Assembly: GCA_964534625.1 (NCBI GenBank)
Contig: CAZHRF010000001.1
Span: forward strand, 140,316-171,938
Reading direction: 5' to 3'
DNA: 31,623 nucleotides
DNA from: an uncultured archaeon
GTDB lineage: Archaea; Asgardarchaeota; Heimdallarchaeia; Heimdallarchaeales; Heimdallarchaeaceae
Shown here: one piece after another, positions 1 through 31,623 of the stretch
How the letters are laid out: each line of letters begins with the position of its first letter
Position numbering within the stretch: position 1 is the stretch's first letter
The notes under the pieces: generated by a model
Databases searched by the model: none
Told to the model about the DNA's origin: nothing
Seen by the model: the letters and a program-made list of their open reading frames with translations, nothing else
Position numbers and translations under genes: made by a program

Positions 1-1
1 G

Positions 2-514
2 TGGTTTTGTTGTAGGCGGTGCAGTGGATGCTGTGGTTTTTTGTTCTTTTTTTGGTTTTCCTTTAATCTTGCTTATATAAGCACCACGCATCTGTTTTAA
101 TTCTTCTTCTAATTTTGATACTTCTTCTTCTCGTGCTGTTCTCTCTATCTCGTTTTCTATTTTTTGAATATCCTTTTCATATCTAACTGCCAATTTTTGG
201 AAAATTGCATCACTAATTTCTTCTTTCTTTTTCTTTTCAGCTAATGCTTTTTTAGCAGCGATAAATTTGGATTTCTCTATATCTAGAATTGCTACTCTCT
301 CTTTTGCAGGAATATTACTGGGAATTGGCTTATCGTCTGTAATATCTAAAGATAAACGTGATCCCTTTTTTTCGATCTCTGTATTTTTTGTTATAAAGAA
401 TACAATAAGAGCAATTAATAATATATAAAAACCAGATAAATATATTAATATCTTAAATCCAGTATCTTGTACACTCGCTGGAGGTAAATTTACGAACCAA
501 TCAATTATTGCCAT
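2..514 (-). CDS. Hypothetical membrane-anchored coiled-coil protein (3' end truncated by window start)
   Basis: Not in the ORF track. Read by hand from ATG at 514 (upstream AGGGGAAG SD-like): MAIIDWFVNLPPASVQDTGFKILIYLSGFYILLIALIVFFITKNTEIEKK...EKDIQKIENEIERTAREEEVSKLEEELKQMRG...KTTASTAPPTTKP. Open for 171 codons to the edge, with one hydrophobic segment followed by an E/K-rich helical region. Confidence 0.85.
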   Translation of the reverse strand, partial: MAIIDWFVNLPPASVQDTGFKILIYLSGFYILLIALIVFFITKNTEIEKKGSRLSLDITDDKPIPSNIPAKERVAILDIEKSKFIAAKKALAEKKKKEEISDAIFQKLAVRYEKDIQKIENEIERTAREEEVSKLEEELKQMRGAYISKIKGKPKKEQKTTASTAPPTTKP

Positions 515-858
515 ATATAACTTCCCCTATTACATGTAGTTATTTTATCTTTTTATCTTTTTCCTTATTATAACTAAATTAGTATAATCGTACTCATTTT
601 AAAATGTTCTTGTTATCTCTTTGTTGTAAGAGTAAATTAAATCTTTATAGATAGATAACTATTAGGATCAAATTATTAAGTCTTATGCTGGAGGAATATA
701 ATATATTGCAAGTTTTTTTTATTTACATAATTTTGACAATTATTAGTGAATTTAATTTACACTGGGCTGGGGAAATAATTGGGATTCAAAATAAATAAAT
801 AACTGAATTCAAAAGGAATAAATAATCTATTGTTTAGGTATCATAAAAAGAGGATGAG

Positions 859-1467
859 TTGAATTTGAGTGATGAAACCTACAATCGAATAAAAGATTCG
901 GATAAACTAGTCCTTCCTGGCACAAAATTAGCAACTATAGAGGAATTTTATGCGGGTAATGGAACTTATTCTACAGATGATTATGTTTATTCTGCAACAA
1001 CTGGTCATGTTAATATAAATATGTCTAAATATGAAATTTCAGTTATATCAAAACCAAAATCAGCCCCTATACCAAAAAAAGGTTCTATATGTATGGGCAG
1101 TGTTTCACATGTTTCAAGACAGATTGCATCTATAAGTGTAAACTACATAAATAATACAGAAGTACACCCGAGTTATACTTGTTTAATACACATATCCCAG
1201 ATATCCAAAGAATATCTTGATAATATAGGGGATGCTATTTGTCCTGGTGATATAATCCGATGTAAACTGATCGATGCTAAAACGCTTCCATTACAAGGAA
1301 CCATGGTTGACAATCAGTTGGGAGTCATAATAGGTTATTGTGTAAAATGCGGAGAGGAATTAGAAAAAATTGGGAAAGACAAACTAAAATGTCCTCAATG
1401 TAATTATATACAAAAAAGAAAATTAGCTCTTGACTATGGAATAAATAGATCAGGTTTTAAGTTATAA
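859..1467 (+). CDS. csl4: Exosome complex RNA-binding subunit Csl4
   Basis: N-terminal VLPG..LATIEEF.AG.GTY, S1 domain (IHISQIS...GDIIRC), C-terminal Zn ribbon CVKC...CPQC..QKRK; TTG start after GAGG. Confidence 0.95.
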   Translation: MNLSDETYNRIKDSDKLVLPGTKLATIEEFYAGNGTYSTDDYVYSATTGHVNINMSKYEISVISKPKSAPIPKKGSICMGSVSHVSRQIASISVNYINNTEVHPSYTCLIHISQISKEYLDNIGDAICPGDIIRCKLIDAKTLPLQGTMVDNQLGVIIGYCVKCGEELEKIGKDKLKCPQCNYIQKRKLALDYGINRSGFKL

Positions 1468-1490
1468 GAAAATAATTGGCGTGATTATAA

Positions 1491-2201
1491 GTGGCTAGAA
1501 CATCGACAAAAGAGATAACAATTGGTTTCCCAGAAAAAAAGTTCTTACAACAATTTATAGAATTAGTTACTGATGAGCTAAAATTTGTTGACTTTTATTT
1601 TAACTATAAATTTGATAAAATAAAAATTAAAATAATTGGAGAAAGAAGCGATGTGAAAGAATCAATTGGGCGGGTAAAAACCCTCCAAAGATTATTTTCA
1701 CGGTCAACAACGCCTGATTTAGATGGAAATTTTGCACATAATATTACCTTACTACAGAAATTAGTACCAAGAATAGTTTCTATGGATAGTCTTTCAACTG
1801 TGCTTAATTACAAAGGTTATGACACAATAGAGCAAGGTTTAGATATTATAACAAGAGCTCCTTTGTACGAAGTTCAAGATGTATTAATCAGCCTTAATAA
1901 GATAATGGATGAAATTACTATATTAGATATATCTGCAAAGGCAGTAAAAACAATTCTACTTACAGTAGCATATATGACAAACTTACCTGTGAATTTCATA
2001 GTAAATAAGGGATTGAAGTGGGATCTATTTAGGGAATATGAAGAAAAAATTCTTGTAACAAAGTCACCTGAAAGTATAATTGATGAATTCCTCGAAAAAA
2101 TGGAAAGTAATGAAGTTAGGAATGAATTTAAGGAATCAGAACAAATAGATCAAGACAACCTAAATAATAGATTAAAACATCTGGACTTTAGAGATTTATG
2201 A
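1491..2201 (+). CDS. DUF2067-like conserved archaeal protein
   Basis: 236-aa ORF between csl4 and rpoL, the usual position of DUF2067. The family call rests mainly on synteny and size. Confidence 0.6.
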   Translation: MARTSTKEITIGFPEKKFLQQFIELVTDELKFVDFYFNYKFDKIKIKIIGERSDVKESIGRVKTLQRLFSRSTTPDLDGNFAHNITLLQKLVPRIVSMDSLSTVLNYKGYDTIEQGLDIITRAPLYEVQDVLISLNKIMDEITILDISAKAVKTILLTVAYMTNLPVNFIVNKGLKWDLFREYEEKILVTKSPESIIDEFLEKMESNEVRNEFKESEQIDQDNLNNRLKHLDFRDL

Positions 2202-2290
2202 AATCTTTTTTATTATCTTTTTTTTAGTACTGATAATCTTATAATTTGTCATATCTAAAAAACTATATAAATCAAAGGAAAAAAACAAAA

Positions 2291-2587
2291 ATGGGAAAGA
2301 AAATGGAAATTGAAATTATAAAGCAAGAACCTGGATATATAAAGTTTAATGGAAAGTTTACTGATCCTCATACTTTACCAAATCTAGTTTATAGTGAGTT
2401 ATTAGAGGATGAGGATGTAGACTTTGCTGGTTACTGGCGTGATAAGTCGTTCTATGAGTCATACATTTTTCAAGTTAGAATGAAAAAAGAAGAAATGGAT
2501 CCCGTAGATGCAATAAATCGTGCGTTGGATAGAATTAATGAAATATCAGAAACTTTCATAGATGTTGTTAAATCAAAAATTTCCTAA
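2291..2587 (+). CDS. rpoL: DNA-directed RNA polymerase subunit L (Rpo11)
   Basis: HTLPNLVYSELLEDEDVDFAGY matches the Rpo11 core (HTLxNxL...DxxVxFAGY); downstream of csl4. Start taken at ATG 2291 (2303 also possible). Confidence 0.92.
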   Translation: MGKKMEIEIIKQEPGYIKFNGKFTDPHTLPNLVYSELLEDEDVDFAGYWRDKSFYESYIFQVRMKKEEMDPVDAINRALDRINEISETFIDVVKSKIS

Positions 2588-3023
2588 ATATCCATCTGGT
2601 GTAGTTTTGAAAAATAAAATAAATGAACAAACATTTGCTGAAATTCTAAGTAATCATAATTTAGCCAAGTTTGGTGATTCTTTAGTTAACTTCCTATATA
2701 ATGTGAGTGTTTACAAATCGACACAAAAGCTAAATGGAATCAAAGTATGGGATCAATGTCTAGCTGATGCACTTAAAAACAGTCCATTAAGAAAGTTTGC
2801 AGGATCAAGAAAGAAAAAGGGAGAGTTGGCTGATGCAACAGAAGCTTTTTTGGCATACTGTTATATTCGAGATGAAAATAAATTTACTGATATGATTAAT
2901 ATACTCACACAGTATATTACGCTTTCAAAACTCAGTAAACCAGAGAAGGAAGAAAAAGAAATGTGTTCGTTAATATTTTCGAAACTATTGAATGAACTAT
3001 GTGAGAAAATGAATATAAAATAA
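2562..3023 (+). CDS. Archaeal stand-alone RNase III-like domain protein
   Basis: LAKFGDSLVNF and LADATEAF resemble the two RNase III acidic motifs; no dsRBD; typical neighbour of rpoL. Confidence 0.85.
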   Translation: MLLNQKFPKYPSGVVLKNKINEQTFAEILSNHNLAKFGDSLVNFLYNVSVYKSTQKLNGIKVWDQCLADALKNSPLRKFAGSRKKKGELADATEAFLAYCYIRDENKFTDMINILTQYITLSKLSKPEKEEKEMCSLIFSKLLNELCEKMNIK

Positions 3024-3024
3024 G

Positions 3025-3624
3025 CTAGATTATAAAATTTTTAAAACTCTTACCAATTAAATCTGCTATCCGTAAGCATTCGGGATAACATGCAACATAA
3101 CTAGAAATTTCTAATAACTTTTTTACTTGTAAATCATATTCTATGCCAATTTGTTGGAAATATATCTTACATCGTCTCCCAGAGTTATTGTAAAACTGCA
3201 TTGATTTAATAGCGGGATTAACTGAGATTATTTCCTCCCTCTGCTTCCTATCCTTAAGCCTTATTAATGCTTTTTTCACCTTATTCGCATTGGGTGCTTG
3301 AGATAAGACTGTAATGACGGGGATTTGGATTTCTTCAAATAATTTTGGCATATTTATTAAATTAAACGCTCCAATAGTTGCACTTCTTAAGAATATGGCC
3401 TTAATCTGATTCCGAAATTTACTTTGTTTAATCATGTCTGTTATAGCCTTTGTTGCATTCAAACCATCAACTAGTATTTCTGTTCTCAAAATACCTTCGA
3501 TTATACTATATCCTCTGGTAACAACACCAAAAACAAAGGTTTTTGTTGATTTATCCCTTATGAAAGCTGAATCATCAATCCCTAATGTCCGAATGTCTTT
3601 TTTATACTCCACAAATATACTCAT
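3025..3624 (-). CDS. DUF99 family protein (endonuclease V-like / endonuclease dU)
   Basis: LGIDDS, VDGLNAT, FNLIN...IPVI and PECLRIAD motifs. Confidence 0.88.
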   Translation of the reverse strand: MSIFVEYKKDIRTLGIDDSAFIRDKSTKTFVFGVVTRGYSIIEGILRTEILVDGLNATKAITDMIKQSKFRNQIKAIFLRSATIGAFNLINMPKLFEEIQIPVITVLSQAPNANKVKKALIRLKDRKQREEIISVNPAIKSMQFYNNSGRRCKIYFQQIGIEYDLQVKKLLEISSYVACYPECLRIADLIGKSFKNFII

Positions 3625-3669
3625 TGATTAGATTTTTAAAGACTTTTTCTTACAATCTAATAGAGATAT

Positions 3670-4470
3670 ATGAGTCATAGAAGAAAACTTCCCGAATATG
3701 GTGATTTAGTTCTGGGTACAATTACAGATATTTATGATCATGGTTGTTATGTTAGATTAGATGAGTATGAAAATTTAACTGCTTATGTTCACATATCAGA
3801 GCTTTCTAGTACGTGGGTTAGAAACATACGAAATGTTGTACGCGAAGGAAAGAAAGTTGTTGGTAGAGTGATGCGAATAAGAGAAAATCAAATTGATATA
3901 AGTCTAAAAAGAGTATCTGACGGGCTTAGAAGAGAAAAAATTGTAGAATGGAAGCACTATCAGACTTCCTTAGCTTTGTTATCATTGGCAGCTGAAGAAC
4001 TAAATATTGACATCGAAGAAGCCAGAAGTAAAGTTGAGGATCCTTGTATAGACACTTATGGTGGATTATATGAAGCATTAGAAGAATCCTTGTTTGCTGG
4101 GAAAAAGGCATTAACAGAGGCTGGTGTTCCAGAAAAATGGGCTAAAGTTTTAACTGATCTTGCTCAAAAGAATTTAACGATTCCTAAAGTTAAAATCAAA
4201 CAAAACTTGGAAATTGTTTGTTGGGAAAGCTATGGTGTAGAAATCATAAGAAAAGTATTAATGGAAGCATTAAAAGAAAGAGACAAAATTGAAGCGGGAG
4301 AATCTGAATTGGGTATACAAATATATGCACGTGGTGCCCCCATCTATCGTTTAGAGATTACTGCGAGAGATTATAGTCTTGCAATGGATTTATCCTCTAG
4401 AGTCTCAAAAACTATAGAAAAAGGTTTTGAACCGTATAATCACTCTTTAAAAGTAACTGATATTAAGTAG
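3670..4470 (+). CDS. eif2a: Translation initiation factor 2 subunit alpha (aIF2-alpha)
   Basis: LPEYGDLVLGT, S1 domain HISELSSTWVRNIR, IDISLKRV, GAPIYR; followed by nop10. Confidence 0.97.
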   Translation: MSHRRKLPEYGDLVLGTITDIYDHGCYVRLDEYENLTAYVHISELSSTWVRNIRNVVREGKKVVGRVMRIRENQIDISLKRVSDGLRREKIVEWKHYQTSLALLSLAAEELNIDIEEARSKVEDPCIDTYGGLYEALEESLFAGKKALTEAGVPEKWAKVLTDLAQKNLTIPKVKIKQNLEIVCWESYGVEIIRKVLMEALKERDKIEAGESELGIQIYARGAPIYRLEITARDYSLAMDLSSRVSKTIEKGFEPYNHSLKVTDIK

Positions 4471-4478
4471 GTAGATGA

Positions 4479-4664
4479 ATGACTAAGTCCATATTTCGTT
4501 GTACATCTTGCAATAAGTATACATTAAATGAAGATATATGTCCAATTTGTGGAAGTGATGTGGAAAACCCTCATCCTGCACGATTCTCAATTGAAAAAGA
4601 GAAAAAATATTCTAAATATCGAAGAGAACTTATTAAAGATAAAATAAACAAAGAATCTTCTTAA
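4479..4664 (+). CDS. nop10: H/ACA RNP protein Nop10
   Basis: CTSCNKYTL...CPICG...PHPARFS...YSKYR. Confidence 0.96.
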   Translation: MTKSIFRCTSCNKYTLNEDICPICGSDVENPHPARFSIEKEKKYSKYRRELIKDKINKESS

Positions 4665-5284
4665 CATTTATTTATAATTCTAAGAATGAGTGCCTTGATC
4701 ACGTGATATCGTTTTTTATGAAAATAATATGTTTTAGGGATCTCAAATTCTGCAATGATTTTTTCATCCACTTTCTTATCTAAGGACGTGATAAACCCTT
4801 CTAAAAACGCTAAATTTTTTTGTTGATAAAGATGCATTGAATAACAAACACTGGAATGCTTAAGGGCATATTGCAAAAAATATTGGTCTTTTTTGTCTCC
4901 TTGAATTCCAAACGGACTATTCATAAAAATTGTATCGAAATCTCTTCCTATCTCTTTTATATCTCCTGTTATCCACTTAATAGATAAATTTGCTTTTTCA
5001 GCATTAATTTTAGCAATTTCAATCGCATTAGGATCAATATCAATACCTATCACTTCTTCTGCTCCTAATAAAGCCACAGCAAGTGCAAATGAACCCGTTC
5101 CCGTACAATAATCAGCTATGATTTTATCTTTGACATCACCTAATTGATAAGCCCTCCAACTAATCATTGCTGCAAGTCTAGCCGGTATTTGATATTGTTC
5201 AAGTTGAATTTTTGGGTTGGTAAAGGTTTGAATTGTTGAAAGAAAAATTTCAATGTCCTTTTGTTTCATTTGCATCAGTTCCAT
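4661..5284 (-). CDS. METTL5-family class I SAM-dependent methyltransferase
   Basis: PKIQLEQY, motif I DYCTGTG, GIDID, motif IV NSPFG, C-terminal YYFHKK. The true start may be ATG 5269 (MKQKDIEIFLS). Confidence 0.9.
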   Translation of the reverse strand: MELMQMKQKDIEIFLSTIQTFTNPKIQLEQYQIPARLAAMISWRAYQLGDVKDKIIADYCTGTGSFALAVALLGAEEVIGIDIDPNAIEIAKINAEKANLSIKWITGDIKEIGRDFDTIFMNSPFGIQGDKKDQYFLQYALKHSSVCYSMHLYQQKNLAFLEGFITSLDKKVDEKIIAEFEIPKTYYFHKKRYHVIKALILRIINKC

Positions 5285-6008
5285 TCTTAATAGTTCTTAA
5301 AATGTGATTGAATACTCCAATAAAAGAGTGTACTTCTACTGGACGGATAAAACTTCGATTAATAAGAAACCGAAAAGCTTGTTTAATAATGGGTTTTCTA
5401 TATGTCTCATATTGCAAAGAGTCAATTATACTATCAAATTTTTCAAACAATACCGCTCTAGATTTTACTTCTGCAATAATCTCTTGGTTTTTTGGTTTTA
5501 TATGATCTAAATAAATTGAACGCCAAATTTCATAAAGTATAATCCCAACAGCATGTGATAAATTTAGAACAATATGTTCCCCTGTTAGTGGGATGTGGAC
5601 CAGAAAATCACATAAATCTAATTCAACATTGAATAAACCTTTGTCTTCTCTACCAAATACAAAAGCCATCTCTTCATTATTAGAAAAAACTTTAGCAACA
5701 TCCCAAGGATAAGCAGGTTGTCTGGTAATATGATAATTATTACCTGCTTTTGCTGATGTGGCAATTAATAGTTCATATTCTTGTCTTAGTTGTTTAAAAG
5801 TGGAATAAACAATTGCTCTTTGCAAGTATTCTTGTGAATGCATGGCTCTGGCAAGGGAACTATCAGATAGATGATCAGCTTGAGGATCAATTAAGACTAA
5901 TTTTTTCACATTAAAATTTTTACATAATCTAGCTATGGCGCCAATATTACCCGCTGTTTGTGGTTGAACGAGTACAACACTAAAGTTTAGTTTAAGATTA
6001 TCATTCAT
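5250..6008 (-). CDS. trmJ: SPOUT tRNA (C32/U32-2'-O)-methyltransferase, TrmJ family
   Basis: VVLVQPQTAGNIGAIARLCKNF, ARAMH, FGREDKGL, LNLSHAV. Confidence 0.9.
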   Translation of the reverse strand: MNDNLKLNFSVVLVQPQTAGNIGAIARLCKNFNVKKLVLIDPQADHLSDSSLARAMHSQEYLQRAIVYSTFKQLRQEYELLIATSAKAGNNYHITRQPAYPWDVAKVFSNNEEMAFVFGREDKGLFNVELDLCDFLVHIPLTGEHIVLNLSHAVGIILYEIWRSIYLDHIKPKNQEIIAEVKSRAVLFEKFDSIIDSLQYETYRKPIIKQAFRFLINRSFIRPVEVHSFIGVFNHILRTIKNGTDANETKGH

Positions 6009-6018
6009 TTTATTTTAT

Positions 6019-6642
6019 TCACCGATAAAATTTATACAAATATATATCTTCGAAAAAACAATGATGTTTATCAACTATTTTATAGTTGATGTGCCTTTTT
6101 CCAAGTTTGTTGATTTTTTGAACAAAACTAGCATCAGTAGATAAAGAAGATATAATCGTAAAGTAATCAAAATGAGTGATCTGTTCAGCTATTTGGATTA
6201 GTAAATGAACGGTTTCTTCATATCCTGATTTACCCCCAAACAAGTTTCTTCTCTCCATAATTGGGAGTTTTGAAACTTCATTATCTAATGGCAGGTAAGG
6301 TGGATTCCAGATAATAATGTCTCCCTCTTTTATTTTTAATGCTTCTAAAGTATGACCGCATATGATTTCTAAGTTCTTTGATACATTATTATTTCGTGAG
6401 TTCAGATAAGCTGTTTGACATGCAATTAATGATATATCTGTTGCAAAGAAATTGACATTGGGATATTTTTTGGCGAGAAATATTGAGATTATGCCTGATC
6501 CTGTACCAATCTCAATAACTCTTTTTTGATTTGATGCTAATTTAATAGAACTTAACAGCAGATATGTATCTTCTGCTGGTTCATATACTTCATCAGGTAT
6601 TTGTAACTTTAATTTGTATTTAGGGAAATTATATTCGACCAA
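6019..6642 (-). CDS. prmC: HemK2/Mtq2 family release-factor glutamine N5-methyltransferase
   Basis: VYEPAEDTYLL, IEIGTGSG, NPPY, GGKSG. Confidence 0.92.
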   Translation of the reverse strand: MVEYNFPKYKLKLQIPDEVYEPAEDTYLLLSSIKLASNQKRVIEIGTGSGIISIFLAKKYPNVNFFATDISLIACQTAYLNSRNNNVSKNLEIICGHTLEALKIKEGDIIIWNPPYLPLDNEVSKLPIMERRNLFGGKSGYEETVHLLIQIAEQITHFDYFTIISSLSTDASFVQKINKLGKRHINYKIVDKHHCFFEDIYLYKFYR

Positions 6643-7493
6643 TTTTTTTCGCCTATACTTTTTTTTAAATTATTATATAACCTTAAAGTTTCTTGGTGTG
6701 TTAGTGTGAATATTCTACGCTTAGGAAAGATAAGTCTGTCCATAACATTGTCTTCAGGATAAATGCCTTCTTTGCTACTATTTTTCAATAGATTATTAAC
6801 TACACTTCTAACAGTTTTTCTTTTAAGCGTGAATAAAGTTGTTACGAAAAACCCAAAATCTTCCTTGTTAACATCATTTGCTACAGATTTAGGAATTATT
6901 TTTACAATAGCTGAATCTATTCTAGGTCTTGGTAAAAAGGCATTTCTTGGGACTGTTCTTAGATATTCAATTTCACTATAGAACTTAGTCATTAAGCTAA
7001 GCCTTGAATAGTTGCTTGAACCAGCTTTTGCTTCCATTCTTTGCGCAAATTCCTTTTGAAACATGAGTGTTGCTGCATCAAATTCATGATCAAAAAGTTT
7101 GAATGTTACAGGAGAAGATATTTGATATGGTAGATTAGACACACATCTGTTAAAACTAGGCCATTCCACATTTATTGCATCACCTTCAATAATCTCTACA
7201 TTTGAAAATGTACTGAAATAGTTTGATAAGAATCTTACGTATCGTAGATCTTGTTCGATAGTATATACTTTCTTCGCTAGTTTAGATAAGCAAATAGTTA
7301 AATTACCTGTGCCTGCTCCTATTTCTAATATAGTGTCAGTATCTTGAATATTTGCCTTATTAACATGAAAATTAAGTATATTCGCATTAACTAAAAAATG
7401 TTGTCCGTGTTTTTTTGATAGGGAACCACCTACTTCTTTTATAGCTTGAAAAACATGGCTTTTAAGATCATTATGAGATTTCCAGCAAGACAT
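6609..7493 (-). CDS. ksgA: 16S rRNA dimethyladenosine transferase KsgA/Dim1
   Basis: GQHFL, LEIGAGTGNLT, SNLPYQISSP, MFQKEFAQR, YSRLS, F.PRP.IDS. Confidence 0.97.
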   Translation of the reverse strand: MSCWKSHNDLKSHVFQAIKEVGGSLSKKHGQHFLVNANILNFHVNKANIQDTDTILEIGAGTGNLTICLSKLAKKVYTIEQDLRYVRFLSNYFSTFSNVEIIEGDAINVEWPSFNRCVSNLPYQISSPVTFKLFDHEFDAATLMFQKEFAQRMEAKAGSSNYSRLSLMTKFYSEIEYLRTVPRNAFLPRPRIDSAIVKIIPKSVANDVNKEDFGFFVTTLFTLKRKTVRSVVNNLLKNSSKEGIYPEDNVMDRLIFPKRRIFTLTHQETLRLYNNLKKSIGEKNWSNIISLNTN

Positions 7494-7511
7494 TTTATCA
7501 AATACTTAAAT

Positions 7512-8138
7512 TCATGCAGTAAAAAGCTTGTGCTTTTCATCGCCTTCTAATTCTTGCATTATTCGATTTGTTAACATTTTTTGAATGTCTGAGATTTTAA
7601 CCCTATTTTCAATATCTTCAATAGAAATGAATGGTAAACCCTTTCTTGTTTTTATTATATCCCACATTAGCTTTTTTCCGATGCCAGGAATAAGTTGGAG
7701 ACTATGAATTCTGTTGGTTATTGGTTGAGCTTGGTTGAAAAAAGTTACAAATCGTTTTTCATTTGTTTTTATGATCAACCCTATTGCCTTTTCTAATGCG
7801 TTATAAGACGTATTGGTTAGATCATTTATGGTAATTCTTTGCTTAATTTTAACCTGTTTGTTCTCACTACTATCTTCAGGAAGTATAATTTTATCAAATT
7901 GTTGATATTTTGCTCTTTTTTTTGGTGTAATTTCGAGAAGTGTAAACCATGTTGTACCTATGGCTTGGATGATTGGTTCTCTACCTTTAGATTGCCTAAA
8001 TACTTTTCCTTCAGGTAAATAATCAAGTATTAGCACACGGCTTTCATGTTTCTTTTGTGATCTTGAGCGTTTACTTGGACCCCTATAAAAATCATCTTCA
8101 GGACTTGTGTCTTTACGATTTTGATTTGAGTTTACCAT
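7512..8138 (-). CDS. DUF655 family predicted nucleic-acid-binding protein (OB fold + HhH)
   Basis: ILDYLPEG, IQAIGTTWFTLLE, FFNQAQPITNRIHSLQLIPGIGKK; usual slot between rpoF and ksgA. Start uncertain (ATG 8138 or 8147; frame open to 8183). Confidence 0.93.
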   Translation of the reverse strand: MVNSNQNRKDTSPEDDFYRGPSKRSRSQKKHESRVLILDYLPEGKVFRQSKGREPIIQAIGTTWFTLLEITPKKRAKYQQFDKIILPEDSSENKQVKIKQRITINDLTNTSYNALEKAIGLIIKTNEKRFVTFFNQAQPITNRIHSLQLIPGIGKKLMWDIIKTRKGLPFISIEDIENRVKISDIQKMLTNRIMQELEGDEKHKLFTA

Positions 8139-8228
8139 TGTTCTCATCTTAGTTAAATAATTCATCAAAAAAAAGTTTTGCATTGCTATGGCTATTTAAA
8201 TTTATAACAAAAAATCATAAATTAATAA

Positions 8229-8624
8229 CTATTCTTCTTTTTCCTCTTCTTTTTCCTCTTCTTTTTCCTCTTCTTTTTCCTCGTCATTTAAAGAGAGATA
8301 TGGTTTGAGAAGGTTAAACATGTTTTTAATAACATCTTCAGTAAGAATGATCGGCTCTTTTTGTAGTAAATCTTTTAATTCATCTGGATCATTGGGGAGG
8401 ATATTAACAACAGAATATGCAGCAATTTCAGATAAATCAAATTCTTCAATTAACTTTTGAACAAGTTTTCTGGAATTCTCTGCTGGAACATGAGAATGTT
8501 GAGTTGAGTGTTCATAAGCAACTCTTTGCCAATATGACATTTCACCATCTTCACTTCGCTCTTGTAAAATTTCCATAGCTTCTGGAATAGTCAAAGGTTT
8601 CTTATCAATTACCTTACGAGGCAT
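8229..8624 (-). CDS. rpoF: DNA-directed RNA polymerase subunit F (Rpo4)
   Basis: KVIDKKPLTIPEAMEIL, SYWQRVAYEH, VVNILPNDPDEL; position between rpl21e and DUF655. Confidence 0.93.
   Translation of the reverse strand: MPRKVIDKKPLTIPEAMEILQERSEDGEMSYWQRVAYEHSTQHSHVPAENSRKLVQKLIEEFDLSEIAAYSVVNILPNDPDELKDLLQKEPIILTEDVIKNMFNLLKPYLSLNDEEKEEEKEEEKEEEKEE
8235..8282 (-). repeat. Perfect 12-bp tandem repeat x4 (GAGGAAAAAGAA on minus strand) encoding the (EEKE)4 tail of Rpo4
   Basis: TTCTTTTTCCTC at 8235, 8247, 8259 and 8271. Confidence 0.95.
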
Positions 8625-8652
8625 AGTTTAATCACACTTTCAGTTTATTGTA

Positions 8653-8958
8653 TTACTTGTGAATTGTGGAGCGACTTAAACGAATATGTTCTTTTGTTGT
8701 AACAATCTTCTTGGTAATATTACCTTGTTTAATATTGATCACATAAGCATTTCCTTGATGTCTGGTGATAGTACCGGTTTTACCATGATATCTTCTGTGA
8801 GGCATACCCTTTTGTACACTAGAATCAATAATAATATCAATGATGTCTCCTACTTTAAATTCTTCTAATAAATAATCTAAAGAACGCATTCCTCGTTCTC
8901 GAGGTCTTTTACGAAATATATTTCTGGTACTCCTACGGTAACCGCTTGATTTTCTCAT
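8653..8958 (-). CDS. rpl21e: 50S ribosomal protein L21e
   Basis: SSGYRRSTR...KGMPHRRYHGKTG...EHIR. Confidence 0.98.
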   Translation of the reverse strand: MRKSSGYRRSTRNIFRKRPRERGMRSLDYLLEEFKVGDIIDIIIDSSVQKGMPHRRYHGKTGTITRHQGNAYVINIKQGNITKKIVTTKEHIRLSRSTIHK

Positions 8959-9088
8959 TTTTTTCCACCTATTATAAAGTTAAGAACACTCCAAGTGAAG
9001 CAAACACAATGGAATTTTTAATCTTTTCTATTTTTGTTATCGTATGTGTAATATTTTTTTTATTTGAAAGTAATTAAGTTTCTATTTT

Positions 9089-10411
9089 CTATTTTTCTGA
9101 TAAAGGTTCTTCTTGAACCAACATTACATCCAATTTTGTACAAACAGCTGGAATCTTAACTTTTTCAGAGATACTTGGTTTTGTTCTACCATTATCCCCA
9201 CTAATTAATTCTTTGACATAACATCCCCCATCACACTTCATGTAGGCAATAAGGCTATTTTCAGATATTCTTTTGCATTTGATGGAATAAACTTCTTTTT
9301 TACGGATTTTATCTGCACGACGATGTACAACTCTTGTTGGAGTTTGTTGGTCTAGTACAATGTTTTGAAAATAGTTTTCAATGGTTGCTATCTGATTGTC
9401 TGAGATGGGATTATCAAACTTAATCTCTGCTTTATATTCTTTTACTGTGTCGGGTGCATGTTCTTTTAAGTGTACCACTTCTTCCTTAGATGACCATCTT
9501 AGATCTTTTACCTCAACTTTACTCTCTGCCTGTTTATTGATTAATTGTTGTAAATTATCAAGATTACAGGAACGTATGCTAGGGTTCTTAATTTCTAAAA
9601 CAAAAGGTCTACCGGTGCCTAACATCTTTGCATCAATATCCTCTCTTCCTGCGCCATGAAGACTGGCGTCCTCGCCTCTAAAAACAGTAATGGGAACCGC
9701 CATTATTAATTCTTCCACAGATTCTTGATATCTTTTTCCTGTAAAATTACATTCTTTACAACCCTTACCATTACAATTGGAGCAATACCAACGAGTTTGA
9801 GGTATTGTCCTGACATATTTGAGATATCTGCCATAAAGATATACTGATCTAGGATTAATTTTTATTGTTTTTTTTAAGGGATTAATCTGAACAGTGATAT
9901 CGGGATTATTAAATGCCACATTCTTTCTGGTTTCATTACCCAATATTTTTCCTATTTCACGATTAAATTCTTGATTTAAGTATTCTGTATCGATAACGGC
10001 AAATTGTTTTTTTAGTTCTTTTTCCCTTTCATACCACTCTTTAGGTAACCGGGTACCTATAAGGTAGGTATCAAATTCATATCCCTTTAAATCTTGAACA
10101 ATTTTATATGCTATTTCTTGAATTAAATCAAGTTTATCTTGACAAATATAACATTCCTGATTCTTTGGAATTTCAACGTGTTGTTTTTCTAGAACACTTA
10201 ACGCTATATCTGTATTTGAACCCGCAAGTATCTTTAATATGTCGTTGTTATATGATTGGTTAGAAAATTCCATGGTTAAAACATTTTTAAGCCATTTACC
10301 ACGTTTATAGTTGGTTGTTCCTGTTCCTGCATTAGAAAATTGTCGTCCAAGACACCTATGACATAAAGAATATTGTGTCAAAATTTCGATAGCTTTCTGA
10401 AGTACTTCCAT
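9089..10411 (-). CDS. pus10: tRNA pseudouridine(54/55) synthase Pus10
   Basis: LCHRCLGRQF, GRYLKYVRTIPQTRW, HGAGREDIDAKMLGTGRPF (catalytic Asp), QQTPTRVVHRRAD, GGCYVKELISGD. ATG 10411 preferred over GTG 10420. Confidence 0.97.
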   Translation of the reverse strand: MEVLQKAIEILTQYSLCHRCLGRQFSNAGTGTTNYKRGKWLKNVLTMEFSNQSYNNDILKILAGSNTDIALSVLEKQHVEIPKNQECYICQDKLDLIQEIAYKIVQDLKGYEFDTYLIGTRLPKEWYEREKELKKQFAVIDTEYLNQEFNREIGKILGNETRKNVAFNNPDITVQINPLKKTIKINPRSVYLYGRYLKYVRTIPQTRWYCSNCNGKGCKECNFTGKRYQESVEELIMAVPITVFRGEDASLHGAGREDIDAKMLGTGRPFVLEIKNPSIRSCNLDNLQQLINKQAESKVEVKDLRWSSKEEVVHLKEHAPDTVKEYKAEIKFDNPISDNQIATIENYFQNIVLDQQTPTRVVHRRADKIRKKEVYSIKCKRISENSLIAYMKCDGGCYVKELISGDNGRTKPSISEKVKIPAVCTKLDVMLVQEEPLSEK

Positions 10412-10412
10412 T

Positions 10413-10976
10413 CTAATCACTTTTATCGAGATAATAATTTAATAAAATGATTTGTTCATCTATTTCCACATTTCCTAAAGAAAGATCAGAAAATTGATTA
10501 TTATCACCACCAGTATAATTGAAAATAAACATGTTCCGAGACCGATTATCCAGTTTATTGTCTACTCTTATTTCTTTGGATCTGACTACTCTAAATTTTT
10601 TTACATCCTCGTGAGTGTTGAAAATATCTTTGATAGTTGATTTTCGAATAGAAAGACCTGGTGTTAATCGACCCCTTTTTGATCTAGGCTCTTTGGTATG
10701 AGTAAAAGCACGCAATAGTAGATGAGCTGCAGAAAAAAAACTTGGCCCTAGATATCTCAAATCATTACCATTGAAAGTTACCATATATCCGGTCTTCTGA
10801 TACCTTGTGATAAAATAAAGTATAATGTCACTACGAAAATTGTTTGAAAGGAAAAAAGTATCTGAAATAGCTTTTATATAAGAACCAAGTTCATGGAGTT
10901 GACTTGATACATCAAAGATGCTTTTTTTATTAATATTAAGTGGATTACTTTTTATAACAAAAAACTGTTTGACCAT
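10413..10976 (-). CDS. trmY: Divergent TrmY-like SPOUT protein (tRNA pseudouridine54 N1-methyltransferase homologue), possibly inactive
   Basis: FFLSNNFRSD, TFNGNDLRYLGP, TPGLSI, LSLG and the YYLDK end match the TrmY scaffold; usual position next to pus10. ATG 10976 avoids overlap with srp54. Confidence 0.75.
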   Translation of the reverse strand: MVKQFFVIKSNPLNINKKSIFDVSSQLHELGSYIKAISDTFFLSNNFRSDIILYFITRYQKTGYMVTFNGNDLRYLGPSFFSAAHLLLRAFTHTKEPRSKRGRLTPGLSIRKSTIKDIFNTHEDVKKFRVVRSKEIRVDNKLDNRSRNMFIFNYTGGDNNQFSDLSLGNVEIDEQIILLNYYLDKSD

Positions 10977-10998
10977 TGATATCACACGAACATTAACA

Positions 10999-12336
10999 TT
11001 AACCAAACATATTTGGTAATCCTGGAATTTGAAATCCTCCACGTCTGCTTTTTTTCATTTTTTTCATCAATTGTTGAATCATTTTTTGTTGATTAATTAA
11101 TTCTTTTATTTCAGAGACAGGACGACCACTTCCACGTGATATGCGGTGAATCCGAGATTGGTTAAGTTTAACTTTATTATCTAACTCATCGTCCGTCATG
11201 GATGACATAATAATATTGAATTTCTCCATGTTCTCTTTTGACATATCAAACATTTCTTGATCCATAGTCATACCTAAACCTGGAACCATTGACATCATTC
11301 GTTTCATGGAACCCATTTTTCCAAACTGGTTTAGTAGTTCCATCATCTGTCTTAGTGTGATTTTTCCACTAATCATATCCATTGCTTGTTTTTTTGATGG
11401 TAAATCTTCTATCTCACTTACTTCTTTAAGTAAGCCTTCTAAATCTCCAATACCTAATAAACGGCCAACAAAAGATTCTGGTTTGAACTCCTCAATTGCA
11501 TCTATACCCTCACCATCTGTAACAAACTTAATGGGAACATCGGCAGCAGCTGCAGCAGAAATTGCTCCTCCTCCTTTTGCACTCCCATCCAATTTTGTAA
11601 TTATGATTGAACCAACGGGTGTATTTTCGACAAAAGCTTTTGCTTGGTCATAAGCAGCTTGACCAATATTTCCGTCAATAACAAGTATCACTTCATCAGG
11701 CTTAATTTTTTTATTAATATCTCGCATTTCTTTTAAGAGTGATTTTTCTTCTTTATGACGACCAGCAGTATCAACTAAAATAGCTTTATACTTTTCATCA
11801 AGAAACTTCTTGACCCCTCTAGCAGCTATCTTAACTGCATCATCATTGTCTGGATCTCCATATACTGATACTTCAATTGGTTCGCATAGTTGTTTGATTT
11901 GATCATAAGCACCCGGTCTAAAATTATCAGCTGTTACAACAGCTACCTTTTTACCCCGTTTTTTAATATATTTAGCCAATTTTGCGACAGTAGTTGTTTT
12001 TCCACTACCTTGTATACCCACTAACTCAATAACTGTGGGTTGATCTTGATGAATAGTTAGCGGATAATGCTTTTTTCCTAAAATTCGTGTAAGTTCATCA
12101 TATACAATAGAAATTATACTTTTCTGCCTAGAAAGGCCAGGTGCAAGTTCCTTCTCCAAAGACCGTTCTTCAACCTTATTAACAACTTCTACTGCAATAT
12201 CAAAGTTTACATCAGCTTCTAGTAAGGCACGAAGAATTTCGTTTTTAAGCTGTTTTATCGTTTCCTTGTCAGGTGGGCCTCGTTTAATCAGTCGAGAGAG
12301 TGAATCACGAATTTTAGTTCCTAAATTGCCTAACAT
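10999..12336 (-). CDS. srp54: Signal recognition particle protein SRP54
   Basis: RALLEADVN, GIQGSGKTTT, DTAGRH, TKLDGSAKGGG, Met-rich M domain with SRIHRISRGSG. Confidence 0.98.
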   Translation of the reverse strand: MLGNLGTKIRDSLSRLIKRGPPDKETIKQLKNEILRALLEADVNFDIAVEVVNKVEERSLEKELAPGLSRQKSIISIVYDELTRILGKKHYPLTIHQDQPTVIELVGIQGSGKTTTVAKLAKYIKKRGKKVAVVTADNFRPGAYDQIKQLCEPIEVSVYGDPDNDDAVKIAARGVKKFLDEKYKAILVDTAGRHKEEKSLLKEMRDINKKIKPDEVILVIDGNIGQAAYDQAKAFVENTPVGSIIITKLDGSAKGGGAISAAAAADVPIKFVTDGEGIDAIEEFKPESFVGRLLGIGDLEGLLKEVSEIEDLPSKKQAMDMISGKITLRQMMELLNQFGKMGSMKRMMSMVPGLGMTMDQEMFDMSKENMEKFNIIMSSMTDDELDNKVKLNQSRIHRISRGSGRPVSEIKELINQQKMIQQLMKKMKKSRRGGFQIPGLPNMFG

Positions 12337-12569
12337 GAAGTATCATATCAAAATCAGCATAGAGGTTAAAGAATATTACGTTTCAAAAGAAAAAAAAGAG
12401 TTTAATTCCCCTTTTCTAAAAAAGATGAAGTTTAAAATTTTAAGTCTGAAAATATGTTTAAAGTAAAAATATCCATATAAAATAGAGAAAGTAATGATTT
12501 GCATCTACTTTAAAAAAATAATTTTAGGTTTTGTTATATGATTCGGCAGTATAATACTTTTTAAAAAAT

Positions 12570-12699
12570 TGGTGCGGGGGGAGGGATTCGAACCCGCGAA
12601 CCACTAAGGAACGGATTTCTTATCCGGCAACTTAATTTTTCTAGCCCTTTATCTCTAGATCTTAAGTCCGTCGCCGTTGACCTGCTTGGCTACCCCCGC
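12570..12699 (-). tRNA. tRNA-Leu(TAA) with 44-nt intron at 37/38 (12617-12660); CCA encoded
   Basis: GCGGGGG/CCCCCGC acceptor stem, ACGGA-CT-TAA-G^A-TCCGT anticodon arm, long variable arm, TTCGAAT T-loop; BHB central helix CTTA/TAAG with 3-nt bulges. Confidence 0.96.
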
Positions 12700-12807
12700 A
12701 GGCATTAAAGGATAAAAGATTAATAGTTAATCTCTTTTGAACCTTTATACTCTTTTGATTTTCTTCCTTTTTTTAAAATTTGTGTAGGTTGACTGGTTTT
12801 GGATTTT

Positions 12808-13491
12808 TCATTCTACAATTGTTCCGATATTTTCTCCGTTGAGTATCTTTTTAATATTTTTGGGCTTACTACCATCCGTAAAAGTCAGTTTGATTCTTGA
12901 TCTTTTTATAATTTCGCAACCAACTCTATCAAATAAGTCATATTTTCCTGGTTTTTCCTCATTACTTTGTAAAATTTCCAGTAATTTTTTGATTGTTATA
13001 CGATCATATGCCTCTGCCTCTGGATATATCTTAGGATCTTGAGAATAAACTTTTTCTACATTTGAAAGATTAATGAGTATGTCCGCCTCAAAAAATTCAG
13101 CAATTAAAGCTGCAACTGCATTTGTAGATTGACCTGGTTGCAAACCACCAGTAACTAATACCTTCCCTGATGATAGGGCATAACTAACCTCATCAAAAGA
13201 TCTTGGAACTAAACGAAAAGCCTTGTCCTTTAAACCTGCAATTAGTAACATGGCATTCATTCTTGAAGCTTCTATACCCATCAAATCTTGATAACCTTTA
13301 GATTGTCCTAGTTTTTCACTTGCTTGGATAAAGACTCTTGCTAATTTTCCGCCTCCAACTATAACTGCAACTTCATGTCCTTTAGTAAGCAATTCTTGAA
13401 TTGTATCTATATACGCTTGAATCAACTTAACATTTAAATCAAAATTATCTTTGTATAATATGGATCCACCTATTTTTAGTACTACTTTCAA
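12808..13491 (-). CDS. pyrH: Uridylate kinase
   Basis: VVLKIGGS, IVGGGKLAR, DLMGIEASRMNA, GGLQPGQSTNAVAA, IGTIV. Confidence 0.97.
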   Translation of the reverse strand: MKVVLKIGGSILYKDNFDLNVKLIQAYIDTIQELLTKGHEVAVIVGGGKLARVFIQASEKLGQSKGYQDLMGIEASRMNAMLLIAGLKDKAFRLVPRSFDEVSYALSSGKVLVTGGLQPGQSTNAVAALIAEFFEADILINLSNVEKVYSQDPKIYPEAEAYDRITIKKLLEILQSNEEKPGKYDLFDRVGCEIIKRSRIKLTFTDGSKPKNIKKILNGENIGTIVE

Positions 13492-13819
13492 AACTATCGC
13501 CCTTTTCGTATCTAAAATAATTTATTTCTTTTCATTAAAATATTTATTTCTTATGTACTTATTGTATGAAATGCAAGTAGAATTGTACATTTGTCATCAT
13601 TGGATAAAAGGCAATAATCATCGCTTATATTTGCCATCTTTGAAGGGTTTTGACTTATTTATATATATTTTGTCTATTGATCACTCATCTTTATAAAGTA
13701 ATTATAATAAACTTAAAACTTAAACTTATTACAATTTAGAGTCTTAATTAACAACTGAAAAGCGAATCTTTTTAATTACTTCTCAAGTATTTCCTTTTAC
13801 CTATATAAAAGAGGAAGTA

Positions 13820-15142
13820 ATGATGAGTTTGGATCTTAAAAATAGGAAATCAATTAGCAATGTATTTACCAACGAGTTTTCAGATATTGTTATTGCAGGT
13901 TGGGTTCAACACGTTAGGAACTTAGGCGGAATCCGTTTTATTAGAGTTCAAGATCGTACAGGAATAGTTCAAGTTGTTATGCCAAAGAAAAAAATACCAG
14001 AAAAAATTTTTTCAATAGAACTTAATGAAGGCGACATTATTCTAATTCAAGGAAAAATTGTTAAAAATAAAACAGCTCCTAAAGGTAGGGAAATCCTCCC
14101 CACAGATCTAAAATTGTTGAATCAACGTTATGAAGAATACCCTATTGCGATTACGGATAAAATAGAAACAAATCCAGATAAGAGATATGATTATAGATAC
14201 TTGGATTTACGAAATAGGCGGATTGCTCAAATATTTGAAATAGAAAGTGAAATAGCCTATGCTTTTCAAGAGTACTTTCATAAAGAAGGTTTTTTACAAT
14301 TTTTTTCATCAAAAATAAGTGGAGCGGCGACAGAAGGAGGAGCAAATGTTTTTGAAATTGGATACTTTGATAAAAAGGCCTATCTTGCCCAGTCTCCACA
14401 ATTCTACAAACAGATGATGCTAATGGGAGGATTTGAAAAAGTCTTCGAAATTGGTCCTGTGTTTAGAGCAGAAAAACACCACACGACAAGACATCTATGC
14501 GAATATACTTCATTAGATTTTGAAATAGCTTACATACCAGATCAATCGGTTGTAATAAATGTTTTACAGAATGCTATAATACATGTTTTAGCTGTTATTA
14601 AAAAAGAAAAACAAGATTCTCTTCAAGAATTGGAAATTGAAATAGTAGATCAGCCAAAAGAATGGCCAGTACTGACGATAACAGAATGCCATGAAATATT
14701 GTCAAAAGAAGGAAAAGAACTAAGTATAAATGATGACTTAGATCCTGAAGCAGAAAAAATAATCGGTCAATATGCAAAAGAAAAATACCAATCTGATTTT
14801 GTATTTGTCGATAAATATCCTTGGACAGTCAGACCATTTTATACGATGAAAGATGAAGAAAATGAGAATTTGACAAAATCATTTGATTTATTGTACAAAG
14901 GACAAGAATTAACAACAGGTGGGCAAAGAGAGCACAGAGTAGAAAAACTAATAGAACAAGCAAAACAAAAAGGTGCATCACCTAGTGATCTAAACTATTA
15001 TATTCAATTCTTTAAAAATGGAGCACCACCACATGGGGGATCTGGAACAGGTATAGAGCGTTTTGTTCAACAATTATTGAATTTATCGAATATAAGAGAG
15101 GCAAGGTTATTGCCAAGAGATCCAAATAGGGTCCATCCATAA
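13820..15142 (+). CDS. aspS: Aspartate--tRNA ligase, archaeal type, likely non-discriminating Asp/Asn
   Basis: AGWV..VRNLGG OB fold, [52 protein letters not shown]. Confidence 0.96.
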
Positions 15143-15460
15143 ATTATAAGAGCTAAATGTTAAATTTTTCAGCCAAGAAGAGTAATCACGTTGTTATGTC
15201 TCATATTCAGTTCGTTAGTTACTTGGAAGGAATTACAACAAATGAGAAAGGTTACTATTATGAAATAACTGTACTTCATCATAACTACTATTATGGTTTA
15301 CACACTTATAAATAATAAATAGTGGAAATATCGAGAGACATACTTTCTAATAATCTATTGTCAAGAATGCAAAAGTAATAAAAGGTTTCTTAGAAAAAAA
15401 GCTTGAAATAACAGGTAGAGAAAGACAATTAAAGTCTCTTGAATTTTAGAGGTTTAAAAA

Positions 15461-16723
15461 ATGAACTCATCAACAGAACAAAGATCATCCGTCGAACGTT
15501 ATATCCTTAAAAATGAAATTGAAAAATTAGAAAAAAAACGGAGTTTTAATATGAGTACAAGTTTAATTTCACTCTATATTCCTCCAAAAACAAGGATATC
15601 TGATATAGCCCAACAACTAAGAGATGAAGCAGGAACTGCGACTAATATTAAAGACAAAAACACTGGAAAAGCGGTACAAGCGGCTATCTCTTCGATATTA
15701 GCACGTATGAAATATATCCAAGAAGTACCTGAAAATGGTCTAGCGATTTTTGCGGGTCAAACAAGTTTGAATAATATAGAATACCATGCGATCGTACCAC
15801 CCGAGAAAATCAACATTAAATTGTATATGTGTGATAATGTTTTTCATGTTAATCATTTAAAAGATATGCTGGAAAGTAAATTACGTTATGGTTTAATTAT
15901 TGTCTCGCGTGGTGGAGTAACTTTAGCCACTCTTCAAGGTTCTCGATTTAATCTCATCCGTGAAATGGAAAGTAATGTACCAAAAAAGCACAAAATGGGT
16001 GGGCAATCACAAAGAAGATTTCAAAGGTTGGTTGAAGAAGCCGCAAGTCACTGGTACAATAAGGTCGCAGAAGTTATGAATAAAACTTTTTTAGATGATA
16101 TCCCTGTTGAAGCTATTGTTGTTGGTGGTCCTGCTATGTCTAAAACAGAATTTTTAGATAGTAATGAGATTGATTATCGAATTAAAGATAAAGTAATTGG
16201 TGTATATGATGTTGGATATGATGGGATGGCAGGATTAAAAGAATTAGTAGAAAAAGCTGAGGATAGATTAGGTGCTTTTGAGTTAGTAAAAGAAAGGAAA
16301 TTAATGAAAGAATTCATGTCTCATCTAGGAAAAGATACTGGACTTGTTACGTATGGAGAAAATGAAGTAAAAGAGGCACTAGAAAAAGCAGCAGTAGACA
16401 AAGTAATAGTTAGTGAAGAAGTTGATCGTGTAAATATGGAAATAGAATGCGAGGGGTGCGGATATCAATTAAATGATTCTGTACAGACAAAGCGATATGA
16501 TGATTATGTCAACGATTTATCCGATAAAAAGTGTCCAGAATGTGGAGAAGCAAGATTGGTGATCAAAGAAGAAAGAGATTTGATCAAAGAACTCAATGAT
16601 ATGGCAAAAAATACTGGAGCTGAAGTTGAAGTCATATCAGTTGCACATGAGGACGGTGAAATGCTTTACAGCGCATTTGGAGGGATAGCTGCTTTTCTGA
16701 GATACAAATTATATGGATACTAA
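15461..16723 (+). CDS. prf1: Peptide chain release factor aRF1
   Basis: LISLYIPP, NIKD, YMCDNVF, KKHKMGGQSQRRF, FGGIAAFLRY; CxxC...CxxC insertion in domain 3. Confidence 0.98.
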   Translation: MNSSTEQRSSVERYILKNEIEKLEKKRSFNMSTSLISLYIPPKTRISDIAQQLRDEAGTATNIKDKNTGKAVQAAISSILARMKYIQEVPENGLAIFAGQTSLNNIEYHAIVPPEKINIKLYMCDNVFHVNHLKDMLESKLRYGLIIVSRGGVTLATLQGSRFNLIREMESNVPKKHKMGGQSQRRFQRLVEEAASHWYNKVAEVMNKTFLDDIPVEAIVVGGPAMSKTEFLDSNEIDYRIKDKVIGVYDVGYDGMAGLKELVEKAEDRLGAFELVKERKLMKEFMSHLGKDTGLVTYGENEVKEALEKAAVDKVIVSEEVDRVNMEIECEGCGYQLNDSVQTKRYDDYVNDLSDKKCPECGEARLVIKEERDLIKELNDMAKNTGAEVEVISVAHEDGEMLYSAFGGIAAFLRYKLYGY

Positions 16724-16819
16724 TGGGGTTCTATATCTGTTTTATACTTTTTTGTCGGAAAAATAGAAATCTTTTTTTATCTGTTTTATTTTGAATTATA
16801 AGTAAAGGTGTAAAGGCTC

Positions 16820-17074
16820 ATGGTAGAAATTGACAAAATGAAATTGGATATACTGGACATAATGGTATCCATGAAAAAAGGTTATTCAATAGCTGATTTA
16901 ATGATGCAATTGGCAAATTTGTATGCGCCAATAGGAGAAAAACCAAATCAAGAACAAGTTGAATCAATATTGGAAGAATTCAAAAACGAAGGTTATATTA
17001 AAGAATTCATGGTAGGTACATTACCAAGTTACAAAATAACAGATGAAGGAGAAGAGTTTTTCTATACCCATTAA
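16820..17074 (+). CDS. Small winged helix-turn-helix protein
   Basis: 84 aa, AAGGTG SD; VESILEEFKNEGYIK...YKITDEGEEF resembles the wHTH recognition helix, wing and YxITxxG ending. Confidence 0.7.
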   Translation: MVEIDKMKLDILDIMVSMKKGYSIADLMMQLANLYAPIGEKPNQEQVESILEEFKNEGYIKEFMVGTLPSYKITDEGEEFFYTH

Positions 17075-17098
17075 AGACAAGAGAAGGAAATAGTAAAC

Positions 17099-17857
17099 AT
17101 GGTTCTCAATGAAAACTTAGGTTTACCAATTGCTAGTAAGGAAGACGAATTATTATTACCCGAACATTTAGTTGAGACTAAGGGCATAATTTCATACAAA
17201 GGTAATGACCTAAAAACACTAACAAAAAAACAGAAATGGACGGAAAAAGAAAAAGAAGAATTGATATATAAAACATATTTGGATGTAAAACGGATAGAAG
17301 ATAAAAGTTATTGGGAAAAAGTTCAGTTTGATATTTTGATGATTCTTTCGGGAAAAATTGGAAATGAATTTAAAAAAACAAGAGCTTATTACCGTTCAAT
17401 TGCAGATAATGGAGTTCATTATCCAGAGGTTTTTCAAGTGGCAGAAGGATATATTGAGTTTTTTCTTCAAAAACCTACTAAAAAGCATACTATTGTGAAT
17501 GATATTGTAGTTATACGGGCTCAAAAGATGGATATAATTGCAGTGCCACCTTCTTATGGAGTGACACTTATCAATCCTGCAGATAAAAATGCAGTAGTAG
17601 GAAGAATTAGATCTAGAGAGGTTGAGGAAATAGTTGAACCTTTTGAAGAAACACAAGGTGAAAGTTATTATAAATTAACTGATGGAAGGTGGGAATATAA
17701 CGCGAAGTATGATGAAATTCCTATGTTGAAACTAGAACCAACTCAAAATAGTTGGAGACATATGAAAAGAGGAACACCTGTTTATGAATCACAAATCAAG
17801 CATCCAAATGCAGTGGCACCTTTAGTGATCCCCAATCCCTTAGATTTTAATTTGTAA
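17099..17857 (+). CDS. Cupin-type glucose-6-phosphate isomerase homologue with degenerate metal site
   Basis: FDILMILSGKIGNEFKKT, YPEVFQVAEG..FFLQK, DIIAVPPSYG.TLINP, WEYNAKY follow the cupin-PGI scaffold. Confidence 0.8.
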   Translation: MVLNENLGLPIASKEDELLLPEHLVETKGIISYKGNDLKTLTKKQKWTEKEKEELIYKTYLDVKRIEDKSYWEKVQFDILMILSGKIGNEFKKTRAYYRSIADNGVHYPEVFQVAEGYIEFFLQKPTKKHTIVNDIVVIRAQKMDIIAVPPSYGVTLINPADKNAVVGRIRSREVEEIVEPFEETQGESYYKLTDGRWEYNAKYDEIPMLKLEPTQNSWRHMKRGTPVYESQIKHPNAVAPLVIPNPLDFNL

Positions 17858-17957
17858 ACTTTAAAGACAAGGAAAAGAAGAAAAAACTTAAAAACAAAAG
17901 AACAGAGGAACAATTGCACACCATCATTCTAAAAAAATGATACGGAGTGACTTTCAA

Positions 17958-18066
17958 GGATCTTTAGCTCAGCTTGGTTAGAGCGCACGGCTGATAAATA
18001 ATAATTTCTTATTGGTTGTGTGCAGAAACCGTGAGGTCGGCAGTTCAAATCTGCCAAGATCCACCA
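17958..18066 (+). tRNA. tRNA-Ile(GAT) with 31-nt intron at 37/38 (17997-18027); CCA encoded
   Basis: GGATCTT/AAGATCC acceptor, GCTC/GAGC D-stem, CACGG-CT-GAT-A^A-CCGTG, GGCAG-TTCAAAT-CTGCC. Confidence 0.96.
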
Positions 18067-18070
18067 TTTT

Positions 18071-18850
18071 TTATTGATATCTTTTAATTAGTTTCTTTCT
18101 CCCTTCTTTTATCCATGAACTTTCTTGATACATGATTTTCATTAATTCCAGCGATAATTTTTGTTCTTCTTTAGAGATGGTTTCTGTGTATATCGATATC
18201 GAGAATTCTAAGCTGATTATTTCTATTAATTTTTTTAACCATTGATAGACATTAAAATTATCTAAATTCTTTGTTGGTCGATATTTGCTTGTTCTACGGT
18301 CTGTTGGGCGTTGTAATCTGGCAATTAAACTATTGTTTAAATCTGTAAGGTTTGTATTTACTAATAATGTCGCGTGATGTAAAATATTATTGCCTTTTTT
18401 ATAACATGCAGCTCCCGATATCTTTTTACCTTCATGAAGGATATTTGTCTTATTCTCGATTTGAAGATCATTAATTCCCATATCCTCTAAACTCCTAACT
18501 ATTATTTTTGTAAAAAATGTTTCGAGTTTTTGTATATCATCTTTTTCTTTTATTGGGATATCTTCTGTATTAACAAATAAGCTAATATTCCAATTTCCTT
18601 CATCTTGAAAGACTGCTCCTCCACCAGATATCCTTCTATTTATCTCTATATTGTTCTCTTCGCAGTATTCTTGATTTACTTCTTCAATTAAATGCTGTCC
18701 TCGTCCTATAATTACAGATTGTTTGTTTTGCCAGATACGAATAGTTATTGCATAATCGGATTTTTCATGTAATTCCATAATGGCATGTTCCAATGCTAAA
18801 TTATATGACAAGTTAAATGATTTTGTATGTAAAAATCTTCCTTTTTTCAT
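18071..18850 (-). CDS. lplA: Lipoate-protein ligase A family, catalytic domain only
   Basis: NLALEHA, IWQNKQSVIIGRGQ, RRISGGGAVFQD.GN, GKKISG, HHATLL. Confidence 0.92.
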   Translation of the reverse strand: MKKGRFLHTKSFNLSYNLALEHAIMELHEKSDYAITIRIWQNKQSVIIGRGQHLIEEVNQEYCEENNIEINRRISGGGAVFQDEGNWNISLFVNTEDIPIKEKDDIQKLETFFTKIIVRSLEDMGINDLQIENKTNILHEGKKISGAACYKKGNNILHHATLLVNTNLTDLNNSLIARLQRPTDRRTSKYRPTKNLDNFNVYQWLKKLIEIISLEFSISIYTETISKEEQKLSLELMKIMYQESSWIKEGRKKLIKRYQ

Positions 18851-18896
18851 TTTTCAATTTAGCCTCTTTGAAAATAAAATGTAATGTACCAAAACC

Positions 18897-20339
18897 CTAA
18901 TTCTTTTTTCTTCTAGTATTGGCGATATGTATGGCTTTCCCCTGTGCAGATTGAACAGCTTCCATTATCATCTCAGGTAAAGTTGGGTGTGGATGTACTG
19001 TAAATCCTATGTCTTCGGCAGTTGCGCCCATTTCAAGTGCTAAAGTGACCTCACTAATCAATTGTGATGCATTTCCTCCAATAATCTCAACACCAAGTAG
19101 TATCCCCTCTTTTTCGTCAATGATGACTTTAACAAAACCTTCGGTTTGCATATTTATCATGGATCTACCTGAGGCTCTGAAAGGTGCCTTAACCGTTATA
19201 AATTGGAATCCTGCTATTTTTGCTTCATCTTCAGTCATTCCCACATAAGCTATTTCTGGATCTGTGTAAAATACTTCTGGCATCCCCCTAAAATCCGCTT
19301 CTGAAGGTTCTCCTGCAATTATTTCTGCTGCAATGATGCCTTGTTTTGTTGCTTTATGTGCCAAAAATGGTTTTCCAGTACAATCGCCCACAGCAAAAAT
19401 AGTGGGAATTGTCGTTTGTTGTTTAGAATTAACCTTTATGAAATTGTTTTTGTCATGCTTTATATCCAATTTATTTAAACCTAGTTTGCTGAAATTTTCG
19501 TTAGTCTTTCCTAAATAGACAAATATTTTCTCAACTTCGATTTCCTTTCCTATTTTATTTTTGTTTTCCAATATCTCCAAATTAACTTTTATTTTTTCTC
19601 CTTTAACCTCATTTTTGAGAATGTTTGTATTCTTCAGTATTAAAACTTTCAACTCTTTGAGTCTTGTTTCAAGAGTTTTCATTATATCTTGACTTATACC
19701 TTCTATAATTTTATCATTTTCAGTAACCAATGTTACTTTAACTCCCATTTTCGCAAAAAGTGTTGCAAATACAATTCCAATACCATCCCCCGTAATAATC
19801 AATATATCGTTGGGGATTTCATTAATATTTACCGCTTCTTTTGGACCAAATATGGTTGTACCATTAATTTCCAGTCCTCTTTTTTGTATTTCATTGGCAC
19901 CTGTGGCAATAATTAAGTAATCTGTTTCAATCACTCTTTTATTATTATTATTATTATCTTCACTTATTTCTACTTTATTTGGCGAAAGTATCTTTGCAAC
20001 ACCCATTATTTTTGTTACATTATTTCCCTTTAACAATTGATTAATCCCTCCAACTAATCTTTTTTGTATTCTTTCTTTCCATTTCTGCATCTGTTTGAGA
20101 TCAAAAGAAACATTATCGAAAGTTATTCCCATGTTTTTAGACTGCTCTTTAGCCTTATAGTAAAAATCTGTGGCTGATATAAGCGCATTAGTTGGGATAC
20201 ATCCCCAATTAAGACACTCTCCACCAATGTACTTTCTTTCTATGATAGCTACTTTCTTACCTAATTGTGCAGCTCTGATGGCAGCAGGATATCCTCCAGG
20301 CCCTGCTCCTATTACAACAACATCATATTTTTGTGACAT
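18897..20339 (-). CDS. lpdA: Dihydrolipoyl dehydrogenase (E3) homologue with degenerate NAD-binding motifs
   Basis: VIGAGPGGY, GGECLNWGCIP, IFAVGDC, LAHKA, TDPEIA, HPHPTLPE; operon context. Confidence 0.93.
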   Translation of the reverse strand: MSQKYDVVVIGAGPGGYPAAIRAAQLGKKVAIIERKYIGGECLNWGCIPTNALISATDFYYKAKEQSKNMGITFDNVSFDLKQMQKWKERIQKRLVGGINQLLKGNNVTKIMGVAKILSPNKVEISEDNNNNNKRVIETDYLIIATGANEIQKRGLEINGTTIFGPKEAVNINEIPNDILIITGDGIGIVFATLFAKMGVKVTLVTENDKIIEGISQDIMKTLETRLKELKVLILKNTNILKNEVKGEKIKVNLEILENKNKIGKEIEVEKIFVYLGKTNENFSKLGLNKLDIKHDKNNFIKVNSKQQTTIPTIFAVGDCTGKPFLAHKATKQGIIAAEIIAGEPSEADFRGMPEVFYTDPEIAYVGMTEDEAKIAGFQFITVKAPFRASGRSMINMQTEGFVKVIIDEKEGILLGVEIIGGNASQLISEVTLALEMGATAEDIGFTVHPHPTLPEMIMEAVQSAQGKAIHIANTRRKKN

Positions 20340-20379
20340 AATTATACACTTCTTTCTGCATGTTTTTTTGTTCTTTTTT

Positions 20380-21648
20380 TTATAGTAATATCAAACTGGG
20401 ATTCTCTAAATAATAGATTAATAATTTTGTAAATCTAGCCCCCACTGCACCATCTACGACCCTGTGGTCTAATGATAATGCTATGTTCATCATCTTTCTT
20501 ATAGCTACTTCATATACTCCAGAGTTATTTTTGATTGCAACAGGTTGCATTCGACCTCGCATTATTCCTAATATCGCCACTTCGGGCCATTTAATAATTG
20601 GAGTTGCCATTAAACCCCCAATGTTTCCTGTACTAGTAATGGTAAATGTTCCGTCACTTACATCATCAAGTGACAATTTTCCTTCTCTGGCTTTAGTAGC
20701 TAGTTCATTTATTTCTTTTGAGAGTTCAATTAATCCTTTTTGATCGGCTTGTTTAATAACTGGAACAATCAGACCGTCATCTGTATCAACAGCTATTCCT
20801 ATATTATAATAATGTTTGATAACAATTTGATCCTTTTCATCGTCTAAAGAAGCATTTAATATGGGGAACTCTTTAAGTGCAGCAATTGTTGCTTTTATTA
20901 TGATTGGTAAGTAAGTTAGTTTTGTATCTGTGTCGTTTAATAGAAACCTAGATTTGTCTCTTAGTTGATCCATGTTTGTCATATCTACTTCTTCAACAAA
21001 TGTATAATGGGCAGCAGTACTTTTTGAATAGCGCATAGCTTTAACAATATTTCTTCTTAATCCTCTAAGTGGAATAATCTCCTCTTCTCCTTCAAATGTG
21101 TGTTCTCTCGCTTTCAGTACTTTATGCCCTTCTTTTGTTGATTCTTCAAATTTTTCTATATCTGCAAATGTTATTCTACCTGCTGTACCTGAACCTTTAA
21201 CTTCGGCTAAATCAATGTTCAATTCTCTTGCTTTCTTTCTAACTGCAGGTGCTGCAAGAATTTTTGCAGTTATTTGTTCTCTCTGTTTTTTTCTTCCTTC
21301 AACCTTTCTAAATGGGGTTGCAGGTTTAAAAAGAGATGGGTCTTCTTCTTTGTGTTGAACTTCGTCTTTCTTTTTTTGGATGCTTGACTTTCCATCAGAT
21401 GTTTGTTCCTCTGATTTAATTCTAACTAAAACTTCTCCTACTTTTACAATGTCTCCTTCTTTTACTTCGATAGAAACAATTTCACCAGAAAGCGGAGAGG
21501 TAAGATCAGTAGAAACCTTTTCTGTATTAATTTCAAGAAGTTCTTGTTCTTCTTTTACAAATTCTCCTTCACTAACAAAAATTTGTAAAATTTCAGCTTC
21601 GTGAATTCCCTCTCCAATATCTGCTAGTTTAAATTCATAAATACTCAT
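20380..21648 (-). CDS. pdhC: 2-oxoacid dehydrogenase E2, dihydrolipoamide acyltransferase (one lipoyl domain)
   Basis: LADIGEGIHEAEI, lipoyl-Lys TEKV, E3-binding AAPAVRKKARE...GSGTAGRI, catalytic DHRVVDG. Confidence 0.95.
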   Translation of the reverse strand: MSIYEFKLADIGEGIHEAEILQIFVSEGEFVKEEQELLEINTEKVSTDLTSPLSGEIVSIEVKEGDIVKVGEVLVRIKSEEQTSDGKSSIQKKKDEVQHKEEDPSLFKPATPFRKVEGRKKQREQITAKILAAPAVRKKARELNIDLAEVKGSGTAGRITFADIEKFEESTKEGHKVLKAREHTFEGEEEIIPLRGLRRNIVKAMRYSKSTAAHYTFVEEVDMTNMDQLRDKSRFLLNDTDTKLTYLPIIIKATIAALKEFPILNASLDDEKDQIVIKHYYNIGIAVDTDDGLIVPVIKQADQKGLIELSKEINELATKAREGKLSLDDVSDGTFTITSTGNIGGLMATPIIKWPEVAILGIMRGRMQPVAIKNNSGVYEVAIRKMMNIALSLDHRVVDGAVGARFTKLLIYYLENPSLILL

Positions 21649-21662
21649 TTTTATCACTCTAT

Positions 21663-22646
21663 TTAATAACTATAATTATATGATTTTAAGATGGCATCTA
21701 ATACTCTACTTTTAGATGGCATATACTTTTCTTCACCTATAAGAGGAATGGGGATATCATATCCTGTTACTCTCAATATTGGTGATTCCATGTATTCGAT
21801 ATATCGTTCTGCTATTAAAGCATTCAATTCAGAGTGAAAACCATTATTTCTTGGTCCCTCTGTTACACTTATCACTTTACCCGTTTTCTTAACTGATTTC
21901 TCAATTGTCTTAATATCTAATGGAACAAGTGTACGCAAATCTATTACTTCGACATTAATTTCATGCTCTTTTTGAGCTATTTCAGCTGCGTCCATTGAGA
22001 TATGAACCATCGTACCGTATGAGAGAATAGTAAGATCTTCTCCCTCATTCATTATATTTGCTTGACCAAATGGAATAAGATACTCTCCTTCAGGTACATC
22101 CTCTTTAAATGCACGATAAATTCTTTTTGGCTCTAAGAATATTACGGGATCGGGATCTCTAATAGCACTTGTAAGCAAGCCTTTTGCATCATATGGTCCA
22201 CTTGGAATAACTACTTTGAGACCAGCAGTATGGACAAAATATGTTTCTGGTGACTGTGAGTGATAGTGAGCACCTCTAACGCCGGCTCCATATGGAGTTC
22301 GAATAACAACTGGTGTTTTAAAAAGACCACCTGATCTGTATCTAAACTTTGCAAGTTCTGAAACAATTTGATCAAAAGCTGGCCAAGTAAAATCTACAAA
22401 TTGAATTTCTGCAATAGGTCTTAAACCATATAAAGCCATACCTATAGCAAAACCAATTATGCCTGATTCATTGAGCGGGGTATCTAAAACTCTATCATCT
22501 CCAAATTTATCAATAAGCCCATCTGTAGCACGGAATACTCCGCCATTGATACCGACATCCTCTCCCAATATAATGATATCTTTATTATTGTCCATCTCAT
22601 TTTCTAAAGTGTGTTTTATTGCTTCTACTAATGTCATCTCTGCCAT
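21663..22646 (-). CDS. pdhB: 2-oxoacid dehydrogenase E1 beta subunit
   Basis: GEDVGINGGVFRATDGL, DTPLNESGI, AEIQF.DF, HSQSPE, EVIDLRTL; ATG 22646 follows a GAGGTGA SD. Confidence 0.96.
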   Translation of the reverse strand: MAEMTLVEAIKHTLENEMDNNKDIIILGEDVGINGGVFRATDGLIDKFGDDRVLDTPLNESGIIGFAIGMALYGLRPIAEIQFVDFTWPAFDQIVSELAKFRYRSGGLFKTPVVIRTPYGAGVRGAHYHSQSPETYFVHTAGLKVVIPSGPYDAKGLLTSAIRDPDPVIFLEPKRIYRAFKEDVPEGEYLIPFGQANIMNEGEDLTILSYGTMVHISMDAAEIAQKEHEINVEVIDLRTLVPLDIKTIEKSVKKTGKVISVTEGPRNNGFHSELNALIAERYIEYMESPILRVTGYDIPIPLIGEEKYMPSKSRVLDAILKSYNYSY

Positions 22647-22647
22647 T

Positions 22648-23718
22648 TTAATCACCTCTCTCGTTAAAATTAAGTGCATATTCCTTTTGTTCTTCTAAAT
22701 GCCAAGGTAGTTCTTCATATACGTCATCAAATATTGTTTTGGTAGTAGGTTTTGGTATTGATTCTGCATCCTTAATAATTTGTGATAATTCTTTATTATA
22801 TTCTTCTATAATCTTCTTGTCTTTTTCTTCTGTTAGTATGCCTTTATCTATTAGGTATATCTTAAAACGTCGAATTGGATCCCTTTTCTGCCATTTTTTT
22901 AATTCCTCTTCTGAGCGATATTTTGTTGGATCATCTGAGCTAGTATGTGCTCCCAGTCTATATGTTCGAGATTCAATGAATGTTGGCCCCTCTCCTTTTC
23001 TAGCTCTTTCCGCAGCTTCTTTGACTGTAGCATATATAGCTAAAACGTCATTACCATCAACCGCTATACCCGGCATACCGTAACCAACGGCTTTATCGAC
23101 GAGTTCTTTTGCCCCCGTTTGCTTAGAAACAGGTAAAGAAATGGCATACTGATTGTTTTGGCAGAAGAAAATTGTAGGTGTTTTAAATACTCCCCCAAAA
23201 TTCATACCTGAGTGGAAATCATTACTTGATGTTGCACCATCACCAAAAAAGACAACAGAAACACTCCCGTCTTTCTTATACTTGGAAGCATAACCAGTAC
23301 CCACTGCATGTATGATCTGAGTACCAATAGGTGCACTTGGATTAACGAAATTAATTTTATTGTCTCCAAATAATCCTGGCAATCTTCTACCTTTTTGTGG
23401 GTCTAATTGGTTAGCAAAAAAATGGTTGATAATATTTTTGATAGGATAATCTCTATAGAGCGCAATCCCGTGTTCTCTGTAAGCTGGTATGACCCAATCC
23501 TTATCTTGTAAGGCAGCTGCAACTCCAACATGCGCTTCTTGTCCTTTAACGGGCACATGAAATGCTATCCTGCCTTGTCTCTGGAGTTTAAACGATTTAT
23601 CGTTTAATAAACGTAACTGAACCATGGTTTTATAGATTTTTAGTAGTTCTTTTTTTGATAGTTTTGGTTCATTTTCTGGATCAATGATCTTCCCATTTTC
23701 ATTAATAATTTGTTGCAT
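22648..23718 (-). CDS. pdhA: 2-oxoacid dehydrogenase E1 alpha subunit (pyruvate or branched-chain specificity not resolvable by eye)
   Basis: LQRQGRI, GQEA, YREHG, TPP motif GDGATS...NNQYAIS, TYRLGAHTSSDDPTKYR. Confidence 0.96.
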   Translation of the reverse strand: MQQIINENGKIIDPENEPKLSKKELLKIYKTMVQLRLLNDKSFKLQRQGRIAFHVPVKGQEAHVGVAAALQDKDWVIPAYREHGIALYRDYPIKNIINHFFANQLDPQKGRRLPGLFGDNKINFVNPSAPIGTQIIHAVGTGYASKYKKDGSVSVVFFGDGATSSNDFHSGMNFGGVFKTPTIFFCQNNQYAISLPVSKQTGAKELVDKAVGYGMPGIAVDGNDVLAIYATVKEAAERARKGEGPTFIESRTYRLGAHTSSDDPTKYRSEEELKKWQKRDPIRRFKIYLIDKGILTEEKDKKIIEEYNKELSQIIKDAESIPKPTTKTIFDDVYEELPWHLEEQKEYALNFNERGD

Positions 23719-23752
23719 TTTAATCTCATCTCATAAGAGTAGCTATTGGGTT

Positions 23753-23771
23753 GTGTGTTGTACAAACACAC
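23753..23771. promoter_or_regulatory. Inverted repeat GTGTGTT-N5-AACACAC, candidate operator of the 2-oxoacid dehydrogenase operon
   Basis: Perfect 7-bp arms, 35-53 bp upstream of the E1-alpha start codon. Confidence 0.5.
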
Positions 23772-23988
23772 TTACAATTATTACTATAATCGTCAAGTCT
23801 TTTAAGGTTAATTAAACATCAAAATATTGTAACAAAATAAATCTCTATTATACATTTTTAACAAATGTCATTGGTTTTAGGAAGAATGGGAATTAAATCA
23901 ATTGGAAAGAAAAACCTCTTGATATGATACTCAAGTATTACATTTGGTAATTAAACCATACTTTTAATATAAAATAAGAGTTTAAGAG

Positions 23989-24219
23989 TTGAATATAATG
24001 AATATAGAGACGAAAATAAATTCTATACCTGTAGTTCCAAAAAAAGAAAAGGAAGAGAAGTTTACTATATGGAACTTAGAAGAAATAATTACACAAAAAC
24101 CGAGAAGGAGTGTAAAAGAAATTGATGAAGCTTACAAAGTATTCAGGTTTTTTTCAACTGTCACTAAAAATAAAAAATTAAAGTCCTATAATTGTAAATT
24201 TCAAAATGATGCCAATTAG
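23989..24219 (+). CDS. Hypothetical small protein
   Basis: 76-codon open frame in an otherwise empty gap, K/E-rich like neighbouring proteins; no recognisable motif; start may be ATG 23998. Confidence 0.45.
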   Translation: MNIMNIETKINSIPVVPKKEKEEKFTIWNLEEIITQKPRRSVKEIDEAYKVFRFFSTVTKNKKLKSYNCKFQNDAN

Positions 24220-24315
24220 TAGTAGTTTCTTACACTTTCTAAGGATACGTTTTATTTTTATAATTTAATATTGCATATCATAAAGTTCTTTTAGTTTAGT
24301 CGTGGATTTATCACT

Positions 24316-24744
24316 ATGAGTGAAAAAGAAAGAAGCGAAGAACACGTTAAATCTGGAGCAGAATTATTATTAAAAGGAGCAGAGATGTTAAATAAAGCTT
24401 GTCCTCAATGCCGTTCCCCATTGTATAAATACCAGGATAGGATTATTTGCCCTTCATGTAAAAAGAATTATAAGTTTGTTGAGACGTCCGAAGAATTGGA
24501 ACAAATAAAAATGGCGCAAAAACACCAACAGTCTAATCTGACTTCAAACGCTATTCAATCTACTCAGATATCTAGTCGTAATGATGTAATTATTAGTTCA
24601 CATAGTTTTGAACAAACAGCCAAAATACTTCAAAAAAAAATTCAGCAAATCAACAATAAATTAGAAACCAGTGTAGACCCGAATGAAATTAAAGAACTAT
24701 CTGAAGCTTTGAACTCACTAATAAAGGCATTAAAACAGTTATGA
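24316..24744 (+). CDS. UPF0148 / autoantigen-p27 (SSSCA1-like) zinc-finger protein
   Basis: GAELLLKGAEMLNKACPQCRSPLY...IICPSC plus C-terminal coiled coil. Confidence 0.9.
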   Translation: MSEKERSEEHVKSGAELLLKGAEMLNKACPQCRSPLYKYQDRIICPSCKKNYKFVETSEELEQIKMAQKHQQSNLTSNAIQSTQISSRNDVIISSHSFEQTAKILQKKIQQINNKLETSVDPNEIKELSEALNSLIKALKQL

Positions 24745-24810
24745 TCTATTTATCTTCTATTCTTTATTCATTCTTTGATTTTTGTATACTTTAGTCTTTT
24801 AAATCATCTA

Positions 24811-24940
24811 GTGAGTGTTAAGCTGATTACTGTAAGCAACAGCCCAAGGCTTCAGCTGCGGCTTGCTTCAGAAGCATAGTCCGTCTTGTGTAAGATTATA
24901 AGGGCTATAGACATGTGTTCTTCTAAACTTTACCAATCAC
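24811..24940 (+). ncRNA. Candidate structured RNA or miniature mobile-element remnant
   Basis: GC-richer island between convergent genes, with two hairpins (24830-24871 and 24876-24908) and imperfectly complementary ends. G-U pairs favour the + strand. Confidence 0.4.
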
Positions 24941-24943
24941 GCA

Positions 24944-27388
24944 TTACTCTTTTTTTTTCTTTTGTTTCTTTAGCCACTCAAGATCTTCTAATGTGTCTTC
25001 GGCAGTTTTTTCTTCTAATTCGTCATATTGTGTATAAGTGAATTCAATAATGTCATGCGCGATTTTCTCTCCTATTCCCTTTACTTCCATGTATTCTTCC
25101 AGTTTGGCATTCATAATATTCCGAATGGATTTGAAATGTTTGAGTAATCTTGTTGCAATACGATAATCTATATGTGGTAAAGTAGAAACTGTCTCTGTAA
25201 TTTGGGCTTTCAAACCAAAAGCTTTTGATTTGGTGATAGATATCCTTCTTTTTCTTTCTTCTTGTTCCCTTTTTGCAATGGTGTAAAGAATAGTAGCTGT
25301 TTCTTTTTGGTTTTTAGTATAAATTATTGGTATTCTATAGTCAATAGTAAGTGAGGAAATTGCTCCAGCTAGTGCATTGGGGTGTAGAGATGAACGGAAT
25401 AGATTGATATCTCCCTCAAGTATAATGAGTGGCTTAGCACAACTTTCTGTGAGCATTTGCGCTTGTTTAAATAATCTTTTATCAATTATTGATTGAATAA
25501 GATCATCAGTTTCCTTACGCTCAACCACAACTTGATCCGAGCAAATGTAGTCACCAATATCTAACCTCTCAAAACCTATTTTTGTTCCTTTTGAAACGAG
25601 TTCTTTCACAATAGTTGAATTTCTTTCTCTCGAATCACAAATCACTTTAATAACTTGTTCAATTTCTTCTATCTTAGAATCCCGGGATTTAATTTCTTTT
25701 TTTATGGCTATTTCTTGTTTTGGTTTTTCATAAGAAGCAACAGATTTTTTTGATTTGTCTTTTTTTTCTTCTTTAATAAAATCTAAAATTTCCTTTTGAC
25801 TATTTTTCTTTTTGTTATTTGCTGTTTTAAAATCATGAACTATTCTACGCATCTTTTTAGCTTGTCGTTTTGACGCCCACATATATCCCTCGTCTCTTGT
25901 TCCTTTTGCAATTAACATAATTACTTTACCTTCTTTTCTTCTTCCTGTACGCCCTTTACGCTGAATAAGTCGAATAGCACTTGGAACTGCATCATAAAAG
26001 ATTACCAACTCACATTGTCCAATATCCAATCCTTCTTCAGCAACAGAAGTAGAAACTAATATATTATATTCTCCTGAACGAAATTGTTTCATTATCTCTA
26101 TTTGTTGTTTTTGACTGAGGCCTTTATCGTCTTTCATAGATGATTGACCAACAAACCAGTGAGGCCTCACGCCATTTAAATTCATAATCTCATCACTAAT
26201 TGTTTTGGCGGTTACACGAAAATGAGCAAATATTAGAATACGATTCGAAGGATTTTTACTTACCTCATTGGAAATTATAGTCTTTAATTCGTCAATCTTA
26301 GGATGAATAATCTGTTTTTTTTGCAAGATTTTTACTGCCTCGAGAATCTGATGAAATTCTTCACGATAGACCAGAGATTTAAGTGCACCACTACCTTTAC
26401 CCATTCGCACATCATTCACTATTCCATCTAAGTATTTGTTTAAAGAGGGGATGCCTTGGGTTTCAATTAACTCGATAGCATGTGATACTCTAATAGAATT
26501 CCCTACAAGACTCATTGCAGTAAAAAACTCTGACCTTTTTTCAGGCTTGCTATCATCAATTTTACCATAAATCTCATTAACTTTTGATCTTAATTTGAGC
26601 AAATCACGTCTAGGGTTATTTCGGGGACTTGATGATTGTATTATGTTTAATTCTTTTAATCCTTGAAGAATTTCTTTAAATATTGAATTAAGTGTATCAA
26701 TAATGGTCTTGAAGTCATCAGTCAATGGTATTATTCGCCATTCTTCATCAATGTCATGTATGTATTGCTTTACGTCGTCTGATGTTTCATCACGCATTTC
26801 AATGTTATTGGCACGTATATTTTCCTGAATCTCACGAATTTTCTCAGGATTAGAACCCGGACTCGCTGTTATTCCTAAAATTAATGGTTTTTTAGATTGT
26901 TTAAGATATTGTTCTGCAACAAAAACATAGCTATGATCCCCTACTGCTTTATGAACTTCATCTAGGCATAGTAATCTGACATTTTCTAAATTGACTCTTC
27001 TTTGTATAATATCATTTTGAAGTGTTTGAGGAGTACAAATGAATAATTGTCCATCTTGCCATATCTCACTACGTTGTGAGGGCCTTATTTGACCCGAGAC
27101 TTGATAGATTGCACTTTCATCAATATTAAGTGTATCTTTAATAGTTGTTTCATGTTGATCTAGAAGCGGTTTTGTAGGTGCACAAAGAATTATTTTTGCA
27201 TTCGGGTCTTTATTTAAGTGATGTGCCGCTATCATAATAAAAACTATTGTTTTCCCTAAACCTGTAGGAAGAATAACAAGTGAGTTTTTATTTACACAAG
27301 ATGCAAATAAAGTCTGTTGATAAAGCCTAGCCTCAACTTTATTCGGTTTAATTAGTGGATGATCATTGATATATGATTGTTGTACCAT
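24944..27388 (-). CDS. hef: Hef helicase-nuclease (FANCM/Mph1-like SF2 helicase fused to ERCC4 nuclease and HhH2)
   Basis: EARLYQ, LPTGLGKT, DEVH, TASPG, STSVAEEGLDI, QRKGRTGR; nuclease DSRE, GDY, ERKETDD; KGIGEK HhH. Confidence 0.96.
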   Translation of the reverse strand: MVQQSYINDHPLIKPNKVEARLYQQTLFASCVNKNSLVILPTGLGKTIVFIMIAAHHLNKDPNAKIILCAPTKPLLDQHETTIKDTLNIDESAIYQVSGQIRPSQRSEIWQDGQLFICTPQTLQNDIIQRRVNLENVRLLCLDEVHKAVGDHSYVFVAEQYLKQSKKPLILGITASPGSNPEKIREIQENIRANNIEMRDETSDDVKQYIHDIDEEWRIIPLTDDFKTIIDTLNSIFKEILQGLKELNIIQSSSPRNNPRRDLLKLRSKVNEIYGKIDDSKPEKRSEFFTAMSLVGNSIRVSHAIELIETQGIPSLNKYLDGIVNDVRMGKGSGALKSLVYREEFHQILEAVKILQKKQIIHPKIDELKTIISNEVSKNPSNRILIFAHFRVTAKTISDEIMNLNGVRPHWFVGQSSMKDDKGLSQKQQIEIMKQFRSGEYNILVSTSVAEEGLDIGQCELVIFYDAVPSAIRLIQRKGRTGRRKEGKVIMLIAKGTRDEGYMWASKRQAKKMRRIVHDFKTANNKKKNSQKEILDFIKEEKKDKSKKSVASYEKPKQEIAIKKEIKSRDSKIEEIEQVIKVICDSRERNSTIVKELVSKGTKIGFERLDIGDYICSDQVVVERKETDDLIQSIIDKRLFKQAQMLTESCAKPLIILEGDINLFRSSLHPNALAGAISSLTIDYRIPIIYTKNQKETATILYTIAKREQEERKRRISITKSKAFGLKAQITETVSTLPHIDYRIATRLLKHFKSIRNIMNAKLEEYMEVKGIGEKIAHDIIEFTYTQYDELEEKTAEDTLEDLEWLKKQKKKKE

Positions 27389-27608
27389 TCAAAACCACAA
27401 ACATATTTTAGTACTAGAAAACTCATTATTATTTGAGTATTTAAAACTAGCATTAATTTACTAAGCATCAACTTTGTTTGTGAGTATTAATTAACTTAAA
27501 CACATTAACCGATTGTTTAAATAGGATTGAATTTTTCAGTAGAATGAGTATATTTGGAAGAACTATTAATGAGTGATTATTTCCAAATTTGATTAAGAAG
27601 GTGAAAAC

Positions 27609-30074
27609 GTGAATAAATTAACTAAAAAACGTTATAACCCAAAGACATGTGATAAGGAAATATTTGACCTTTGGCAAGAAGAAAGAATATATGCCTTTAA
27701 TGATGATTCTAATGCTACTGTCTTTACAATAGATACCCCACCACCATATGCAAATGCTGCTTGGCATATGGGTGGAGCTATACATTATAGTGGAATAGAT
27801 ATGATTGCAAGATATAAAAGAATGCAAGGTTATAATGTTCTATTCCCGATGGGACTTGATAGAAATGGATTACCAATAGAAGTACAAACAGAGAAAAAAT
27901 TTAACATATCAATGCATCAAATCCCAAGAGAGGAATTTCTGAAGAAATGTAAAAGTATTTTGGATGAAGTAGGTGATATGATACTTAATATATGTCGAGT
28001 ACTAGGATTCAGTAATAATTCATTTAAATGGGAAGAAGTTTACAAGACAGATCAACCACAATATAGAGCATTAACACAAGCAACATTTATTCAGTTATTT
28101 AAAGACGGACTAATCTATGAGGATGAGCGTCCAAATAATTACTGTACCCGTTGTAAAACTACAATAGCTGATGCTGAAATTGATTATGAATCTGGCTCCC
28201 ATTATTTATATGATATTAAATTTAAGATAAAAGAGACGGGAGAAGACTTAGTAATATCAACAACCAGACCCGAGCTAATTCCCGCGATAGGGGTGGTAAT
28301 TTATAACCCGGATGATGAAAGATACACAAATCTTGAAGGTAAAACTGCTATAACGCCTATATTTGAGGATGAAGTTCCGATTAAAGCTCATCATTATGCA
28401 AAAATGGATTTTGGTACTGGTATAATGATGGTATGTGCATATGGAGATATCGCTGATGTTCAGATATTTAGAGAGCTGCAATTGGAACCAAATACTGTAA
28501 TAGATAAAAACGGTGAGATAAAACCAAACGTTCCAAAATATAAAGGCATGAAAATAAAAGAAGCTAGAAAAACCATTGCTAATGATTTAGAAGAACAAAA
28601 ATACACTGTAAACAAAAAAATGGTACCCCATAATTTTCCTACATGTTCAAGGTGTCATAAAGAAATTGAATTTCTCGCTATGCCCGAATACTATCTCGAA
28701 CAAATAAAATATGTTGATAATCTTAGGGATTATTTGAATGTTTTAAACTTTTATCCAAAGTTTATGAGACAAATTTGGATCGATTGGCTTAACACAATCT
28801 CTATTGATTGGCCAATTAGTCGACGTAGATATTATGGAACTGAAGTACCTATTTGGTATTGTAAAGGTTGTGGAGCATCCAATTTACCTGAACCTGGTCC
28901 TTATTATCAACCTTGGAATGATAACCCACCATTTGAGAGATGTGATAAATGTGGAAGTAATGAAGGATTTGAGGGAGATGAAAGAACCTTTGATACTTGG
29001 ATGGATTCTTCAATTAGTGAAATATATACAATTAAGCATCCTCATAATAAACTAAATATGAATTTATTTACTCGTTTAATTAAGGAAAGAGATTATATCG
29101 GTGATATGCGACCACAGGGAAAGGATATAGTACGCACTTGGTTTCATTATACAATGCTCAGGGCACACCAGTTGTATGAAAAACCTGCCTTTAAACATGT
29201 CTGGATTTCTGGTCATGTGGTCGATAAAAAAGGAGAAAAAATGTCTAAAAGTAAAGGTAATATCGTAAAACCTGAAGCTATGATAGAAAGATATGGTGGA
29301 GATGCTCTCAGACTGTTTGGCGCTTTAGAAGCAAGTCATGGTAGTGACATACGCTTTAATCAACAACGTCTACAAGGTGCTTCAAAGTTTATTAATAAAT
29401 TTTATAATATTGCCCGTTTCACAAGGAATTTCATCAATGACAAAATGGAAAATACCAAACTTGAGGCCTCTGATAAGTGGATATTATCGGAGCTAAAACA
29501 AACTCTACAAAAAAGTATTAAAGGTTATGAAGTATTTGATTTCCATGTACCTGCCCGTGAATTACGAAACTTTACGTGGGATATCTTTGCGTCGCATTAT
29601 ATAGAGCTGGTAAAAGGGCGAGCTTATAATAGGGATAATGCCTTTAAAGAAGAAGAACAAAAATCTGCCCATTATACATTGGGTGTATTACTTAATATAT
29701 TAACAAAGGCCTTTGCCCCTATAATTCCGTTTGTTACTGATTTCATTTATAGAGATCTTTTTGAAAAATCGGTACACACAGAATTATTCCCGGCTCCTAA
29801 TGATGTAATAGCAGAGTCAATGTTTCTTGATAAAACCGAATTAATAATGGAGGTTAACTCTGCCATATGGAAACAAAAGAAGGAAAATAGTCTTCCATTA
29901 AACGCAGATATAACTAAAGCCTATTTACCTGAAGATTTGAGGCCATTCTTTGTTGATTTACGTTCAATGCATTCAATTAAGGAGATCATAACAGAACCAA
30001 AGTTAGAACAGTTTAGTTCAGACGTGATAAAAATAGATATAAGTAGAAGCCATAAACTTCTGTTAGATTTCTAA
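27609..30074 (+). CDS. valS: Valine--tRNA ligase, archaeal type
   Basis: FTIDTPPPY, HMGG (HIGH-like), DWPISRRRYYG, DTWMDSS, RPQGKDIVRTW, KMSKS; GTG start after AAGGTGA. Confidence 0.96.
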   Translation: MNKLTKKRYNPKTCDKEIFDLWQEERIYAFNDDSNATVFTIDTPPPYANAAWHMGGAIHYSGIDMIARYKRMQGYNVLFPMGLDRNGLPIEVQTEKKFNISMHQIPREEFLKKCKSILDEVGDMILNICRVLGFSNNSFKWEEVYKTDQPQYRALTQATFIQLFKDGLIYEDERPNNYCTRCKTTIADAEIDYESGSHYLYDIKFKIKETGEDLVISTTRPELIPAIGVVIYNPDDERYTNLEGKTAITPIFEDEVPIKAHHYAKMDFGTGIMMVCAYGDIADVQIFRELQLEPNTVIDKNGEIKPNVPKYKGMKIKEARKTIANDLEEQKYTVNKKMVPHNFPTCSRCHKEIEFLAMPEYYLEQIKYVDNLRDYLNVLNFYPKFMRQIWIDWLNTISIDWPISRRRYYGTEVPIWYCKGCGASNLPEPGPYYQPWNDNPPFERCDKCGSNEGFEGDERTFDTWMDSSISEIYTIKHPHNKLNMNLFTRLIKERDYIGDMRPQGKDIVRTWFHYTMLRAHQLYEKPAFKHVWISGHVVDKKGEKMSKSKGNIVKPEAMIERYGGDALRLFGALEASHGSDIRFNQQRLQGASKFINKFYNIARFTRNFINDKMENTKLEASDKWILSELKQTLQKSIKGYEVFDFHVPARELRNFTWDIFASHYIELVKGRAYNRDNAFKEEEQKSAHYTLGVLLNILTKAFAPIIPFVTDFIYRDLFEKSVHTELFPAPNDVIAESMFLDKTELIMEVNSAIWKQKKENSLPLNADITKAYLPEDLRPFFVDLRSMHSIKEIITEPKLEQFSSDVIKIDISRSHKLLLDF

Positions 30075-30091
30075 ATCCTCCGGAAATTCTC

Positions 30092-30111
30092 CTTTTTTTG
30101 TTTTTTGTTTT
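30092..30111 (+). terminator. Oligo-T tract, probable valS terminator
   Basis: T7-G-T6-G-T5 run just downstream of the stop codon, typical of archaeal intrinsic termination. Confidence 0.55.
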
Positions 30112-30282
30112 TATTATAAATGCTCAAGAAAGCAAATTATTTTAAATGAGCACCAATGAAATAACTTGCTGGTTAGAATAGGGTGAAATTAGTAAGCGTT
30201 AATAAACCTTAAAAATCCTATCTTACCCGCTTATATATAGTTAGATAATATCAAATTAAATAATATTTGAGGAGATTCAAGA

Positions 30283-30744
30283 TTGCCATATAAGTATTCA
30301 ATTAAAACTGATCCAGATAGATCTGCAAAGGCGTCAGCACGTAATATTGATGTGTCGCCAAAAGCAACAAGAGAAGTATGCAAGGCTATCAAAGGGATGA
30401 AGATACATCAAGCAATAGAGTATTTAGAAGATGTTCTAGCCAAGAAGCGATCAGTGCCTTATAGAAGATATAAGAAAAATGTAGCTCATAGAAGTGATTT
30501 AAAGGGTTGGGGACCTGGTAGATACCCAAAAAAGGCTTGTACTGAGGTTCTAAAAGTTTTAAATAACCTTGAAAATAATGCAGAAGCTAACAAACTACAA
30601 GTAGATAAATGTATTATCATTCATGCTGCTACACTTCTTGGAACAAGACAAAAAGGGTCGTTTCCAAGAGCTCATGGACGATCAAGTCCAAAAACAAAAC
30701 AATTTGTGCATATTGAAATGATTGCTGAAGTACCAGAGGTGTAA
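30283..30744 (+). CDS. rpl22: 50S ribosomal protein L22 (uL22)
   Basis: VSPKATREVCKAIKGM, VPYRRY, GRYPKK, NAE, PRAHGRSSP, HIE; TTG start after GAGGAGA. Confidence 0.97.
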   Translation: MPYKYSIKTDPDRSAKASARNIDVSPKATREVCKAIKGMKIHQAIEYLEDVLAKKRSVPYRRYKKNVAHRSDLKGWGPGRYPKKACTEVLKVLNNLENNAEANKLQVDKCIIIHAATLLGTRQKGSFPRAHGRSSPKTKQFVHIEMIAEVPEV

Positions 30745-30747
30745 TGT

Positions 30748-31623
30748 TTGCCAACAACTAAAGATTTTTTGCAACGTAAATTTAGAGATAATCATATTGA
30801 CGAGTATTTAGCGGATGAATTGCGTAATGCTGAATATGGGGGGTGTGAGATTAGAAGAACTCCCTTAGGTGATAGGGTCGTTTTAAGAGCTGGCCGAGTT
30901 GGATTAGCAATTGGTGCTAGAGGAAAAACGGTTCGCCGGATTACAGAGATTTTACGCACTAAGTTTGGCTTAGATAATCCGCAAGTTGAGGTTTTGGAAG
31001 TACCAGAACCCGAACTTGACGCGAGGATAATGGCCTTTCGATTGGCATCGTCCCTAGAACGAGGAAGACATTTTAGGAGATCTGCACATGGGATCATGAG
31101 ACGTATAATTGGTTCAGGTGCCAAAGGTGTAGAGATTATTATTAGTGGAAAAATAACGAGCCAAAGAGCTCGTGTAGAGACATTTAGATCTGGCTTTGTT
31201 GCAAAATGTGGGTATCCTGCTTCAAAATATGTGGATGTAGGAAAAGCTACAGCTTTAATAAGAAGAGGTTTAATCGGTGTAAAAGTAAGATTAATGCAAC
31301 CCGATGCCGAATTACCTGATGATATTGAAATTCTTGCTGAACCAACAGCTGATGGATTAGAGTTATTTACGGATGATGAGTTGTTAGAGGGAGAGGAAGA
31401 TGAGGAAGTTGAAGAAGAGCTCTCTGAAGAAGATGAATTATACGGAGAAACAATGGAAGAACTAGAAGAGTACCCAGATATAGAAATGGACGAAGAGGAA
31501 GTTGAAGAAGAAATCGTTGAAGATGAATTTGATGAATTAGATGAAATTGACGAAGAAAAATCAGAGACAGAAAAATCAGAGACAGAAAAATCAGAGACAG
31601 AAAAATCAGAGACAGAAAAATCA
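30748..31623 (+). CDS. rps3: 30S ribosomal protein S3 (uS3) with long acidic C-terminal extension, truncated at window end
   Basis: Not in the ORF track. TTG 30748 after GAGGTG: MPTTKDFLQRKFRDNHIDEYLADELRNAEYGGCEIRRTPLG...GLAIGARGK...ERGRHFRR...GAKGVEIIISGK...GLIGVKVRLM..LPDDI; no stop before 31623. Confidence 0.97.
   Translation, partial: MPTTKDFLQRKFRDNHIDEYLADELRNAEYGGCEIRRTPLGDRVVLRAGRVGLAIGARGKTVRRITEILRTKFGLDNPQVEVLEVPEPELDARIMAFRLASSLERGRHFRRSAHGIMRRIIGSGAKGVEIIISGKITSQRARVETFRSGFVAKCGYPASKYVDVGKATALIRRGLIGVKVRLMQPDAELPDDIEILAEPTADGLELFTDDELLEGEEDEEVEEELSEEDELYGETMEELEEYPDIEMDEEEVEEEIVEDEFDELDEIDEEKSETEKSETEKSETEKSETEKS
31555..31623 (+). repeat. Perfect 15-bp tandem repeat GAAAAATCAGAGACA (4 full copies + partial), encoding (EKSET)n
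   Basis: Copies start at 31555, 31570, 31585, 31600 and 31615; the array runs off the window end. Confidence 0.97.

What the first reader, a model, noticed from the sequence alone, without database searches (positions are those of the whole stretch)
18897..20339. 2-oxoacid dehydrogenase E3 that appears to have selectively lost NAD+ binding: possible complex with a different electron acceptor
Seen: the FAD Rossmann motif (GAGPGG), the redox disulfide (C42/C47), GDC, LAHKA and the catalytic HPTxxE are all intact. The NAD-side motifs are all altered: the second dinucleotide motif reads IITGDGIGIV (consensus VIGGGxIGxE), the ribose-binding acidic residue reads VTLVT (consensus VTxxE), ATGS-P reads ATGANE, and VAVGRxPN reads VYLGKTN. 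Known: in E3/glutathione-reductase-family enzymes, the Lys after the disulfide (CIPSK) and the Glu of IGxE form a conserved pair at the flavin. Here both are gone together (N51, V190). Inference: domain-specific, co-ordinated loss in a full-length gene of an intact E1a-E1b-E2-E3-lplA operon suggests altered function rather than decay. Either lipoamide is re-oxidised through a non-NAD acceptor (quinone, ferredoxin/flavodoxin, thiol partner or O2), or this subunit forms a heterodimer with a canonical paralogue.
Basis: partly seen in the sequence, partly recalled or inferred. Interest (0 to 1): 0.8.

Follow-up and report, generated by a model that had tools for sequence, protein, structure and literature searches.

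The report
Asgard E3 with disabled NAD site
An anaerobic Heimdall-group archaeon keeps a complete, selected 2-oxoacid dehydrogenase operon, but its final enzyme (E3) has lost the conserved residues that normally bind NAD+, so it probably passes electrons to a different, still unknown acceptor.

Summary
The gene is on the minus strand (18897-20339). It is the E3 of an intact E1a-E1b-E2-E3-LplA operon in a Heimdallarchaeaceae genome.

- **Intact parts:** the FAD site, Cys42/Cys47, GDC and His451/Glu456.
- **Lost residues:** G183T, G185D, E190V, E206T and K51N. Each is 98-100% conserved in 118 canonical relatives.
- **Domain specificity:** P0001 departs at 8 of 18 conserved NAD-domain positions, against 6 of 96 elsewhere (p=1.4e-4).
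- **Sister sequence:** one syntenic sequence (91% identity) shares every change.
- **Selection:** dN/dS is 0.17 for the gene. It is 0.46 in the NAD domain and about 0.1 in the other domains. The NAD domain is still selected and models as a Rossmann fold, so this is not decay.
- **Other E3 genes:** no second NAD-type E3 was found. One 26%-identical NADPH-type paralogue is not linked to the complex.
- **Lifestyle:** the genome looks anaerobic and hydrogen-evolving, which argues against quinone or O2 as acceptor.

Loss of NAD+ binding is likely but unproven, because MerA tolerates Ser at the second glycine. Other Asgard E3 lineages also show degenerate NAD loops. I found no published NAD-independent E3. 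I class this as a new variant of a known kind; it needs an enzyme assay.

The parts
22648..23718 (-). E1 alpha subunit (thiamine-diphosphate-dependent 2-oxoacid decarboxylase), 356 aa
   Evidence: PF00676 at 315 bits. TIGR03181 scores 427.7 against a cut-off of 411. The GDG..NN thiamine diphosphate motif is present. dN/dS 0.10.
21663..22679 (-). E1 beta subunit, 338 aa
   Evidence: PF02779 and PF02780. NF006667 scores 323.9 against a cut-off of 321. dN/dS 0.10.
20380..21657 (-). E2 acyltransferase with a lipoyl domain, an E3-binding domain and a catalytic domain, 425 aa
   Evidence: PF00364, PF02817 (49.5 bits) and PF00198 (286 bits). Lipoyl Lys lies in NTEKVS and the catalytic motif is DHRVVDG. 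dN/dS 0.16.
18897..20339 (-). E3 homologue (P0001, 480 aa), the subject of the finding
   Evidence: TIGR01350 scores 483 against a cut-off of 408.8. Best solved relative is 1ebd, E 2e-101. AlphaFold2 model has pLDDT 94.8. Foldseek TM is 0.94 to E3 structures.
20199..20216 (-). Redox-active disulfide Cys42..Cys47 (CLNWGC), intact
   Evidence: C42 and C47 are invariant in 95 sequences.
20187..20189 (-). Asn51, replacing the flavin-side Lys of CIPSK
   Evidence: K in 116 of 118 canonical relatives. N in both P0001 and P0002.
19491..19889 (-). NAD-type Rossmann domain (residues 151-283). The fold is kept and the binding residues are changed.
   Evidence: 28% identity to canonical relatives, against 52-57% in the other domains. 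dN/dS is 0.46, against about 0.1 elsewhere. Strand 178-183, helix 186-197 and strand 201-205 are present in the model. Only P0001 and P0002 match this domain closely among 5.8 billion proteins.
19770..19793 (-). Degenerate dinucleotide loop TGDGIGIV (residues 183-190). Changes are G1->T, G2->D, and Glu190->Val.
   Evidence: G183, G185 and E190 are each 100% conserved in 118 canonical relatives.
19719..19724 (-). Thr206-Glu207 at the end of strand beta-2. The ribose-binding Glu is replaced, and an acidic residue sits one position later.
   Evidence: E in 116 of 118 canonical relatives. Sequence checked.
18972..18989 (-). His451..Glu456 (HPTLPE), the acid-base dyad of the lipoamide half-reaction, intact
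   Evidence: H451 and E456 are invariant.
18071..18850 (-). Lipoate-protein ligase catalytic domain (LplA-N type), 259 aa
   Evidence: PF21948 at 143.5 bits. dN/dS 0.24.

Best explanation
This is the E3 subunit of a working archaeal 2-oxoacid dehydrogenase complex, but its canonical NAD+ site has been disabled.

**Shown from sequence**
- The lipoamide side is complete: the FAD site, the Cys42-Cys47 disulfide and the His451/Glu456 dyad of the partner subunit.
- The gene, its operon and even the altered domain are under purifying selection.

**Inferred**
- Dihydrolipoyl-E2 still reduces the disulfide and then FAD.
- NAD+ can no longer dock in the usual way. Asp185 sits at the N-cap of the Rossmann helix, where the pyrophosphate would bind. 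Gly183 is Thr. The ribose-binding Glu206 is Thr.
- The Lys51/Glu190 charge pair beside flavin N5 has become Asn/Val.
- The reduced flavin is therefore re-oxidised by something other than free NAD+.

**Most likely acceptor (my guess)**
The genome looks like that of an anaerobic, ferredoxin-based hydrogen producer. A small redox protein (ferredoxin or flavodoxin type) docking on the now uncharged flavin face is my best guess. This would parallel the ferredoxin-dependent thioredoxin reductases, which also lost their NADPH site. The identity of the acceptor is not supported by any direct evidence here.
For: - Five residues that are 98-100% conserved in 118 canonical relatives are replaced together: G183T, G185D, E190V, E206T and K51N. 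All five changes are shared by the 91%-identical syntenic sister sequence.
- The departures are concentrated in the NAD domain: 8 of 18 conserved positions against 6 of 96 elsewhere, p=1.4e-4.
- NAD-domain identity to relatives is 28%, against 52-57% in the other domains. The NAD/other ratio is 0.51, compared with a mean of 0.82 (5th percentile 0.62) for canonical pairs at similar divergence.
- Selection is still acting. dN/dS is 0.165 for E3 and about 0.1 in the FAD, central and interface domains. It is 0.46 in the NAD domain and is still below 1 (p=0.027), with conservative substitutions (p=0.002).
- The model keeps the Rossmann strand-helix-strand. The helix starts at residue 186, which puts D185 at its N-cap.
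- The rest of the complex is intact.
- No second TIGR01350-grade E3 was found in the 89.8%-complete genome.
- The lifestyle fits an anaerobe. There are six 2-oxoacid:ferredoxin oxidoreductase alpha hits and a group-4 [NiFe] hydrogenase with Hyp maturation genes. No haem-copper oxidase, cytochrome bd or MqnA was found.
- A precedent exists for flavin disulfide reductases that use ferredoxin instead of a pyridine nucleotide (PMC12796991, PMC10880999).
- Asp at the second-glycine position arose independently in another Asgard E3 clade, P0039/P0043.
Against: - No binding or activity data exist. Everything rests on motifs and a ligand-free model, and I could not inspect the model's coordinates.
- MerA of plasmid R100 carries VIGSSVVALE, which shows that the second glycine is not indispensable in this superfamily.
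- Glu207 lies next to the lost Glu206 and might substitute for it.
- In canonical pairs the NAD domain can also evolve 2-3.6 times faster than other domains. The dN/dS contrast alone is therefore not exceptional.
- Dihydrolipoamide (about -290 mV; textbook value) is a poor reductant for low-potential ferredoxin. That acceptor would need a very low hydrogen pressure or a higher-potential carrier.
- No candidate partner gene lies in or beside the operon.
Confidence: 0.5

Rival explanations
1. It is still an NAD+- or NADP+-dependent E3 that binds the dinucleotide in a non-canonical way. For example, the loop register could be shifted to G184-x-G186, with Glu207 taking the ribose contact.
For: - The Rossmann fold is retained and still under selection.
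- MerA binds NADPH with Ser at the second glycine.
- E207 follows T206.
- The Thor/Loki E3 variants P0024 and P0028 share the one-residue shift of the acid (VTLIGER). They look like a cofactor switch rather than a loss.
Against: - Here G1, G2, the loop Glu190, Glu206 and Lys51 are all replaced at once, whereas MerA keeps G1, the Glu and the Lys.
- An Asp carboxylate at the helix N-cap should repel the pyrophosphate (inference from the classical Rossmann fingerprint).
- TENDK has no basic residue to hold a 2'-phosphate, so NADP+ is unlikely.
Confidence: 0.25
2. The E3 is catalytically idle or on its way out. The complex is being lost in this family, and the NAD domain is only a structural remnant, for example needed for folding, dimerisation or assembly on E2.
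For: - E2 and E3 occur in only 3 of 31 genomes of the family.
- NAD-domain dN/dS is four times that of the other domains.
- The stem leading to P0001/P0002 is long even when the NAD-domain columns are left out (0.55).
- First-stage notes report other motif-poor enzymes in the same window (not checked here).
Against: - All five operon genes have dN/dS of 0.10-0.24 over a divergence of dS about 0.2. There are no frameshifts or stops in either genome.
- Catalytic Cys, His and Glu and the FAD motifs are intact.
- The NAD domain is not evolving neutrally.
- A dedicated lipoate ligase is retained in the operon.
Confidence: 0.17
3. The variant subunit works as a heterodimer with, or is backed up by, a canonical NAD-binding paralogue encoded elsewhere in the genome.
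For: - A 481-aa class-I disulfide reductase lies at G000:C7:52216-53661 with an intact GGGYIA loop. It passes NCBIfam NF004947, named 'dihydrolipoyl dehydrogenase' (748 bits against a cut-off of 592).
- The genome is only 89.8% complete.
Against: - The paralogue is 26% identical to P0001.
- It fails TIGR01350 (330 bits against 408.8) and has an NADPH-type IIGR after strand beta-2.
- It is not next to any lipoyl protein.
- Within the family it is found in G022 and G006, which lack E2, and it is absent from G002 and G011, which have the complex.
Confidence: 0.05

Closest known systems
Canonical dihydrolipoyl dehydrogenase (E3, EC 1.8.1.4), e.g. Geobacillus stearothermophilus 1EBD and Thermus thermophilus 2EQ6
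   Same: - Same fold (TM 0.92-0.94, rmsd 1.3-1.8 Å) and 38-39% identity.
- Same FAD motifs, CxxxxC disulfide and His-Glu dyad.
- Same position in an E1-E2-E3 operon whose E2 has an E3-binding domain.
- Scores above the TIGR01350 cut-off.
   Different: - The NAD loop reads TGDGIGIV instead of GGGxIGxE.
- The Glu at the end of strand beta-2 is Thr.
- The Lys/Glu pair at the flavin is Asn/Val.
Ferredoxin-dependent flavin thioredoxin reductases (FFTR) and related pyridine-nucleotide-independent thioredoxin reductases
   Same: Both are flavin disulfide oxidoreductases that keep the former NAD(P)H domain but not its binding function. They exchange electrons with a protein carrier instead (PMC12796991, PMC10880999). 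This is a resemblance in proposed mechanism only.
   Different: - FFTRs belong to the low-molecular-weight thioredoxin reductase family, which is a different architecture from class-I E3 and glutathione reductase enzymes.
- Their partner is established by experiment, whereas no partner is known here.
Mercuric reductase MerA (plasmid R100 / Tn21)
   Same: It belongs to the same class-I superfamily and is 26% identical to P0001. Its nucleotide loop also departs from GxGxxG, reading VIGSSVVALE.
   Different: - MerA keeps G1, the loop Glu and the CVPSK Lys, and it is NADPH-dependent.
- P0001 scores 278 bits against TIGR02053, whose cut-off is 454.
Other Asgard E3 genes with degenerate NAD loops (P0024/P0028, P0039/43/42/46/73, P0062, P0082)
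   Same: - The three I checked (P0024, P0046, P0082) lie in E1a-E1b-E2-E3 operons.
- Their NAD domains are also unusually diverged, with NAD/other identity ratios of 0.49-0.65.
- Asp at G2 recurs in P0039 and P0043.
   Different: - They fall in at least three other places on the tree.
- They keep Glu190, and most keep Lys51.
- P0024/P0028 (GDGYVA plus GERK) look like an NADP+ switch.
- None shares the full P0001 set of changes.
Archaeal four-gene 2-oxoacid dehydrogenase operons (Thermoplasma type)
   Same: The E1a-E1b-E2-E3 gene order is shared, together with an LplA-type lipoylation gene (PMC3904984).
   Different: In the published survey these operons track aerobic archaea (PMC3904984). This genome shows no terminal oxidase and has an anaerobic gene set.

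Membership tests
Dihydrolipoyl dehydrogenase (E3, TIGR01350 / EC 1.8.1.4) | Whole-protein score above the curated family cut-off | tested here: met
   483 bits against a cut-off of 408.8.
Dihydrolipoyl dehydrogenase (E3, TIGR01350 / EC 1.8.1.4) | Class-I pyridine nucleotide-disulfide oxidoreductase fold with four domains | tested here: met
   AlphaFold2 pLDDT 94.8. Foldseek TM 0.92-0.94 to solved E3 structures.
Dihydrolipoyl dehydrogenase (E3, TIGR01350 / EC 1.8.1.4) | FAD-binding GxGxxG and GD motifs | tested here: met
   GAGPGG at residues 11-16 and GDC at 318-320. These columns are invariant in the alignment.
Dihydrolipoyl dehydrogenase (E3, TIGR01350 / EC 1.8.1.4) | Redox-active CxxxxC disulfide | tested here: met
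   C42 and C47.
Dihydrolipoyl dehydrogenase (E3, TIGR01350 / EC 1.8.1.4) | C-terminal His-Glu acid-base dyad (HPTxxE) | tested here: met
   H451 and E456.
Dihydrolipoyl dehydrogenase (E3, TIGR01350 / EC 1.8.1.4) | NAD+-binding Rossmann fingerprint: GxGxxG plus an acidic residue at the end of strand beta-2 | tested here: not met
   The loop reads TGDGIG, with G1->T and G2->D. E206 is replaced by T, with E207 adjacent. The canonical residues are 98-100% conserved in 118 relatives.
Dihydrolipoyl dehydrogenase (E3, TIGR01350 / EC 1.8.1.4) | Lys (CIPSK) and Glu (IGxE) pair beside the flavin | tested here: not met
   N51 and V190. K is found in 116 of 118 canonical relatives and E in 118 of 118.
Dihydrolipoyl dehydrogenase (E3, TIGR01350 / EC 1.8.1.4) | NAD+-dependent oxidation of dihydrolipoamide | not testable with these tools
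   This needs an enzyme assay.
2-oxoacid dehydrogenase complex operon (E1 alpha/beta, E2, E3) | E1 thiamine diphosphate motif; E2 lipoyl Lys, E3-binding domain and DHRxxDG; E3 gene adjacent | tested here: met
Pyridine-nucleotide-independent flavin disulfide reductases (FFTR type) | Homology to low-molecular-weight thioredoxin reductase | tested here: not met
   TIGR01292 scores 80.6 bits against a cut-off of 343. The best families are all class-I E3, MerA or glutathione reductase.
Pyridine-nucleotide-independent flavin disulfide reductases (FFTR type) | Nucleotide-binding motif lost while the domain is kept | tested here: met
   This is tested at the motif level only.
Pyridine-nucleotide-independent flavin disulfide reductases (FFTR type) | Ferredoxin or another protein as redox partner | not testable with these tools
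   No partner gene lies in the operon. Biochemistry is needed.
Mercuric reductase / glutathione reductase / mycothione reductase | Score above the family cut-off | tested here: not met
   TIGR02053 scores 278 against 454. NF004776 scores 252 against 480. NF005884 scores 210 against 501.

The most novel reading that the evidence does not exclude
This would be the first pyridine-nucleotide-independent lipoamide dehydrogenase. In anaerobic Asgard archaea, the 2-oxoacid dehydrogenase complex would have been uncoupled from the NAD pool. It would instead be wired to a protein or other non-nicotinamide acceptor, such as a ferredoxin or flavodoxin feeding a hydrogenase. Several Asgard E3 lineages carry degenerate NAD loops inside intact operons. 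The uncoupling, or at least a change of cofactor, may therefore have happened repeatedly in the archaeal group closest to eukaryotes.
Probability: 0.35. Interest if true: 0.85.

Novelty: new variant of a known kind. Interest (0 to 1): 0.62.

Why it matters
E3 is among the most conserved flavoenzymes, and NADH formation is taken as a defining output of every lipoate-dependent 2-oxoacid dehydrogenase and glycine cleavage system. A selected E3 in an intact operon that cannot use NAD+ would have several consequences.

- It would add a new electron outlet to these complexes.
- It would explain how an anaerobe can run a complex that high NADH normally shuts down.
- It would give enzymologists a natural template for re-routing E3 electrons.
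- It lies in Heimdallarchaeia, the archaeal relatives of eukaryotes, so it bears on reconstructions of the host's redox metabolism.
- It also warns annotators: automated pipelines will name this gene an ordinary dihydrolipoyl dehydrogenase, because it passes the curated cut-off.

Tried and rejected
- **Plus-strand reading of the coordinates:** full of stops.
- **Second canonical E3 in the genome:** none found by TIGR01350 or by blastp of all ORFs. The nearest paralogue is of NADPH type and is not linked to the complex.
- **Relatives sharing the variant NAD domain:** a word-based search of residues 151-283 found only P0001 and P0002. A full HMMER search of 1.84 billion representatives gave nothing better than E 1.5e-10 and 42% identity, and the top hits inspected had canonical loops.
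- **One common origin of all Asgard NAD-loop variants:** rejected. They fall in at least four places on a tree built without the NAD-domain columns.
- **dN/dS contrast as standalone proof:** weakened. Canonical control pairs show NAD/FAD dN ratios of 0.7-2.0, and one pair has NAD/interface 3.6.
- **Operon-encoded partner protein:** none. The neighbours are a p27-type zinc ribbon, a 74-aa ORF, a cupin PGI homologue, aRF1 and AspRS.
- **Quinone or oxygen route:** no COX1, cytochrome bd or MqnA. The NuoD-like hit is a hydrogenase subunit.
- **Literature:** searches for an NAD-independent lipoamide dehydrogenase, for Asgard PDH/E3, and for the Lys54/Glu192 pair returned nothing relevant.
- **Model coordinates:** these could not be read in the script box, so I made no pocket geometry or docking.
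Full report
**What is there.** The coordinates hold a 480-aa ORF on the minus strand, P0001. The plus strand is closed. It is the fourth gene of a minus-strand operon:
- E1 alpha, 22648-23718
- E1 beta, 21663-22679
- E2, 20380-21657
- E3, 18897-20339
- LplA catalytic domain, 18071-18850

All five have strong family matches. P0001 scores 483 bits on TIGR01350 (dihydrolipoyl dehydrogenase, cut-off 408.8). Its best solved relatives are E3 enzymes, with 1ebd at E 2e-101. E2 keeps a lipoyl lysine, an E3-binding domain and DHRVVDG, and E1 alpha keeps its thiamine diphosphate motif. The neighbours are housekeeping genes: aRF1, AspRS, SRP54, Pus10, Hef, a class-I tRNA synthetase and ribosomal proteins. 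The closest homologues are from Heimdall, Hod, Kari, Odin, Thor and Loki archaea. The window lies on contig C1 of a 3.37-Mb, 89.8%-complete genome.

**The observation.** I aligned P0001 with 129 homologues. Among the 118 with a canonical loop, these residues are conserved as follows: G183, G185 and E190 100%; E206 98%; K51 98%. P0001 has T, D, V, T and N at these positions. P0001 departs at 8 of 18 conserved positions in the NAD domain and at 6 of 96 conserved positions elsewhere, Fisher p=1.4e-4. Two of the six departures outside the NAD domain are S50T and K51N, which face the flavin.

Domain identities to canonical relatives are 52% (FAD), 28% (NAD), 57% (central) and 57% (interface). The NAD/other ratio is 0.51. 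For canonical pairs of similar divergence the mean ratio is 0.82 and the 5th percentile is 0.62.

ATGANE and GKTNEN differ little from the canonical Asgard ATGASF and GK-RANT. Glu207 also follows the lost Glu206 directly.

**Decay or function?** One other sequence, P0002, shares all 14 departures. It is 91% identical and comes from an 11.6-kb Logan contig. That contig is syntenic across the operon and its flanks.

Nei-Gojobori dN/dS between the two:

| Gene or E3 domain | dN/dS |
|---|---|
| E1 alpha | 0.10 |
| E1 beta | 0.10 |
| E2 | 0.16 |
| E3 (whole) | 0.165 |
| LplA | 0.24 |
| E3 FAD domain | 0.11 |
| E3 NAD domain | 0.46 |
| E3 central domain | 0.075 |
| E3 interface domain | 0.10 |

The NAD domain is still below neutrality (binomial p=0.027). 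Its 20 substitutions are much more conservative than random changes, with mean BLOSUM62 0.95 against -0.13, p=0.002. Canonical control pairs show NAD/FAD dN ratios of 0.7-2.0, and one pair has NAD/interface 3.6. The relaxation is therefore real but not extraordinary on its own.

The AlphaFold2 model is confident (pLDDT 94.8). It keeps the Rossmann strand 178-183, helix 186-197 and strand 201-205, which places Asp185 at the helix N-cap where the dinucleotide pyrophosphate normally sits. The overall fold matches E3 structures at TM 0.92-0.94. Taken together, the gene is not a pseudogene, the altered domain is kept as a folded and selected module, and its nucleotide-contact residues are gone.

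**Is NAD binding really lost?** I cannot show that it is. As a control I aligned MerA of plasmid R100, an NADPH enzyme of the same superfamily. Its loop reads VIGSSVVALE, so Ser at the second glycine is tolerated. MerA, however, keeps the first glycine, the loop Glu and the Lys after the disulfide, and P0001 has lost all of these. P0001 also places a carboxylate, not a hydroxyl, at the pyrophosphate position. The TENDK stretch after strand beta-2 has no basic residue for NADP+. I put retained nicotinamide use at about one in four.

**A canonical partner?** TIGR01350 and blastp against all ORFs find no second E3. One 481-aa paralogue (G000:C7:52216-53661) is 26% identical. It has GGGYIA followed by IIGR, an NADPH-type pattern. 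It fails TIGR01350 but passes an NCBIfam model named dihydrolipoyl dehydrogenase (NF004947, 748 bits against 592). Within the family it occurs in G022 and G006, which have no E2. It is missing from G002 and G011, which have the complex. It is therefore not the complex's E3, and a heterodimer is unlikely.

**Which acceptor?** No partner is encoded in or next to the operon. The genome shows:
- six 2-oxoacid:ferredoxin oxidoreductase alpha hits;
- a group-4 [NiFe] hydrogenase with HypF, HycI and HypD;
- no haem-copper oxidase, cytochrome bd or MqnA.

This looks like an anaerobic, ferredoxin-based hydrogen producer. Quinone or O2 as acceptor is therefore less attractive. A published survey found that lipoate-dependent complexes in archaea track aerobiosis and are lost in obligate anaerobes (PMC3904984). 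Consistent with that, only 3 of 31 genomes of this family have E2.

My working model is that this lineage kept the complex by uncoupling E3 from the NAD pool, and that a protein carrier docks on the now uncharged flavin face. The parallel is the ferredoxin-dependent thioredoxin reductases (PMC12796991, PMC10880999). This step is inference. The redox potential of lipoamide makes low-potential ferredoxin an uphill acceptor unless hydrogen is kept very low.

**Wider pattern.** Among the top 120 database hits, 11 further Asgard E3 sequences have non-canonical NAD loops:
- GDGYVALE with VTLIGERK in Thor/Loki
- GSD(A/T)SNLE
- GSGSS(N/S)LE
- SNGDITAVE
- GENNVTLE with CIPSA

Their NAD domains are also unusually diverged. 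On a tree built without the NAD-domain columns, the variants fall in at least four places, and P0001/P0002 sit alone on a long stem. The three variants I looked up all lie in E1a-E1b-E2-E3 operons. Some probably represent an NADP+ switch rather than a loss. Asp at the second glycine arose twice. None combines all the P0001 changes.

**Novelty.** Full-text searches found no report of an NAD-independent lipoamide dehydrogenase or of this feature in Asgard archaea. By sequence the protein belongs to the E3 family. It fails two of that family's defining features, the NAD fingerprint and the Lys/Glu pair. I therefore class it as a new variant of a known kind, pending an assay.

Noticed in passing
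G000:C10:52996-63607 (locus L003 covers 51742-55812): A glycine-cleavage cluster (gcvT, gcvH, gcvPA, gcvPB) has a single-Cys flavoprotein directly upstream of gcvT. The flavoprotein is 449 aa and resembles CoA-disulfide reductase or NADH oxidase, with loop GASAIG. Its TIGR03385 score is 318, below the cut-off of 579. It may stand in for the missing L-protein.
   Followed up: partly
G000:C7:52216-53661 (L002:1447-2892:-): This is an NADPH-type class-I disulfide reductase. It passes NCBIfam NF004947, named 'dihydrolipoyl dehydrogenase', but fails TIGR01350. In relatives it occurs without any E2. The automated name is probably wrong, and its substrate is unknown.
   Followed up: partly
Loci L028 (8001-9416), L029 (8001-9425), L030 (8001-9419); proteins P0024, P0028, P0039, P0042, P0043, P0046, P0062, P0073, P0082: Several Asgard lineages carry E3 genes with degenerate NAD loops inside intact E1-E2-E3 operons. 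The Thor/Loki type (GDGYVA plus GERK) looks like an NAD-to-NADP switch. P0039 and P0043 independently have Asp at the second glycine.
   Followed up: partly
G000:C3:66000-85999 (L032 625-9711): A group-4 [NiFe] hydrogenase module (30-kDa, 49-kDa/NiFe large, 4Fe-4S and 20-kDa subunits) lies next to HypF, HycI and HypD. No terminal oxidase or MqnA was found in the genome. This points to an anaerobic, hydrogen-evolving lifestyle.
   Followed up: partly
window 17099-17857 (+) and 10413-11042 (-): First-stage notes flag the cupin PGI homologue and a TrmY-like gene in this window as having lost catalytic motifs. I checked only that the PGI homologue is conserved in the sister contig, with dN/dS 0.15. 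Several motif-poor but selected enzymes in one window may indicate a fast-evolving lineage.
   Followed up: partly
window about 23995-24219 (+); L021 605-829: A 74-aa ORF of unknown function lies between the p27-type zinc-ribbon gene and the operon promoter region. It is conserved in the sister contig and has no Pfam family on record.
   Followed up: no
Family f1 genomes G001-G055: The 2-oxoacid dehydrogenase E2 is present in only 3 of 31 genomes of the family (G000, G002, G011). The complex is therefore patchy in Heimdallarchaeaceae.
   Followed up: yes
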